Source: Alphaproteobacteria bacterium
Lineage (GTDB): Bacteria; Pseudomonadota; Alphaproteobacteria; Bin95
Reading direction: 5' to 3'
Length of the DNA: 64,000 nt
Assembly (NCBI GenBank): GCA_963665325.3
Contig: CAXXWS020000003.1
Location: 576,001-640,000 of the forward strand
A program made the translations under genes and the position numbers. Of this stretch, positions 1 to 64,000 are shown in pieces. The notes under the pieces are model-generated. The model was not told the origin of the DNA and made no database searches. It was given only the letters and a program-made list of their open reading frames with translations. Within the stretch, counting starts at the first letter, position 1, and each line of letters starts with the position of its first letter.

Positions 1-44
1 CCGCCTGCGGCGCTTGCAACCCCTGCAAGCCCAAGAGCAACTAA
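1..44 (+). CDS. 3' end of a Cys-rich protein (...ACGACNPCKPKSN*), NPC-repeat type tail; truncated by window start
   Basis: Frame from 3 reads GCC TGC GGC GCT TGC AAC CCC TGC AAG CCC AAG AGC AAC TAA; a terminator follows. Confidence 0.55.
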   Translation, partial: ACGACNPCKPKSN

Positions 45-90
45 GCCCGAACGGGCCGCGGCCGGCTCACCAGCCGGCCGCACCTTCCGT

Positions 91-123
91 GGCCGCGGCG
101 CAGAAATGCGCCGCGGCCTTTTT
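91..123 (+). terminator. Intrinsic terminator
   Basis: GGCCGCGGCGCA-GAAA-TGCGCCGCGGCC hairpin followed by TTTTT, between convergent genes. Confidence 0.8.
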
Positions 124-677
124 CATGCGGCGTCGGAAATCGCCTGCGCTTCCGGCTCCAGATCCAGCTGGAGGGCGTCGTTGAAGCGGTTGAATGCCCC
201 GCAGAGCGCGATCCGCCACGTCAGTTCGACGATCTGCTCCTCGCTGAAATGCGCTTTCAGCCGTTCGAGAATCCCGTCGCGGATGCCCCCGGCGCGGTCG
301 TTGACCTGGACGGCGTACTCGACCACCAGGCGGTCGATATCGTCGAGTTCCGGGTGGTTTTCCGGGTCGTCCAGCAGGATGGCGACCCCGGCGGCGCTCA
401 TTCCCTCAACAGCCAGCATCGGTCCGTGATGGGCCACGCAATAGTCGCAGGCATTGCGCTGCGAGACCGCGACCAGCGCCAGCTCCAGATAGCGGCGCGG
501 CAGCACGGCTTCCCGGCGCAGCGCCGTCAGCAGGCCGAACGTGTGCTCCAGAATGGGCGGCCGCCGGCCGAGCGCGCCCACCAGGCTGGCGAACGGCCCG
601 TAGGAAGCTGCATCGTCCACAAGCGGATGCAGGGCGGGCGGCAGGTCTTCTCGTGCGGCATAGGCGATGCGGGCCAT
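123..677 (-). CDS. Carboxymuconolactone decarboxylase/AhpD-like protein
   Basis: ELALVAVSQRNACDYCVAHH (CxxC..H) motif; ATG at 677 with GGAGG upstream. Confidence 0.85.
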   Translation of the reverse strand: MARIAYAAREDLPPALHPLVDDAASYGPFASLVGALGRRPPILEHTFGLLTALRREAVLPRRYLELALVAVSQRNACDYCVAHHGPMLAVEGMSAAGVAILLDDPENHPELDDIDRLVVEYAVQVNDRAGGIRDGILERLKAHFSEEQIVELTWRIALCGAFNRFNDALQLDLEPEAQAISDAA

Positions 678-691
678 GGGCGGCACCTCCG

Positions 692-2785
692 TCAGGCGAT
701 GTCGATGACAATGTTCCCGTAGTCGTCCAGCCACGCGGAATCTTCCGGCGGGACGAGGCAGGTGGCGTCGTATTCCTCAACGATGACCGGGCCCGGTGTT
801 GCGTCCCGGCCGAGATCGCCGCGCGCCAGCACTGCCGCCTCACGCCATCCGTGCTCGCGGCCGAACCATGCGCGGCGGCTGCGGGCCTCGCCTGAGGGCG
901 CGGGCGGCGGGGGCGGCGGCGTCCGGTCATGGGAGAGGCCGCGCCCGACGACCTGCGCGGTCATCAGCTCCACCGGCTCCTCCGGCCCGGCCCGGTGGCC
1001 GTAGGTGCGTTCGTGTTCGACGCCGAATGCCTCCTCCAGGGCGGCAATCCACGCCGCGTCCACCCGGCCCGGCGGCGCGGCGACCTGGAGTTCGAAGATC
1101 TGGCCGTGATAGTGGAGCTGGGCGCTGCGCGCGAGCGTTCGCCGGTCCGGCGGGATGCCGTCGGCTTCGAGCTGTTCGTTCGCCTCCGCCTCCAGCGCGG
1201 CCCATGCGGCTTCGAGTTCTGCCGGGTCGGCTCCGCGCAGGATGCGCCGATGCGCGTGGGAGTAGTGGTGTTCGACGTCGGCATGGAGCAGGCCGAAAGA
1301 CGAGAACAGCCCCGGCGACGGCGGCACCAGCACCCGCTTAATGGCAAGTTCGCGCGCCATGCCTGCGGCGAAAAGCGGCCCGTTGCCGCCGAAGGCGAAC
1401 AGCGCATAGTCGCGCGGGTCGCGCCCGCGCTCCGAAGAGACGGCGCGGATGGCGCGGATCATGTTCGAGGCGGCGATGCGGTGGGCGCCCAGCGCCGCAT
1501 CTTCAGGCGCGAGCCCCATCGGACCCGCGATGCAGCGCTCGAAGGCCTTCCGTGCTGCCTCGAAATCGAGCTTGAGCGCGCCGCCGACAAGATGGCCCGG
1601 ATTGAGGTATCCGAGCAGCAGGTTGGAGTCGGTGAGGGTCGGTTCGGTTCCGCCCGCGCCGTAGCAGACCGGTCCCGGATCGGCGCCCGCGCTTTCCGGC
1701 CCGACCTGGAGGGCGCCGGCGGCGTCCAGGCGGAGCAGCGAACCGCCCCCGGCGCCGACTTCCGCGAGGTCGATGGCCGGCGTCTTGACGACATAACCGG
1801 CGCCGGTCATCAGCCGCGAGCCGGCGATAACTCCGGCGCCCACGCTGAATTCGAGCGCGCGCGAGACTTCGCCGCGCTCGACGATGGACGCCTTGGCCGT
1901 GGTGCCGCCCATGTCGAAGGTAAGGACATTTTCGAGGCCGACGGCCTGGGCCAGTGCCTGCGCCCCGATCACCCCGCCGGCAGGGCCGGATTCGACAATG
2001 TGCATGGGCAGGCTGCGCGCCGCCTGGGAAGGCATGAGCCCGCCACTCGACTGCATCAACAGCAGCGGCGCGCGGGTGCCTATGCCGGCAAAACCCTCTT
2101 CCAGCCCTGCCAGATACCGCGAGACCACCGGCTTCAGGCACGCATTCACCACCGTTGTGGAGGTGCGTTCGTATTCCTTCGCCTCGGGCAGCACGCGGTG
2201 GCTTACGCTGGTTTCGATTTCAGGCGCGAGGCGCTCGATGATTTCGGCGACAATTTGTTCATGCGCGGGGTTGGCGTAGCTGTGCAGCAGCGCCACGGCG
2301 ATGGCCTCGACGCCCTCGTCCAGCAGACGCCGGACCGCCGCTTCCGCGTCGTCGGGGTCGAGCGGCGCCTGGACCTTGCCCTCATGGGTCATGCGCTCGG
2401 CGACCGTGCGGCGCAGATAGCGCGGCACGAGGGGCGGCGGCTTCTGCCAGGCGATGTCGTAGAGGCGCGGCATGCGCAGATTGCGGATCTCCAGGATGTC
2501 GCGGAAGCCGTCGGTGGCGATCAGCCCGGTTTTCGCGCCCTTGCCTTCGAGGATGGCGTTGGAGGCCACCGTGGTGCCGTGGCGCAGCTCGGCGATGTCT
2601 TCGCCCGCGAACGCGCCTTCCCCGATCAGCCCGGCCAGCGCCTCGACGATGGCGCGGGCGTAGTTGTCCACGGAGGAGGAGACCTTGCGGGTCAGCAGCT
2701 GGCCGCTCCCGTCGAGACAGACGATGTCGGTAAAGGTGCCGCCGATGTCGATTCCGAGGCGCCAGCGGGCTTCAGCGTTTTTCAT
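692..2785 (-). CDS. Hydantoinase/oxoprolinase A subunit (N-methylhydantoinase A family)
   Basis: GIDIGGTFTD, HGTTVASNA, ESGPAGG, DMGGTT and GAGGGS motifs. Confidence 0.93.
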   Translation of the reverse strand: MKNAEARWRLGIDIGGTFTDIVCLDGSGQLLTRKVSSSVDNYARAIVEALAGLIGEGAFAGEDIAELRHGTTVASNAILEGKGAKTGLIATDGFRDILEIRNLRMPRLYDIAWQKPPPLVPRYLRRTVAERMTHEGKVQAPLDPDDAEAAVRRLLDEGVEAIAVALLHSYANPAHEQIVAEIIERLAPEIETSVSHRVLPEAKEYERTSTTVVNACLKPVVSRYLAGLEEGFAGIGTRAPLLLMQSSGGLMPSQAARSLPMHIVESGPAGGVIGAQALAQAVGLENVLTFDMGGTTAKASIVERGEVSRALEFSVGAGVIAGSRLMTGAGYVVKTPAIDLAEVGAGGGSLLRLDAAGALQVGPESAGADPGPVCYGAGGTEPTLTDSNLLLGYLNPGHLVGGALKLDFEAARKAFERCIAGPMGLAPEDAALGAHRIAASNMIRAIRAVSSERGRDPRDYALFAFGGNGPLFAAGMARELAIKRVLVPPSPGLFSSFGLLHADVEHHYSHAHRRILRGADPAELEAAWAALEAEANEQLEADGIPPDRRTLARSAQLHYHGQIFELQVAAPPGRVDAAWIAALEEAFGVEHERTYGHRAGPEEPVELMTAQVVGRGLSHDRTPPPPPPAPSGEARSRRAWFGREHGWREAAVLARGDLGRDATPGPVIVEEYDATCLVPPEDSAWLDDYGNIVIDIA

Positions 2786-2952
2786 ATGTCGTCGCTCTCG
2801 TCGGGATTTACCCGGGGCCGGGGCGCGTTCGCGCGCCGCCGATTCTTGTCATCATGGATAGCCGCCGGGTCATAGCGGATGCAGGGTAGCAACGGATCCC
2901 GGGGCCGTCACCCGGCGCCCGGCCGAAAACGGGTTATCCGTGCTGCAGGCTG

Positions 2953-3855
2953 CTACTCGCTTCGTTCGAGGGCGGTCTCGCGCACCGTCTGCACAAGCCG
3001 GCGAAACGGCGGCAGTTCCTCGGCCGAGCGGCGTACGACATAGCCGGACCGGTAGCGGCAGAGGCCGAACTCGACCGGAAGGGGCCGGAGGAACTGTCCG
3101 GGGAGTCGTTCGAGGAAGGAGAACGGCAGCAAGGCAAGATAGGGCCCGCCGTTCAGGATGGACAGGCAGGCGCTCCCGCTTTGCACGACGATTTTCGCGC
3201 GGATGTCCGTGGCCTGGTAGAGCCGGTCGAGTAGGCTGGCCAGGGGTGGCTCGCGGGAGAAATCAATCCAGGGACAGCGGGCGAGGTCTCCGTCGGAGAT
3301 GTCCCGGGAGAAGAGCGGGTGGTCGCGCCAGGCGACGATTCCCGCGGTCACGTCCAGAAAACGTTCCCGCCTGAGCGACGCATGCAGAAGCTCGCCAATG
3401 TCGATGCCGCCGCAATGCAGGTCGCTTTCGCCGTCGGCGAGTTGCCGGAGCCCCTCGGCGCGGCTGGCCATGTCGACCCTGATATCGATCCCCGGACTAT
3501 CTTCGTGGAAGCGGGCAAGGGCTGCGGGCAGTACGGTTTCAGTCCATGTCGGGCTGGCGGTGATACGGAAGCTGCCCGTCCGCCCCGACCGGGCGGCGCT
3601 CAAAGCCTCTTCGGCAGCTTCGATCTCGCCCAGGATTCGCCGCGCGAGAATGTTGACGGTGGCGCCCAGCGCGGTCAGGCGCACACCGTGCGGCAGGCGT
3701 TCGAAGAGCCGGCCTCCGAGCTGGCGCTCGAGCCGTGCGACAACGCGGGTGAGCGCAGGCTGGGTGATCGCCAGCCTGTCGGCCGCGGTGGCTATTCTTC
3801 CTGCTTCGACAACGGCAAGAAATCGGACAAGGTCGCTGCGCTTCTCGAACATCAT
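2953..3855 (-). CDS. LysR-family transcriptional regulator
   Basis: N-terminal HTH FLAVVEAGRIATAADRLAITQPALTRVVARLE..LFER; 300 aa. Confidence 0.93.
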   Translation of the reverse strand: MMFEKRSDLVRFLAVVEAGRIATAADRLAITQPALTRVVARLERQLGGRLFERLPHGVRLTALGATVNILARRILGEIEAAEEALSAARSGRTGSFRITASPTWTETVLPAALARFHEDSPGIDIRVDMASRAEGLRQLADGESDLHCGGIDIGELLHASLRRERFLDVTAGIVAWRDHPLFSRDISDGDLARCPWIDFSREPPLASLLDRLYQATDIRAKIVVQSGSACLSILNGGPYLALLPFSFLERLPGQFLRPLPVEFGLCRYRSGYVVRRSAEELPPFRRLVQTVRETALERSE

Positions 3856-4055
3856 CGCCGTTCAGCGCGTGTTCCGGATCGAAAAATGTCGTAGCAGAAA
3901 GAGCATCGATAGTTGTGCCGATCGGCTTCGTGCCCGCGCGCCGGTCGGCAGACTGGGGGGAAGGACCATCGCCAACATCCCGATACGGCGCACAATGAGA
4001 CCGATTGAGTAAAGGACAGGAAACGGGAATGAAAATGCTGTTAGGAGGAAAATCC

Positions 4056-4070
4056 ATGCCGGAAGGGCAT
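4056..4070. promoter_or_regulatory. Putative LysR box (T-N11-A)
   Basis: ATGC-N7-GCAT dyad about 200 bp upstream of the LysR gene. Confidence 0.45.
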
Positions 4071-4306
4071 AGGCATTGCAGCGAATCTTTCATGCGACAG
4101 CAGCCTCGCCTTGTTGACCCGAGACAAGCCGCTCCGGCGCAGCACCGCCGCGTCGGGCGACGGTTGCGCCGTGCGCTCAATTGCCGGTCAGGACGCTGCA
4201 TCCGGGGCTATCCGGGACGCAGGTAGTGTCAGGGACTCCATTGCGGCCGGCGCCGGTCCGCGACCTCGCGCCCGCCGGCTGCGAACCGGCCCGCTGGCGG
4301 GCGCGG

Positions 4307-5068
4307 TCAGCCGCGCATAGCTTCGAAGCCTGCCCTGGCAGCCTGCTGCAACAGGCTCGCATCGGTGCCGTAGCAGATGAAATCGACGCCCTCGCCGATC
4401 AGGCGGCTGCCTTCCTCCGGCGACCCCACCAGGCGCCCGATGCCTTTGCCGGCCGCATGCGCCGCCGCGACGATGCGCCGGTGGGCATTCACGAAATCCG
4501 GGTGGTCGAACGCGCCCGGCACGCCCAGGCTGCAGCTCAGGTCGAAATGGCCGATCCAGAGCAGGTCCACCTGCGGCAGGGCGGCGATGGCCTCGACATT
4601 CTCCACACCCTCCGCCGTCTCGATCAGCGGGATGCAGACCGTGCGGGCGTTGGCGGCGGCAAGCGCTTCTGCGGGCGGGCCGGCGGCATAGCGGTCGTGC
4701 GCAATGCCGAGTGCCACGCCGCGCACCCCGTCCGGCGGATATTTCATGTAGCCCGCAAGCTCGCGGACCTCATCGGCGGACCCGGCCATCGGCAGCAGCA
4801 GGCCTTCCGCGCCGGCGTCGAGCGCGGTCGCGATGTCGGGATAGGTCTTGCCCGCCCGGCGCACGAAATGCGGCATGCCGGCGGCTTCGAGATAGCGCAG
4901 GATGCGCTTCAGCCCCTCGATGCCGATGCCGCTATGCTCGCAATCGACGAAGACGAAGTCCGCCCCCGCCGCCCGGTAGATATGGCCGATGCCGGGGCTC
5001 TCGAACTCCATGATGCAGGCTCCGAGCTTGACGTCCCGGTGGCCGGCCATTTCTTTCAGGCTCGCCAT
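4307..5068 (-). CDS. HpcH/HpaI aldolase family protein
   Basis: DFVFVDCEH, LDAGAEG, KYPPDGVRG, IET..GVENV and WIGHFDLS motifs. Confidence 0.92.
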   Translation of the reverse strand: MASLKEMAGHRDVKLGACIMEFESPGIGHIYRAAGADFVFVDCEHSGIGIEGLKRILRYLEAAGMPHFVRRAGKTYPDIATALDAGAEGLLLPMAGSADEVRELAGYMKYPPDGVRGVALGIAHDRYAAGPPAEALAAANARTVCIPLIETAEGVENVEAIAALPQVDLLWIGHFDLSCSLGVPGAFDHPDFVNAHRRIVAAAHAAGKGIGRLVGSPEEGSRLIGEGVDFICYGTDASLLQQAARAGFEAMRG

Positions 5069-5142
5069 AGCGGCTCCGTTTGTTGCAGGCTTGTGCGCTA
5101 CGCTATCCCGGAAGCCGGGACGAGGAAAAGACAGGAGAAGCC

Positions 5143-5892
5143 ATGACGGCGCAGTACGACTTCACGAACCAGGCAGCCATAGTCACGGGCGGTGCGCGCG
5201 GCATCGGCCTCGCGATTGCACACCGCCTCCACCGCGACGGCGCGGCGGTCGCGGTCTGGGACATGGATGCGGCAGCGGGCGAGGTGGCGGCGGCCGAACT
5301 CGGCGAGCGCGCGGCGTCCTTCGTCGTCGACGTGACGGACTATGCTGCCGTGGAGGCTGCGCTCGCGGCCACCGAATCCCGGCTCGGCCCGGTCTCGATC
5401 CTCTGCAACAATGCCGGCATCGCCGGACCTGCCGGGCCCGCCTGGGACTATCCGCTAGAGGATTGGCACGCCGTCATCGACCTCGACCTGAACGGCGTTT
5501 ACTACGGGTGCCGCGCCGTCCTGCCGGGGATGATGGCGCGCGGCTACGGGCGCGTCGTCAACACGGCCTCCATCGCCGGCAAGGAAGGCAACGCCAACGC
5601 GGCCGCCTACAGCGCCGCCAAGGCGGCCGTCATCGGGCTTACGAAGTCGCTCGGCAAGGAGACGGTCGCCACCGGCGTGCTGGTCAACTGCGTCGCCCCG
5701 GCGGCGGTCGAGACGGACATCTTCAAGCAGATCACGGAAGCGCACATCGAGATGATGCGCTCCAAGATCCCGATGGGCCGCTTCGGCACCGTGGACGAAG
5801 TCGCCAACATCGTCGCCTGGCTCTGTTCGTCGGAGTGCAGCTTCCAGACCGGCGCCGTCTTCGACGTCTCCGGCGGCCGCGCGACCTATTGA
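5143..5892 (+). CDS. Short-chain dehydrogenase/reductase
   Basis: TGGARGIG, NNAGI and YSAAK motifs; ATG 5143 after AGGAGA. Confidence 0.93.
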   Translation: MTAQYDFTNQAAIVTGGARGIGLAIAHRLHRDGAAVAVWDMDAAAGEVAAAELGERAASFVVDVTDYAAVEAALAATESRLGPVSILCNNAGIAGPAGPAWDYPLEDWHAVIDLDLNGVYYGCRAVLPGMMARGYGRVVNTASIAGKEGNANAAAYSAAKAAVIGLTKSLGKETVATGVLVNCVAPAAVETDIFKQITEAHIEMMRSKIPMGRFGTVDEVANIVAWLCSSECSFQTGAVFDVSGGRATY

Positions 5893-5923
5893 GGCGAAGC
5901 CGGGAGGGAGCCTCCTCGCCTCC

Positions 5924-6703
5924 TCAGCGGTGCTGCCAGACCGGCTCGCGCTTGGCGATGAAGGCGTCGACGCCTTCTTCCGCGTCGCGCATCTCCATGT
6001 TCGCCGCGATGACGCCGCTGGTGTAGTCGTAGGCTTCGTCCAGCCCCATTTCGAGCTGACGGTAGAAGGCTTCCTTGCCGATCTTGACCACGGCGCCCGA
6101 CTTGCCGGCGATCTTCGTTGCCAGCGCCTGCGTTTCGGCTTCGAGCGCGGCTGCGGGCACGACCCGGTTGACGAGCCCGAACCGCCAGGCCGTCTCCGCG
6201 TCCATCAGGTCGCCGGTCAGCAGCATCTCCATGGCATGCTTGCGCGAGACCGCGCGCGAGAGCGCGACCATCGGCGTCGAGCAGAAGAGGCCGATATTGA
6301 CGCCGGGTGTCGCAAACCGCGCTTCCTCGCTCGCAACGGCAAGGTCGCAGCTTGCGACGAGCTGGCAGCCGGCCGCGGTCGCAATGCCGTGGACGCGTGC
6401 GATCACCGGCTGGGGCTGGCGTACGATGCGCGTCATCAGCGCGCTGCATTCGGCGAACAGGATGTCGTAGAAGGCGCGGTCCGGCGTGGCGCGAATTTCC
6501 TTCAGGTCGTGCCCGGCGCAATAGCCGGGGCCGTTGGCGGCGATTATCACCGCACGCACCGAGCGGTCCTGCCCGATGGCGTCCAGAGCGCCGGACAGCG
6601 CGGCGAGCATCGGGCGGGAGAGCGCGTTGCGCTGCTCCGGCCGGTTGAGGGTAAGCGTGGCGACGCCGTTCTGGTCGTCGCGCAGCAGGATCGATTCGCT
6701 CAT
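5924..6703 (-). CDS. Enoyl-CoA hydratase/isomerase family protein
   Basis: LNRPEQRNAL, CAGHDLKE, AAGCQLVASCD and PGVNIGLFC motifs. Confidence 0.92.
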   Translation of the reverse strand: MSESILLRDDQNGVATLTLNRPEQRNALSRPMLAALSGALDAIGQDRSVRAVIIAANGPGYCAGHDLKEIRATPDRAFYDILFAECSALMTRIVRQPQPVIARVHGIATAAGCQLVASCDLAVASEEARFATPGVNIGLFCSTPMVALSRAVSRKHAMEMLLTGDLMDAETAWRFGLVNRVVPAAALEAETQALATKIAGKSGAVVKIGKEAFYRQLEMGLDEAYDYTSGVIAANMEMRDAEEGVDAFIAKREPVWQHR

Positions 6704-6749
6704 CGGTTCGGTCTCCCGCGCAGCCGGAACACCCGCGACGCCTCGCGCA

Positions 6750-6777
6750 TTGACAGGCGCTGCGGTGCGGTTATGTT
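6750..6777 (+). promoter_or_regulatory. Sigma70-like promoter of rplM-rpsI
   Basis: TTGACA-16 nt-TATGTT upstream of rplM. Confidence 0.65.
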
Positions 6778-6810
6778 GCGCCGCCGTCTCGCTCCAGTGA
6801 AGAGGGACAG

Positions 6811-7272
6811 ATGAACACATACTCCGCCAAGCCGGCAGACGTCGAGCGGAATTGGTGGCTGGTCGATGCCGACGGGCTGGTGCTCGGCCGCCTTGCCTCG
6901 ATTATCGCCATGCGGCTGCGCGGCAAGCACAAAGCGCTTTACACGCCGCATATCGATTGCGGCGACCATGTGGTGGTCGTCAATGCGGACAAGGTGGCGC
7001 TGACCGGCGCGAAGGAAGACGACAAGGTCTATAACTGGCATACGGGTTATCCGGGCGGCCTGCGCTCGCGGACGGTGCGCGAGCAGCGCGACCGGCGCCC
7101 GGAGCAGCTTGTCGTCAAGGCTGTCGAACGGATGCTGCCCAAGACGAAACTCGGCCGGCAGGTCATTTCGAAGCTGCATGTCTATGCCGGCCCCGAGCAC
7201 CGCCATGCCGGCCAGAAGCCGGCGCCGCTCGACATCGCGGCCATGAACCGCAAGAACGCCAGGAGGGCCTGA
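6811..7272 (+). CDS. rplM: 50S ribosomal protein L13
   Basis: [21 protein letters not shown] and HTGYPGG motifs. Confidence 0.99.
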
Positions 7273-7277
7273 AGGTC

Positions 7278-7772
7278 ATGGCCGAGGAGACCCGCACACT
7301 CGCCGACCTGAAACAGGTTCTCGACACCGATGACGTCCCGGAGCGGCCGGCCCCGGCAATGCCTGCGGCGCCGGAGATCGACAGTTTCGGGCGCGCCTAC
7401 GCCACCGGCAAGCGCAAGGAGTCCATCGCGCGCGTCTGGATCCGTCCCGGCGCCGGACGGGTGACGGTCAACGGCAAGACGGGGGAGGCCTATTTCCCGA
7501 GGCCGACCCACCGCATGCTGCTCGCCCAGCCTTTCGTCGCGGTCAACCGCACGAACCAGTACGACGTGATCTGCACGGTGCGCGGCGGCGGCCAGTCCGG
7601 CCAGGCCGGCGCGGTGCGCCACGGCATCGCCAAGGCGCTCACCTGTTTCGAACCGGGCTTGCGCCCGGCGCTCAAGCAGGGCGGGTTCCTGACCCGCGAT
7701 GCGCGCCGCGTGGAACGCAAGAAATACGGCAAGCCGAAGGCGCGGCGCAGCTTCCAGTTCTCGAAACGCTGA
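7278..7772 (+). CDS. rpsI: 30S ribosomal protein S9
   Basis: [20 protein letters not shown] and C-terminal [11 protein letters not shown]. Confidence 0.99.
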
Positions 7773-7821
7773 CGCGGTCCCGGCGCGGGAGACCGCGCTC
7801 AAGGGAAGGGAGACCCGCCCC

Positions 7822-8871
7822 ATGCCCCAGATCGGAAACCGGGCCCGGGCGGCGATCCTGGGCGCGAGCGGCTACACCGGCGCGGAACTGATCCGCCTGC
7901 TGGCCCGCCACCCCTATATCGAAATCCGCACGCTCACCGCCGACCGGCGCGCGGGCGAGCCTTTTGGCGCGGTGTTCCCGCATCTGGCCGCGCTCGGCCT
8001 GCCGGACCTGGTGCGCATCGAGGATGTGGATTTCGGCGCCCATGACATCGTGTTCTGTTGCCTGCCGCACGGCACGACGCAGGAAACGATCGCGGCCCTG
8101 CCGGCGCATCTGAAGGTTGTGGACCTCTCCGCCGATTTCCGCCTCGCCGATATCGACACCTATGCGGAATGGTACGGCCATGCCCACCGGGCGCCTGAAC
8201 TCCAGAAGAGCGCGGTTTACGGGCTCACCGAGATCAAGCGCGGGCAAGTCGCACGCGCCCGCCTGGTCGCCAATCCGGGCTGCTACCCGACAAGCGCGCA
8301 GCTCCCGCTGGTGCCGCTGATCGAGGCGGGCGCGGTCGAGTCGCGCAACATCATCGTGGACGCGAAGTCCGGCGTCACCGGGGCCGGGCGGTCGCTGCGC
8401 GAGGACGTCCTGTTCGCGGAAGTGCAGGACGGCATCCATGCCTACGGCATCGGCCGGCACCGCCACGCGCCGGAGATCGAGCAGGGGCTCGGCGAGGCGG
8501 CGGGCGCGCCCGTCATCGTCAGCTTCACCCCGCATCTGGCGCCGATGAACCGGGGTATCCTCTCCACCATCTATGTCGAACTCGCCAATGGCGAGACGGC
8601 CGATGGGCTCAGGAACCGGCTGCGCGAACGTTATGCAGACGAGCCCTTCGTGCATGTGCTGCCCTCCGGCGCACCCGCGACCCGCCATGTGCGCGGCACC
8701 AATCGCTGCGATATCGGCGTGGCGGCGGACCGCGCACCCGGCCGGGCGATCCTGGTCTCGGCCATCGACAACCTCGTCAAGGGCGCGTCGGGCCAGGCCG
8801 TGCAGAACATGAACGCCATGCAGGGCTGGGAGGAGACGACGGGGCTCGAGCTGGAAGCGATGTATCCGTGA
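7822..8871 (+). CDS. argC: N-acetyl-gamma-glutamyl-phosphate reductase
   Basis: GASGYTG, ANPGCYPT and DNLVKGASGQAVQN motifs. Confidence 0.98.
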   Translation: MPQIGNRARAAILGASGYTGAELIRLLARHPYIEIRTLTADRRAGEPFGAVFPHLAALGLPDLVRIEDVDFGAHDIVFCCLPHGTTQETIAALPAHLKVVDLSADFRLADIDTYAEWYGHAHRAPELQKSAVYGLTEIKRGQVARARLVANPGCYPTSAQLPLVPLIEAGAVESRNIIVDAKSGVTGAGRSLREDVLFAEVQDGIHAYGIGRHRHAPEIEQGLGEAAGAPVIVSFTPHLAPMNRGILSTIYVELANGETADGLRNRLRERYADEPFVHVLPSGAPATRHVRGTNRCDIGVAADRAPGRAILVSAIDNLVKGASGQAVQNMNAMQGWEETTGLELEAMYP

Positions 8872-9398
8872 GGGGAGCGGTTCTGCCCTATCGGGGCGTC
8901 TGGCCGAAGCTTGCGGACGATGTTTTCATAGCGCCGGGCGCCGTAGTGGTCGGCGATGTCGAGATCGGGGCCGGCGCCAGCGTCTGGTACAATGCTGTAG
9001 TGCGCGGCGATGTCGGCCGCATCCGCATCGGTGCAGGCACCAATATTCAGGACGGGACGGTGGTGCATGTCACCGGCGGCGCCTTCGACACCGTGATCGG
9101 GGACGAGGTGCTGGTCGGCCACCGCTGCATGATCCACGGCTGCCGGCTGGAGGACCGCGCCTTCATCGGCATGAGCGCGACCGTGCTGGACGGCTGCGTC
9201 GTCGAAGGCGACGCCATGCTGGCCGCCGGCTCCCTGCTTTCGCCCGGCAAGCGCATTCCGGCCGGGGAACTCTGGGCCGGCACGCCCGCCAAGAAAATGC
9301 GCGATCTCACCCCGGAAGCACTGGCCGGCTTCCGCCGGCAAGTCGCCCACTACGCCTGGAACGCCCAGGTCCACATCGAATCGCTGGCGGACTTGTAG
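8868..9398 (+). CDS. Gamma carbonic anhydrase family protein
   Basis: Hexapeptide repeats, RGDV, NIQD..VVH and GH...HGC motifs; GTGA overlap with argC. Confidence 0.92.
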   Translation: MRGAVLPYRGVWPKLADDVFIAPGAVVVGDVEIGAGASVWYNAVVRGDVGRIRIGAGTNIQDGTVVHVTGGAFDTVIGDEVLVGHRCMIHGCRLEDRAFIGMSATVLDGCVVEGDAMLAAGSLLSPGKRIPAGELWAGTPAKKMRDLTPEALAGFRRQVAHYAWNAQVHIESLADL

Positions 9399-9463
9399 GC
9401 GGCTGTTGCCTTCCAGACGGCGCTGATTCATGCTGCCGCCGGCCCGATAGACACGGTGGGGCG

Positions 9464-10147
9464 ATGGTGCAGAAGAAGCCGAATCGGGAGGATATCAGGG
9501 ACCGGCCGGCCTATACGGTTGCAGAGGCGGCGGGATATCTGAAGATGCCAGCGCCTACTCTCCGGTCATGGGTGCAGGTTATAGACCGTTCCGATGCGCC
9601 CCGACACAATCGGTCGGGTCCGCTAATCGATCCAGCTTGCGAAAGCCCGTTACGCCTTTCTTTCAATAATCTTGTCGAATGTCACACGCTGCGCGCACTC
9701 AGGACGAGGCACGGAGTATCGATAAAATCTGCGCTTGTCGCAATGGAAACGGCAAGAGGAGTTTGCCGTACACAAAGATTACTCTTAAGTGATCGATTGC
9801 GAACGGATGCCGGCGAAGTGTTTCTCGACAAATATGGAGAGTTGGTAAATCTGACCAAATCCGGCCAGATCGCCATGAAGGCCATATTGGCAGGGTTGCT
9901 GAAGTCAATAGACAGGGACGAATTCAGCCTCCCCAAGCGGCTCTATCCGGTTAGTGACGAGAGCAAGGTGATTGTTATCGACCCGCATGTGGCGTTCGGC
10001 CGCCCCGTTATATCCCGCTGTGGAATTTCAACGGGCGCGATTGTCGCTCGGCTGGACGCAAACGAGATGGAAGAAGACATCGCAAACGATTACGAACTGA
10101 CTCTGGACGATGTAAGGCAGGCCGCAATTTATGAAAGAGCGGCGTAA
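9464..10147 (+). CDS. DUF433-domain antitoxin (VapB45-like, N-terminal HTH)
   Basis: YTVAEAAGYLKMP..TLRSW, SFNNLVE and IDP.VAFGRPVI...GIST motifs. Confidence 0.85.
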   Translation: MVQKKPNREDIRDRPAYTVAEAAGYLKMPAPTLRSWVQVIDRSDAPRHNRSGPLIDPACESPLRLSFNNLVECHTLRALRTRHGVSIKSALVAMETARGVCRTQRLLLSDRLRTDAGEVFLDKYGELVNLTKSGQIAMKAILAGLLKSIDRDEFSLPKRLYPVSDESKVIVIDPHVAFGRPVISRCGISTGAIVARLDANEMEEDIANDYELTLDDVRQAAIYERAA

Positions 10148-10149
10148 GT

Positions 10150-10569
10150 GTGATATTTTTCACCGACCGCGATCTTGGCCGCTCTTTTCCGGAAATTCTG
10201 GAAGCGGCCGGTTTGCAGGTGAGAAGACATGCCGACCTCTTCCGGCACGACGCCGCGGATGAAGAATGGCTGACGGAAGTCGGCAGGAATGGCTGGTTCG
10301 CCTTATCCAGAGACAAGCACATCTACTACAGGCCGAACGAGAAGGAAGCGGTAATCCACGCGAAGGTGGGGCTCTTCATCGTCGTCGGGAAGGCGCCGCA
10401 CCGGGAGCTGGCCGAGAATTTCGTCCGGTCGATGAGGGCCATCGAGCGCTTTGCCGGCAAGCACGTACCGCCATTTATCGCCAAGGTGTATCGACCGTCG
10501 CAGGACTTGGCGCGACGGGTGCCGCCGGGTCCGGGCAAGGTGGCGCTTTGGTATCCGGACGGCGGGTGA
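10150..10569 (+). CDS. PIN-like toxin (VapC45-like)
   Basis: FFTDRDLG...DEEWL..VG..GW..LSRDKHI..RPNE; directly follows the DUF433 gene. Confidence 0.85.
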   Translation: MIFFTDRDLGRSFPEILEAAGLQVRRHADLFRHDAADEEWLTEVGRNGWFALSRDKHIYYRPNEKEAVIHAKVGLFIVVGKAPHRELAENFVRSMRAIERFAGKHVPPFIAKVYRPSQDLARRVPPGPGKVALWYPDGG

Positions 10570-10654
10570 ACGCCTACCCCGTCTTTGACGGGGACGGATG
10601 ACCCGCCTTATCGTGCAGGGAACGAAATCCCCCGGATCGCAGGAAGGGACCCCG

Positions 10655-11350
10655 ATGCCCATCACCACGCCTGAAGTGAAGGCCGCCCTGGAGACCATCT
10701 TCGCCGGCGATTCGGAGATCTACCGGGAACGCGGCTTCCAGCGCCGCGTCGGCTTCGGGACCCGGCCCGCGCTGCTCGTCATCGACATGGCCAATGCCTG
10801 GACCCGGCCGGACTATCCCTTCACCTGCGACAACATGGAGGAGATCATCCCCGCCAACCGGGCCCTGCTGGCGGCGGCGCGGGAGAAGCGGATTCCCGTC
10901 GTCTTCACCTCCACCGCCTACCGCAATCCCACGGGCCCCCACCCGGATACGGGCCTCTGGCACCTCAAGATCCCGACGGAAATCCTTTCGGAGGGTTCCG
11001 AAGCGACCGCCATCGACGACCGCCTCACGCCGGAACCCGGCGAGCAGGTGATCCTCAAGAAGCGGGCCAGCGCCTTCCACGGCACCTGGCTTGCCGGCTA
11101 CCTGCGCGCCCAGCGGGTGGACACCGTCATCGTCACCGGCGTGACCATGGCGGGATGCGTGCGCCACAGCGTCGAGGACGCCATTGCCGACGGCTTCCGC
11201 CCCATCGTCGTGCGCGAAGCGGTGGGCGACCGGGTGCCGGGGGCGGTGGAATGGAACCTGTTCGACATCGACGCCAAGTTCGGCGATGTGGAGCCGCTGG
11301 AGAACGTGCTCGCCTACCTGAACGGCCTGCCGGCGCTCGCCAACGACTGA
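10655..11350 (+). CDS. Isochorismatase-family amidase (maleamate/N-carbamoylsarcosine amidase-like)
   Basis: ALLVIDM, KKRASAF and GVTMAGCVR give the D-K-C triad. Confidence 0.88.
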   Translation: MPITTPEVKAALETIFAGDSEIYRERGFQRRVGFGTRPALLVIDMANAWTRPDYPFTCDNMEEIIPANRALLAAAREKRIPVVFTSTAYRNPTGPHPDTGLWHLKIPTEILSEGSEATAIDDRLTPEPGEQVILKKRASAFHGTWLAGYLRAQRVDTVIVTGVTMAGCVRHSVEDAIADGFRPIVVREAVGDRVPGAVEWNLFDIDAKFGDVEPLENVLAYLNGLPALAND

Positions 11351-11442
11351 GGGAACCCCTGGCCGCAAGGCGGCCGCCGTCCGGGCACTCGACCGGAAGC
11401 AGCGGCTCGTTCACGAAATTTGATTTAATTCCTCAATAAGAC

Positions 11443-11470
11443 TTGACTTCCGGGGACCCTGTGGCAATAT
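11443..11470 (+). promoter_or_regulatory. Sigma70-like promoter with AT-rich upstream tract
   Basis: TTGACT-16 nt-CAATAT with extended TGn, preceded by AAATTTGATTTAATTCCTCAATAAGA. Confidence 0.5.
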
Positions 11471-11829
11471 AGGCCGGGAGGAAGGAAGCGGCATCCGCGG
11501 GGCCGCTTCGTCTCCGGTTGCGCGCCGGCGCGTAAAAGACCCCCAGTGAAATGGACAGGACAGGTGCGTGCTTTGCCTCGCGCGCGCAATCAGGCGCGCG
11601 AACCGCGCCGGCGCCAACGGGCGCCCGCGCCTGCGCGCGATACGCGCGAAACAGGGACCCGCTTGCCGGGCGAGCCGGCGGCGGGGAGAACGAAATGGAT
11701 ACGGAGAACCGATGAGCGATATGCCCCCTTTCGTCACAAGACCTCGGCTCCCCGCCTTCTCGGGGGCAGGCAAGTCCGGGTCGACGCCGACCGGGCCGGG
11801 GCGGCGACGGGACCGGAGGTGCGGCGGAC

Positions 11830-11882
11830 CATGACAAAACATGACATTTCCGGAGGGCCTCATGACAAAACATGACATTTCC
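11830..11882 (+). repeat. Tandem 22-bp direct repeat, 2 copies (CATGACAAAACATGACATTTCC)
   Basis: Identical copies at 11830-11851 and 11861-11882. Confidence 0.9.
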
Positions 11883-11987
11883 CGACCGTCCCCGCATTCT
11901 TGCGGGCGGCGGCGGGCGTCGTCTCGTTGACAGGCGGGCGGCGCACGGCCATCAAACGGGCGACGATAGGGGAGGAGGGACGAACCC

Positions 11988-12788
11988 ATGCAGGACGGCG
12001 ATCTCTACGAGATTTATGCGGTCAAATACGGCGAGGTCGCCGAGCGCGCGATGAGCGAGAACATGATCGGCGGCGATCCGCACGACATGTCCGGCCAGCT
12101 CGATTTCTATGTCTGGGCCGTGGTCGGGCGCTCGCGCACCTTCATCGTCGATACCGGCTTCAACCACGAGACGGCCGTTGACAGGGGACGCAAGCTCCAG
12201 CGCCTGCCGAAGGAAGGCCTCGAGCTGGTCGGCGTCGATGCCGGCGCGATTCGCGATGTGGTGATCACGCATCTCCACAACGACCATGCCGGCACGCTCA
12301 CGGACTTCCCCAATGCGCGCTTCCACCTCCAGGAACAGGAGATGGAATACGCCACCGGGCGGTGCATGTGCCACGAGGTGATAAGGGCCCCCTACAATGT
12401 GGAGGATATCTGCACGATGGTGCGCAAGGTGTATGCGGGCGAGGTCGTCTTCCATGACGGCGACGCCCAACTCGCGCCCGGCGTGTCGCTCCACCACATC
12501 GGCGGCCATGCCAAGGGGTTGATGAGCGTGCGTGTCGAGACCCGGCGCGGACCCGTGGTGCTGGCCTCCGATGCAGCGCATTTCTACGCCAATCTGGAGC
12601 AGCGCCGGCCGTTCCCCATCGTTTACAATGTGGCCGACCTGCTGACCGGCTTCGACCGGCTGGAGGCGCTGGCCGGCGCGCCGGACCGTGTGGTGCCGGG
12701 CCACGACCCGCGCGTGCTGCACCGCTATCCCGCCGTCTCGGACGAGCTCCGGGGCATCGCCGCGCGCCTCGACGCCGATCCCGCCTGA
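11988..12788 (+). CDS. Metallo-beta-lactamase fold, N-acyl homoserine lactonase family
   Basis: THLHNDHAG (HxHxDH), GGH, ASDAAH and PGHD motifs. Confidence 0.88.
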   Translation: MQDGDLYEIYAVKYGEVAERAMSENMIGGDPHDMSGQLDFYVWAVVGRSRTFIVDTGFNHETAVDRGRKLQRLPKEGLELVGVDAGAIRDVVITHLHNDHAGTLTDFPNARFHLQEQEMEYATGRCMCHEVIRAPYNVEDICTMVRKVYAGEVVFHDGDAQLAPGVSLHHIGGHAKGLMSVRVETRRGPVVLASDAAHFYANLEQRRPFPIVYNVADLLTGFDRLEALAGAPDRVVPGHDPRVLHRYPAVSDELRGIAARLDADPA

Positions 12789-12791
12789 CCC

Positions 12792-13802
12792 TTGCGCCTC
12801 GGCATTCTGGACCAGTCGATCGCCGCCGAAGGCCGTCCCCAGGCCGAGGCGATCCGCAATACGGTTGCGCTGGCCGAGCTGTGCGAGCGGCTCGGCTACG
12901 ACCGCTTCTGGGTCTCGGAGCACCATAACCACCCGACCATCGTGGGCACCGCGCCGGAGATCCTGGTGGCCGGCATGGCGGCGCGGACCTCGCGCATCCG
13001 CATCGGCAGCGCAGGGGTGATGCTGCCGCACTACGCGCCCTTCAAGGTCGCGGAGCAGTTCCGGGTGCTGGACGCGCTGGCGCCGGGGCGCATCGACCTC
13101 GGCCTCGGCCGTGCGCCGGGCTCCGACGGGCTGACGGCCTTCGCCCTCAATCCGCGCGCCAATGAGAGGCCGGCGGAGTTTCCGGCGGACATCCGCGACC
13201 TCCAGGCCTGGCTCAAGGCTGAACCGCTGCCGGAAGGGCACCCGTTTCGCAGGCTCGGCGCCTTTCCGCAGGGGGACACGGCGCCTCAGATATGGCTGCT
13301 GGGGTCGTCCAACTATGGCGCGCAGGTGGCGGCCTGGTTCGGCCTGCCCTACGCCTTCGCCTGGTTCTTCACCGACGGGCACGGGGCAAGGGAGGCGCTC
13401 GGCCTCTACCGCGAGCATTACAAGCCGAGCGCGGACTGGCCGGAACCGCATTCGGCGATCTGCGTGTGGGCGCTGGCGGCCGACAGCGAGGAGGAAGCCC
13501 AGTTCCATTTCGGCCCCCGCCTGCGCTGGCGTCTCGGCCGCGACCGGGGCGTATTCCTGCCACTGGAGTCCGCCGAGAAGGCTGCGGCCTACGAGTACAG
13601 CGACGGCGAGGCCGCACGGCTGGCGCGATTCCGCGAGCAGGCCGTCGTCGGCCGGCCGGAGCGCGTGGTCGAGCGCATCGCAGCCATCGGCGAGGACCTC
13701 GGCGTGGACGAGATCGCCATCGTCACCTGGACGCATGACGAAGCCGCCCGCCGGCGCAGCTACGAGCTCATCGCCGAAGCATGGGGCATCGCGCCCGGTT
13801 AG
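12792..13802 (+). CDS. Luciferase-like (LLM class) flavin-dependent oxidoreductase
   Basis: GYDRFWVSEHH, RIGSAGVMLPHY.PFKVAEQF and GRIDLGLGRAPG; TTG start. Confidence 0.92.
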   Translation: MRLGILDQSIAAEGRPQAEAIRNTVALAELCERLGYDRFWVSEHHNHPTIVGTAPEILVAGMAARTSRIRIGSAGVMLPHYAPFKVAEQFRVLDALAPGRIDLGLGRAPGSDGLTAFALNPRANERPAEFPADIRDLQAWLKAEPLPEGHPFRRLGAFPQGDTAPQIWLLGSSNYGAQVAAWFGLPYAFAWFFTDGHGAREALGLYREHYKPSADWPEPHSAICVWALAADSEEEAQFHFGPRLRWRLGRDRGVFLPLESAEKAAAYEYSDGEAARLARFREQAVVGRPERVVERIAAIGEDLGVDEIAIVTWTHDEAARRRSYELIAEAWGIAPG

Positions 13803-14111
13803 CCCGCATTTCTCACCAGGGTCATGGTCTGCGCGGTGCTGTCGGGCCGGCAGGGAAGGAGAGCCGCGCAGCGCGATGCGGGGCATCGGGCAAGCGGTTC
13901 GACGCACCCTGCCGGCCCGACAGCACCGCCCTTCGGGTCGCGCCCAGGCGTCCGCCCGCGGCGGCGTAAACGCCGCCATCCAAACAAACTGCCGCGTTGC
14001 GCGCGGCGTCGCGGGCCTCAACCGTAGGCTGTGCTACGCTTTTCGGCCCGCTCCTTGCGGAGCGAACGCCTGGACAGCGACGCAGGCCGTGACCCTGGTG
14101 AGAAATGCGGG
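13803..14111. mobile_element. MITE (309 bp) with 22-bp perfect TIRs and TTAG target duplication
   Basis: CCCGCATTTCTCACCAGGGTCA at 13803-13824 and its reverse complement at 14090-14111; TTAG at 13799-13802 and 14112-14115. Confidence 0.88.
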
Positions 14112-15083
14112 TTAGCCCGCTGTGCGGCGGACGAGGTTCAGGAGGTCGACCAGGTCGAGAATGCGCGCGACCCAGGGCTCGCGCGGGTTGAAGCCGGGAC
14201 CGGCATCGCCGAGAAGGCGGCCTTCGAGCGCGTCCAGCAGGCGCGTGAGGCGCCGGTCATGGATGCCGAGCCGGGCCTGCACGGGATCGGCCGCCACCCC
14301 GGCGAAAGCGGTCAGCATGGCCGGCACCAGCACCAGCGCGCCGGTGAGGCCGGCGACCGCGACTGTCGAGGCCTTGGCCGGGAAGACGCTGTACCAGAGC
14401 CCGCCCGCGGCTGCGCCGAGCGGAAAGCCCGCGATTGCCGCCTGTTGCGCCAATGCCTGCGCAGCGACCGGGCCGAGCGACAATGCGCCCGGCGTCCATT
14501 GCCGGAAGGCTGCCGCGCCGATGCCGGCAGAGACGAGCGAAGCGGCAAGCTCGGCAACCGCGAGCCGCGCCTCGCCGTAGCGCCCGGCCGCCCGCTCGGC
14601 CCAGGCCCTGAAGCCGGGCGATGCAGACGCCGTGGAAAGCCGGTCCAGCAGGACGCTCACCGCCGGGTCGCGGGCGATCTCCTCGGCAAGCGCGTCGCGT
14701 TCCGAGTGCCGTCGGGGCTGTCCATAGGGCAGCTCCAGCAGTTCGGTGAAGAGCCGCCATTCAATCTCGCGCGCCACGTCGGTGACGAACACCTTTCGGC
14801 CCCGGCGCATCCCGGCGGCGGCCCCTTCATATCCGCCGCGCTCGGCGAGCCGGGCGGCGGCCTCCAGGGCAAGATTGGGCCCGGCGAGCGCGATGTTGGC
14901 GGGGGCCCTAAGCAGGTCGCGCCCGACCGCCCGGCGGTGGAGTTCGAGCGTTCCTCTCAGGCGGAAATTGCGCCGGACGAAATCCGGCGCCATCTCCCGG
15001 CGGCGTCGGATATAGCGGCCGATGGCGCGGCGCACCGTTGCATCGGCTTCCTCGGGCCCGAGATATGGCGCAACATCGCCCAT
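14112..15083 (-). CDS. Conserved hypothetical membrane protein (DUF6635-like)
   Basis: Coding-like ORF with hydrophobic C-terminal half and DPVQARLGIH.RRL motif; co-oriented with dinB. Confidence 0.65.
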   Translation of the reverse strand: MGDVAPYLGPEEADATVRRAIGRYIRRRREMAPDFVRRNFRLRGTLELHRRAVGRDLLRAPANIALAGPNLALEAAARLAERGGYEGAAAGMRRGRKVFVTDVAREIEWRLFTELLELPYGQPRRHSERDALAEEIARDPAVSVLLDRLSTASASPGFRAWAERAAGRYGEARLAVAELAASLVSAGIGAAAFRQWTPGALSLGPVAAQALAQQAAIAGFPLGAAAGGLWYSVFPAKASTVAVAGLTGALVLVPAMLTAFAGVAADPVQARLGIHDRRLTRLLDALEGRLLGDAGPGFNPREPWVARILDLVDLLNLVRRTAG

Positions 15084-15137
15084 CTGCCCAATATGGTGCG
15101 GCGCCGGGGCCGGTGCGAGTGGTGCGCCCGCTGCCGG

Positions 15138-15632
15138 TCAGAGCGTGCGGATATAGTAGATCAGGTCGAGTTCCGGCGGCGCGGCCCCGGCCTGGCTCAG
15201 CATGTCGTGGACTTGGCCGCGATGATGGGTCTGGTGGTTGAAGAAATGCGTCCAGACAAGCCGCAGCGGGGTGCGGGACGGCGTGCCGGCCAGATTGCTG
15301 TAAGCGAGGTCGCCAGCCAGCCGGTCCTCGTTCATCGCGGAAAGAACGCGGTCGATCCGGTCGTCTTCGGCTTCCCGCGCACGGCGCAGCTCGCCGAAAT
15401 CGTCGAACAGGACCGTGTCGAGCGGGGTTCCGCTGTCCTCGAACCCCTCGATACGCCCGAGCCAGGCGCGGTCGCCGACCAGGATATGGTTGAGCGTGTT
15501 GTGGATCGAGCCGAAGAACGCGAAACGGTCCCGCTTCCGCTCCTCGTCTCTCAGGCCCGCGCAGGCGTCGTAGAGGCGCGTATTCACCCAGCGGTTATAG
15601 GCCGCCATGGTCTTGAAATGGCTGAGGAACAT
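15138..15632 (-). CDS. DinB family protein
   Basis: YNRWVN, FFGSIHNTLNHILVGD and HFFNHQTHHRGQ motifs. Confidence 0.93.
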   Translation of the reverse strand: MFLSHFKTMAAYNRWVNTRLYDACAGLRDEERKRDRFAFFGSIHNTLNHILVGDRAWLGRIEGFEDSGTPLDTVLFDDFGELRRAREAEDDRIDRVLSAMNEDRLAGDLAYSNLAGTPSRTPLRLVWTHFFNHQTHHRGQVHDMLSQAGAAPPELDLIYYIRTL

Positions 15633-15660
15633 GGAAGCTCTCCGTTGTTTCCGGCGGGCG

Positions 15661-16611
15661 TCACGCCGTCAGCGCGAGATATTCGGCATTGCGCCGGTCA
15701 TGGAGGGTGCGGACGGCCTCGCCGGCTTCGGCGAGCGGGAAGGCGCGCACCGGGCCGGGCTTGAGTTTGCCGGCGCCGACCAGCTCGAACAGCTCCTCGG
15801 AGGCCGCCAGCAGGGCGTCGGGTTCGGCGATCCAGGCCGCGAGCGTCGGGCGTGCAACAATCAGGGACCGCACCTCCAGCCGCTGGAGGGCCAGGGGCGG
15901 AGGCGGCCCGGCGACATCGCCGAAGCCGATAGCCGTGCCCGCAGGCGCCAGACAGTCGAGGCAGCGGGCGAAGGTTTCGCCGCCCGTCGCGTCATAGACG
16001 ACATCCGCGCCCCGGCCCCCGGCTATCTCGCGGACCTGCGAGGCAAGGTCTTCCGGTCCGGAAACGACCGTGTGGACGCAGCCGTTCGTCCTTGCGACCT
16101 CCGCCTTTTGCTCGCTGCCGACCGCGCCGACGACCTCCGCGCCGACGGCAGCTGCCCATTGGCAGAGCAGCCGCCCGACACCGCCGGCCGCGCCGGTAAC
16201 CAGCACGATTTCGCCCGGCTGTACGCGGCGCAGCCGGCGCAACAGATAGTGGACGGCGAGGCCCCGGCGGATGATGGCGGCGGCGGTCGCGTCGTCGCTA
16301 TCCCCCGGAACCGGGACCAGCCGGCCTGCCGGGACATTGCGGCGCGCGCGCCAGGCGCCGGGCAGGTCGGCATAGGCCAGCCGGTCGCCGGGCCGGATGC
16401 CCTCGACGCCCGCGCCCACCGCCTCGGCAACTCCTGCCGCCGCGACGCCGGGAACGAAGGCCGCCCCTTCCTCCGGCGCCTCGACGCCGCAGCGGTCGAG
16501 CCCGAAAGCCGTCTGGCGGATCTGCACCTCGCCGGGGCCGGGCAGGCCTGTGGATTCCTCCTCGACGACCGGGGCCGCTGAGCCCGGCCGGATGCGAACG
16601 ACCGCCGTCAT
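15661..16611 (-). CDS. Quinone oxidoreductase-like (MDR family)
   Basis: PGPGEVQI, TGAAGGVG and GADVVYD motifs; N-terminal motif divergent. Confidence 0.82.
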   Translation of the reverse strand: MTAVVRIRPGSAAPVVEEESTGLPGPGEVQIRQTAFGLDRCGVEAPEEGAAFVPGVAAAGVAEAVGAGVEGIRPGDRLAYADLPGAWRARRNVPAGRLVPVPGDSDDATAAAIIRRGLAVHYLLRRLRRVQPGEIVLVTGAAGGVGRLLCQWAAAVGAEVVGAVGSEQKAEVARTNGCVHTVVSGPEDLASQVREIAGGRGADVVYDATGGETFARCLDCLAPAGTAIGFGDVAGPPPPLALQRLEVRSLIVARPTLAAWIAEPDALLAASEELFELVGAGKLKPGPVRAFPLAEAGEAVRTLHDRRNAEYLALTA

Positions 16612-16621
16612 CTGCGCGCCG

Positions 16622-17830
16622 TCAGGCGGCGTCGGCCTGCATGCGCTCCGGCACGGTCAGCCCGAACAGCTTCGCCGCGTTCAGGCCGAGGATCTTCGCG
16701 CGGTCGGCTTCGTCGAGCCCGCCCATGGTGCGCTCTATGGCCTCGCCGGAATGCGGCCAGGTGCCTTCGTGGTGGGGATAATCGTTCGCCCACATGAAGT
16801 TGCCTGCGAGGCCCCAGTCCTTCGCGAGCGCCAGGCCCGCCGGGTCTTCCTGGAAGGTGGCGTAGCCGTGCGCGCGGTAATAGTCCGACGGCAGGCCCTG
16901 GAGCTTCGGGCGCACCCACATATGGTGCTTGCGATAGGCCTCGTCCATCGCGTCGAGCAGCCAGGGCACCCAGCCGATGCCGGCCTCGATGGTGGCGAAG
17001 CGGATCTTCGGGAAGCGCTCCAGCACGCCCGAGGCGCAGAGGTTCGCGACCGGCTCGATGGTCGGAGAAAGCGAGTGGGTCACATAGTTGATGACCGCCC
17101 CGCCATTGCCGCGCGAGGCGCGCGGGTCGCGCCCGGTGCTGACATGGAAGGTGACCGGCATGCCGGTTTCCTCGACCAGCGCCCAGAGCGGGTCGAAATG
17201 CGGCAGGTTGTAGTTGACATGGTCCACATCGTGCCCGCCCCAGCGGGGCTTGCAGGGCAGGGTGAGGGCCTTGTAGCCGAGCCCGGCGCAGCGCTCGATC
17301 TCGGCGAGCGTGCCTTCGAGGTCGCCGGTCGCGACCGCCGCCGCGGGCACCATCTTCTCCGGCCAGGCGCCGAACTGTTCCCAGGCCCAGTCGTTCCACA
17401 CCCGGCATTGCGCGTTGGCGAACACCGGGTCCGGCGTCGCCCACATGGCGAGGCCCTTGTTCGGGAAGATGATTTCGGCGTCGATGCCGTCGCTCTCATT
17501 GTCGCGGATGCGGCCCTCGGGATCGGCGCCCGCCTGCGAGCGCACCCAATCCTCGCCCTCGAAGCTCATGATGCGGATGCGGTCCGGCCGGTAGCCTTCG
17601 CAATAGCGCCACTGCACGCCGTTCTCGTCGGTGACGACGCGCGGTGCGCGCTCGCGGTATTTCTCCGGCAGGCGCGTCGCCCAGAGGTCCGGTGGCTCAT
17701 TGGCGTGGCTGTCGGTCGAGACCATGTAGTATTTCTTCGGGTCGCCGGCGCGCGCGGTGCGCGTCCAGCCTTCGTGTCCCGGCGTTTCCAGCCGCCAGAG
17801 GTTCTCGGCATTGATGGCGATATCGTTCAT
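16622..17830 (-). CDS. Amidohydrolase_2 family metal-dependent hydrolase
   Basis: STDSHANEP, TFH, SGVLERFP and WANDYPHHEGTWP motifs. Confidence 0.9.
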   Translation of the reverse strand: MNDIAINAENLWRLETPGHEGWTRTARAGDPKKYYMVSTDSHANEPPDLWATRLPEKYRERAPRVVTDENGVQWRYCEGYRPDRIRIMSFEGEDWVRSQAGADPEGRIRDNESDGIDAEIIFPNKGLAMWATPDPVFANAQCRVWNDWAWEQFGAWPEKMVPAAAVATGDLEGTLAEIERCAGLGYKALTLPCKPRWGGHDVDHVNYNLPHFDPLWALVEETGMPVTFHVSTGRDPRASRGNGGAVINYVTHSLSPTIEPVANLCASGVLERFPKIRFATIEAGIGWVPWLLDAMDEAYRKHHMWVRPKLQGLPSDYYRAHGYATFQEDPAGLALAKDWGLAGNFMWANDYPHHEGTWPHSGEAIERTMGGLDEADRAKILGLNAAKLFGLTVPERMQADAA

Positions 17831-17929
17831 GGGGTCCCGAATACTCCCTCAGATGGTCATTCGCGCCGGACGCTACCCGCTTGGCCCCACGGCGTCCACA
17901 CCGGCCCTGTCCCGGAAAGGGGGAAGTCG

Positions 17930-18961
17930 TTGACCCGGCAGGAAAAACCGTGGTGGCGCCCCGAGGCTTACGCCGCCCGCCGCCCGGCACTGCTCGAGCG
18001 CGCGGCGCTGCTGCGGCGCATGCGGGACTGGTTCCACGGGCAGGATTTCGTCGAGGTCGAGACGCCGGCGCTCCAGGTGTCCGCCGGCATGGAGGTGCAT
18101 GTCGCGACCTTCGCCGCGGAGCTGTCGGAGCCGGGTGGGCGGTCCCGCGCGCTCCGGCTGCACACCTCGCCCGAGATCGCGATGAAGAAGCTGCTGGTGG
18201 CCGGCGAGCCGCGCCTCTTCCAATTCGCGCGCGTCTTTCGCAATGGCGAGCGCTCGGCCACGCACCATCCGGAGTTCACCCTGCTGGAGTGGTATCGCGC
18301 GGGCGCCGATTGGCGCGACCTCATCCCCGATTGCGAGGCCCTGCTGGCGCTCGCGGGCCCGGAGCTCCGATGGAACGGCCGGCGCGTGGTGACGGCCGCG
18401 CCTTTCGAGCGTCTTTCCGTCTCCGCCGTTTTCCGCGACCGGCTCGGCCTCGACGTGCTGGCGGCGGACACGGCCCGGCTCGCCGCCGTTTGCCGGGCGG
18501 AGGGGCTGGAGCCCGGCGGCGCGGACAGCTGGGAGGACCTGTTCTTCCGCCTGTTCCTCAACCGAATAGAGCCGCGTCTGGGCCTGGAGCGCCCGACCGT
18601 GCTGCACGGATGGCCGGCGCGCATGGCGGCGCTCTCCCGTATCGACGCAGACGATCCGCGCACCGCGGAGCGCTTCGAGATCTATGTCGGCGGGCTGGAG
18701 CTCGCCAACGCCTTCGGGGAGCTGACCGACGCCGCCGAGCAGCGTCGGCGTTTCGAGGCCGCGGCGCGCGAGCGCCGGGCGCTCCATGGCGACGATCTGC
18801 CCGTCGACGAGGACTTCCTTTCCGCGCTCGAACGCGGCATGCCGGCCTCGGCGGGCATCGCGCTCGGCTTCGACCGGCTGGCAATGCTGGCCGTGGGCGC
18901 GGACCACATCGAGGACGTGCTCTGGGCGCCTGTGGCGGGGGCGGACGAAGACGAAGCATAA
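17930..18961 (+). CDS. epmA: EF-P lysine aminoacylase
   Basis: LHTSPEIAMKKLL, FRNGE..HHPEFTLLEWY, ERFE.Y..GLELANAFGEL and GIALGFDRL; TTG start after a purine-rich SD. Confidence 0.95.
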   Translation: MTRQEKPWWRPEAYAARRPALLERAALLRRMRDWFHGQDFVEVETPALQVSAGMEVHVATFAAELSEPGGRSRALRLHTSPEIAMKKLLVAGEPRLFQFARVFRNGERSATHHPEFTLLEWYRAGADWRDLIPDCEALLALAGPELRWNGRRVVTAAPFERLSVSAVFRDRLGLDVLAADTARLAAVCRAEGLEPGGADSWEDLFFRLFLNRIEPRLGLERPTVLHGWPARMAALSRIDADDPRTAERFEIYVGGLELANAFGELTDAAEQRRRFEAAARERRALHGDDLPVDEDFLSALERGMPASAGIALGFDRLAMLAVGADHIEDVLWAPVAGADEDEA

Positions 18962-19095
18962 GAAGAGAAACGGACAATGCGCGGTCTGTGTTCTTCCCTT
19001 TCGCTTTCCAGCGCGATGAGCGCCAGATTGGCGAGGGAGGATTTTCGGGACCCCCATTTGCCCTCTATCCCGACGACACGGATCCCGCGCCCGCT

Positions 19096-19131
19096 CCCTT
19101 CGGCAGGCTCGGGACAGGCCCTTCGATACGC
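19096..19131. repeat. REP-like extragenic repeat remnant
   Basis: CCCTTCGGCAGGCTCGGGACAGGCCCTTCGATACG resembles the CTTCGACAGGCTCAGGACAGGC repeat class. Confidence 0.5.
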
Positions 19132-19145
19132 GCCCGCTGGCGCCG

Positions 19146-19174
19146 TTGACTCGCCGGGGCGCGTTGGGTAGCTT
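19146..19174 (+). promoter_or_regulatory. Sigma70-like promoter of dksA
   Basis: TTGACT-17 nt-TAGCTT. Confidence 0.55.
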
Positions 19175-19207
19175 CCCGCCGGCCGGTGGAAATGAGCGGG
19201 GTGTTCC

Positions 19208-19624
19208 ATGGGGGTTTCGCTGCCTCCCGACTATAAGCCTTCCGGAAGCGAAGATTTCATGAACCCGATGCAGCGGGAATATTTCCGGCTGAAGCTGCTC
19301 GACTGGAAGGAGCGCCTGATCCGCGACTCCGGCGAAGCCGTCGTTCAGCTGCAGAGCAACAGCCTTCGGGTCGCCGACGACGGTGAACGCGCCTCGATGG
19401 AGACCGACAAGCGCCTCGCGCTCCGCACCCGCGACCGGGCGCGCAAGCTGATCGCCAAGATCGACCAGGCGCTGAAGCGGATCGACGAGGGAACCTACGG
19501 CTATTGCGAACAGACCAACGAACCTATAGACCTCGGGCGGCTGGAAGCCCGGCCGATCGCGACGCTTTCCATCCAGGCGCAGGAGCGCCATGAGCGGAGC
19601 GAGCGTATGCACCGGTCGGACTGA
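19208..19624 (+). CDS. dksA: RNA polymerase-binding protein DksA
   Basis: LPPDYKPS..EDFMN, LRTRDRARKLIAKID.AL.RI and RLEARPIATLS; one-Cys alpha type. Confidence 0.95.
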   Translation: MGVSLPPDYKPSGSEDFMNPMQREYFRLKLLDWKERLIRDSGEAVVQLQSNSLRVADDGERASMETDKRLALRTRDRARKLIAKIDQALKRIDEGTYGYCEQTNEPIDLGRLEARPIATLSIQAQERHERSERMHRSD

Positions 19625-19690
19625 GGCTTCCCGGAAGGCCGCATTCCGGCGGCGCCCATCCTCCATCGACCCGGCGAACGGCAAACCCCA

Positions 19691-22498
<2,808 letters not shown>

Positions 22499-22509
22499 GC
22501 CGGGTGCGC

Positions 22510-22998
22510 ATGCCCGCGGCCTGGGGGCTGGTTGCTGCGGTTCTGGTTTTCGCCGCGGACCAGGCGTCCAAGCTCTGGGTGCTGGCCGCCCAGTCGGGCC
22601 TGCCGGTCGAAATCGCGCCCTTCTTCAACATCGTGCTGGTCTGGAACCGGGGCGTGAGTTTCGGCATGTTCGGCTCCGTCGGGCCGCTGGTGCTGGCGGC
22701 GCTCGCGGGCGCTGTGGCGCTGGTACTGATCGTGTGGATGCTGCGCTCCCCGCGGCGTTTCGAGGCGCTGGCGCTCGGCGCCGTCGCCGGCGGGGCGGCG
22801 GGCAATATCCTCGACCGGCTCTTGCGCGGCGCTGTGGTGGACTTTCTTGACTTCCATATCGCCGGCTGGCACTGGTATGCCTTCAATCTGGCCGATTCCG
22901 CCATTACCGTCGGCATCGCCATGCTGTTGTTCGACGCCGTGTTCATGGGCAGGCGGCGGACCGGGGGAACCGGCGGCGGGAAGGAACGAAGCGCATGA
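22510..22998 (+). CDS. lspA: Signal peptidase II
   Basis: DQASK, NRGVSFG, GNILDR, VVDF and FNLAD motifs. Confidence 0.96.
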   Translation: MPAAWGLVAAVLVFAADQASKLWVLAAQSGLPVEIAPFFNIVLVWNRGVSFGMFGSVGPLVLAALAGAVALVLIVWMLRSPRRFEALALGAVAGGAAGNILDRLLRGAVVDFLDFHIAGWHWYAFNLADSAITVGIAMLLFDAVFMGRRRTGGTGGGKERSA

Positions 22999-23507
22999 CG
23001 ATCCGGTCGTTGGCACTGGTTGCGGGCGCGGTGTTCGCTCTCGGCGCATGCGATGTGGCCCGGACCCTCGGCATCGACCGCGAGGGGCCGGACGAATTCG
23101 CCGTGCTCCGCCACGCGCCGCTCACCGTCCCCCCCGATTTCCGCCTCCGCCCGCCGGAGCCCGGCACGGTGCGTCCGCAGGAACTTGCGCCGCGCGAAAG
23201 CACGCGGCAGACGCTGACGGGCGCGACGACAAGCGAAGGGGCGGAGCGGTCCGCAGGCGAATCGGTGCTTCTCTCCAAGATGGGTGGCGCGCAGGTGGAC
23301 AGCAGTTTCCGCCAGCGCATCGACAAGGAGACCGCCGAGATCGCCGCCAAGAACCGGCGGCTGCTCGACGACCTGATCTTCTGGGAAGACCGCAAGACGC
23401 ATGCGAGCGTCGTCGATGCCCGGGCGGAGAGCAAGCGCCTGCGCGAGAACGAAGCCCTGGGCAAACCGCCGACCGAGGGCGAGACTCCGACGATCCAGCG
23501 CCGGTAG
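22995..23507 (+). CDS. DUF3035 lipoprotein
   Basis: Lipobox LGAC; PDEFAV...PLTVPPDF.LRPP.PG; typical position after lspA. Confidence 0.88.
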   Translation: MTIRSLALVAGAVFALGACDVARTLGIDREGPDEFAVLRHAPLTVPPDFRLRPPEPGTVRPQELAPRESTRQTLTGATTSEGAERSAGESVLLSKMGGAQVDSSFRQRIDKETAEIAAKNRRLLDDLIFWEDRKTHASVVDARAESKRLRENEALGKPPTEGETPTIQRR

Positions 23508-23525
23508 GGCGGAGGAACGCGGACG

Positions 23526-24812
23526 GTGCTGGGCGACCTTCCATACCGGCAGGACCTGTCGCGCTGTTCGGGCGTCGCCGGCAGCGATGCTTTCGAGCGG
23601 GCGCTCGCGGGAACGGCGGAGGGGCTCGCAACCCTGCGCCGCGCCTATGACGACGGCAGCCTGCCCCTGTTGCGCCTGCCGGAAGCGCAGAGCGACCTCG
23701 CCATGATCGAGGCGCGCGCCGAGCACCACCGGGAGCACGCCGACGATGTCGTCATCCTCGGCACGGGCGGGTCCAGCCTCGGCGGGCAGGCGCTCTATGC
23801 GCTCGCCGATTCCGGCTTCGGGCCGAGCGGCGATTCACCCCGCCTGCATTTCCTCGACAATATCGACCCCCACACCTTCGACCACCTGTTCCGCAGCCTC
23901 GACCTCGCACGCACCGACTTCCTGGCGATTTCGAAGTCGGGCGGGACGGCCGAGACGCTGCTGCAGTTCCTGGTTTGCCTGGAGGCGCTTGCGGACAATG
24001 TCGGCCGGGAGGGTGCGGCCCCGCATGTGACCGTTATCGCCGAACCCGGCGCGAACCCGCTGAGAGCCCTCGCCGAGTCATGGGACTTCACCGTGATCGA
24101 CCACGATCCCGGCATCGGAGGGCGCTATGCGGCGCTGACGCCGGTCGGGCTGCTGCCCGCGGTGATCGCCGGCCTCGATCCGGCGGCGCTGCGCGAAGGC
24201 GCACACCAGGTGCTGCACGGGACCCTTAACGCCCGGACACCCGGCGCGAGCGGCCCGGCGCTCGGCGCGGCGCTGAATGTTGCTGCGGGCCGGAGCACGG
24301 TGCTGGCGGCCTATGCCGACAGGCTGCTTCCCTTCACCATGTGGTTTCGCCAGCTCTGGGCCGAGAGCCTCGGCAAGGACGGCAAGGGCACGCTGCCGGT
24401 TCCGGCCACGGGCGCCGTTGACCAGCACAGCCAGCTTCAGCTCTGGCTCGACGGCCCGGACGACAAGCTGTTCACCGTGGTCACGGCCGAAACCGCCGGG
24501 CGCGGGCGCATCGTGCCGCCGGCGCTGGTGGAGGACGGGCGGCTGGAATGGCTCGCCGGGCGCAGCATGGGCGATCTGCTCGACGCCGAGGCGCGCGCGA
24601 CCGTGGAAACGCTGGCGCAAAAGGGCCGGCCGGTGCGTCAGTTGCTCCTGGAGCGCATCGACGAGGCCGCGCTCGGCGCGCTGATGATGCATTTCATGCT
24701 GGAAACGATCCTCGCGGCCCACTTGCTCGGGGTCGATCCTTTCGACCAGCCGGCGGTCGAGCAGGGCAAGGTGCTGGCGCGGGACTATCTCGGCGCCATG
24801 GGCCGTCGGTGA
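23526..24812 (+). CDS. pgi: Glucose-6-phosphate isomerase
   Basis: [32 protein letters not shown] and [10 protein letters not shown] motifs. Confidence 0.93.
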
Positions 24813-26563
24813 TGCTGCGCCGCCTGCCGGACGCGGTGGTCAACCGCATCGCGGCGGGCGAGGTGGTCGAGCGCCCGGCGGCGGCGGTCAAAGAACTGGT
24901 CGAGAATGCGATAGACGCAGGCGCGGGGCGCATCGACTGCGGCCTGCGCGCCGGCGGCGCGGCCTGGATTTCCGTGGACGATGACGGCGCCGGCATTGCC
25001 CGCGCCGACCTCGCGCTGGCGCTCGAACGCCACGCCACCTCTAAGCTTGCCGATGACGATCTGGTCGATATCCGCACGCTCGGCTTTCGCGGCGAAGCGC
25101 TGCCGTCGATCGGCGCCGTCGCGCGCCTGACGATCGTCAGCCGGGCGGAGGGCGCGACGGAGGCGTGGCGCATCTCGGTCGATAACGGCGAACCGGGCGC
25201 AGTCGAGCCAGCGGCCCGCGCCCGCGGCACGCGGGTGGAGGCGGCGGGCCTCTTCCGCGCCGTGCCCGCCCGGCTAAAATTCCTGAAATCCGCGCGCGCC
25301 GAATATCTCGCCGCTGCCGACATGCTGAAGCGGCTCGCCATGGCACGCCCCGCCATCGCCTTCTCGCTGGAGCATGACGGCCGCCGCGCCTGGGCCTCGC
25401 CGGCGGCTTCCGATCCCCTGGCCCGGCTAGCTGACGTGCTGGGGGCGGAGTTCGCGGAGAACTCGGTTCCGGTCGCGCTGGAGGCGGACGGGCTCCGCCT
25501 CTCCGGCCATGCCGGCCTGCCGACCTGGCATCGCGGCACGGCGCAGGCGCAATATCTGTTCGTCAACGGCCGCCCCGTGCGCGACCGGCTGCTCCAGGGC
25601 GCGGTCCGCGCGGGCTATGAGGAGCTTGTGCCGCGCGGGCGCTTTCCCGTGCTGGCGCTCTTTCTGGATGTGCCGCCCGACCGGGTGGATGTGAATGTCC
25701 ATCCGGCGAAAACCGAGATTCGCTTTCGGGATGCCGGCCGGGTGCGCTCGCTGATCGTTTCGGCGCTGCGTCGGGCGCTCGCGGAAGAGGGCCACCGCGC
25801 CGCCGCGCCCGCCGGGTTTCATATGGGCGCCGCCGCACCGCTCATGGGGCAGTTCCGGCCGGGCGGCAGCTTTGCGCCGCCCCTGGAACTCGCCGAGCGC
25901 GCCGCCGTCTGGCAGGCGCCGCTCGACCCCGGATTGCATCCGTCGGCCCCGCCGCCCGCGCCGGAGGCGCCGGAGGCTGCCGGCCTGCCGCTGGGCGCCG
26001 CCCGTGCGCAGCTTCACGACACCTATATCGTGGCCCAGACCGGGGACGGCATCGTGTTGGTGGACCAGCATGCGGCGCATGAGCGGCTCGTGCTCGAACG
26101 CATGCGCCGGGCGCTTGCGGACGGCCCGCCACCGCGCCAGACGCTGCTGCTGCCGGAGGTCGTCGAACTCGAGGAGGCCGGGGCCGAGCGGCTCGCGGCC
26201 AAGGCGGAGGAGCTGGGCGAACTGGGCCTCGTGCTGGAGCGCTTCGGCCCGGAGGCGGTACTGGTGCGCGAGACGCCGGCGGCGCTGGGCGAGGCCGATG
26301 TGAAGGGGCTGGTGCGCGACCTCGCCGACGACCTCGCCGAGCACGGGCTGGCATTGACGCTGAAGGAGCGGCTGGAGCATGTGGCGGCGACCATGGCCTG
26401 CCACGGATCGGTGCGCGCCGGCCGCCGCCTCGGCGCGCAGGAGATGGATGCGCTTCTGCGCGAAATGGAGGCCACGCCCCGCTCCGGCCAGTGCAATCAC
26501 GGCCGCCCGACCTATGTGGAGCTCAAACTCGCGGATATCGAGCGCCTGTTCGGCCGGCGCTGA
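24812..26563 (+). CDS. mutL: DNA mismatch repair endonuclease MutL
   Basis: [27 protein letters not shown] and CNHGRPT motifs. Confidence 0.98.
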
Positions 26564-26593
26564 GGAAATGGCCTGCCGGGCGGTCCGACGCCC

Positions 26594-27427
26594 TCAGCAA
26601 ACCGGCGGGGCGAGCAGTTCGAGTTCTTTCAGGCGGTAGCGGATCGTGAAATCGGGGAAGGCGACCTCGGCGTCGCCGCCGACGCCGTTCTCGTAAAACC
26701 ATTCGGTCGACTCGAAGGCGGGCGTGGTGTCGTCGTTCGCGCCGAAGAAGGCTATTCGCGCCCGCCAGTGCGCAAGGCCGTCGAGTTCCTCCGGCGCCTC
26801 CGGCGCCGTGCCCGCCGCACTGTCCGGCAATACCAGGAGGCTCGCGGTCAGGAGGTCGTCCTCGTCCTCGCCGAAGAAGACCGTGCGCGTGAACAGACCG
26901 TCGCCGGTCCTCGCGTGCTCGATGACTTTCTCTATCCAGGCGCCGGGGAAGAGCGTCCCGGGTGCGAGCGCGAGGCGGTCCCCGTCCGGCCGGCTATAGA
27001 CGACCTCGCCGCCTGCGCCGGGTGCCGGGAGGCGCGCCCTGCCACGCCGCTCCTCGACCGGAACGCCGGTTCGGCTGGTCTTGCCCGAGAAGCCGTAGGC
27101 CGTTCCGTCCAGCCGTTCCCACGCCGAGAAGTCCACCCGCACGGCTACCGGTTCCCCTTCGTCCGACTGGATCAGCAGGCGGGTCTCACGGGTCACGACC
27201 GTGCGTTCGCAATCGGAAGTCCATTCATAGGCCGCCGCTCCCGACAGGCCGCCGATGCCGGAGGATGCGCCGGCGCGAACCAGCCCGACCTCGTAAAATG
27301 CCCGGTGCGGCGCGATTGCGCCGCCCCCGGCCTCCGTTCCCGCCGCAGTTGCGAGCAGTACGAGTCCGGCCAGGGCGGCTCGTCCTCCAAGGCGGCCGAG
27401 GTGCTGTCCGGTGTGTCCCGAACCCAT
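26594..27427 (-). CDS. EipB/DUF1849 family cell envelope protein
   Basis: Signal peptide, PHRAFYEV, YEW..DC, LFP, YENGV and C-terminal Cys. Confidence 0.8.
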   Translation of the reverse strand: MGSGHTGQHLGRLGGRAALAGLVLLATAAGTEAGGGAIAPHRAFYEVGLVRAGASSGIGGLSGAAAYEWTSDCERTVVTRETRLLIQSDEGEPVAVRVDFSAWERLDGTAYGFSGKTSRTGVPVEERRGRARLPAPGAGGEVVYSRPDGDRLALAPGTLFPGAWIEKVIEHARTGDGLFTRTVFFGEDEDDLLTASLLVLPDSAAGTAPEAPEELDGLAHWRARIAFFGANDDTTPAFESTEWFYENGVGGDAEVAFPDFTIRYRLKELELLAPPVC

Positions 27428-27492
27428 GTCCGACCTCCCCGTGCGATGCCTCGGGTTATACCGGATTGCACCGGAAGGGAAGCCGCGCCCGA

Positions 27493-27521
27493 TTGCCCGG
27501 AAGGGGCTTCCGCCCTATAAT
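27493..27521 (+). promoter_or_regulatory. ssrA promoter
   Basis: TTGCCC-17 nt-TATAAT. Confidence 0.7.
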
Positions 27522-27526
27522 GGCGG

Positions 27527-27790
27527 CGCCGGGCATGCTCGGCTATGGCGATAAACGCTATGCGAAATAAGCGTTGCGGACCCGGGGGCAGTACCCGGCG
27601 CCTCCACCATCCACGGGGGCGAACCAGGATCGACGTGCGTGGTAAAGGCATGGTCTTCGCTCGGCATGGTACCACCGTTATCGGGCCGCAACTCAAGTGC
27701 GAATGACAATGAGGTCGCACTCGCTGCCTGATCGCTGATCGGGTAAGCGCGGTTTGGAGGGCACCGGGCAACAGAAGCCCTCCACCCGCC
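27527..27790 (+). ncRNA. ssrA: Two-piece (circularly permuted) tmRNA; tag ANDNEVALAA
   Basis: Acceptor piece ends CGCCTCCACCA (27609); coding piece starts GGGGGCG (27615); tag ORF 27699-27731; outer ends approximate. Confidence 0.96.
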
Positions 27791-27866
27791 GCGCGCAACG
27801 CGGCGATTCGAACACCTGCCGCGAGCAACGCGGCGGCGCCGCACCGTTCCGGGGGGCGGGGGAGCG

Positions 27867-28349
27867 ATGGCTGACGATTTCTTGCAATACGACCGGCTGG
27901 TCGAGGACGCGATGCGCAGCGTCGTCCGGCGCGCGCTCGAGGAAGCGGCTGAAAACGGCCTGCCCGGCAACCACCATTTCTACATAACCTTTTCGACCCG
28001 CCATCCGGCCGCCGCGGTGCCGCCGCGCCTCGCCGCGCAATATCCCGAGACCATGACCATCGTGCTCCAGCACCAGTATTACGGGCTGGAGGTCCACTCG
28101 ACCCATTTCGAGGTCACGCTCTCCTTCAACCGCATGCAGGAGCGCCTGCATGTTCCCTGGGAGGCCGTGACTGTGTTTCACGACCCGTCGGTCGATTTCG
28201 GCCTGCGCTTCTCCCGCGAGGGCGTCGAGCCGCTGCTGCCGGTCGAAGAGGCCGGGGAAGAAGAGGCCGGGCAGCCGGAGGGCGGCAAGGAGGACAAGGG
28301 CAAAGGCGGCGGCAATGTCGTGTCGCTGGACCGGTTCCGCAAGAAATAG
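27867..28349 (+). CDS. sspB: ClpXP adaptor SspB (alpha type)
   Basis: [32 protein letters not shown] and C-terminal [10 protein letters not shown]. Confidence 0.93.
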
Positions 28350-28360
28350 GGGGCGCGCCG

Positions 28361-29971
28361 ATGCCCGAATTCGCCTTCCACGAGATGTTCCCGCTCGCCA
28401 AGGGCGACACCCCATGGCGGTCGCTCGAAGGAGATTTCGTTTCCGTCGATCGGTTCCGGGGCAGGGACTTCGTCTCGGTCGATCCGGAAGCGCTGAGCCT
28501 GCTCGCGCGCGAAGCGTTCCACGACATCTCGCACCTGCTGCGTCCGGGGCACCTCGCGCAGCTCGCGTCCATCCTCGACGACCCCGAGGCCTCGCCCAAC
28601 GACCGGTTCGTTGCACTCGACCTGTTGAAGAACGCGAATATTGCCGCGGGCGGCGTATTGCCGATGTGCCAGGACACTGGCACCGCCATCGTCATGGGCA
28701 AGAAGGGCGAGCGGGTGCTGACCGGCGGCGGGGACGAGGAGGCGCTCTCGCGCGGCATCTTCCGCGCCTACACGGAGGACAATCTGCGCTATTCGCAGCT
28801 TTCGCCCGTATCCATGTTCGAGGAGCGCAACACCGGTTCCAACCTGCCGGCGCAGTTCGACCTGTATTCGACGCCCGGTGAGGAATACGAGCTGCTGTTC
28901 ATTGCCAAGGGCGGCGGCTCGGCCAACAAGTCCTTCCTCTACCAAGCAACGCCCGCGACCCTGCATCCGGACCGGCTGCTCGCCTTCATCGACGAGAAGA
29001 TCCGCACGCTCGGCACCGCCGCCTGCCCGCCATACCACCTCGCGGTCGTCGTCGGCGGCACGTCGGCGGAGTTGAACCTGAAGACCGTCAAGCTTGCCAG
29101 CACGGGCTATCTGGACGGCCTGCCGACCGAGGGCGGGCCGCATGGCAATGCCTACCGGGACCGGGAAACCGAGGAAAAGATCCTGGAAGCGACGCGCGCC
29201 ATGGGCATCGGGGCGCAATTCGGCGGCAAGTATTTCTGCCACGATGTGCGGGTGGTGCGCCTTCCGCGCCACGGCGCTTCGCTGCCGATCGGCATCGGCG
29301 TCTCCTGCTCGGCCGACCGCCAGGCGCTGGCGAAGATCACCCGCGAGGGCGTCTTCCTGGAGGCGCTGGAGCGCGACCCGGCGCGGTTCCTGCCGGAGAC
29401 GGACGCGGGCATGCTCGGCGGCGAGGTGGTCGCGCTCGACCTCAACCGGCCGATGGACGAAATCCGGGCCGAGCTCTCGCGCCATCCGATCCGCACCCGC
29501 CTGGCGCTGACCGGCTCGATCACCGTTGCGCGCGACCTTGCGCACCAGAAGATCGAGGCGAGGCTCGCGGCGGGCGAGACAATGCCGGACTATTTCCGCG
29601 ACCACCCGATCTACTATGCCGGTCCGGCCAAGACGCCCGAAGGCATGGCGTCGGGGTCCTTCGGCCCGACCACGGCCGGGCGCATGGACGCCTTCGTGGA
29701 CGCCTTCCAGGCCGCAGGCGGCAGCCATGTCATGCTCGCCAAGGGCAACCGCTCGGCCCAGGTGACGGCGGCCTGCAAGGCGCATGGCGGCTTCTATCTG
29801 GGCTCGGTCGGCGGCTCCGCGGCTCGGCTCGCCCGGGACCACATCCGCAAGGTCGAGGTGCTGGAATATCCCGAGCTCGGCATGGAGGCGATCTGGCGCA
29901 TCGAGGTCGAGGACTTCCCCGCCTTTATCGTCATAGACGACAAGGGCAACGACTTCTTCGCTGGAATTTGA
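28361..29971 (+). CDS. fumA: Class I fumarate hydratase
   Basis: [26 protein letters not shown] and GPTTAGRMD motifs. Confidence 0.96.
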
Positions 29972-30026
29972 CGGAAAAGGGAAGAGTCCCTGCGGACGCT
30001 TGCGCGCCCGCAGGGAAGCAGCCGGA

Positions 30027-31100
30027 TCAGGTGATTGCGACCGGATTGCCGATCGAGCCGGTAGCGCCCTTGATCGGCAACGGCGCGAACACATAGACGA
30101 ACTGGTACGCCCCGTCGGCGATCAGGTCGTCGAAGACCAGGTTCTCATGGATGTAGATGCCGTTGCGGGTGATGAGCTCGTTATGAACCACGAACGCCTT
30201 CTTCGGGTCCGGGTTCGGCACCACCTCGACCGGCCAGGTGTCGCCGCCGACGAGGCACACGCCCTTGTCCACGAGGATCTTCGCGACATCCATGCCGATG
30301 CCGGGGCAACCGGAATTGAAGCGGTCGTTGTTCTTTATCCAGAGGTCGCCCCAGCCGGTGTTGAAGAACACCGCGTCGCCTTCCTTGATGTCGTCGAGCG
30401 ACATGCCCTGCGCCGCGAGCGCGGTATCGACATTGGCCGGCGTGATCTCGTTGCCGGCATCCCATGCCTGCTGCGGCTTCACATCGATCAGGTGGCCGCG
30501 GGTGAAGAACGGCTTGACATGCTCCATGCCGATCTTCTGGAGCCCGTAAGCGCCCTCGACCTCGGCCCCGGTGAAGCCGTTATAGTAGCGGTGGTCCGCC
30601 TTGTCCGTCGCCGAACCGACGATGGCGCCGATATGGCCGAGACCGTCGAACTGGGTGCCGACCTGGCCGATTTCGGTCGCGAGATATTCGTCGTTATAGA
30701 CGAGCATGTTATCGCCGAACGGCCCGCCCGTCGGGGCGCCGGGAATGCGGAGCGCGAAGCCGCGCGGCCCGAAGAAGGGAATGCTCGGCTCGTAATCCCG
30801 CCCGATACGGCGGACCTTGCCGTTCTTGATCCACTTGACCGCGTCGAGCGTCTTCTCCGGCGACATCCAGTTGGAGGCGCCGGCCTGGTCGCCCTCGCCC
30901 CAGCGCGACGGCCACCACTTCTCGCCGATGGGCGTCATGTGGCTGTCCGCCTTGGCTTCCTGGACGCTGCCGCCGGTCATCGCCGCGCCGGCGGCCGCCA
31001 CCGCGCCCGCGCCCACCGCGGCTGTGCGCATGAAACTCCGACGGTCCGGCGACTCGATGTCGGCCGTCTTCGGCAACGACTCGAACTTGCTGAAGATCAT
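30027..31100 (-). CDS. Cyclase/kynurenine formamidase family protein with Tat signal peptide
   Basis: DRRSFMR Tat motif, QVGTQFDGLGH, ENL and PLPIKGATGS. Confidence 0.88.
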   Translation of the reverse strand: MIFSKFESLPKTADIESPDRRSFMRTAAVGAGAVAAAGAAMTGGSVQEAKADSHMTPIGEKWWPSRWGEGDQAGASNWMSPEKTLDAVKWIKNGKVRRIGRDYEPSIPFFGPRGFALRIPGAPTGGPFGDNMLVYNDEYLATEIGQVGTQFDGLGHIGAIVGSATDKADHRYYNGFTGAEVEGAYGLQKIGMEHVKPFFTRGHLIDVKPQQAWDAGNEITPANVDTALAAQGMSLDDIKEGDAVFFNTGWGDLWIKNNDRFNSGCPGIGMDVAKILVDKGVCLVGGDTWPVEVVPNPDPKKAFVVHNELITRNGIYIHENLVFDDLIADGAYQFVYVFAPLPIKGATGSIGNPVAIT

Positions 31101-31201
31101 GTGCCTCACTCCCCTTGCGGCTATTCCGGTAATTGTAGGACTGTATCCTGTGCCCGGGTTCGCCGGCAGGTCAAGACTGGACAACAAGAAAAGCGTTGCC
31201 G

Positions 31202-32212
31202 ATGAGTATTTTCGAAGCCCATGCGCCGGAGGCTCGCCTGCCGGTGACCGTGCTGACCGGCTTCCTCGGCAGCGGCAAGACCACCCTGCTGAACGCGCTC
31301 TTGCGCGACCCGGCCATGGCCGGCACGGCGGTGATCGTGAACGAGTTCGGCGACATCGCGCTCGACCATCTGCTGGTCGAGGCGGTGGATGGCGAGACCA
31401 TGGTGGTCAACGGCGGCTGCGTGTGCTGCCAGCTGCGCTCCGACCTGGAGGAGACCTTGCGCGACCTGCTGGCGCGCAGGCGCGACGGCGAGGTGCCGCC
31501 TTTCGAGCGCGTGGCGGTGGAGACGACGGGCCTCGCCGACCCGGCGCCGATCGCGCAGACGCTGCTGAACAACCCGCTGGTGTCGCGCTTCTACCGGCTG
31601 GACGGCATTGCGGCGACGGTGGACGGCGTGCTCGGGCCGGGCCATCTCGGCGAGCAGCCGGAAGCTGTGAAGCAGGTCGCGCTCGCCGACCGCATTATCG
31701 TGACCAAATGCGACCGGGACGACGCGACGCCGGAAGCGCTGGTCGAACTGCTGGATCGGCTGGCTCCCGGCGCGGAGCGGCGCGAGGCCGCAATGGGCGC
31801 GGTTTCGCCAGATTTCCTGTTCGGCCTCGACACGGCCGATGCCCGCTGGCTCGGTCTCGACGCCGAACAGGAGGACGGCCACGATCACGGGCACGACCAT
31901 GAGCACGGCCACGATCTCAGCGACATCGACACCGTGTCGCTGGTCTTCGAGGAGCCGATAGACTGGATGGCGTTCTCGCGCTGGCTCGCGGAGCTGCGCA
32001 ATGTCCACGGCAAGGAGCTGCTCCGCGTCAAGGGTATCCTGAACCTGGAGGGCGAGGACGGGCCGGTCGTGGTCCACGGCGTGCAGCATATTTTCCAGTC
32101 GCCGGTGCGCATGGCCGAGTGGCCGGACGAGGACCGGCGCTCGCGCCTCGTCTTCATCACCCGCGGCCTGCCGCGCGAAACCCTGCTCGCGGGCATCGGT
32201 GGCGACGCCTGA
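31202..32212 (+). CDS. COG0523/CobW-family metallochaperone GTPase
   Basis: [26 protein letters not shown] and His-rich linker. Confidence 0.94.
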
Positions 32213-32301
32213 ACCGCCGCGCCGGGACTTCGGAGTCGTGCCGGGGGTCGAGCGGGACCTGAACAGCTCGAGCGGCGAGGCCGCACGCTCATAGGGAATC
32301 G

Positions 32302-33528
32302 ATGTCTGTGTCGCCGGACGCTGCTGCGGAAAGAGCTTGCCCGCTGCTCCTGGGCAGCATGGCGCTTGCGGTGTTCCTGACCGTCACGGCGGTGGCGATG
32401 CTCGGGCCCCTGCTCGTGGACATGGCCGGGGCGCTCAGCGTCACGGTTCCCCTCGCGGGGCAGCTCGTCACGGCGGCCGCCGCGGTCTGGGCGGTGACGG
32501 CCCTGGTGGCGGGGCCGGTCTCCGACGCATACGGACGCAAGCCGGTGGTCCTTATCGGGCTTTGCTTCCTGGCGGCCGGGTCGCTCGGCATCGGGCTGGC
32601 TCCGACATTCGCCGCGGCAGTAGGCTTCAGCCTGCTGGTCGGGATCGGCGGCGGCATGGTGCCCCCGACATGCATCGCGCTTGTCGGAGACTTGATCGGG
32701 CACGGGCGCCAGCCCCGGTCCATCGCGATCCTGACCATGCAGCCCGGGATGAGCATCCTGCTGGGGGTCCCTCTGGCTGCCGTGCTCGGCGACTTCGCCG
32801 GCTGGCGCGTTCCCTTTCTGGCGCTGGGGCTGGTGTTGCTCCTGTCTGCACTGCTGCTCTTCGTGCTCGTGCCACACCGCCGGCCGCCGGCAAGGCGCGC
32901 GAGTCTGGCCGGACGGATGATGAGGGTCGCTGCATTTCGGGTCACCTGGTGCATGGCCGGCACGAATGTGCTGGCACGCGGCGCCTGGGGGGCGGTTCTT
33001 ACGTTCCTGCCGCCCTATCTGATCCTGACCTATGGCCTGCGAACTGGAGAGGTCGGGCTGCCCATGGCGGCTGTAGCCCTCTGGATGACCGCGGCGCCGC
33101 TGCTGGCCGGAAGGATAGGCCGCATGCGCAAGCGGCTCGGCGTTACGGCCGCCCTGCTGATGGCTGCTGCCGCACCGGCGCTGGGCATATTCTTCCTGGG
33201 CTGGGGAACCTGGTTCTCGGGGTCGGCGGCGGGCCTCTTCATGTTGCTGGTGGTTCCCGTCACCACCGTTCTCTCGATTTTGATCACCGAGAACGGGGGC
33301 GATTCCCGCGGCGCGCTCGCAGGCGTCATATCCAGCAGCAATTGGGGCGGCACTGCCATAGGCGCGGCGGTAGGAGGCGCGCTGATAGCGCATTTCGGCT
33401 ATGGCGCCCTGTCCTTCCTGCTGGCCGGCGCCGTGCTGGTGAGCGGCCTGCTCATGGCCTTCGTGGTGAACGAAAGGGCCATGGCGAGCCTCCGGGACCG
33501 TTTCTCTCCCCCGCCGGAGGGTGAATAG
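32302..33528 (+). CDS. MFS transporter
   Basis: About 12 hydrophobic segments; GPVSDAYGRKPV motif A. Confidence 0.9.
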   Translation: MSVSPDAAAERACPLLLGSMALAVFLTVTAVAMLGPLLVDMAGALSVTVPLAGQLVTAAAAVWAVTALVAGPVSDAYGRKPVVLIGLCFLAAGSLGIGLAPTFAAAVGFSLLVGIGGGMVPPTCIALVGDLIGHGRQPRSIAILTMQPGMSILLGVPLAAVLGDFAGWRVPFLALGLVLLLSALLLFVLVPHRRPPARRASLAGRMMRVAAFRVTWCMAGTNVLARGAWGAVLTFLPPYLILTYGLRTGEVGLPMAAVALWMTAAPLLAGRIGRMRKRLGVTAALLMAAAAPALGIFFLGWGTWFSGSAAGLFMLLVVPVTTVLSILITENGGDSRGALAGVISSSNWGGTAIGAAVGGALIAHFGYGALSFLLAGAVLVSGLLMAFVVNERAMASLRDRFSPPPEGE

Positions 33529-33650
33529 GGCTTCCGGGAAGCGCGCGCGAAACCGTATTTGCAGGACTGACCGGCAGCGTTTGAAATCCGGGCGGTTTCG
33601 GCGTATAGCCGCGCCTTCCCAGCAAGGCGCATAAAGCAAGGAGTAGGCTC

Positions 33651-35030
33651 ATGGGCGAAAATTGGACGCCCCGGACCTGGCGCGGCAAGCCGGCCCGGCA
33701 GATGCCCGTCTATGCCGACGAGGCTGCGCTCGCCGCCGCCGAGAAGAGCCTCGCCACCTGGCCGCCGCTCGTCTTCGCCGGCGAAGCCCGTAACCTCAAG
33801 GCAGACCTCGCCCGTGTAGCCCGGGGCGAAGCCTTTCTTCTCCAGGGCGGCGACTGCGCCGAGAGCTTCGCCGAGTTCCACGCCAACAATATCCGCGACA
33901 CCTTCAAGGTGCTGCTGCAGATGGCGGTGGTGCTGACCTACGGTGCAGCCTGCCCGGTGGTGAAGGTCGGGCGCATGGCCGGCCAGTTCGCCAAGCCGCG
34001 CTCGGCCCCGACCGAGTCCATGGACGGGGTGGAGCTGCCGAGCTACCGGGGCGACATCGTCAACGCCATGGGCTTCGACGGGCCGTCGCGCGAGCCGGAC
34101 CCCCAGCGGATGCTCCAGGCCTACACCCAGGCCTCGGCGACCTTGAACCTGCTCCGCGCCTTCGCCATGGGCGGCTTCGCCGACCTGCACCAGGTGCATC
34201 GCTGGAACCACGACTTCGTGCGCGAAGAACTGGGAGACCGATACCGCGACTTGGCGGACCGGCTCTCCGAAACGCTGGAATTCATCGCGGCCATCGGGCT
34301 CACCTCCGAAACGACGCCGCAGCTTCGCGAGACCTCCTTCTACACCTCGCACGAGGCGCTCTTGCTGCCTTGGGAAGAGGCACTGACCCGCGTGGACAGC
34401 CTGACGGGCGACTGGTACGACTGCTCGGCGCACATGCTCTGGATCGGCGATCGCACGCGCGATCCGGACGAGGCGCATGTCGAGTTCCTGCGCGGCGTCG
34501 GGAACCCTCTCGGCCTGAAATGCGGCCCGTCGCTGACCACCGACCATCTGAAGCGCCTGCTCTGGCAGCTCAACCCGGACAACGAGCCGGGCCGCCTCAC
34601 GCTTATCTGCCGCGTGGGCGCGGGCAATGTCGCGGAGCACCTGCCACGTCTGATTGAGACCGTGCAGGCCGAAGGGGCCGAGGTTGTGTGGTCCTGCGAC
34701 CCGATGCACGGCAATACGGTCAAGGCCACGGGCGGGCTCAAGACGCGGCCCTTCGGCTCCATTGTTTCGGAAGTCAGCGAGTTCTTCGCGGTCCACCGTG
34801 AACACGGCACCTGGCCGGGCGGCGTGCATTTCGAGATGACCGGGCAGGATGTGACCGAGTGCACCGGCGGCATGAGCGCGGTGACGGAGGCGGCCTTGCA
34901 GGACCGCTACCACACTCATTGCGACCCGAGGCTGAATGCCAGCCAGGCCCTGGAGCTCGCCTTTCTGATCGCCGAGCAGCTGAAGGAAGAGCGTACCGGC
35001 CGCGCCGTCCCCGCGATCGCCGCGGAATAA
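33651..35030 (+). CDS. Class II 3-deoxy-7-phosphoheptulonate (DAHP) synthase
   Basis: [30 protein letters not shown] and CDPRLN motifs. Confidence 0.97.
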
Positions 35031-35033
35031 ACG

Positions 35034-36170
35034 ATGGACGGCACCCTGCCGCACCCGGACGCCGAGGACGTCCCGCACTATACGGACGCCTATTTCTCCA
35101 AGAGCAAGGCGGTCGTTGAGCGGTTCGGCGATGTGCGCGTCACCTATGCGGTGTTCATGCGCCGCCCCGTCGTGTCTGCCGCCCGGCTCACCGTCGACTG
35201 GTTGAAAGCCGTTGCGTCCGCGCGCGGCACGGCCTTCGACCTTGACGAGCGCTATGACGAGGGCGTGTCGGTCGGCGCCGGCGATCCGCTGCTCTATATT
35301 TCCGGGCCGCTGCACCACCTGATCGACCTGGAGACGCTCTACCTCCAGAAACTGGGTTCTGCCTGCGTCGCCGCCTACAACGCGCGGGCGATGTGCATGG
35401 CGCTGCCGGGGGTCGGTTTCCTCGCCATGGACGCGCGCCACTGCGCCGGCACCGACATGGCCGAGATCATGGCCTATGCTGCAAGCGTCGGGTCCGCTGC
35501 CGCCAGGCGGGAGGCGGGGGCAGTCGGCTTCATCGGCAATGCGACCGACGCGACGGCGCATTTCTTCGGCGCCGACCGGGGGCTCGGCACCATGCCGCAC
35601 GGGCTGATCGGCTATGCCGGCTCCACCCTGCGCGCGGCGGAGATGTTCGCCGAGACCTTCCCCGACGAGCCGCTCACCGTCGTCACGGACTATTACGGGG
35701 CCGAGACGTCGGATGCGGTCGCGGTCTGCCAGCGCTTCCCCGAGCGGGCGGCCGAGGGACGGGTCGCCATCCGCCTCGACACCCATGGCGGTCGCTATGC
35801 CGAAGGGCTGGATCTCCAGAAGTCATACGAGGTGCTCGACCGTAATGCGCCGCAGGCCATACGCGACTACCGCACGGAAGGCGAACTGCGCCACCTGGTC
35901 GGAACGGGCGTGACGGCCGCCGCGATTTGGCATCTGCGCGAGACGCTGGATGCCGCCGGCTTCCCGAAGACGAAGATCACCGCGTCCTCCGGCTTCACCG
36001 CCGGCAAGTGCCGCGTCATGGGGCTGGCCAATGCGCCGGTGGATACCATCGGCACGGGCTCCTACCTTCCCGACCAGTGGTCGGAGACCTACGCCACGGC
36101 CGATATCGTCGAGTATGACGGCAAGCCGAGCGTCAAGGTCGGCCGCGAATTCCTGCTGAGGCGCCGGTGA
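35034..36170 (+). CDS. Nicotinate phosphoribosyltransferase-like protein
   Basis: YTDAYF, GTMPH, RLDT, SSGF and IGTGS motifs; coupled to nadE. Confidence 0.82.
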   Translation: MDGTLPHPDAEDVPHYTDAYFSKSKAVVERFGDVRVTYAVFMRRPVVSAARLTVDWLKAVASARGTAFDLDERYDEGVSVGAGDPLLYISGPLHHLIDLETLYLQKLGSACVAAYNARAMCMALPGVGFLAMDARHCAGTDMAEIMAYAASVGSAAARREAGAVGFIGNATDATAHFFGADRGLGTMPHGLIGYAGSTLRAAEMFAETFPDEPLTVVTDYYGAETSDAVAVCQRFPERAAEGRVAIRLDTHGGRYAEGLDLQKSYEVLDRNAPQAIRDYRTEGELRHLVGTGVTAAAIWHLRETLDAAGFPKTKITASSGFTAGKCRVMGLANAPVDTIGTGSYLPDQWSETYATADIVEYDGKPSVKVGREFLLRRR

Positions 36171-37822
36171 CCGACCGGCTCGCAATTGCCATCGCCCAGA
36201 TCAATCCGACCGTGGGCGATGTCGCCGGCAATGCGGACCGCATCCGGCATGCGCGCGCCGAGGCCGGCAGCGCCGACCTCGTGGTCTTCCCGGAACTGGT
36301 GCTGTCCGGCTACCCGCCGGAGGATCTGGTGCTGAAACCTGCCTTCCAGGATGGCTGCCGTGACGCTTGCGAGGCGCTGGCGAAAGAGACTGCCGATGGC
36401 GGGCCGGCCCTGCTGGTTGGCCTGCCCTGGCGGGAGAACGGGCGGCTCTACAATGCCGTCGCGCTACTCGACGGCGGCGAGGTCGCGGCCGTCCGCCACA
36501 AGGCGCTGCTGCCGAATTACGGCGTATTCGACGAGAAGCGCGTGTTCGACGCGGGCGAGATGCCGGGGCCGGTCTCCTTCCGCGATGTGCGCATCGGTGT
36601 GCCGATTTGCGAAGACATCTGGCAGCCCTCGGTGGTTGAGTGCCTGGAGGAGAACGGCGCCGAAATGCTGCTGGTGCCGAACGGCTCGCCCTTCGAGGCG
36701 ACCAAGGACGATGTCCGGCTGAATATCGCCGTCGAACGCGTGGTGGAGAGCGGCCTGCCGCTTGCCTACGTCAACCAGGTGGGCGGCCAGGACGAGCTGG
36801 TGTTCGACGGCGCCTCCTTCGTGCTCGGGCGCGACCGGGCGCTTAGGGCGCAGCTGCCTTCATGGGTCGAGAGCGTGGCGCTCACCCGCTGGGAACGCGG
36901 CGCGGACGGCATGGAATGCGTCGGCGGCCCGATGGCGGAGGGCGGGGACGACCTCGCCGACATCTATGCCGCGATGATGCTGGGGCTCCGCGACTATGTG
37001 AACAAGAACCGCTTTCCGGGCGTTGTGCTGGGCCTTTCCGGCGGCATCGACTCGGCGCTCTCGGCGGCGGTGGCGGTGGATGCGCTGGGCGCGGATCGGG
37101 TGCGCTGCGTGATGATGCCCTCGCCCTACACCTCGCAGGCCTCGCTGGACGATGCGCTGGAGGCGGTCACGGCGCTTGGCGCCTCCTACGAGACGATCTC
37201 GATCGAACCGGCGATGGGTGCATTCGGCGCCATGCTGGCCGGCGCCTTCGGCAATCGCGGCGAGGACACGACGGAGGAGAACATCCAGGCCCGCGCGCGC
37301 GGCCTTACCCTGATGGCGCTCTCCAACAAGTTCGGCCACATGGTGCTCTCGACAGGCAACAAGTCGGAAATGTCGGTCGGCTACGCGACCCTCTACGGGG
37401 ACATGTGCGGCGGCTACAACGTGCTGAAGGACGTGTACAAGACGACCGTCTTCGCGCTCTCCGAGTGGCGCAACCGCAACCGCCCCGAAGGCGCGCTGGG
37501 GCCGGCCGGCCGCGTGGTGCCGCAGAACATCATCGACAAGCCGCCCTCCGCGGAACTCCGCCCCGACCAGACCGACCAGGACAGCCTGCCGCCCTACGAC
37601 GCGCTCGACGACATTCTGGAATGCCTGATCGAGGACGAGCTTTCAGTGGCCGAGATCGCCGCGCGCGGGCATGCGGTCGAGACCGTGGAGCGAGTCTGGC
37701 GGATGCTCGACATCGCGGAATACAAGCGCCGCCAGGCGCCGCCCGGCGTCAAGCTTACCCGCCGCGCCTTCGGCCGCGACCGCCGCTATCCCATCGTCAA
37801 CGGCTATCGGGGCCGGGTGTAG
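36167..37822 (+). CDS. nadE: Glutamine-dependent NAD+ synthetase
   Basis: Nitrilase domain (FPEL, K, ICED) plus SGGIDS, TGNKSE and YKRRQAPPG. Confidence 0.97.
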   Translation: MTDRLAIAIAQINPTVGDVAGNADRIRHARAEAGSADLVVFPELVLSGYPPEDLVLKPAFQDGCRDACEALAKETADGGPALLVGLPWRENGRLYNAVALLDGGEVAAVRHKALLPNYGVFDEKRVFDAGEMPGPVSFRDVRIGVPICEDIWQPSVVECLEENGAEMLLVPNGSPFEATKDDVRLNIAVERVVESGLPLAYVNQVGGQDELVFDGASFVLGRDRALRAQLPSWVESVALTRWERGADGMECVGGPMAEGGDDLADIYAAMMLGLRDYVNKNRFPGVVLGLSGGIDSALSAAVAVDALGADRVRCVMMPSPYTSQASLDDALEAVTALGASYETISIEPAMGAFGAMLAGAFGNRGEDTTEENIQARARGLTLMALSNKFGHMVLSTGNKSEMSVGYATLYGDMCGGYNVLKDVYKTTVFALSEWRNRNRPEGALGPAGRVVPQNIIDKPPSAELRPDQTDQDSLPPYDALDDILECLIEDELSVAEIAARGHAVETVERVWRMLDIAEYKRRQAPPGVKLTRRAFGRDRRYPIVNGYRGRV

Positions 37823-37896
37823 GCGCGGGGCCCCGCCCCCGCCGGGGCCCGGCTCAGCATTCCACCACAGCCGCGCCCGGGAAAAAGGCTCCCTGA

Positions 37897-38110
37897 CCGT
37901 CATCCCCTATCGGAAGAACACGCAAGAGCAGGCCAAAGTGGTTCGCAAGGGCCCTCTACCGGGCGGCGGACCTGCGTCGGACAGGCCGTCGGCAAGCTCA
38001 AACGCTTCAAGCGCATTGCACTGCGCTGCGAAAAAACTCTCACAAACTTCAGTGCCATCGTCGCTCTCGCGGCCGCCTTCATTTTGATCAAATCCGTCCA
38101 CAGGACCTGA
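37897..38110 (+). pseudogene. IS5-family transposase 3' remnant with probable right end
   Basis: Frameshifted VIPYRKN...QAVGKLKRFKRIALRCEKTLTNFSAIVALAAAFILIKSVHRT*. Confidence 0.8.
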
Positions 38111-38205
38111 TCTTTAAGGCTTCGTTTAATTCAGAGACGTTCGGAGTTTTGTGGCACGTTGACATCCTTCCCGTCCTGCACGATGGGGCATGCCGCGCAA
38201 TCCGG

Positions 38206-38592
38206 TCACCACAGACGAATGACGCCGAAGCCGTCGAATACGGAATCGACCGAGACGATCGGGACGTCGCGCGCCAGAGCCTGTGCGGCAAGCATCCGGT
38301 CGAACGGGTCGCGATGAGAACCGGGCAGGCGCCCGGCGCGCTCGGCGTCTGCAACGCCGAGCGCCAACTCTTCGAACCCCTGTCCGGCAATGTGAGATGC
38401 GACATCGAGCGCCACGGCCTCGCACCCCGGCAGTTTGCCGATCCGGAACTTGGTGGCGATTTCCCAGGCGGACGCTGCGCTGACCGTGATGTCATTCGAC
38501 TCATCCGCGATCGCGCCGCGCGCCGGTTCCGAAAGACGCGCGCTGTCCGCGAGCCACCAGAGAAAGGCATGGGTGTCCAGAAGCACCTGCAC
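38206..38592 (-). CDS. vapC: VapC (PIN domain) toxin
   Basis: LLDTHAFLWW, SAASAWEIATK and HRDPFDRML.AQA; GTG start. Confidence 0.94.
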   Translation of the reverse strand: MQVLLDTHAFLWWLADSARLSEPARGAIADESNDITVSAASAWEIATKFRIGKLPGCEAVALDVASHIAGQGFEELALGVADAERAGRLPGSHRDPFDRMLAAQALARDVPIVSVDSVFDGFGVIRLW

Positions 38593-38594
38593 CG

Positions 38595-38828
38595 CTATCC
38601 GGATTCCCATGCCGCCAGCTCTTTCTCCGGCAGCGGATCGAAGAAGGCATCGGGAACGACCAGCTTCCCCTTGAGGATGTCGGGCTGCCGCTTCACTCGG
38701 GCCTTGCAGGCGACGAGACGCGCGACGGGTTCGCCGCGACGCGCGATCACCACGTCCTCGCCGGCCTCGACCCACGCCAACAACCGGGAAAGCTCGGTTT
38801 TCGCCTGATGAACATTGACGACGCGCAT
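38595..38828 (-). CDS. Phd/YefM family antitoxin
   Basis: VNVHQAKTELSRLL..VEAGEDVVIARRGEPVARL. Confidence 0.93.
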   Translation of the reverse strand: MRVVNVHQAKTELSRLLAWVEAGEDVVIARRGEPVARLVACKARVKRQPDILKGKLVVPDAFFDPLPEKELAAWESG

Positions 38829-38851
38829 CGACTTTCACCGCCCTTCAGCAT

Positions 38852-38890
38852 ATCTAGCTAACATTATGGCTAGATTTTCGTCCGCGTCAA
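38852..38890 (-). promoter_or_regulatory. TA promoter with operator dyad
   Basis: Minus-strand TTGACG-16 nt-CATAAT; ATCTAGC..GCTAGAT dyad (38852-38875) straddles the -10. Confidence 0.7.
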
Positions 38891-39056
38891 CATGGCTGTG
38901 CCACTAAACTCCGAACGACTCTGTTTAATTCGGCGAATAGTCTGTCGCCCGCTTTGTCTTTCTTGCGTCCGGATATCTACAAAGTCGAAGTATTGAAGAG
39001 TGCGCAGGCTGGTCGGCTCTCGGCCGCGGGTCAATCGAAACGCGGCTGCCATTGCA

Positions 39057-40646
39057 TCACTCGATCCGGAAGCCTTCATAGCCGGCGGCGGCCACGGCGT
39101 CGCACTTCTCGATATAGGCGGGGAGGCCGCCGATATAGGGCATGAAGACGCGCGGCTTGCCGGGCACGTTGGCGCCGATATACCAGCTCGAACAGGTGGA
39201 GCGCAGCGAGAGCGAGGCGGTCTCGCTGGCATGTTCCACCCAGGCGTCCTGGGCCTCCGGTTCCGCCTCCATCCGCCGGGCGCCCCGCTCATTCATTGCG
39301 GCAAGGCAGTCGGCGATCCAGTCCACATGCTGCTCGATCGAGGGCAGCATGTTGGTCAGCACCGAGGGGCTGCCGGGGCCGGTGACGGTAAACAGGTTGG
39401 GGAAGCCGGCGACCGTGAGGCCGAGATAGGTGCGCGGCCCCTCTTCCCAGGCGTCGCGCAGCCGGCGCCCGCCCGCGCCGCGAATGTCGATGCGCTCCAG
39501 CGCGCCCGTCATGGCGTCGAAGCCGGTGGCGAACACGATGGCGTCCGCCGGCCACTCCCGCCCGTGCGCGCGCACGCCGCCCGGCGCGATCGCCTCTATG
39601 GGACGTTCCGAGACGTCCACCAGCTCGACATTCGGCCGGTTGAAGGTTGCGTAATAGCCGGTATCCACGCAGAGCCGCTTGCAGCCGATGATGTTGGTCG
39701 GCGCGAGCAGCCGGGCGGTCTCCGGGTCGTCCACGATGTCCGCGATCTTGGCGCGCACGAAATCGGCCGCCGTGCGGTTAGCCTCCTCCTTGAACAGGAG
39801 GTCGGCGAAGCAGCCGAGGAAGGACAGCCCGCCATGCGCCCAGCGCCGCTCGAATTCGGCTTTGCGCTCTTCTTCCGGGGTCCTGAGCGCGTGCAGGGGC
39901 CGGTAGTCGAGGTCGATCCCGGACGGCATCGAACGCGCGCGGGCGCGGAGCTCCGGATAGTCCGCCTTCACCGCCGCCACGAAGTCCGGCGGGAGCGGGC
40001 GGTTATGCGCCGGGATGGAATAATTGGCCGTGCGCTGGAACACGGTCAGATGGCTGGCCTCGCGGGCCAGGATGGGGATCGACTGGATCGCGGAGGAGCC
40101 GGTGCCGATCACCGCCACGCGCTTGCCGGCGAGGTCGACGCCCTCATGCGGCCAATGGCCGGTGTGGTAGGTGGGTCCCGCGAAGCTGTCGCGGCCCTCG
40201 AAATTGGGCAGGTTGGCGGCCGAGAGGCAACCGAGCGCCATGACGCACCAGCGCGCCCGGAAGCACGTGCCCGCCTCGGTCTCCAGCTCCCAGCGGGCAT
40301 CCGACTCGTCGAAGGCGGCCGTCACGACCCTCGTGTCGAAGCGGATGTCGCGCCTCAGGTCGAAGCGGTCGGCCACATGGTTGGCGTATGCCAGGATTTC
40401 CGGCTGCGCGGCGTAGCGCTCGGTCCAGGTCCACTCCTGCTGCAGGACCGCATCGAACTGGTAAGAATATTGGACGCTCTCCACGTCGCAGCGCGCACCG
40501 GGATAGCGGTTCCAGTACCAGGTGCCGCCGACATCGCCGCCGGCCTCCAGCACGACCGCCCGCATGCCGAGCCCGCGCAGCCGGTGCAGCATGTACATGC
40601 CGGCCAAGCCCGCGCCGACCACGATGGCGTCGAATTCCTCCGCCAA
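39057..40646 (-). CDS. Baeyer-Villiger monooxygenase (cyclohexanone monooxygenase family)
   Basis: GAGLAG, GGTWYWNRYPGARCD, FAGPTYHTGHWP fingerprint and GTGSS; TTG start. Confidence 0.95.
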   Translation of the reverse strand: MAEEFDAIVVGAGLAGMYMLHRLRGLGMRAVVLEAGGDVGGTWYWNRYPGARCDVESVQYSYQFDAVLQQEWTWTERYAAQPEILAYANHVADRFDLRRDIRFDTRVVTAAFDESDARWELETEAGTCFRARWCVMALGCLSAANLPNFEGRDSFAGPTYHTGHWPHEGVDLAGKRVAVIGTGSSAIQSIPILAREASHLTVFQRTANYSIPAHNRPLPPDFVAAVKADYPELRARARSMPSGIDLDYRPLHALRTPEEERKAEFERRWAHGGLSFLGCFADLLFKEEANRTAADFVRAKIADIVDDPETARLLAPTNIIGCKRLCVDTGYYATFNRPNVELVDVSERPIEAIAPGGVRAHGREWPADAIVFATGFDAMTGALERIDIRGAGGRRLRDAWEEGPRTYLGLTVAGFPNLFTVTGPGSPSVLTNMLPSIEQHVDWIADCLAAMNERGARRMEAEPEAQDAWVEHASETASLSLRSTCSSWYIGANVPGKPRVFMPYIGGLPAYIEKCDAVAAAGYEGFRIE

Positions 40647-40672
40647 ATCCCCGTTCCCCCTCGCTCCCGGCC

Positions 40673-41278
40673 TCAGGCGTCCGCCGTCCACAGGCACCAG
40701 ACGGCGAGCAGCGGCGTTTCGCCCGTGCGCATGGCGTGCCAGGCATAGGGCGGGTTGTGCTGGATGCTGCCCGCCGGCCGTGGTCGCCAGCCCAGGTCCT
40801 CGCGCCACCAGTCGCCGGGCGCGAGCACGAAATAGAGCTCCTCCGGCGGGTGGTTGTGCTTCACATAGTCGGTGTGCGGGGCGACGAGGCTGACGCCGAT
40901 TCGCACGTCCTCGCGCCGTTCCAGCCCGTCGGCGCCCGCCACCACAGCGTTGGCATGGGCGTCCCGAAAGGCGGGATCGCCGTCCTCGCTGCCGAGCCTG
41001 GGACCCCAGGCAAGCCGGGGTTCCATCGCCCGGAGGGCGCCCGCCACATGCTGCACCGGCTCCGGCCCCCGCGCGGCGAGCGCGAAAGCCTCGTCCAGCG
41101 CATCGGCGGGGGTTGGACGCTTCGGGCGCACCCCTTCGGGAGGCGGCCTGCCCGGCGTATCCAGCGCGCCGAATATGCGCTCCGCGAGCGCAGCTTCCGA
41201 ACCGCCCGGCGGCGCGGCCTCGCGCACGGCGCGGCCGAGCGCACGGACGAAATGGTCGAGATCGGCTGCCCTGATCAT
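40673..41278 (-). CDS. DMSP-lyase-family cupin protein
   Basis: Y..HNHPPEELY.VL..G.W and QHNPP..WHAMR....PLLA.W motifs. Confidence 0.75.
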   Translation of the reverse strand: MIRAADLDHFVRALGRAVREAAPPGGSEAALAERIFGALDTPGRPPPEGVRPKRPTPADALDEAFALAARGPEPVQHVAGALRAMEPRLAWGPRLGSEDGDPAFRDAHANAVVAGADGLERREDVRIGVSLVAPHTDYVKHNHPPEELYFVLAPGDWWREDLGWRPRPAGSIQHNPPYAWHAMRTGETPLLAVWCLWTADA

Positions 41279-41300
41279 CGCCGAAACATCCCCCTCGCCG

Positions 41301-43022
41301 TCATGCCGCCTGCGGGCCGCGCAGCAGACGGCCGGGCATGGCGCCCGTCGCTTCGCCCTGCTCGTAGGTCGCCTCGCCGGAGACGAAGGTCGCGACATAG
41401 CCGTTGGCCCGCTGCACCAAGCGGCGCCCGCCGGCCGGCAGGTCGTGCACCATCACCGGCGCATGCAGGTGGAGCGCATCAAAATCGACCAGGTTGAGGT
41501 CCGCCTTGTAGCCCGCGCGCAGGAGGCCTCGGTCGTTCAGCCCGTAGGCCTCGGCCGTGCCCCGCGTCTGGAGCTGGACCGCATGTTCGAGCGCCAATCG
41601 CGGCCCCCGCTGCCGGTCGCGCGCCCAGTAGCTCAGCATGTAGGTGGGCGAGCTGGCGTCGCAGATGAGCCCGCAATGCGCGCCGCCGTCCGAGAGGCTC
41701 AGCATGGACAGCGGATGCTCCAGAACCGTGCGCAGCATCTCGAAATCGCCGTCGGCATAGCCCAGCAGCGGGAAGTAGATCAGCGCCCGGCCCTCGTCGG
41801 CCAGCATCGCGTCGAGCAAGGTCGCACGGGGATCGCCCGTGCCCGCCAGCCCGGCAATGCTGCGCTCTGCCGGCGGTTCGTAATCGGGCGGGTCGCCCAG
41901 CGGGAACATGCCGGCGAAATGGTTGAACACATAGCCGTCGAATTTGCCCTGCCGGGTGGACTCCTCCGCCAGAAGCCGCGCGCGCACCTCCGGGTCGGAG
42001 AGGCGGGCGACACGCTCCGCCAACGGCAGATGCGCGATCTCCATATAGGTCGGATGGCCCATGAAGGGGTGCATGCTGCTGTCGAAGCCCATCAGCATCC
42101 CGGCCGGGCGGGCACTCACCTGCATCCGGAGCCTGGCACCCTCGGCGACGGCCGCCTCGGTCCAGTCGAGGATGCGCCGCCAGTCCCCGGGGCTGCGGTC
42201 GGACTGAGCGAGGATGAAGGAGACCGGCAGCCCGGTCTCGCACGAGAGGTCGCGCATCCACACCACATCGTCGCGGAAGCGCCCGTCCATGCCGCCGATG
42301 CCGAAATCGGTCGCGATCTCGAACACGCCGTGGCCGGCCCGCCCGCAGGCGCGGCCGATTCCCATAAGCTCGTCATGGCCGGCGAAGGTGCCGGGCACCG
42401 GCTCGCCGTCGATGGAGCGGTGCAGCATGGTGCGGGAGGAGGAGAAGCCGAGCGCGCCCGTGCGGAGCCCCTCCTCGACGATGCCGGACATGACGGCGAT
42501 ATCGTCCTCGGTCGGATCCTCGTTGGCCGCGCCCCGCTCGCCCATCGCATAGGCCCGGACCGCGCCGTGCGGCACCTGGGTGCCGATGTCGAGGGCGTGC
42601 GGCATGGCCTCCAGCGCGTCGAGATATTCCGGGAAGGTCTCCCAATTCCAGCTCATGCCCTCGGAGAGCGCGGTGCCGGGAATGTCCTCGACGCCCTCCA
42701 TCAGGCCGATCAGCCAATCGTGGCGGTCGGGCGCGGCGGGCGCGAAGCCGACGCCGCAATTGCCCATCACCGCGGTGGTGACGCCGTGCCAGCCCGAGGG
42801 CGAAAGCCACGGGTCCCAGGTCGCCTGGCCGTCGTAATGCGTGTGGACATCGACGAATCCTGGCACGGTCAGCAGGCCGTCCGCGTCGATCTCGCGCCGG
42901 CCCGGCCCCGCCTTGCCGCCCGCCTGGACGAAGCGTCCGTCCTCAATGGCGATATCGCCGGTGAAGGCGGGTTCTCCGGACCCGTCGACGATGCGCGCGC
43001 CGCGAATGACCATGTCGTGCAT
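41301..43022 (-). CDS. N-acyl-D-amino-acid deacylase family amidohydrolase
   Basis: [20 protein letters not shown] and SDGGAH motifs. Confidence 0.92.
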
Positions 43023-43025
43023 GGC

Positions 43026-43805
43026 TCAGAAGGTCCCGGGATAGAGGCCGCCGTCCATCAGCACGTTGTTGGCGGTCATGAAGCCGACATGCTCGCTGCA
43101 GAGGAAGGCGCAGACCTTGCCGAATTCCTCCGCCGTGCCGAAGCGCCCGGCCGGCGTGGCGGCCTTGCGCTGTTCGCGCGCCTCGGCCACGTCGATGCCA
43201 GCCTGTTGCGCTGCATGGACGATGCCGCTCTGCAGCCGGTCGGTGTCGAACGGCCCCGGCAGCAGGTTGTTGATCGCCACATTGCGGTCGATGACCTCAC
43301 GGCAGATTGTGTTGCAGAAACCGTGCAGCGCAAGGCGCGCCGCCGTCGAGAGCCCGAGATTGGGCACCGGCATCTTGGTCGATTGCGAGGTGATGTTGAC
43401 GATCCGCCCGAAGCCGCGCTCCGCCATGCCGTCCACCACGGCGGTAATCATCTCCGCATGGCCCAGAAGCTGGGCGTCCAGCGCCGCCTGCCAGCGCTCG
43501 CGGGTGTCGGTGCGGAAATTGCCGGGCGCCGGCCCGCCGGCATTGGTGACCAGTATGTCCGGGGCGGGGCAGGCGGCGAGAATGGCCTGGCGCGTCTCGG
43601 GGAGCGTGATGTCGCCGGCGATGGCCGTCACCTCGACGCCGGTCGCGTCCCGGATCTCGGCGGCGGTCGCCTCGAGCTCCGAGGCCGTGCGGGCATTGAT
43701 GACCAGATGCACGCCTTCCTCGGCGAGCGCCATGGCGCAGCCCTTGCCAAGTCCCTTGCTGGCGGCGCCGACGATGGCCCGCTTACCCGCGATTCCGAGA
43801 TCCAT
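43026..43805 (-). CDS. Short-chain dehydrogenase/reductase
   Basis: AASKGLG, DILVTNAGGP and LPGPFDTDR motifs. Confidence 0.92.
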   Translation of the reverse strand: MDLGIAGKRAIVGAASKGLGKGCAMALAEEGVHLVINARTASELEATAAEIRDATGVEVTAIAGDITLPETRQAILAACPAPDILVTNAGGPAPGNFRTDTRERWQAALDAQLLGHAEMITAVVDGMAERGFGRIVNITSQSTKMPVPNLGLSTAARLALHGFCNTICREVIDRNVAINNLLPGPFDTDRLQSGIVHAAQQAGIDVAEAREQRKAATPAGRFGTAEEFGKVCAFLCSEHVGFMTANNVLMDGGLYPGTF

Positions 43806-44499
43806 GAGTGTCGTCTCCCTGTTCGAATGCGCCCTCGGCAACCAGTTCCCGCACCAGGCCGGCGGTGATCCGGCGCCGGCCGGCGAGCGCCGCGCTGTCC
43901 AGAATATCTACCGCACGGCGCGCCGCAGCGAAACTGCGTTCGATCCGGCGCAGCAGCAGATCGAGGACGTCCTGGCCGATTTCGATCTGCCGGTCGGCGA
44001 ACTGCTTGGCGAGCACGGCTTCCAGCAGGCTGTCGTCGGGCGGGCGGATGGCGACAGCAGAACCGGTCGCGAGCCGCGAGGCGAGGTCGGGGGTCCGCAG
44101 GCGCCAGCGCGAGGGCGGCGCGGCCGCGGTCAGCAGCAGCGAGCCGCCCCGGCTGGCCAGCAGGTTGTAGAGATGCAGCAGGGCGAGTTCGTCCACAGCC
44201 TTGTCCGCCCCGTCTATGACGAGATGCTGCCGGCCGCCCAGAAGATTGACCGGATTGGCCCCCGCCAGCGCCGCAGGCGGCACCGGCACGGCGCCGCTCC
44301 GCGCCTGCCAGACATGCGCCAGATGCGTCTTGCCCGCCCCTGCCGGGCCCCAGACCGTCAGCGCCGGAGCCGGCCAGTCGGGCCAGCGGTCGATCCACGC
44401 CACCGCCTCGGCATTGCTGTCGGCCACCAGGAAATCCTCGGCGCCCATGGCCGTCCGGTGGCCGAGATGCAGCACAAGCTGTCGACTACGGGGCGTCAT
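43783..44499 (-). CDS. hdaA: DnaA regulatory inactivator Hda/HdaA
   Basis: QLVLHL clamp motif, GPAGAGKTHL and PDLASRL. Confidence 0.92.
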   Translation of the reverse strand: MTPRSRQLVLHLGHRTAMGAEDFLVADSNAEAVAWIDRWPDWPAPALTVWGPAGAGKTHLAHVWQARSGAVPVPPAALAGANPVNLLGGRQHLVIDGADKAVDELALLHLYNLLASRGGSLLLTAAAPPSRWRLRTPDLASRLATGSAVAIRPPDDSLLEAVLAKQFADRQIEIGQDVLDLLLRRIERSFAAARRAVDILDSAALAGRRRITAGLVRELVAEGAFEQGDDTHGSRNRG

Positions 44500-45550
44500 C
44501 GGAGCCATACAGGCGGCTCTCCCGGTATTGCTCAATGGCGAAGCGCGCCAGCACCCCGATGGACGCGGCCGCCGGCAGGGCGACCAGCATGCCGACGAAG
44601 CCCAGCAGCGAACCGCCGGCGAACAGCGCAAAGATCACCCAGACCGGATGCAGGCCGACCCGGTCGCCCACCAGCTTCGGGGTGAGGTAGTTGCCCTCGA
44701 TTGCCTGCCCGGCGACGAAGATCGCGGCAATCAGCGCGACCCGCCAGATCGCGTCGAACTGGTCGAAGGCGAGCCCGACGGAAATGAGCCCGCCCAGGAT
44801 GCTGCCGACATAGGGGATGAACGAGACCAGGCCCGAGAAGATGCCGACGATGAAGCCGAAATCGAGCCCGGCGAGCATCAGCAGGCCGCCATAGCCGAGG
44901 CCGAGCACGATGCAGACGGTGGCCTGGCCGCGCACGAAGCCTGCGAGCGTGGCGTCGATGCGCGCCGCCTGCTGGCGGATGACGGGCGCGCTGCGGCGCG
45001 GCAGCAGGTCGTCCACGGCGGAGACGATCCGGTCCCAGTCGCGCAGCAGGTAGAAGGCGACGACGGGCGTGACCACCAGCAGGCCGAGCAGGTTGACGAG
45101 CGCGAGCCCGCTGCCTAGCACGCGGCCGGCGATCTCTCCGGCCCATCCCGCCGCCGTTCCGAGATGCCCTGTCAGCGCCCGGCGGAGGCCTTCCATATCT
45201 TCCGGCGAGAACTCCGACTGCAGCCGCGCCATCACCCGGGTGACGATGCGCTCCAGGGTCTCCACATAGCCCGGCAGGTTGGCGATCAGCCCGCTGAGCT
45301 GGGCATTGACCACCGGCACGAGCAGCAGCAGCACGCCGAGGCTCGCCACCGCGAAGCCGACGAGCACCAGCACGGCCCCCGCCGTGCGCCCGACGCCCCG
45401 GCGCTCCAGCCGGTCCACCAGCGGGTCGAGGAAATAGGCGATGGCGATACCGACGAGGAACGGCAGCAGGATGTCCTGGAACAGCGCGAGAAAGAGCGCC
45501 GCCGCCAGCGCGACGGCGAGCCAGACGCCGGTTTGCCTCCCGGGACTCAC
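44486..45550 (-). CDS. AI-2E (PerM) family transporter
   Basis: ILLPF...AYFLDP, FYLLRDW, FIPYVG and GLHP motifs. Confidence 0.93.
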   Translation of the reverse strand: MSPGRQTGVWLAVALAAALFLALFQDILLPFLVGIAIAYFLDPLVDRLERRGVGRTAGAVLVLVGFAVASLGVLLLLVPVVNAQLSGLIANLPGYVETLERIVTRVMARLQSEFSPEDMEGLRRALTGHLGTAAGWAGEIAGRVLGSGLALVNLLGLLVVTPVVAFYLLRDWDRIVSAVDDLLPRRSAPVIRQQAARIDATLAGFVRGQATVCIVLGLGYGGLLMLAGLDFGFIVGIFSGLVSFIPYVGSILGGLISVGLAFDQFDAIWRVALIAAIFVAGQAIEGNYLTPKLVGDRVGLHPVWVIFALFAGGSLLGFVGMLVALPAAASIGVLARFAIEQYRESRLYGSDDAP

Positions 45551-46104
45551 GGTGTGTCGCCTCCTCGTTCCAGCCGCATCATGCCGCGCATCCAGATGAC
45601 AACATAGACCCCGCCCGACACGACGGTCGTCGCCGCGACAAGGGCATAGGCGGCCCCCTCCGCGAGCGGAACATGGAATTGCCAGGCCAGCATGGCGAGG
45701 ACCCCTGCGGCGAACGCAAGCTGCACGCAGGTGTTCAGCTTGCTGGTCCAGTGCGGGCGGACCGTCTGCGCGGACGGCACGAGTATCTGGCGCAACAGCC
45801 AGCCGGAAACAATCAGCACGTCGCGGAACACCACCAGGATCACCAGCCAGGCGGGCAGCAGGTCGCGCGCGCCCAGAGAAATGAAGACCGAGACCAGCAG
45901 CGCCTTGTCAGCGACGGGATCGAGCAGGCTGCCGAGGCGCGACACCTGTCCGAGCCGCCGGGCAAGCCAGCCGTCAACGGCGTCGGACAGGCCGGCGATC
46001 AGGAACAGCCAAAGCGCCGCCTCATACCAGCCCTGCACCACCAGCCAGACGGCCAGCGGCACCGCCAGCAGCCGGGCGAGCGTGATCGCGTTCGGCAGGT
46101 TCAT
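45547..46104 (-). CDS. CDP-alcohol phosphatidyltransferase family protein
   Basis: NLPNAITLAR and DAVDG.LAR...SRLGSLLDPVADK motifs. Confidence 0.93.
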   Translation of the reverse strand: MNLPNAITLARLLAVPLAVWLVVQGWYEAALWLFLIAGLSDAVDGWLARRLGQVSRLGSLLDPVADKALLVSVFISLGARDLLPAWLVILVVFRDVLIVSGWLLRQILVPSAQTVRPHWTSKLNTCVQLAFAAGVLAMLAWQFHVPLAEGAAYALVAATTVVSGGVYVVIWMRGMMRLERGGDTP

Positions 46105-46122
46105 CGCCCGGCTGCGCCAGCC

Positions 46123-47367
46123 TCAGCGGTCGAGCGGACGGAGCGTCCAGCCATTGCCGTCGGCCCGTTCGAGTGTGAGGCCCTGGCGTTCCAGCACACT
46201 GCGCAGGCGTTCCGCGCCGCCCGCGAACCGGAACCGGAAGGTCGCCCGGCTGCGGGCGAGTTCCGCCAACCGAACGTCCCGGACACCGCCGGCCGCGGCC
46301 AGCGCTTCCTTCATCGCGATGAGGCTGGCAAGCCCGACGAGCGGCGCCGTCGCCTCGAACGGCTCGTCGGGCGTGCCCGCCGCGACCAGATTGGCCCGCT
46401 TCCAGCTTTCCTGGATCTGCGCCGCCGCCTCTGCCGCAGCGCGCGCGCATAGGCTCTCGACCGTTTCCCCGGCACGGCCTTCGACGCGCAGCGTTTCGGC
46501 CGCCGCAGCTTCGCCCGCCCCGAAACGCCTGAGCGTCACCTCCAGCACCGGCCGGGTGCGCTGGCCCTCCAGGCGATAGACGGCATGGGCGACCAGCGCG
46601 CGCCGGGCGCCGATGCGGGCGGCGGCCTGCAACAAGCGGGCGCGGTCGCCGTCCGCCGCGTTGTCCGCCGCGGGCATGGCGGAGTCGCCGGCCGCCGGCA
46701 GCGCCAGCGGCACCGGGTCGTTCGCCGCCGGCCGGCGTGCCCAGGCCGCGCGCCAGGGGTTGGCGTCCTCGAACAGGAGGCGGAGCGCACCCCAGTCATA
46801 GACGGGGAAGAGCGCCACGGGCCCGCTCACCGCCTCCGAGAACGGGATGCCGGCTTCGCGCAGCAGCGCGCGCACCGGCTCCGGATGGAAGCCGACCGAG
46901 ACGCGTGCGATGTAACGCACCGGCGACTGGCGCTCCTCCAGTACCTGCACCGTGCGCATCGCCGCCGCCGCGACCTCGGGTTCCGGGTCCGGCAGGCGTT
47001 CATGATCCTTGCGAAGCGTCAGGCGGCGAAGCAGCGCATCCAGGGCTGTCGCGCGGGCATCGGCCATAGCGGCCTGCTTCGCCTCGGCGGCGGAAGGCGC
47101 CGACTCGTCCACGGAAATGCCCTGCACCGTATAGAGATCGACCTTTGCGGCAGCCGGCCCGCCCGGCAGCAGTACCGGGAGCGTTGCGAGGAACACCGCT
47201 GCCGCGCGCAACACGGCGGGTCGCGGAGATGGCGGCGTTGGCGCCGCTGCCGCGCGCAACGCGGCGGATCGCGGAGATGGCGGCGTTGGCGCCGCTGCCG
47301 CGCGCAACGCGGCGGATCGTGGGGAAGGCGGCGTTGGTGCCGCCGCCGGCCCGAAAAACGCTCGCAT
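46123..47367 (-). CDS. DUF2066 family periplasmic protein
   Basis: [15 protein letters not shown] and NPWRAAW; conserved position divergent from purM. Confidence 0.78.
47196..47348. repeat. 48-bp tandem repeat, about 3 copies, in frame
   Basis: Units start at 47201, 47249 and 47297; encode [16 protein letters not shown] on the minus strand. Confidence 0.92.
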
Positions 47368-47424
47368 TGCGCCCCTTCGCCCGATGGATATTGTCTGCCC
47401 GGACTATACCGGCCCGGAGGGAAC

Positions 47425-48471
47425 ATGGCGAGCGCGGAACGCCCTACCTACAAGGCGGCCGGCGTCGATATCGACGCCGGCGACGCGCTGGTACGCCGCA
47501 TCGCGCCGGCAGCGGCGCGGACGGCGCGGCCGGGCGCCGACGCCGAGCTCGGCGGCTTCGGAGGCTTCTTCGACCTCCGTGCGGCCGGTTTCCGCGACCC
47601 GGTGCTGGTGGCGTCCACAGACGGGGTCGGCACCAAGCTGGAGATCGCCCAGGCGCTCGGGCGCCATCGAGGCGTGGGCATCGACCTCGTCGCGATGTGC
47701 GTCAACGACCTTGCCGCGCAGGGCGCGGAGCCGTTGTTCTTCCTCGACTATTTCGCAACCGGCGCGCTCGACGGCGAGGCGGCGGCGGAAGTGGTGGAGG
47801 GCATCGCGGAAGGTTGTGTCTCTGCCGGCTGCGCGCTCATCGGCGGCGAGACGGCGGAAATGCCCGGCTTCTATCCCGCCGGGCGCTACGATCTTGCAGG
47901 CTTCGCCGTCGGCGCAGTCGAGCGCGAGCGGACGGGCGGGCCCACCGCCCGGCCGGGAGACATCGTGCTGGGCCTCGCCTCGGACGGCCTGCATGCCAAC
48001 GGCTTCTCCCTCGTCCGCCGGATCGTCGAGGAGGAGGGCCTCGACCTTTCGGGGCCGTCGCCCTTCTCGGGAGGGATGCTCGGCGAGGCTCTGCTTGCGC
48101 CGACGCGAATCTATGTTCGCCCCGTGCTGGCTGCGCTGGCCGCAGGCGGCGTCCGGGCGCTCGCGCACATCACTGGTGGAGGCCTCGTCGAGAACCCGCC
48201 GCGCGGCCTGCCGCCCGGCCTCGCCGTGCGGATCGACTGCGCCGCCTGGCCGCTGCCGCCCGCCTTCGAGTGGCTTGCGGGCCATGTCGCGCCGGAAGAG
48301 CTCGCCCGCACCTTCAACTGCGGCATCGGCATGACCGCCGCCGTGCCGCCCGACCGCGCCGACGCGCTCATTGCGTGTTTCGAGGCGGCCGGCGAAACGG
48401 TGTTCCGCATCGGCGAGGTCGTGGAAGGCGAGGGCGTCGCCCTGGAGGGCCTCGAGGGTTGGCGGCGGTGA
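47425..48471 (+). CDS. purM: Phosphoribosylformylglycinamidine cyclo-ligase
   Basis: [23 protein letters not shown] and HITGGG motifs. Confidence 0.98.
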
Positions 48472-49091
48472 GGGTCGGCGTGCTGCTGTCCGGCCGGGGC
48501 AGCAACCTCCAGGCGCTGCTGGACGCCGGCGCCGCCTCGTGGAAGGTCGCGCTCGCGGTCTCGAACGTGCCCGGTGCCCCCGGTCTCGCGCGCGCCGAAG
48601 CTGCCGGCGTGCCTGTCCGGACGGTGCCGCACCGGGATTTCGCCGACCGGGCGGCCTTCGAGGAGGCACTCGACGCGGAACTCCGGGCCGCGGACATCGA
48701 TCTGGTCGTGCTGGCGGGCTTCTTGCGCGTGCTGGGCCCCGAATTCGTGGCGCGCCGGCGCGACCGCCTGGTCAATATCCACCCTTCGCTGCTGCCGTCC
48801 TTCCGGGGCCTCGACACACATCGCCGCGCGCTGGAAGCCGGCGTGCGCTGGCACGGATGCACGGTGCATTTCGTGCGAGCCGAGCTCGACGCCGGTCCGA
48901 TCGTCCTCCAGGCGGCTGTGCCGGTGCGCCCGGACGATACGGAGGAGGCGCTGGCCGCCCGCGTGCTGGCACGCGAACACCAAGTGCTGCCGATGGCGGT
49001 CGGCTGGATCGCGGAGGGTCGGGTACGCGTCGAGAACGAGCGGGTCGTGGCGGTCGATTCGGGCCGCCCGCCGGTCAATCCGTCGCAGTGA
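48468..49091 (+). CDS. purN: Phosphoribosylglycinamide formyltransferase
   Basis: [15 protein letters not shown] and [14 protein letters not shown] motifs. Confidence 0.98.
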
Positions 49092-49150
49092 GGGCAACAG
49101 GCGTCCGGCTATAGTGCCGCCGGCTTGTCTCACGCGGAGGTTGGCGTCCG

Positions 49151-49282
49151 ATGGCGGAATACAATGCGACGGCGGAAGAGGCGCGCCACCAGTATATCTG
49201 GGGCGGTTTCTGCAGGTTCCTCGGCTGGTCGACCGGCGGGGTGATCCTCCTGCTGGTCATCCTGGCGGCGACACTGTTGTAA
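49151..49282 (+). CDS. Small membrane protein, aa3-type cytochrome c oxidase subunit IV-like (43 aa)
   Basis: MAEYNATAEEARHQYIWGGFCRFLGWSTGGVILLLVILAATLL; GGAGG upstream; below the ORF-track length cutoff. Confidence 0.7.
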   Translation: MAEYNATAEEARHQYIWGGFCRFLGWSTGGVILLLVILAATLL

Positions 49283-49297
49283 CGGAGGCGCGAAGCG

Positions 49298-49483
49298 ATG
49301 GCCGGTGACAAGGTGACCGTCGAGGTCGAACTGAACCCCGACATGCTCACGCTGCTGGACGATGCGGTGAAGGACTACCGGCTGGCGGACCGCGGCAAGG
49401 CGCTGCGCTGCCTGCTGGACTGGCTGGCCGTGGACGGCGACCGCGACCAGGTGTTCAAGAAGATCCGCTGCCGGCGCTGCTGA
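49298..49483 (+). CDS. Small hypothetical protein, ribbon-helix-helix-like with C-terminal CxxC
   Basis: GGAGG SD, host-like codon usage, ends RCRRC. Confidence 0.7.
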   Translation: MAGDKVTVEVELNPDMLTLLDDAVKDYRLADRGKALRCLLDWLAVDGDRDQVFKKIRCRRC

Positions 49484-50213
49484 GCGCCCACGCGACAGCT
49501 TCTTCGACACCGGAAACGCACGGGCCCGGCTCCGGCGGCGGGCGCCGGATCATCACCACGGGCATATCCCGCTCGCGCGCAGCCGTAATCTTGGCTTCGG
49601 TGGCGGCCCCTCCGGAAGCGCGCGTCACCAGCGTCCCGATTCCGTAATCGTCGAACAGCCTGCGCTCGGCCGCGAGGTCGAACGGGCCGCGCGCCAGCAC
49701 CACTGCCGCGTTCGGCAGTGGCGAGGGGCCGGGGTCGATGCGGCGCAGCACGAAGCGGCGGTCCCCGAGACCGGCAAATACGTCGAGATCGCCGGGTCCG
49801 AGCGTCAGGAACACCGCATCCGGCAGACCGGCGAGGGCGCGGGCGGCTTCTTCGGCATCCGCCACGCAGAGCCAGCGGTCTCCCGGCTCCCGCCGCCACA
49901 TCTTCCGCACGACCGCGAGCCGGGGCACGCCGGTCCTCTCCGCCGCCTCGCGCGCATGGGCTGAGATGCGCGCGGCAAAAGGATGCGTCGCGTCGATCAG
50001 CCTTTCGATGCGCTCCTCCCGGAGATAGCGCGCAAGGCCGGCCGCGCCGCCGAAGCCGCCGGTCCGCACCTTGCCTGCAAGCGCCGCCGGGCGCCGCGTT
50101 CGCCCGGCGAGCGAACTCGTCACCGCGGCCTTCCCCTCCAGCGCGCGGGCAATCGCCGCCCCCTCGCCCGTCCCGCCCAGGATCAGCACGCGGGGCCTAG
50201 ACACCGGCCTCAC
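49455..50213 (-). CDS. cobK: Precorrin-6A/cobalt-precorrin-6A reductase
   Basis: LILGGT.EG, SLAGRT, GGFGG, IDATHPFA and RGPF motifs. Confidence 0.95.
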   Translation of the reverse strand: MRPVSRPRVLILGGTGEGAAIARALEGKAAVTSSLAGRTRRPAALAGKVRTGGFGGAAGLARYLREERIERLIDATHPFAARISAHAREAAERTGVPRLAVVRKMWRREPGDRWLCVADAEEAARALAGLPDAVFLTLGPGDLDVFAGLGDRRFVLRRIDPGPSPLPNAAVVLARGPFDLAAERRLFDDYGIGTLVTRASGGAATEAKITAARERDMPVVMIRRPPPEPGPCVSGVEEAVAWALSSAGSGSS

Positions 50214-51231
50214 CGACCACCCGGCCGCGGCGGTCGATCACGCGGACATCGACTTCCGTGCCGCCGGCGAGCACGGCGAGCGCCGTCTCGCGCGCCTGCT
50301 CGGCGATGCGCCGGGCAAGCGGCAGGCCACCTGCAAGTTCCAGCACCGCGCCCGCGCTCCGCGCCCCGCTCGCATCCGGCCCGCCGAGCGCCTTCAAGTC
50401 GGCCGCAAGGCGCGGGATATCGACGGCGGAGCGGTCGGAGTGCAGGTCCAGATGCCCGGCTGCGAGCTTGGAGAGCTTGCCGAAGCCGCCGGCGAGGCTG
50501 AGCCGCGCAACCGGACGCCGGCGAAGATATTTCAGGAGCGCGCCGGCGAAGTCGCCCATGTCGATCATGGCGTGTGCCGGCAAGCCGAGCAGCGCCTGCA
50601 GCGCCGCTTCCGAGCCGCGCCCGGTTGCCGCCCCAACATGCTCGAGGCCGGCGGCGCGCGCCACGTCCACGCCGCGATAGACCGCATGGATCCAGGCCGA
50701 GCAGGAATAGGGGATAACCACTCCTGTGGTGCCGAGCACCGAGAGCCCGCCCTCGATACCGAGGCGCGCATTGACGGTCTTCAGCGCCAGCGCCTCGCCG
50801 TTCTCGATGCCGACCTCGACCTCGATATCGGGGGCAAGCCCGTATTCGTCGGCGACCGTGCGGAGATTGTCGGCGACGATGGCGCGGGGGCCGGGATTGA
50901 TCGCGGGCTCGCCGACGGCGAGCGGCAGGCCCGGCAGGGTGACGGTGCCGACGCCCGGCCCCGCGCGGAACTTCACGCCCGCGCCCGGCGGCGCGGGGTG
51001 CAACCGGGCGCGTACGATGGCGCCGTGGGTGGCGTCGGGGTCGTCGCCTGCGTCTTTCTCCACGCCGACCCACTCCCCGGTCTCGGCGAGCGGGAAGGAG
51101 GCCTTGAGGCCGCGCGGCAGGTCGATGGACACCGGGTCCGGCAGGCGCCCGGTGACGCGGCGCTCGAAGGCGGCGCGCGCCGCCGCCGCTGCGCAGGCCC
51201 CCGTCGTCCAGCCGCGTCGAAGCTCTGCCAT
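50197..51231 (-). CDS. cbiD: Cobalt-precorrin-5B C1-methyltransferase
   Basis: LRRGWTTGACA, KDAGDDPD.THG and GGLSVLGTTG motifs. Confidence 0.96.
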   Translation of the reverse strand: MAELRRGWTTGACAAAAARAAFERRVTGRLPDPVSIDLPRGLKASFPLAETGEWVGVEKDAGDDPDATHGAIVRARLHPAPPGAGVKFRAGPGVGTVTLPGLPLAVGEPAINPGPRAIVADNLRTVADEYGLAPDIEVEVGIENGEALALKTVNARLGIEGGLSVLGTTGVVIPYSCSAWIHAVYRGVDVARAAGLEHVGAATGRGSEAALQALLGLPAHAMIDMGDFAGALLKYLRRRPVARLSLAGGFGKLSKLAAGHLDLHSDRSAVDIPRLAADLKALGGPDASGARSAGAVLELAGGLPLARRIAEQARETALAVLAGGTEVDVRVIDRRGRVVGEAGV

Positions 51232-51285
51232 GCGTTCGGATTGTAGGCCCTTGCGGCTGGCAGGGAAGCGGACATAAACAGGGAC

Positions 51286-52101
51286 ATGACCGATACCATG
51301 CCGACCCTGCCCGAGAGCGAGGCGACCGGCCGCGCCGCCGCCCTCTATACCGACATAAGGGATGTCCTCGGCGTGCCGGTGGTGAACCTGATCTGGCGTC
51401 GCCTCGCCTTTTTCCCGGGCGCGCTGGAATGGGCGTGGAGCGCCGTCAGGCCGCTCTATGCGGGCGGCGCGGCCGATGCCGCAGCCGCTGCGATCCGGGC
51501 CCGTACGCCGCTGCCGGACCTGCCGCCCTGGCCCCGCGAAATGCTGCCGGCCATGGGTCTCGGCGGGGCGGAGACCGAGGCGATCCTGCGTATGCTGGCG
51601 AGCTACGACCGCGGCAACCGGCTGAACCTCGCCGCACTCGGCGCGCTGCTGCAGGCGCTCGAAGGCGCGCCCGCAGGCGGCTCCGCTCCGGCAGCCGGAG
51701 GCGGCGTGCGCGCGGCGGTCGAGGGCGAACTGCCGCCGATCCCCGCCATGGAGGCGCTTTCGCCGGAGGTCCGGGACCTGGTGCTCGCCCTGAACGGGCT
51801 CGGCAATAGCGGCGATACCGTCGTGGCGAGCCTCTACCGGCACCTGGCCTGGTGGCCGGGCTACCTGGCGCTCGCCTGGGTGCAGCTTGCCGCGCTCGAC
51901 CGGGACGGGCGGCTTGCGGCCACGATCGCCGCCGGCGCGGAGGCCGCGCGGGAGGCGTCCGCCGGGATCGTCGGGGGCCTCGACCTGCCGGCGGAGCCGC
52001 CGCCGGCCGCGGTCGGCGAGGCGGTGGGCCAGTTCGTGCGCGGCCCCATCGCCCGGATGACGCCGGTCTCCCTGCTGCTGCTGCGCCTCCTCGGGAAATG
52101 A
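51286..52101 (+). CDS. Hypothetical protein, DehI (group I haloacid dehalogenase)-like fold
   Basis: E.EATG....LY.DIR..LGVPVVNLIWR.LA..P..L.W.W, echoed by SLYRHLAWWPGYL..AW. Confidence 0.6.
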   Translation: MTDTMPTLPESEATGRAAALYTDIRDVLGVPVVNLIWRRLAFFPGALEWAWSAVRPLYAGGAADAAAAAIRARTPLPDLPPWPREMLPAMGLGGAETEAILRMLASYDRGNRLNLAALGALLQALEGAPAGGSAPAAGGGVRAAVEGELPPIPAMEALSPEVRDLVLALNGLGNSGDTVVASLYRHLAWWPGYLALAWVQLAALDRDGRLAATIAAGAEAAREASAGIVGGLDLPAEPPPAAVGEAVGQFVRGPIARMTPVSLLLLRLLGK

Positions 52102-52868
52102 GGCCGGAGCTGCCGAGGCTCGCGCCGGGCGAGGTCTGGCTCGTGGGCGCGGGCCCCGGCGACCCCGGCCTGCTGACCCTGCTCGCAGCTTGCGCGCTCG
52201 AAGACGCGGATGTGGTGGTGCATGACGCGCTGGTCGATCCGGGCGTGCTGGCGATGGCGCGGGCGGGCGCGCGCGTCGTTCATGCCGGCAAGCGCGGCGG
52301 GCGGCCCTCGCCCTGCCAGCCGGACATCTCCGCCCGGCTGGTGGCGGAGGCGAAGGCCGGCGCGCGCGTGCTGCGCCTCAAGGGCGGCGACCCGTTTGTG
52401 TTCGGGCGCGGCGGCGAGGAAGCGCTGGCGCTCGCGGCAGCGGGCGTGCCGTTCCGCATCGTGCCGGGCGTCACGGCCGGCATCGGCGGGCTCGCCTATG
52501 CCGGCATCCCGGCGACGCACCGCGACGCCAATTCCGCCGTCACCTTCGTCTCCGGCCACGCCTCGCCCGAGGAGAGCGGCCTGGACTGGGAGGCGCTCGC
52601 AAGAGGCTCGCCCGCGCTGGTCTTCTACATGGCGCTCCGGCGCATCGACGCCATCGCCGCGCGCCTCATGGCCCATGGCCGCCCGCCTGACGAGCCCGCC
52701 GCCATCGTCAGCCACGCCGCCACCCCCCGCCAGCGCGTCATCGAGACCACGCTCGCCGGTGTCGGCGCGGCGGCACAGGAGGCCGAGCCCCCCGCCGTCA
52801 TAGCGATAGGCCCCATAGCCGCTCTGCGCCCGCGCCTGGACTGGCTTGGGAAGCTGGGAGAAGGGTGA
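52098..52868 (+). CDS. cobA: Uroporphyrinogen-III C-methyltransferase
   Basis: LVGAGPGDPGLLT, RLKGGDPFVFGRGGEE and VPGVTA motifs. Confidence 0.96.
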   Translation: MRPELPRLAPGEVWLVGAGPGDPGLLTLLAACALEDADVVVHDALVDPGVLAMARAGARVVHAGKRGGRPSPCQPDISARLVAEAKAGARVLRLKGGDPFVFGRGGEEALALAAAGVPFRIVPGVTAGIGGLAYAGIPATHRDANSAVTFVSGHASPEESGLDWEALARGSPALVFYMALRRIDAIAARLMAHGRPPDEPAAIVSHAATPRQRVIETTLAGVGAAAQEAEPPAVIAIGPIAALRPRLDWLGKLGEG

Positions 52869-53026
52869 ACGGCATTCGGGTAGGAAGGGGTCCGCGGAAG
52901 CATGTATGACTACCGATTGGACAGGATGCCGGAATGACGGGACGCGCTCGCGGATCAGGAAACGGAAGCGCGCTTTCGCCCGGGCATGGACGGCGGGCTT
53001 TGCGCCGGGTGTGGGGAAGAAACGCC

Positions 53027-53797
53027 ATGACCCGCGTCTGGACCGTTCTGGCCGCTGCCGTCCTGTCGGTCGCGCCGGCATCGGGCGCCCCGCTGGTCGC
53101 GTGGGACTCGGAGGAGAGCGCGGCGCGCTTCTCGCGCTCGGCGCACAAGGCGGATTTCTTCCCCCTCAGCAACCATTTCGTCAGCCAGGACAACAAGATC
53201 TATTGCGGCCCGGCCTCGTCCGCGATCGTGCTCAATGCGCTCCGTCTCGGCAAGCGCAAGGGGCTGCCGCAGGACCGCCGCGCTATCGCCGCCGCGGACA
53301 TGGCATGGCTGCCGGCCGGCCTCGATCCCTTCCTCGGCAAATACACGCCGAACAATGTGCTGATCGACGGCACGAAGACCGTGGCGGAGGTTCTGGGCAA
53401 GCCCGTCGAGATCGGGGGAGAGTGGCGCAGGGACTTCGGCCTGCAGCTTCGCCAGCTCGGCCGGGTGCTTCGCGCGCACGGCCTGTCGGTCACGGTGCGC
53501 GTCGTGGAGGACGGCGCGGCGTCCGGAACGCTGCGCGACGAGCTGGCCCGGAACCTGGCCGCCCGGGACGACTATGTACTCGTCAACTATTCCCGCAAGG
53601 CGCTCGGACAGACGGGCGGCGGGCATATCTCGCCGCTCGGGGCCTATGACCGGGCAAGCGATTCCTTCCTCGTCATGGATGTGAACCCGAACCGCGCACC
53701 CTGGGTCTGGGTCCGGGCGAGCGACCTGATCGCCGCCATGCGGACCTTCGATACCGTCGAGAACCGGGGCTACCTGCTTATCTCGGAAGGAGAGTAG
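53027..53797 (+). CDS. Phytochelatin synthase family protein with signal peptide
   Basis: Q....YCGPAS..VLNAL, GGHISPLGAYD and MDV give the Cys-His-Asp triad. Confidence 0.9.
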   Translation: MTRVWTVLAAAVLSVAPASGAPLVAWDSEESAARFSRSAHKADFFPLSNHFVSQDNKIYCGPASSAIVLNALRLGKRKGLPQDRRAIAAADMAWLPAGLDPFLGKYTPNNVLIDGTKTVAEVLGKPVEIGGEWRRDFGLQLRQLGRVLRAHGLSVTVRVVEDGAASGTLRDELARNLAARDDYVLVNYSRKALGQTGGGHISPLGAYDRASDSFLVMDVNPNRAPWVWVRASDLIAAMRTFDTVENRGYLLISEGE

Positions 53798-53886
53798 CCC
53801 GGCGGCGCCGGCCGAAAGAGGCGGGGCGCTGCGTCCGCTCTTCCCGGTCGGACGGTTCGGCGGCAATCCCTCGCAACCATGCGGCG

Positions 53887-54315
53887 TCAGGCGAGGGGAT
53901 TGACCCACCTGAGACCCGGAAACCGCGCCATGTCCGCGTCGGTCGAATGAAGTTCGGCCTGATGCTCGATAGCCAGCGCGGCGAGATGGGCGTCCGTGGT
54001 CAGATTGCCGGCGGAGCCTGCCGCTTCCAGGAGGGCGAACAGAATGTCCGCATGGCGGTCTCCCGGATGAATAAGGACCGTTTGGGGCCTTCCGAGCCAT
54101 GACCGGACGTACATGCAGGCGCCGCCTATATCGAGCGGCCTGTCGAAAATCCTGGGATTTGTGGCGATGCGTATGAAGCCCAGGATCGCGACCCAGGGAA
54201 GGCCGACGCCGACGGAGCCGTTCATCAGCGTCTCCCACCACCTCCGCGCCGCCTCGTGGCGAGGGGACCGGGAATCGTGACTATGCAGGAGCAGGTTGAC
54301 GTCGGGAACGATCAC
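53887..54315 (-). CDS. vapC: VapC (PIN domain) toxin
   Basis: PDVNLLL, F.RIATNPR and GNLTTDAHLAALAIEH...STD.D..RFPGL.W.NPL. Confidence 0.94.
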   Translation of the reverse strand: MIVPDVNLLLHSHDSRSPRHEAARRWWETLMNGSVGVGLPWVAILGFIRIATNPRIFDRPLDIGGACMYVRSWLGRPQTVLIHPGDRHADILFALLEAAGSAGNLTTDAHLAALAIEHQAELHSTDADMARFPGLRWVNPLA

Positions 54316-54572
54316 CGGCTGCGCCGCCGGGCGAATTCTTCCGCTTCCAACTCATCGACAAGCTGGTTGAACCGATCCCTGTCAACGCCCGGCCCGATGC
54401 CGAAGTCATGGGGCTTCACCTTATAGCGAGACGGGCGGGGCGGTTTGCCGCGCATTCCCAGCCCAAGGCGCAAAGCATCGTTGACGACAGCCTTCATACT
54501 CCTGCCGGTGCGCCGGATTTCCCGCTGAAGCAACTGCTCGACATCCGCGTCGAGGGTCAGTGTGGTTCTCAT
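54312..54572 (-). CDS. VapB-type (RHH) antitoxin
   Basis: MRTTLTLDADV...S.K.VVNDALR.GL; overlaps the toxin start. Confidence 0.9.
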   Translation of the reverse strand: MRTTLTLDADVEQLLQREIRRTGRSMKAVVNDALRLGLGMRGKPPRPSRYKVKPHDFGIGPGVDRDRFNQLVDELEAEEFARRRSR

Positions 54573-54576
54573 ATGA

Positions 54577-54608
54577 GGCATCATGATGCCCATCATAATT
54601 GATGTCAA
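54577..54608 (-). promoter_or_regulatory. TA promoter with two palindromic operators
   Basis: Minus-strand TTGACA-17 nt-CATGAT; palindromes GGCATCATGATGCC and CATCA-TAAT-TGATG. Confidence 0.75.
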
Positions 54609-54828
54609 GATGCGCCATGGCATCGGCATTGGACCGGGCCCTTGCAGCCGGACAGCTTCATGCGGCTGATTTGACCGGCTCGCGGGGCTGTTTCCCCTTC
54701 GGGAGTCCGTTTCGGTCCCCGAAATGCCGACCGCGCATGGAGATTGCCGAAAGGGGTATTTCCCCGATGCCCTGCCGCCGTTCACGGTCGCCTCCTTTTC
54801 AGGCCGAGCGCGCCCGGGAGGTGAGACG

Positions 54829-55812
54829 ATGCCCGAGATGGCGAAACGGCGTTCCCTGCAAGTCCTGGCCGCGTTTCTTGCGGTGCTTGTTCCTTCGTCC
54901 TGTGCAGAGAGATTCGATAGCTCGCCCGCCGCCGCCGGGGAGGTGCGGACCCTGCGGCACCAGGGCGTCGAGCGGCGCTACTACCTGCAGAACGGGGAGG
55001 CGGGGGTTGCCGCGCCCGCGCCGCTGGTCGTGTCGCTGCACGGATACCGCAGCAGGGAGAAGGCCTTGGCGGAACGCGAAGACCTGGGCCGTATCGGCTG
55101 GGACGCGCTGGGCCGGGTGGCAGGCCGCGAGCGGTTCATTGTCGCCTATCCGCATGCCTGGCTCGGGAAATGGAACCTGTTCGACGGGCTCGATAACACG
55201 ACATTCGAGGACGGGCGGAAGGCGGACGATATTGGCTTCATCTTCGCGGTGGTCTCGCACCTCGTCGAGGAGGGCCTGGCAGATCCCGAACGGGTCTATC
55301 TGACAGGGTTCTCCGACGGCGCGATCATGTCCTACAGGCTGCTTTGCACGGCCGGGATGCCGTTTGCCGCCGCCGCCCCCGGGGCCGGGTCGATGTTCGA
55401 GGGGCACCGGGACTCATGCGCGGCGGAAGCGCCGGTGCCGATCATGGTCATCGCCGGCACATTCGATGCGGTCTTGCCTTACGACGGCTGGATATTCCCG
55501 ACGGGGCGCGAACTGTCTATTCCCGAGACGTTGGAGCATTTCCGTCGGCTCAACGGTTGCACCGGCCAGGAAGGTGCACTCCGGTACGACCGGGACGGCT
55601 GGGACGACAGCCGCGTGCTCGAAATGCGCTGGACGGGCTGCACGGTCGAGGGCTCCGTCAAGCTCCTCAAGGTCAAGGGCGGCGGCCACAACTGGCCCAG
55701 CTACGAACCCCTCCCCTCGGAATGGCGCAAATGGGCCGGCGCCCACAATCGCGACATCGAGAGCGCGGAGGAAATCTGGAAGTTCGTGCGCCGGTTCCGC
55801 AAGGAGGGGTGA
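54829..55812 (+). CDS. Exported alpha/beta-hydrolase (LpqP/PHB depolymerase-like esterase)
   Basis: Signal with lipobox-like SSC; LHG, GFSDG nucleophile, GTFD and GGGHNWP. Confidence 0.85.
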   Translation: MPEMAKRRSLQVLAAFLAVLVPSSCAERFDSSPAAAGEVRTLRHQGVERRYYLQNGEAGVAAPAPLVVSLHGYRSREKALAEREDLGRIGWDALGRVAGRERFIVAYPHAWLGKWNLFDGLDNTTFEDGRKADDIGFIFAVVSHLVEEGLADPERVYLTGFSDGAIMSYRLLCTAGMPFAAAAPGAGSMFEGHRDSCAAEAPVPIMVIAGTFDAVLPYDGWIFPTGRELSIPETLEHFRRLNGCTGQEGALRYDRDGWDDSRVLEMRWTGCTVEGSVKLLKVKGGGHNWPSYEPLPSEWRKWAGAHNRDIESAEEIWKFVRRFRKEG

Positions 55813-55882
55813 GCCGGCGCCAGCCCCTTCCCGGCGGCGCGGCGCGGGGCTATACCGGAGGGGTCGTTGGCGGCGGGGCGGC

Positions 55883-56314
55883 ATGGCGGACTTGGAGATC
55901 ATCCTTCTCGGAATTGCGGTGGCGGCGAGCGCGCTTGCGTTCGGCGGCATGGTGACCTTCACCGGCTTCTTCGCGCCGATGGTGTTCCGCAGGCTCGACA
56001 AGCCGGTCGCCGACGCCTTCATGCGGGACGCCTTCGGCCCCTATTACATCTTCATGGCCGTCGTTTCCGGCATCGCGGCAGTGTCGGCGCTCCCTGTGCA
56101 GCCCTGGGACGCCGCGATCATGGCGCTGGTGACGGCCGCGTTCCTCGCCTCGCGCTATGTGACCATGCCGCAGACCCAGCGCCTGTTCGACGCCCGCGAG
56201 CGGGGCGAATACGGTGCGGCGGACGAATTCACGCGCGCCCACAAGCGCGGGGCCTTCGTCAACATGATCCAACTGGTCGCCGTTCTGGTCGCGCTGCTGC
56301 GGCTGGCGCTCTGA
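55883..56314 (+). CDS. DUF4149-like membrane protein
   Basis: Four hydrophobic segments; AP.VFRRL, F..YY and F.R.H motifs. Confidence 0.72.
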   Translation: MADLEIILLGIAVAASALAFGGMVTFTGFFAPMVFRRLDKPVADAFMRDAFGPYYIFMAVVSGIAAVSALPVQPWDAAIMALVTAAFLASRYVTMPQTQRLFDARERGEYGAADEFTRAHKRGAFVNMIQLVAVLVALLRLAL

Positions 56315-56329
56315 GGCGCCGGCGCTCCC

Positions 56330-56920
56330 ATGCGCAGGGGCCTGCAGATCGGGCTGCTCGTTTCCGGCGTCATCGTCTGCGTGCTCGCCGGCTACTGGCT
56401 CTGGTGGGCGCTAGACGGCGGGCCGGAGCGGGGCCGACCGAGCGTGGGCGGGCCGTTCGAGCTGATCGACGGCGACGGGCGGAAGGTCACGGAGCGGGAC
56501 TTCGAGGGCCGGCACATGCTGGTCTATTTCGGCTACACCTTCTGCCCCGACGTGTGCCCGACCACGCTCTTCAATGCCAGCGGGGCGCTGGACGAGATCG
56601 GCCCGGCGCTGGCGTCGAAGGTCCGGCTGGTCTTCATCTCCATCGACCCCGAGCGCGACACGCCCGATATCGTCAGGGAATATGCCGGCCACTTCCATCC
56701 CGGCACGGTGGGCCTGACCGGCACGCCGGAACAGGTCGCCGCCGCCGCCCGCGCCTTCCGCATCTACTACCGCAAGGCCGAGCCGGAGGAGGACGGCGGC
56801 TACCTGGTGGACCACTCCTCCATCCTGTTCCTGATGGACGGGGACGGGCGCTACGTCACGCACTTCAGCCATGAGGCGACCGCGGCGGACATGGCAGCGG
56901 CGCTAAAACGCCTGCTGTGA
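56330..56920 (+). CDS. SCO1/SenC copper chaperone
   Basis: FGYTFCPDVCP, SIDPERDT and VDHS motifs. Confidence 0.95.
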   Translation: MRRGLQIGLLVSGVIVCVLAGYWLWWALDGGPERGRPSVGGPFELIDGDGRKVTERDFEGRHMLVYFGYTFCPDVCPTTLFNASGALDEIGPALASKVRLVFISIDPERDTPDIVREYAGHFHPGTVGLTGTPEQVAAAARAFRIYYRKAEPEEDGGYLVDHSSILFLMDGDGRYVTHFSHEATAADMAAALKRLL

Positions 56921-58167
56921 AAGGCGTGGTCCTGGCCGCGCCGGCCTCGGGTAGCGGCAAGACGACGATTGCCGCGGGCCTCGTCCGCGCACTTCGCCGA
57001 GAGGGCCACACCGTGCAGCCCTACAAGGCGGGGCCGGACTATATCGATGCGGGTTTCCTCGCCGCCGCTGCGGGCCGGCCCTGCCGCAATCTCGACCCCT
57101 GGGCGATGCGCCCCGAAACGTTCGCGGGGGCGCTCGACGCGGATGCCGACCTCGCCGTGGTCGAAGGGGTCATGGGCCTCTTCGACGGGGCGGAAGGCGG
57201 CGGCGGGTCCACTGCCGACCTGGCGGCGCTCACGGGCTGGCCGGTCGTGTTCGCGGTGGATTGCGCGGGGCAGGGCCAGTCGGTCGCCGCGCTGCTGGAA
57301 GGCTTTGCGCGCCACCGGGGCGACATCGACATTGCCGGGGCGGTGCTCAACCGGGTAGCGGGCGACCGTCACGAGGCGCTGCTGCGCGAGCGGGCGGGCG
57401 CGGTGCCGATCCTGGCCGCAATGTCGCGCGATCCGGCGCTGGCGCTGCCTTCGCGCCATCTGGGGCTGGTGCAGGCGGGCGAGCATCCCGGGCTCGAAGG
57501 CTGGCTGGAGCGTGCCGCGGACCTCGTGCCGGCGGCGGCGTTTCCCTTCGGCCCGCTCCGGATGGCGGCGGCGCGGAAAGCGAACGGAACGCCCCTGCCG
57601 CCGCCCGGCCAGCGCATCGCGGTCGCACGCGACGAGGCCTTCGCCTTCGCTTATGAGCATGTGCTGGCTGGCTGGCGGCGCGCCGGGGCCGAAATCGCCT
57701 TCTTCTCGCCGCTCGCCGATGAGGCGCCCGACGGTGACGCGGTCTTCCTGCCGGGCGGTTATCCCGAGCTCCATGCCGGGCGCATCGCGGCGGCCCATAA
57801 CTTCCTGGGCGCGCTTCGCCGGCACGAGGGACCGGTCTACGGCGAATGCGGCGGCTATATGGTGCTGGGCGAAGGGCTGGAGGACGCGGAGGGCAAATGC
57901 CACGCCATGGCGGGCCTGCTGCCGCTGGAAACGAGCTTCGCCGGGCCTGTCCGCCGCCTTGGCTACCGCCGGCTTGCCGCACAGGGAGGATTTCCGCTCG
58001 GCAGGACGTTTCGCGGCCACGAATTCCACTATGCGCGCGTGTTCCGCGAAGGCCCGGGCGAACCGCTGTTCGAAGCGGCGGACACACTCGGCCGCCCGCT
58101 CGGTTCCGCCGGCCTCGTTCGCGGCAGGGTCGCCGGCTCATTCATGCACCTGATCGACGCCGCCTGA
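56917..58167 (+). CDS. cobB: Cobyrinate a,c-diamide synthase
   Basis: SGSGKTT, GPDYID, EGVMGLFDG, PSRHLGL, GECGG and GHEFHY motifs. Confidence 0.95.
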   Translation: MKGVVLAAPASGSGKTTIAAGLVRALRREGHTVQPYKAGPDYIDAGFLAAAAGRPCRNLDPWAMRPETFAGALDADADLAVVEGVMGLFDGAEGGGGSTADLAALTGWPVVFAVDCAGQGQSVAALLEGFARHRGDIDIAGAVLNRVAGDRHEALLRERAGAVPILAAMSRDPALALPSRHLGLVQAGEHPGLEGWLERAADLVPAAAFPFGPLRMAAARKANGTPLPPPGQRIAVARDEAFAFAYEHVLAGWRRAGAEIAFFSPLADEAPDGDAVFLPGGYPELHAGRIAAAHNFLGALRRHEGPVYGECGGYMVLGEGLEDAEGKCHAMAGLLPLETSFAGPVRRLGYRRLAAQGGFPLGRTFRGHEFHYARVFREGPGEPLFEAADTLGRPLGSAGLVRGRVAGSFMHLIDAA

Positions 58168-58181
58168 GGCGGGCCGCCGCG

Positions 58182-59387
<1,206 letters not shown>

Positions 59388-59390
59388 GGT

Positions 59391-60239
59391 TCAGCCCCGA
59401 TCCCTGCCGCCGCCCCGCTGCTTGCAGATGCGGTCCAGCAGGATGGCGACGATGACGATCGCGAGCCCGGCCTCGAAGCCCTTGGCAATGTTGACCGTAT
59501 TGAGCGCGCGCAGCACCGGCACGCCGAGGCCGGGCGCGCCTACCATCGCCGCGATGACGACCATGGAGAGGCTGAGCATGATGCACTGGGTGACGCCCGC
59601 CATAATGGTCGGCATGGCGTGCGGCAGCTCGACCTTCCAGAGCAGCTGGCGGCGTGTTGCGCCGAACGCCTCCCCCGCTTCGACCAGCGGCCGGGGCACG
59701 CTGGAAATCCCGAGATGGGTAAGGCGGACGGGGGCCGGGATGGCGAAGATCACGGTCGAGATCAGGCCCGGCACCACGCCCAGCCCGAACATGATCATGG
59801 TCGGGATCAGATAGACGAAGGTCGGGATGGTCTGCATCAGGTCGAGCACCGGCCGGATGGCGTTGTAGAGCCAGGGCCGGTGCGCCGCCGCGATGCCGAC
59901 GGGCACGCCGACGGCGATGCAGATCGCGGTCGAGAAGAGGATCAGGGTCAGCGTCTGGACCGTCGTTTCCCAGTAGCCGAGATTGATGACCAGCAGCAGC
60001 GTCAGGACGACCGCGGCGGCCAGCTTCCAGGACCGGTGCAGCCAGAAGGCGAGGCCGGCGATTGCCAGCACCAGGAGGAGCGCCGGCACGGCCAGCGCCA
60101 GACCGGCCACACCCTCGATCAGGAATTTCAGGACCTCGGACAGGTAATCGAAGAACCACGCCGCATGATCGAGCAGCAGGTCCACGAAGGACGCGATCCA
60201 CTTGCCGAGCGGAATCTTATGGTCCGTCAGCCAGTCCAA
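59391..60239 (-). CDS. choW: Choline ABC transporter permease
   Basis: MDWLTDHKIPLG, LDLMQTIPTFVYLIP and EAA loop; TTG start. Confidence 0.93.
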   Translation of the reverse strand: MDWLTDHKIPLGKWIASFVDLLLDHAAWFFDYLSEVLKFLIEGVAGLALAVPALLLVLAIAGLAFWLHRSWKLAAAVVLTLLLVINLGYWETTVQTLTLILFSTAICIAVGVPVGIAAAHRPWLYNAIRPVLDLMQTIPTFVYLIPTMIMFGLGVVPGLISTVIFAIPAPVRLTHLGISSVPRPLVEAGEAFGATRRQLLWKVELPHAMPTIMAGVTQCIMLSLSMVVIAAMVGAPGLGVPVLRALNTVNIAKGFEAGLAIVIVAILLDRICKQRGGGRDRG

Positions 60240-60282
60240 GGTCTACCCCGCGGCGTTCCCGACCCGCCCGGGCCGGGCGCAG

Positions 60283-61230
60283 TTACAGGCCGAGATGCGC
60301 CTTGACGGCCGCCATGCCGTCGCCGCCGTCCATGGTCGTCACGCCGTCGAGCCAGCCGGCCAGCACGTCCGGATTGGCCTTGAGCCACGCCGTCGCTGCC
60401 TTGTCGGGCTCCTCGCCCTCGTCGAGGATCGCCGTCATGATCTCGTTTTCCATGGCCAGCGTGAACTTCAGGTTGGCCAGCAGCTTGCCGACATTGGGGC
60501 ATTCTGCGGCATAACCCTGCCGGACATTGGTGAACACCTCGGCGCCGCCGAAATTGGGGCCGAACCAGTCATCGCCGCCGGCGAGATAGGTCAGTTCGAA
60601 ATTGGCGTTCATCGGGTGCGGCTCCCAGCCGAGGAAGACGATCCACTCTTCCTTGCGGTTGGCGCGCGCGACCTGCGCCAGCATGCCCTGCTCGCTCGAC
60701 TCGACGACCTCGAAACCCTTGAGGCCGAAGGCGTCCTTGTCGATCATGCTCTGGATCAGGCGGTTGCCGTCATTGCCGGGTTCGATGCCGTAGATCTTGC
60801 CCTCCAGCATGTCCCGGTGCGCAGAGATGTCGCCGAAACTCTTGATGCCGCCATCGGCCGCCAGCTTGTTGACGGCGAGCGTGTATTTGGCGCCGGCGAG
60901 GTTCATGCCCACGGTCTCGACCGACCCGTCCTCGCGGTAGGGCGCGATATCGGCCTCCATCGTCGGCATCCAGTTGCCGAGGAAGACATCGATATCGCCG
61001 TTCTTGAGGCTGGTATAGGTGACCGGCACCGAGAGCACGGTCGCGCTCGGCTCGTAGCCGAGGCCCGTGAGGACGACCGAGGTTGCAGCGGTGGTGGAGG
61101 TGATGTCCGTCCACCCGACATCCGAGAAACGGACCGCCTTGCAGGAGTCCACATCGGCCGCCCAGCCGGCGGAAGACGCCATCAAGGCGGAAACAATTCC
61201 GATTGCTGCCAGTCGCATGCGTCCTGTCAT
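60283..61230 (-). CDS. choX: Choline ABC transporter substrate-binding protein
   Basis: VRFSDVGWTDI, FLGNWMP, YGIEPGNDGN and WEPHPMN motifs. Confidence 0.95.
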   Translation of the reverse strand: MTGRMRLAAIGIVSALMASSAGWAADVDSCKAVRFSDVGWTDITSTTAATSVVLTGLGYEPSATVLSVPVTYTSLKNGDIDVFLGNWMPTMEADIAPYREDGSVETVGMNLAGAKYTLAVNKLAADGGIKSFGDISAHRDMLEGKIYGIEPGNDGNRLIQSMIDKDAFGLKGFEVVESSEQGMLAQVARANRKEEWIVFLGWEPHPMNANFELTYLAGGDDWFGPNFGGAEVFTNVRQGYAAECPNVGKLLANLKFTLAMENEIMTAILDEGEEPDKAATAWLKANPDVLAGWLDGVTTMDGGDGMAAVKAHLGL

Positions 61231-61339
61231 CGCCCAGTCCTCCTGTTCCGGTGTCCGCCTGCATCCTTCTGTCTGCAAACCGGGCCATGGTACGGCTACC
61301 ATGACGGCGCCGCAAGGAAAGAAGCGGCGGGATGCAGCG

Positions 61340-62998
61340 ATGAACGAAGGCCGGATTTTCGACTATGTCGTGGTTGGCGCCGGGTCCGCGGGCTGCGTGC
61401 TCGCCAACCGGCTGACAGAGGACGGCAAGGCGACGGTGCTGCTGCTGGAGGCCGGCGGCAGTGACCGCAGCATCTTCCTGCAGATGCCCTCCGCGCTGGC
61501 CATCGCCATGGGCCACAGGCGCTATGGCTGGCACTACTGGACCGAGCCCGAGCCGCATCTGGGCGGGCGGCGCCTCCACTGCCCGCGCGGCCGGGTGCTC
61601 GGCGGTTCGTCCTCCGTCAACGGCATGGCCTATGTGCGCGGCAACCCGCTCGATTTCGAGGGCTGGGCGGAAGGCGGCGCGCCGGGCTGGGCCTATGCCG
61701 AGGTGCTGCCTTACTACCGCAAGGCCGAGAGCTTCGGCGGCGGCGGCGACGAGTGGCGCGGCGACACGGGCCCGCTCAACACCTCGCGCGGCACAATGGC
61801 GAACCCGCTCTACGGCGCCTTCATCGAGGCGGGCGAGCAGGCCGGCTACGCGCGAACTGCGGACATGAACGGCTACCGGCAGGAAGGCTTCGGGCCGATG
61901 GACATGACCGTTCACCGGGGCCGGCGCTGGAGCGCCGCCAACGCCTACCTCAGGCCGGCGGCCGGAAGGCCCAACCTGGCGGTGGAGACCGACGCTCTCG
62001 CAACCCGCATCCTGTTGGACGGCCGCCGCGCCGCCGGCATCGAATACCGCCGGGGCAACACGGTCCGCACCGCCCGGGCGCGGCGCGAGATCATCCTTTC
62101 CACCGGGCCCGTCAACGGGCCGCAGCTCCTGATGCTCTCCGGCATAGGCCCGGCCGCGCAACTCCGCGAGCACGGCATCGCGGTCGTCCACGACCTGCCC
62201 GGGATCGGCGGAAACCTCCAGGACCACCTGGAACTGTACGTGCAGCAGGAATGCACGCAGCCGATCACGCTCCATTCCGCGACCGGCCTGTTGCAGAAGG
62301 CCCTGATCGGCGCGCGCTGGGTGCTGTTCAGGTCCGGGCTCGGCGCGACCAACCACTTCGAGGCCGGCGGCTTCATCCGCTCGCGTCCGGGCATCCGCTG
62401 GCCGGACATCCAGTACCATTTCCTGCCGCTTGCGGCTTCCTACGACATGAGCGAGCAGGTCCGCTGCCACGGCTACCAGGCCCACGTCGGCCCGATGCGC
62501 TCGAAATCGCGCGGCGAGGTCCGGCTCGCATCCGCCGACCCGCTGGAGCCGCCGACGGTGCGGTTCGACTATCTGAGCCATCCCGACGACTGGGCGGAGA
62601 TGCGCGCCTGCGTCCGCCTCACACGGGAACTCTTCGCCCAGTCCGCCTTCGACCCTTATCGCGGCCGGGAGCTCGCACCGGGCGAGGCGGTGCGGAGCGA
62701 CGAGGAGATCGACGCTTTCGTGCGCGAGACCGTCCAGAGCGCCTACCACCCCTGCGGGACCTGCCGGTTGGGCACGGACGCCATGGCGGTTGTCGATCCG
62801 GAGCTGCGGGTTCGCGGCGTGGACGGCCTGCGGGTGGTGGACAGCTCCATCATGCCGGCGATCACGACCGGCAATCTCAACGCGCCGACGATCATGATTG
62901 CGGAGAAGGCCGCCGACATCGTCCGCGGGCGGCCGCCCCTGCCGCCCTCAGCCGCTCCCTTCTACACAGCGCCCGACTGGCAAACAGCCCAGCGCTGA
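61340..62998 (+). CDS. betA: Choline dehydrogenase (GMC oxidoreductase)
   Basis: [30 protein letters not shown] and GNLNAPTIM; divergent from choXWV. Confidence 0.94.
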
Positions 62999-63013
62999 CC
63001 GACCGGCCGGATC

Positions 63014-63430
63014 CTACGGTCCGGCGTCGATCTCGATGGTGCGCGTGCGGATCTCTGGCTCCGGGCGGGCGAGATCGATATGCAGCAGCCCATTTTCTGT
63101 ATACGCCTTCTGCACCTCGATACCCTCGGCCAGCACAAAGCGGCGCTGGAACTGGCGTGCCGCGATGCCCCGGTGCAGGAAAACCCGCCCGTCCGCCTCC
63201 TCGCTCTGGCGGCCGCGCACGATCAACTGGCGGTCCTCGACCGAGATCGTGAGGTCTTCGCGCGAAAAGCCCGCTACCGCCAGCGAAATGCGCAGCCGGT
63301 TCTCGTCCGTCTGCTCGATATTGTAGGGCGGATAGCCCTCCGCCGATGCCTTCGAAACGGTATCGAGCATTTGCTCCAGACGGTCGAAACCGAGCAGCAG
63401 CGGGCTGTTGAAAACCGGTATTCGCGACAT
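63014..63430 (-). CDS. Small heat shock protein (Hsp20/IbpA family)
   Basis: YPPYNIE, LAVAGF, LHRGIAARQF and NGLLHIDL motifs. Confidence 0.96.
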   Translation of the reverse strand: MSRIPVFNSPLLLGFDRLEQMLDTVSKASAEGYPPYNIEQTDENRLRISLAVAGFSREDLTISVEDRQLIVRGRQSEEADGRVFLHRGIAARQFQRRFVLAEGIEVQKAYTENGLLHIDLARPEPEIRTRTIEIDAGP

Positions 63431-63534
63431 GGCGCTGGCTCCCCTTCCGACCAAGCAGGACGCGCACGAACCGGACCCGAGCATTGCGGCATCCGGCGGC
63501 ATTGGTATATGGGAGAGGGGAGAGGGAGTGCAAG
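63431..63534 (-). promoter_or_regulatory. Sigma32-like promoter and ROSE-like 5'UTR of hsp20
   Basis: Minus-strand CTTGCA-15 nt-CCCATATA; UTR has UCCUGCU upstream of a GGGGAG SD. Confidence 0.55.
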
Positions 63535-63542
63535 CGCCGCCC

Positions 63543-64000
63543 ATGACCGAAAAGCCCGACACGACCGCTCAGCCAGTCCCGTTCACGCTAGACGGCCGCG
63601 AGGTGTCGGCGCTCCCCGGCGAGACGATATGGGAGGCTGCCGCGCGTCTCGGCACGGTACTTCCCCATCTCTGCTACGCGCCGGAGCCGGGCTACCGTGC
63701 CGACGGCAATTGCCGCGCCTGCATGGTCGAGATCGAGGGCGAGCGCGCACTGGCGCCATCCTGCCTGCGGTACCCCGAGGCGGGCATGACCGTGAACAGC
63801 GCGGGCGACCGGCCCGAGCGCGCCCGGCGCATGGTGCTGGAACTGCTGCTGGCGGATCAGCCGCCCGAGGCCCACGACCCTGCCTCGCATTTCGGCCACT
63901 GGATCGCGGATGCCGGGCTGGAAGCCGGGCGGCTGCCGGGGCGCGAGGCGCCGTCGGAGGATGTCAGCCACCCGGCCATGGCGGTCAATCTCGACGCCTG
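63543..64000 (+). CDS. fdhF: Formate dehydrogenase alpha subunit, N-terminal 2Fe-2S domain (runs off window)
   Basis: FTLDGREV.A.PGETIW, PHLCY...GYRADGNCRACMVEIEGER.LAPSC. Confidence 0.85.
   Translation, partial: MTEKPDTTAQPVPFTLDGREVSALPGETIWEAAARLGTVLPHLCYAPEPGYRADGNCRACMVEIEGERALAPSCLRYPEAGMTVNSAGDRPERARRMVLELLLADQPPEAHDPASHFGHWIADAGLEAGRLPGREAPSEDVSHPAMAVNLDA

Follow-up and report, generated by a model that had tools for sequence, protein, structure and literature searches.

The DNA analysed, hereafter the window, is a stretch of 64,000 nucleotides from an alphaproteobacterial genome (assembly GCA_963665325.3, contig CAXXWS020000003.1, forward-strand positions 576,001 to 640,000). Two overlapping genes on its minus strand, served by one promoter, lie between a pair of inverted repeats. 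The upstream gene (38595..38828) encodes a Phd/YefM-type antitoxin of 77 amino acids plus stop, which was matched by the Pfam family PhdYeFM_antitox (E 3.5e-9; ORF 38598-38828). The downstream gene, vapC (38206..38610), has an open frame and encodes a PIN-domain toxin of 134 amino acids plus stop (Pfam PIN, E 2.7e-15; ORF 38209-38610), and its homologues on plasmids carry the annotation VapC family toxin. The coding regions of phd and vapC share 16 nt. The promoter and an associated palindrome occupy 38852..38890 on the minus strand: a promoter scan found one sigma-70-like site, TTGACG-16-CATAAT (38890..38863), versus 0.2 expected in shuffles. Its -35 hexamer (TTGACG, 38885-38890) begins 8 nt inward of the right repeat, and its -10 hexamer (CATAAT, 38863-38868) is overlapped by a palindrome with 7-bp arms, ATCTAGC-N10-GCTAGAT (38852-38875), noted on reading the sequence and kept in the C2 and bin52 copies mentioned below; this palindrome is probably an operator. 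The interior gave only the Phd and PIN Pfam matches and no transposase, and its other ORFs of at least 40 amino acids overlap phd or vapC. The preliminary description, which had limited the contents to phd, vapC and their promoter and had placed the -35 just inside the right repeat, was therefore borne out by Pfam, the ORF list and the promoter scan.

The inverted repeat reported at 38132-38157 and 38898-38923 was recovered by the repeat search as two arms of 26 nt, 92% complementary (24/26) and spaced by 740 nt. Direct copies begin at 38124 and 38923, and their initial nine bases are GTTTAATTC in both (9/9). Since the first base of the arm varies across the family (C, G, T or A), the true element was set at 38133-38922, AGAG...CTCT, with a length of 790 bp, and the duplication, whose length was fixed by comparing family members, at 9 bp (38124..38132 and 38923..38931, from repeat search and sequence reading). 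The direct repeat noted earlier was thus retained, but the proposed size of 792 bp and the seven-base length (TTTAATT), to which a form with ends shifted by 1 bp had been given as an alternative, were not. With these ends, the left repeat (38133..38157, plus strand, AGAGACGTTCGGAGTTTTGTGGCAC) and the right repeat (38898..38922, minus strand, reverse complement AGAGTCGTTCGGAGTTTAGTGGCAC) match at 23/25 positions; we refer to this end as type 1, a label coined here. Under model R1, the left and right repeats scored 31.4 and 28.6 bits, respectively. Inverted 26-mers with at least 24 matches and at most 3 kb apart fell into 6 position bins in the window and into none in each of 5 mononucleotide shuffles, these bins including registers of the cassette repeat and of one other palindrome at 13.8-14.1 kb. 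Genome-wide, the repeat was found at no more than 6 mismatches in only 4 places, while the control patterns, made by reversing or complementing it, matched 47 times, always with 7-8 mismatches.

The cassette had been placed downstream of nadE; it does not directly adjoin this gene, because the remnant of an insertion sequence (IS) lies in between. This remnant (37872..38108, plus strand, outside the cassette) is what is left of an IS5-family-like element of 883 bp: its 3'-terminal 237 bp, with the C-terminal part of the transposase and the end of the IS, ...AATCCGTCCACAGGACC. It matches multi-copy 883-bp elements of two related genomes (G011 and G005) at 85-89%, and the ends of these elements, GGTCCTGTGGACGGATT, are unlike those of the cassette. 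In run X5, three contigs part from the window at 38108. A search of 40 relatives did not turn up an exact empty site, one that lacks just the cassette and has a single copy of the duplication. As a unit, 37823-39053 is not conserved among relatives, and in complete genomes such as G012 nadE does not even neighbour the right-hand gene. In run X10, a single contig links 37827 to 39029 via 8 other letters (side 30); such a junction would be missing the IS remnant along with the cassette and the two short flanks, and so provides no test of the cassette alone.

Copies of the same cassette were found at other sites. Another metagenome-assembled genome (MAG) carries one (L048) that is 96.2% identical over 791 bp, both repeats included, and is located directly after the 3' end of a tRNA-Ser(CGA) gene, with CCCACCGCC on both flanks. 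In run X5, one contig has a different, third flank, which abuts AGAG exactly before 38133. A further copy, on C2, is decayed: one of its repeats is gone and the other is incomplete. Divergence among the three copies of the toxin-antitoxin (TA) cassette is about 4%, and the left and right repeats in the window disagree at 2 positions, which indicates that the window insertion is not recent. The phd and vapC frames are intact in all three copies; between the window and bin52, phd shows 4 synonymous and 5 non-synonymous changes, and vapC 5 and 6, respectively. The same ends at other sites with other 9-bp duplications indicate, from sequence comparison, that the cassette has moved. No orthologous locus with the TA pair but without the duplication was encountered, though homologous TA pairs that lack the repeats do exist in three relatives (G015, G008 and G001). 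The pair in G015 is 82% identical, and homology extends only from the stop codon of vapC to the -35; this would fit the capture of a resident TA module by transposon ends. A search of plasmid DNA returned 6 records, none covering at least 80% of the cassette and none carrying the repeats.

The ends also bound other elements. As the preliminary description had anticipated, further copies of the repeat are present in relatives: the pattern occurs in 9 of the 37 genomes of the family, all in one genus, including 8 of the 16 other genomes of that genus, with none in 20 genomes of two other genera and none for the control patterns. Model R1 matched 12 of the 17 genus genomes at E<=1 (39 matches in total). 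A scan of genome contigs gave 12 loci, 8 in same-genus MAGs and 4 in unrelated taxa, the latter being about the number expected by chance for 19 fixed bases according to our own estimate. In a metagenome scan, 4 low-GC loci, which share the motif inside apparently one gene, were set aside.

Ten paired elements were identified, with a perfect 9-bp duplication in eight, a 7/9 match in one and none in one. The perfect duplications are mostly of different sequence (GTTTAATTC, CCCACCGCC, CTGTAATCA, CAGAAATTC, GAGACATCC, CGAAAAAGG, GGCGGTGGG and GGCGGATGG), and by our own count 6 of the 9 listed 9-mers (including that of an 18.9-kb element of this genome) have a G+C of at most 5, in a genome of 67% GC. 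According to Pfam, the cargos between paired ends are Phd+PIN, AbiEii, HepT-like+NTP_transf_2 (HepT/MNT), HicA+DUF1902 (HicAB) and an ATPase with AAA-family matches only below the Pfam cut-offs, while RES+Xre, Abi_alpha, AbiEi+AbiEii and SIR2_2+HerA adjoin single ends. Judging from these matches, the family almost always carries a toxin-antitoxin or an abortive-infection/defence module. Additional repeat pairs with the same or different cargo and new duplications, for which a search had been proposed, were thus found. One hybrid element combines a type-1-like (variant) end with an end of a second type (type 2) and has a perfect duplication; elsewhere, a type-1 cassette is nested within a type-2 repeat. 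Both cases indicate that the two end types are used together. Where cassettes abut, the junction consists of an arm, 9 bp and an inverted arm (L048; L119 in G003; C1:1303786-1303845 and C1:185071-185128 in this genome, G000), and G007 and G011 have the spacer in opposite orientations. None of the type-1 or type-2 cassettes holds a transposase that fits the cassette ends.

We compared these ends, by reading or by R1 scan, with those of nine IS types of these genomes (ISAs1, IS256-like, the 883-bp IS, a 2.07-kb IS, ISL3, IS1595, IS21, IS66 and IS3), and none matched. The ISAs1 end at L037 is CAGGGGAATCGC, and PF13808 was not found in G000; PF01610 was not found in G000 either. IS256-like elements (PF00872, in 10 of the 17 genus genomes) have the ends GGTCGTGCCCCCAGGCGTGGTGTAGGAG, for which the best R1 score over 23 loci was 7.8 bits; the lone IS256-like fragment of G000, which adjoins a type-2-like end, belongs to a distinct, truncated IS that has an end of its own. 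The ends differ likewise for the 883-bp IS whose remnant adjoins the cassette and for the 2.07-kb IS, present in 12 copies at CTAG/CTAA targets. ISL3, IS903-type (PF13737), IS1595, ISLre2-type (PF06782) and IS4 N-terminus (PF13006) candidates were absent from the search results or have different ends, and an IS21 inside L057 is a nested insertion carrying its own repeats.

The best candidate for a cognate transposase is a protein of about 626 amino acids, Orf626, encoded by large transposons with related ends and 9-bp duplications, often at the 3' ends of tRNA-Ser genes. This genome has two copies of intact length, at G000:C1:166437-168314 and at 1317311-1319206. One of them is located about 200 nt inside the left end of an element of 18,876 bp (G000:C1:166219-185094) with perfect 24-bp repeats and the 9-bp duplication GGCGGATGG. 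For the autonomous IS with the same ends as the cassette that the preliminary description had suggested looking for, the search gave transposons with related but different ends: the end of the G000 transposon agrees with the window's left repeat at 14/24 positions, and the G003 form with the type-1 consensus at 16/24 specified positions (both counted by eye). In G013, identical type-2 ends with the duplication GGCGGTGGG bound a 15.4-kb element that encloses an Orf626 gene with one TAG; this gene, located mid-element, is the sole Orf626 gene found between ends of a cassette type. Neither the 15.4-kb nor the 18.9-kb element yielded an integrase. Many of the 9-mers flanking large elements derive from tRNA-Ser ends, so that part of the evidence for duplication may reflect array structure. 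Orf626 was detected in 7 of the 9 genomes with strong repeat matches and in 3 of the 8 others, in one of these as a 32-aa fragment only. Two draft assemblies (G006 and G010) have repeats and gave no Orf626 match, and G003 has Orf626 and no type-1 or type-2 repeat.

Orf626 comprises two N-terminal zinc ribbons and an RNase H-like core. It matched no Pfam family at E<=0.01 and no NCBIfam transposase model, and among the matches listed for 31 homologues at Pfam E<=1 (25 of 29 families) PF00872 (Transposase_mut) was absent. The structure model (pLDDT 82.7, pTM 0.86) had the ISCth4 transposase as its best structural match (Z 11.5, rmsd 4.1, 241 aligned residues), followed by Tn5, Hermes, retroviral integrases, TnsB, IstA and MuA; Foldseek gave a probability of 0.99-1.00 for ISCth4, with E 3e-3 (Foldseek E-values >0.001). 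Two aspartates, D234 and D399, are unchanged across 31 sequences. The model thus predicts a DDE fold, closest to that of ISCth4, a member of the IS256 family. Elements of this family have ends starting with G(G/A) and duplications of 8-9 bp. For ISCth4 (PDB 6xgx/6xg8), the source (PMC7780238) describes a DDE core of the RNase H-like type, A/T-rich duplications of 8 bp, and copy-out/paste-in transposition via a junction in which the two ends are brought together around a spacer, with promoter halves in the ends. Orf626 resembles the family in its core and in the 9-bp duplication of its elements, within the 8-9 bp range; the G+C of most of the listed 9-mers, low for this genome, parallels the A/T-rich duplications of ISCth4. 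It differs in being about 200 amino acids longer, in its zinc ribbons and missing Transposase_mut match, in element ends that start with A(G/T)AG and in a duplication of 9 bp versus 8 bp in ISCth4; moreover, the genus's true IS256-family elements have other ends. About 120 homologues were found in a large protein collection, and Orf626 occurs on 119 plasmid records, mostly annotated as 'hypothetical'. At their far end, the large elements have a conserved operon encoding proteins of 721, 294 and 368 amino acids, the first of which shares the N-terminal domain of Orf626; this operon could be accessory or target-choosing machinery. The 721-aa protein, considered as a transposase, gave no Pfam, NCBIfam, PADLOC or PDB-sequence match, and in G000 its gene adjoins one for a 2719-aa repeat protein.

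The preliminary description had called the cassette a MITE. This term is misapplied because the element carries genes; it is a mobile insertion cassette (MIC), as is MIC231 of Bacillus cereus. A further case is the qnrS2 'mic' of Aeromonas plasmids (PMC4444841); MICs carry genes, lack a transposase and have IS-type inverted repeats at their ends. The window cassette shares with MICs the terminal inverted repeats, target-site duplication, passenger genes, missing transposase and presumed mobilisation in trans, whereas its cargo is a TA operon alone, its family is given over to TA and defence genes and its parent is not a named IS family. A literature search of open-licence papers found no description of a TA-only MIC family. 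The Tn3-derived TIMEs are described (PMC4133298) as non-autonomous elements of 0.26-3.9 kb that have inverted repeats in common with autonomous transposons, AT-rich targets and possibly mosaic structures; the window cassette is likewise non-autonomous and part of a shared-end family that can form mosaics. However, TIMEs are described there with 38-bp repeats and 5-6-bp duplications, versus 25 bp and 9 bp here, and the TA system in that account belongs to the autonomous Tn4662a and not to a cassette (PMC4133298). TA genes also ride on Tn3-family transposons, as reported in PMC7157771. Those transposons, as there described, are autonomous and have the TA pair beside a transposase and a resolvase, whereas in the window the pair is the sole content. 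The dif modules are bounded by XerC/XerD sites and are not known to have a target duplication. Those of Acinetobacter are characterized in two reports (PMC13141974, PMC6449649) as discrete units without their own recombinase, with inversely oriented sites and often a TA pair, which are shuffled among replicons. The window cassette differs from dif modules in having one arm per end, a variable 9-bp duplication and an associated enzyme with a predicted DDE fold.

Overall, we favour, with a probability of about 0.6, the reading that this is a non-autonomous mobile insertion cassette of a TA/defence family, moved in trans, with Orf626 as the best candidate for the enzyme; the cassette apparently belongs to an undescribed transposon family. 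This reading builds on the observed anatomy, the family, the differing sites with differing duplications and the fold of Orf626. Insertion of 38133-38922 duplicated a 9-bp target, GTTTAATTC. As no cassette encodes a transposase fitting the ends, movement must be in trans, and Orf626 from the large transposons may recognise the cassette ends and act by an IS256-like mechanism, either cut-and-paste or copy-and-paste, with target cuts staggered by 9 bp; the TA pair would stabilise the DNA carrying the cassette. The earlier proposal of a mobile TA cassette served by a transposase in trans is upheld by the other sites, other cargos and new duplications, and a candidate transposase family with related ends is encoded at other places in this genome; the role of Orf626 itself we only infer, because the ends match at just 14/24 positions. 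That limited agreement (14-16 of 24 positions over the ends compared), the finding that neither type-1 nor type-2 ends enclose an intact Orf626, and the 4% divergence of the copies, which fits old activity, would also suit a mobile insertion cassette moved by a different enzyme, extinct here or encoded on unsampled elements, with the likeness of the Orf626 ends reflecting distant ancestry. We consider this unlikely, since no other fitting transposase was flanked by those R1 sites that were examined, out of 39 matches in 17 genus genomes, all IS types checked have other ends, type-2 ends in G013 enclose an Orf626 gene, and cassettes and Orf626 transposons share the 9-bp duplication and the site at tRNA-Ser 3' ends.

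A recombination module like the pdif cassettes of Acinetobacter or integron cassettes, in which the arms would be recombinase sites and the 9 bp the crossover core for a host recombinase, would account for abutted junctions that resemble a recombinase site, for the recurring 9-mer of tRNA-Ser ends, for the inverted spacer and for cassettes without an internal transposase. Core homology, however, does not predict isolated cassettes that have half-sites only and unrelated 9-mers (GTTTAATTC, CTGTAATCA, CAGAAATTC, GAGACATCC, CGAAAAAGG), a search of the 15.4-kb and 18.9-kb elements gave no integrase, and the conserved protein associated with them has a DDE transposase fold; such a module therefore seems highly improbable to us. 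The chance that the locus is immobile, a resident TA operon with a fortuitous inverted repeat or the remains of an unrelated rearrangement, we regard as close to negligible. The repeat-free TA pairs of three relatives and the poor conservation of 37823-39053 as a whole would be compatible with it, but it is already contradicted by the same cassette with the same ends at another site (L048), by a repeat family with no control matches and by perfect 9-bp duplications in eight paired elements. Within the favoured reading of a cassette moved in trans, we tentatively put forward, at somewhat less than even odds, that the cassette may be a satellite of an undescribed DDE transposon superfamily, in which the transposase would be Orf626, with an IS256/MULE-like core, the transposons would home to tRNA-Ser 3' ends, and their insertion next to or within their own ends would build TA/defence arrays with 9-bp spacers. 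If so, these arrays would be a transposition-built counterpart to integron or pdif cassette arrays.

The spread of TA pairs and small defence modules is usually ascribed to plasmids, phages, integrons and Xer modules. A family of minimal cassettes, in which 25-bp ends flank hardly more than a single TA or abortive-infection module, would offer a direct transposon route for such spread, and, as each cargo can poison cells that lose the cassette, they could be doubly selfish. Orf626 also points to a widespread family of transposase-like proteins; because this family has no curated model, elements moved by Orf626 would escape standard annotation. The system provides testable material: its ends and its 9-bp duplication are defined, tRNA-Ser is a preferred site, and a single complete genome contains two intact genes for the candidate transposase.

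The cassette in the window (38133-38922, 790 bp) was bounded by a 26-nt inverted repeat (38132-38157 and 38898-38923), recovered by a repeat search, whose arms are complementary at 24 of 26 positions and separated by 740 nt. Between the arms, Pfam recognised only a Phd/YefM antitoxin gene (38595-38828, E 3.5e-9) and the gene of a VapC toxin with a PIN domain (38206-38610, E 2.7e-15), both on the minus strand and overlapping by 16 nt. The repeat, the flanking duplication and the restriction of the contents to Phd and VapC, all pointed out in the preliminary description, are therefore real. The promoter proposed inside the cassette, with TTGACG as its -35, was recovered as a single sigma-70-like site (TTGACG-16-CATAAT, 38890..38863, minus strand; 0.2 expected in shuffles), and the likely operator is a palindrome with 7-bp arms (38852-38875), overlying the -10, that was read from the sequence.

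The inverted repeat is not a chance feature. Inverted 26-mers that matched at 24 or more positions and lay no more than 3 kb apart occupied six position bins in the window and none in five mononucleotide shuffles, the six bins arising from the cassette repeat and one other palindrome near 13.8-14.1 kb. Across the whole 5.58-Mb source genome (G000), in which the window spans C4:576001-640000, the repeat was matched at six mismatches or fewer in four places only, and reversed or complemented patterns, used as a control in the same genome, gave 47 matches, the best at seven mismatches. The other palindrome (13797-14117), the window's sole further high-identity inverted repeat, is nested, with 37-nt arms (89%) at 13797-13833 and 14081-14117 and perfect 23-nt arms at 13833-13855 and 13907-13929. 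ARAGORN also identified a tmRNA gene at 27515-27822, with the tag peptide ANDNEVALAA.

Direct copies begin at 38124 and 38923. Duplication on both sides, initially given as TTTAATT, was confirmed, but its length is 9 bp (GTTTAATTC, the first nine bases of both copies) and the element starts at AGAG, since an alignment of 20 ends (A1) showed a variable first base followed by a conserved AGAG...GTGGCAC. Likewise, nadE does end at 37822, as the placement downstream of this gene implied, but an IS remnant intervenes (37872-38108). This remnant consists of the 3'-terminal 237 bp of an IS of 883 bp, multi-copy in the related genomes G011 and G005, which is unrelated to the cassette because its ends read GGTCCTGTGGACGGATT. 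The opposite neighbour is a 583-aa minus-strand ORF ending at 39057. Flank homology in 40 relatives broke off at about 37822 and 39054, so 37823-39053 is wholly foreign to them, and the two flanking genes are not adjacent in complete relatives. In the public sequencing run X10, one contig joined 37827 to 39029 with eight other letters between, i.e., the end of nadE to a point 28 bp ahead of the right-hand gene's stop, which suggests that in some relative these genes are neighbours, with neither IS remnant nor cassette between them.

Comparison with other sequences showed that the cassette has moved. When one genome per species was scanned, a contig of a metagenome-assembled genome (L048) was found to carry the same cassette, 96.2% identical over 791 bp and with both repeats. 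There, it begins at the final base of a tRNA-Ser(CGA) gene, carries CCCACCGCC on both sides and is immediately followed by another element's end; with this copy at another site and with its own duplication, the earlier reading of a TA-carrying mobile element proved essentially right. A contig of run X5 had a different flank joined exactly ahead of 38133. On contig C2 of the source genome, another copy of the TA pair (125783-126535, 95.75% over 753 bp) has lost the vapC-side repeat and, of its partner, retains only about 16 nt. This copy adjoins an internally deleted copy of another IS (2.07 kb) and an apparent truncated resolvase gene, and a C2-type junction was present in a contig of run X2. 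In the related genome G015, the TA pair (82% identical) lacked the repeats, with homology limited by the vapC stop and the -35; the module thus occurs outside the cassette too. The 2.07-kb IS itself, with 12 copies in the source genome at 99.9% identity (e.g., C4:653732-655808 and C2:126785-127810), ends in (CT)AGCCCAAGTTTAAC, has CTAG/CTAA-type targets and was apparently active recently.

The cassette belongs to a family whose members carry TA and defence genes. Further repeat copies, with other cargo and new duplications, were found as the preliminary description had anticipated: a degenerate pattern matched 9 of 37 genomes of the taxonomic family, all nine in one genus (the source genome and 8 of 16 others), and none of the 20 genomes from two sister genera; the backwards control gave no matches in the 37 genomes. 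The model built from A1 matched 39 sites, distributed over 12 of the 17 genus genomes (E ≤ 1). The ends which we label type 1 (AGAGnCGyTCGGAAtTTtGTGGCAC) and type 2 (AGAGGCGTTCGGAATTTCTGTGGGAA) have their first 17 nt in common; looser type-2-like and type-3 forms also exist in the source genome.

Besides the Phd/VapC cassettes of the window (flanking 9-mers GTTTAATTC) and L048 (CCCACCGCC), paired ends in G008 enclosed AbiEii (L039, CTGTAATCA), two ORFs without family (inner element of L040, nested in a type-2 repeat, CAGAAATTC), HepT-like and nucleotidyltransferase genes with a nested IS21 (L057, GAGACATCC), and HicA and DUF1902 with an ATPase fragment (L063, between a variant type-1-like end and a type-2 end, CGAAAAAGG); those in G013 enclosed a 488-aa ATPase (L041, CTTCTTGAT / CTTTTTGGT, 7/9) and a 15.4-kb element (L058, GGCGGTGGG). 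The outer, type-2 pair of L040 showed no duplication. Ten paired elements, including one of 18.9 kb from the source genome, had eight perfect duplications, one at 7/9 and one without. Single ends adjoined RES and Xre/MbcA-type antitoxin genes in G007 (antitoxin matches below Pfam cut-offs), Abi_alpha in G006, AbiEii (C23) or AbiEi and AbiEii (C13) in G004, a weak HEPN match in G013, and SIR2 and HerA on a metagenome contig of lower GC.

Other arrangements were observed. At G000:C5:129618-129773 (L002 6082-6774), type-1 and type-3-like ends in the same orientation stand upstream of two small minus-strand ORFs without family, a layout as in the window; this may be another TA-like cassette whose far end is lost. 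Two type-2-like ends on C1 (1158217-1158242 and 1296750-1296845) have about 95 nt of subterminal sequence in common; the one adjoining tRNA-Ser(CGA) is apparently a short relic, and within the other lies an IS256-family element that is truncated and has an end of its own. Beside a type-1 end, the 9-bp spacer of abutted ends was inverted between L036 (G007) and L037 (G011) (GGCGGTGGG versus CCCACCGC) despite similar flanks, possibly through recombination or template switching between inverted arms.

No type-1/2 cassette contained a transposase fitting its ends. ISAs1, IS256-like elements, the 883-bp IS, the 12-copy 2.07-kb IS, ISL3, IS1595, IS21, IS66 and IS3 were rejected as cognates, having other ends or being nested insertions in these genomes; the genomes examined gave no matches to IS903-type, ISLre2-type or IS4-N-terminal models.

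The candidate transposase is Orf626 (P0041, ~626 aa), with two full and two partial copies in the source genome. No Pfam or NCBIfam family matched it; 16 of 31 homologues weakly touched DUF6399 (best E 4.4e-4), on which nothing was found in open-licence literature. Among its nearest Atlas clusters, one is auto-named 'IS1 family transposase' (score 0.95; a lead only), and a distant homologue bears the source name 'transposase-like protein'. Alignment of the regions upstream of 11 copies revealed that the left end, some 200 nt upstream of the gene, is conserved as ATAGCCGATGAAAAAATTGTGGCAA ('type 4'); this end abuts the 3' end of tRNA-Ser(GGA) in G003 and G011, and elsewhere is preceded by a tRNA-Ser-end-derived 9-mer and another element's right end.

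Outside the window, a transposon-like element of 18,876 bp (G000:C1:166219-185094) has perfect 24-bp terminal inverted repeats (ATAGCCGATGAAAAAATTGTGTCA) and a 9-bp duplication on both sides (GGCGGATGG). Its contents, in order from the left, are Orf626, a gene with ankyrin repeats, a 1354-aa Eco57I/MmeI-like methylase, a 1112-aa SNF2/PLD helicase and, at the right end, a 368/294/721-aa operon to which no match assigned a function; here, the 721-aa homologue is interrupted by one TAG (longest ORF 506 aa). About 110 N-terminal residues are common to the 721-aa protein and Orf626 (33-35% identity). This conserved operon, also seen at G000:C1:1323853-1327731 and L058:5271-9350, is multi-copy, including decayed copies, one G000 copy adjoining a 2719-aa repeat protein, and nothing in Pfam, NCBIfam, PADLOC or the PDB sequences matched it. 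In G013, the 15.4-kb type-2 element lies at tRNA-Ser(CGA); besides methylase, NYN, ImmA/IrrE-type and PIN_4 genes, it has several ORFs without family, of which two adjacent ones (361 and 265 aa) correspond to one ~626-aa gene elsewhere (tblastn against G000).

Orf626 homologues occurred in 119 plasmid records, 94 with at least 80% of the protein covered; among the matches listed, they were annotated 'hypothetical protein', with one Enterococcus record reading 'insertion element protein'. The latter homologue, a distant one (L123, NZ_CP110291.1, an Enterococcus faecalis plasmid), is 21% identical across 97% of the query and has IS1216 on one side and a predicted trimethoprim-resistance gene on the other; 90 plasmid records from Enterococcus and 10 from Staphylococcus contained similar genes.

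A 31-sequence alignment (A2), invariant at eight cysteines in two clusters and at D234, D309, D345, D399, E494 and E540, was the input to AlphaFold2 (pLDDT 82.7, pTM 0.86). The top Foldseek match of the model was the ISCth4 transposase (probability 0.99-1.00; E 3e-3, above the 0.001 line). VIA-align likewise ranked ISCth4 at Z 11.5 (rmsd 4.1, 241 residues), Tn5 at 9.4 and Hermes at 9.1, with retroviral integrases, TnsB, IstA and MuA at 7.5-9; the upper matches were almost all DDE enzymes. In the model, D234 lies in the first strand (228-240) of a predicted three-strand sheet and D399 right after strand 393-398, positions where the first two catalytic residues would be expected. ISCth4, an IS256 family member, is described as using copy-out/paste-in via a junction of abutted ends, with A/T-rich 8-bp duplications (PMC7780238).

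Several links connect Orf626 to the window cassette. A hybrid element with a perfect duplication, together with a nested insertion, shows joint use of type-1 and type-2 ends, and in G013 type-2 ends enclose an Orf626 gene, which has one TAG. By our count, the type-4 end agrees with 16 of the 24 positions specified in the type-1 consensus, and with 14 of 24 in the left end of the window cassette. For the autonomous element with the same ends sought in the preliminary description, the Orf626 transposon of the source genome offers ends that are related but not identical. The 9-bp duplication and tRNA-Ser sites are common to all end types. Orf626 was present in 7 of 9 genomes with strong repeat matches and in 3 of 8 others (one just a 32-aa fragment), a co-occurrence that is only suggestive because the genomes are kin. 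From these links, we consider the odds somewhat in favour of Orf626 acting on the ends of the window cassette.

Functionally, the window element is like mobile insertion cassettes and TIMEs (PMC4444841, PMC4133298); Acinetobacter dif modules resemble it in carrying a TA module without recombinase, but the window element differs in its transposon-type duplications. Among the matches listed from open-licence literature, no description of such a TA-cassette family was found. What was found is a TA-only mobile insertion cassette, belonging to a cassette family that its ends, duplication length and target tie to a transposon family, that of Orf626, whose transposase has escaped curated models.
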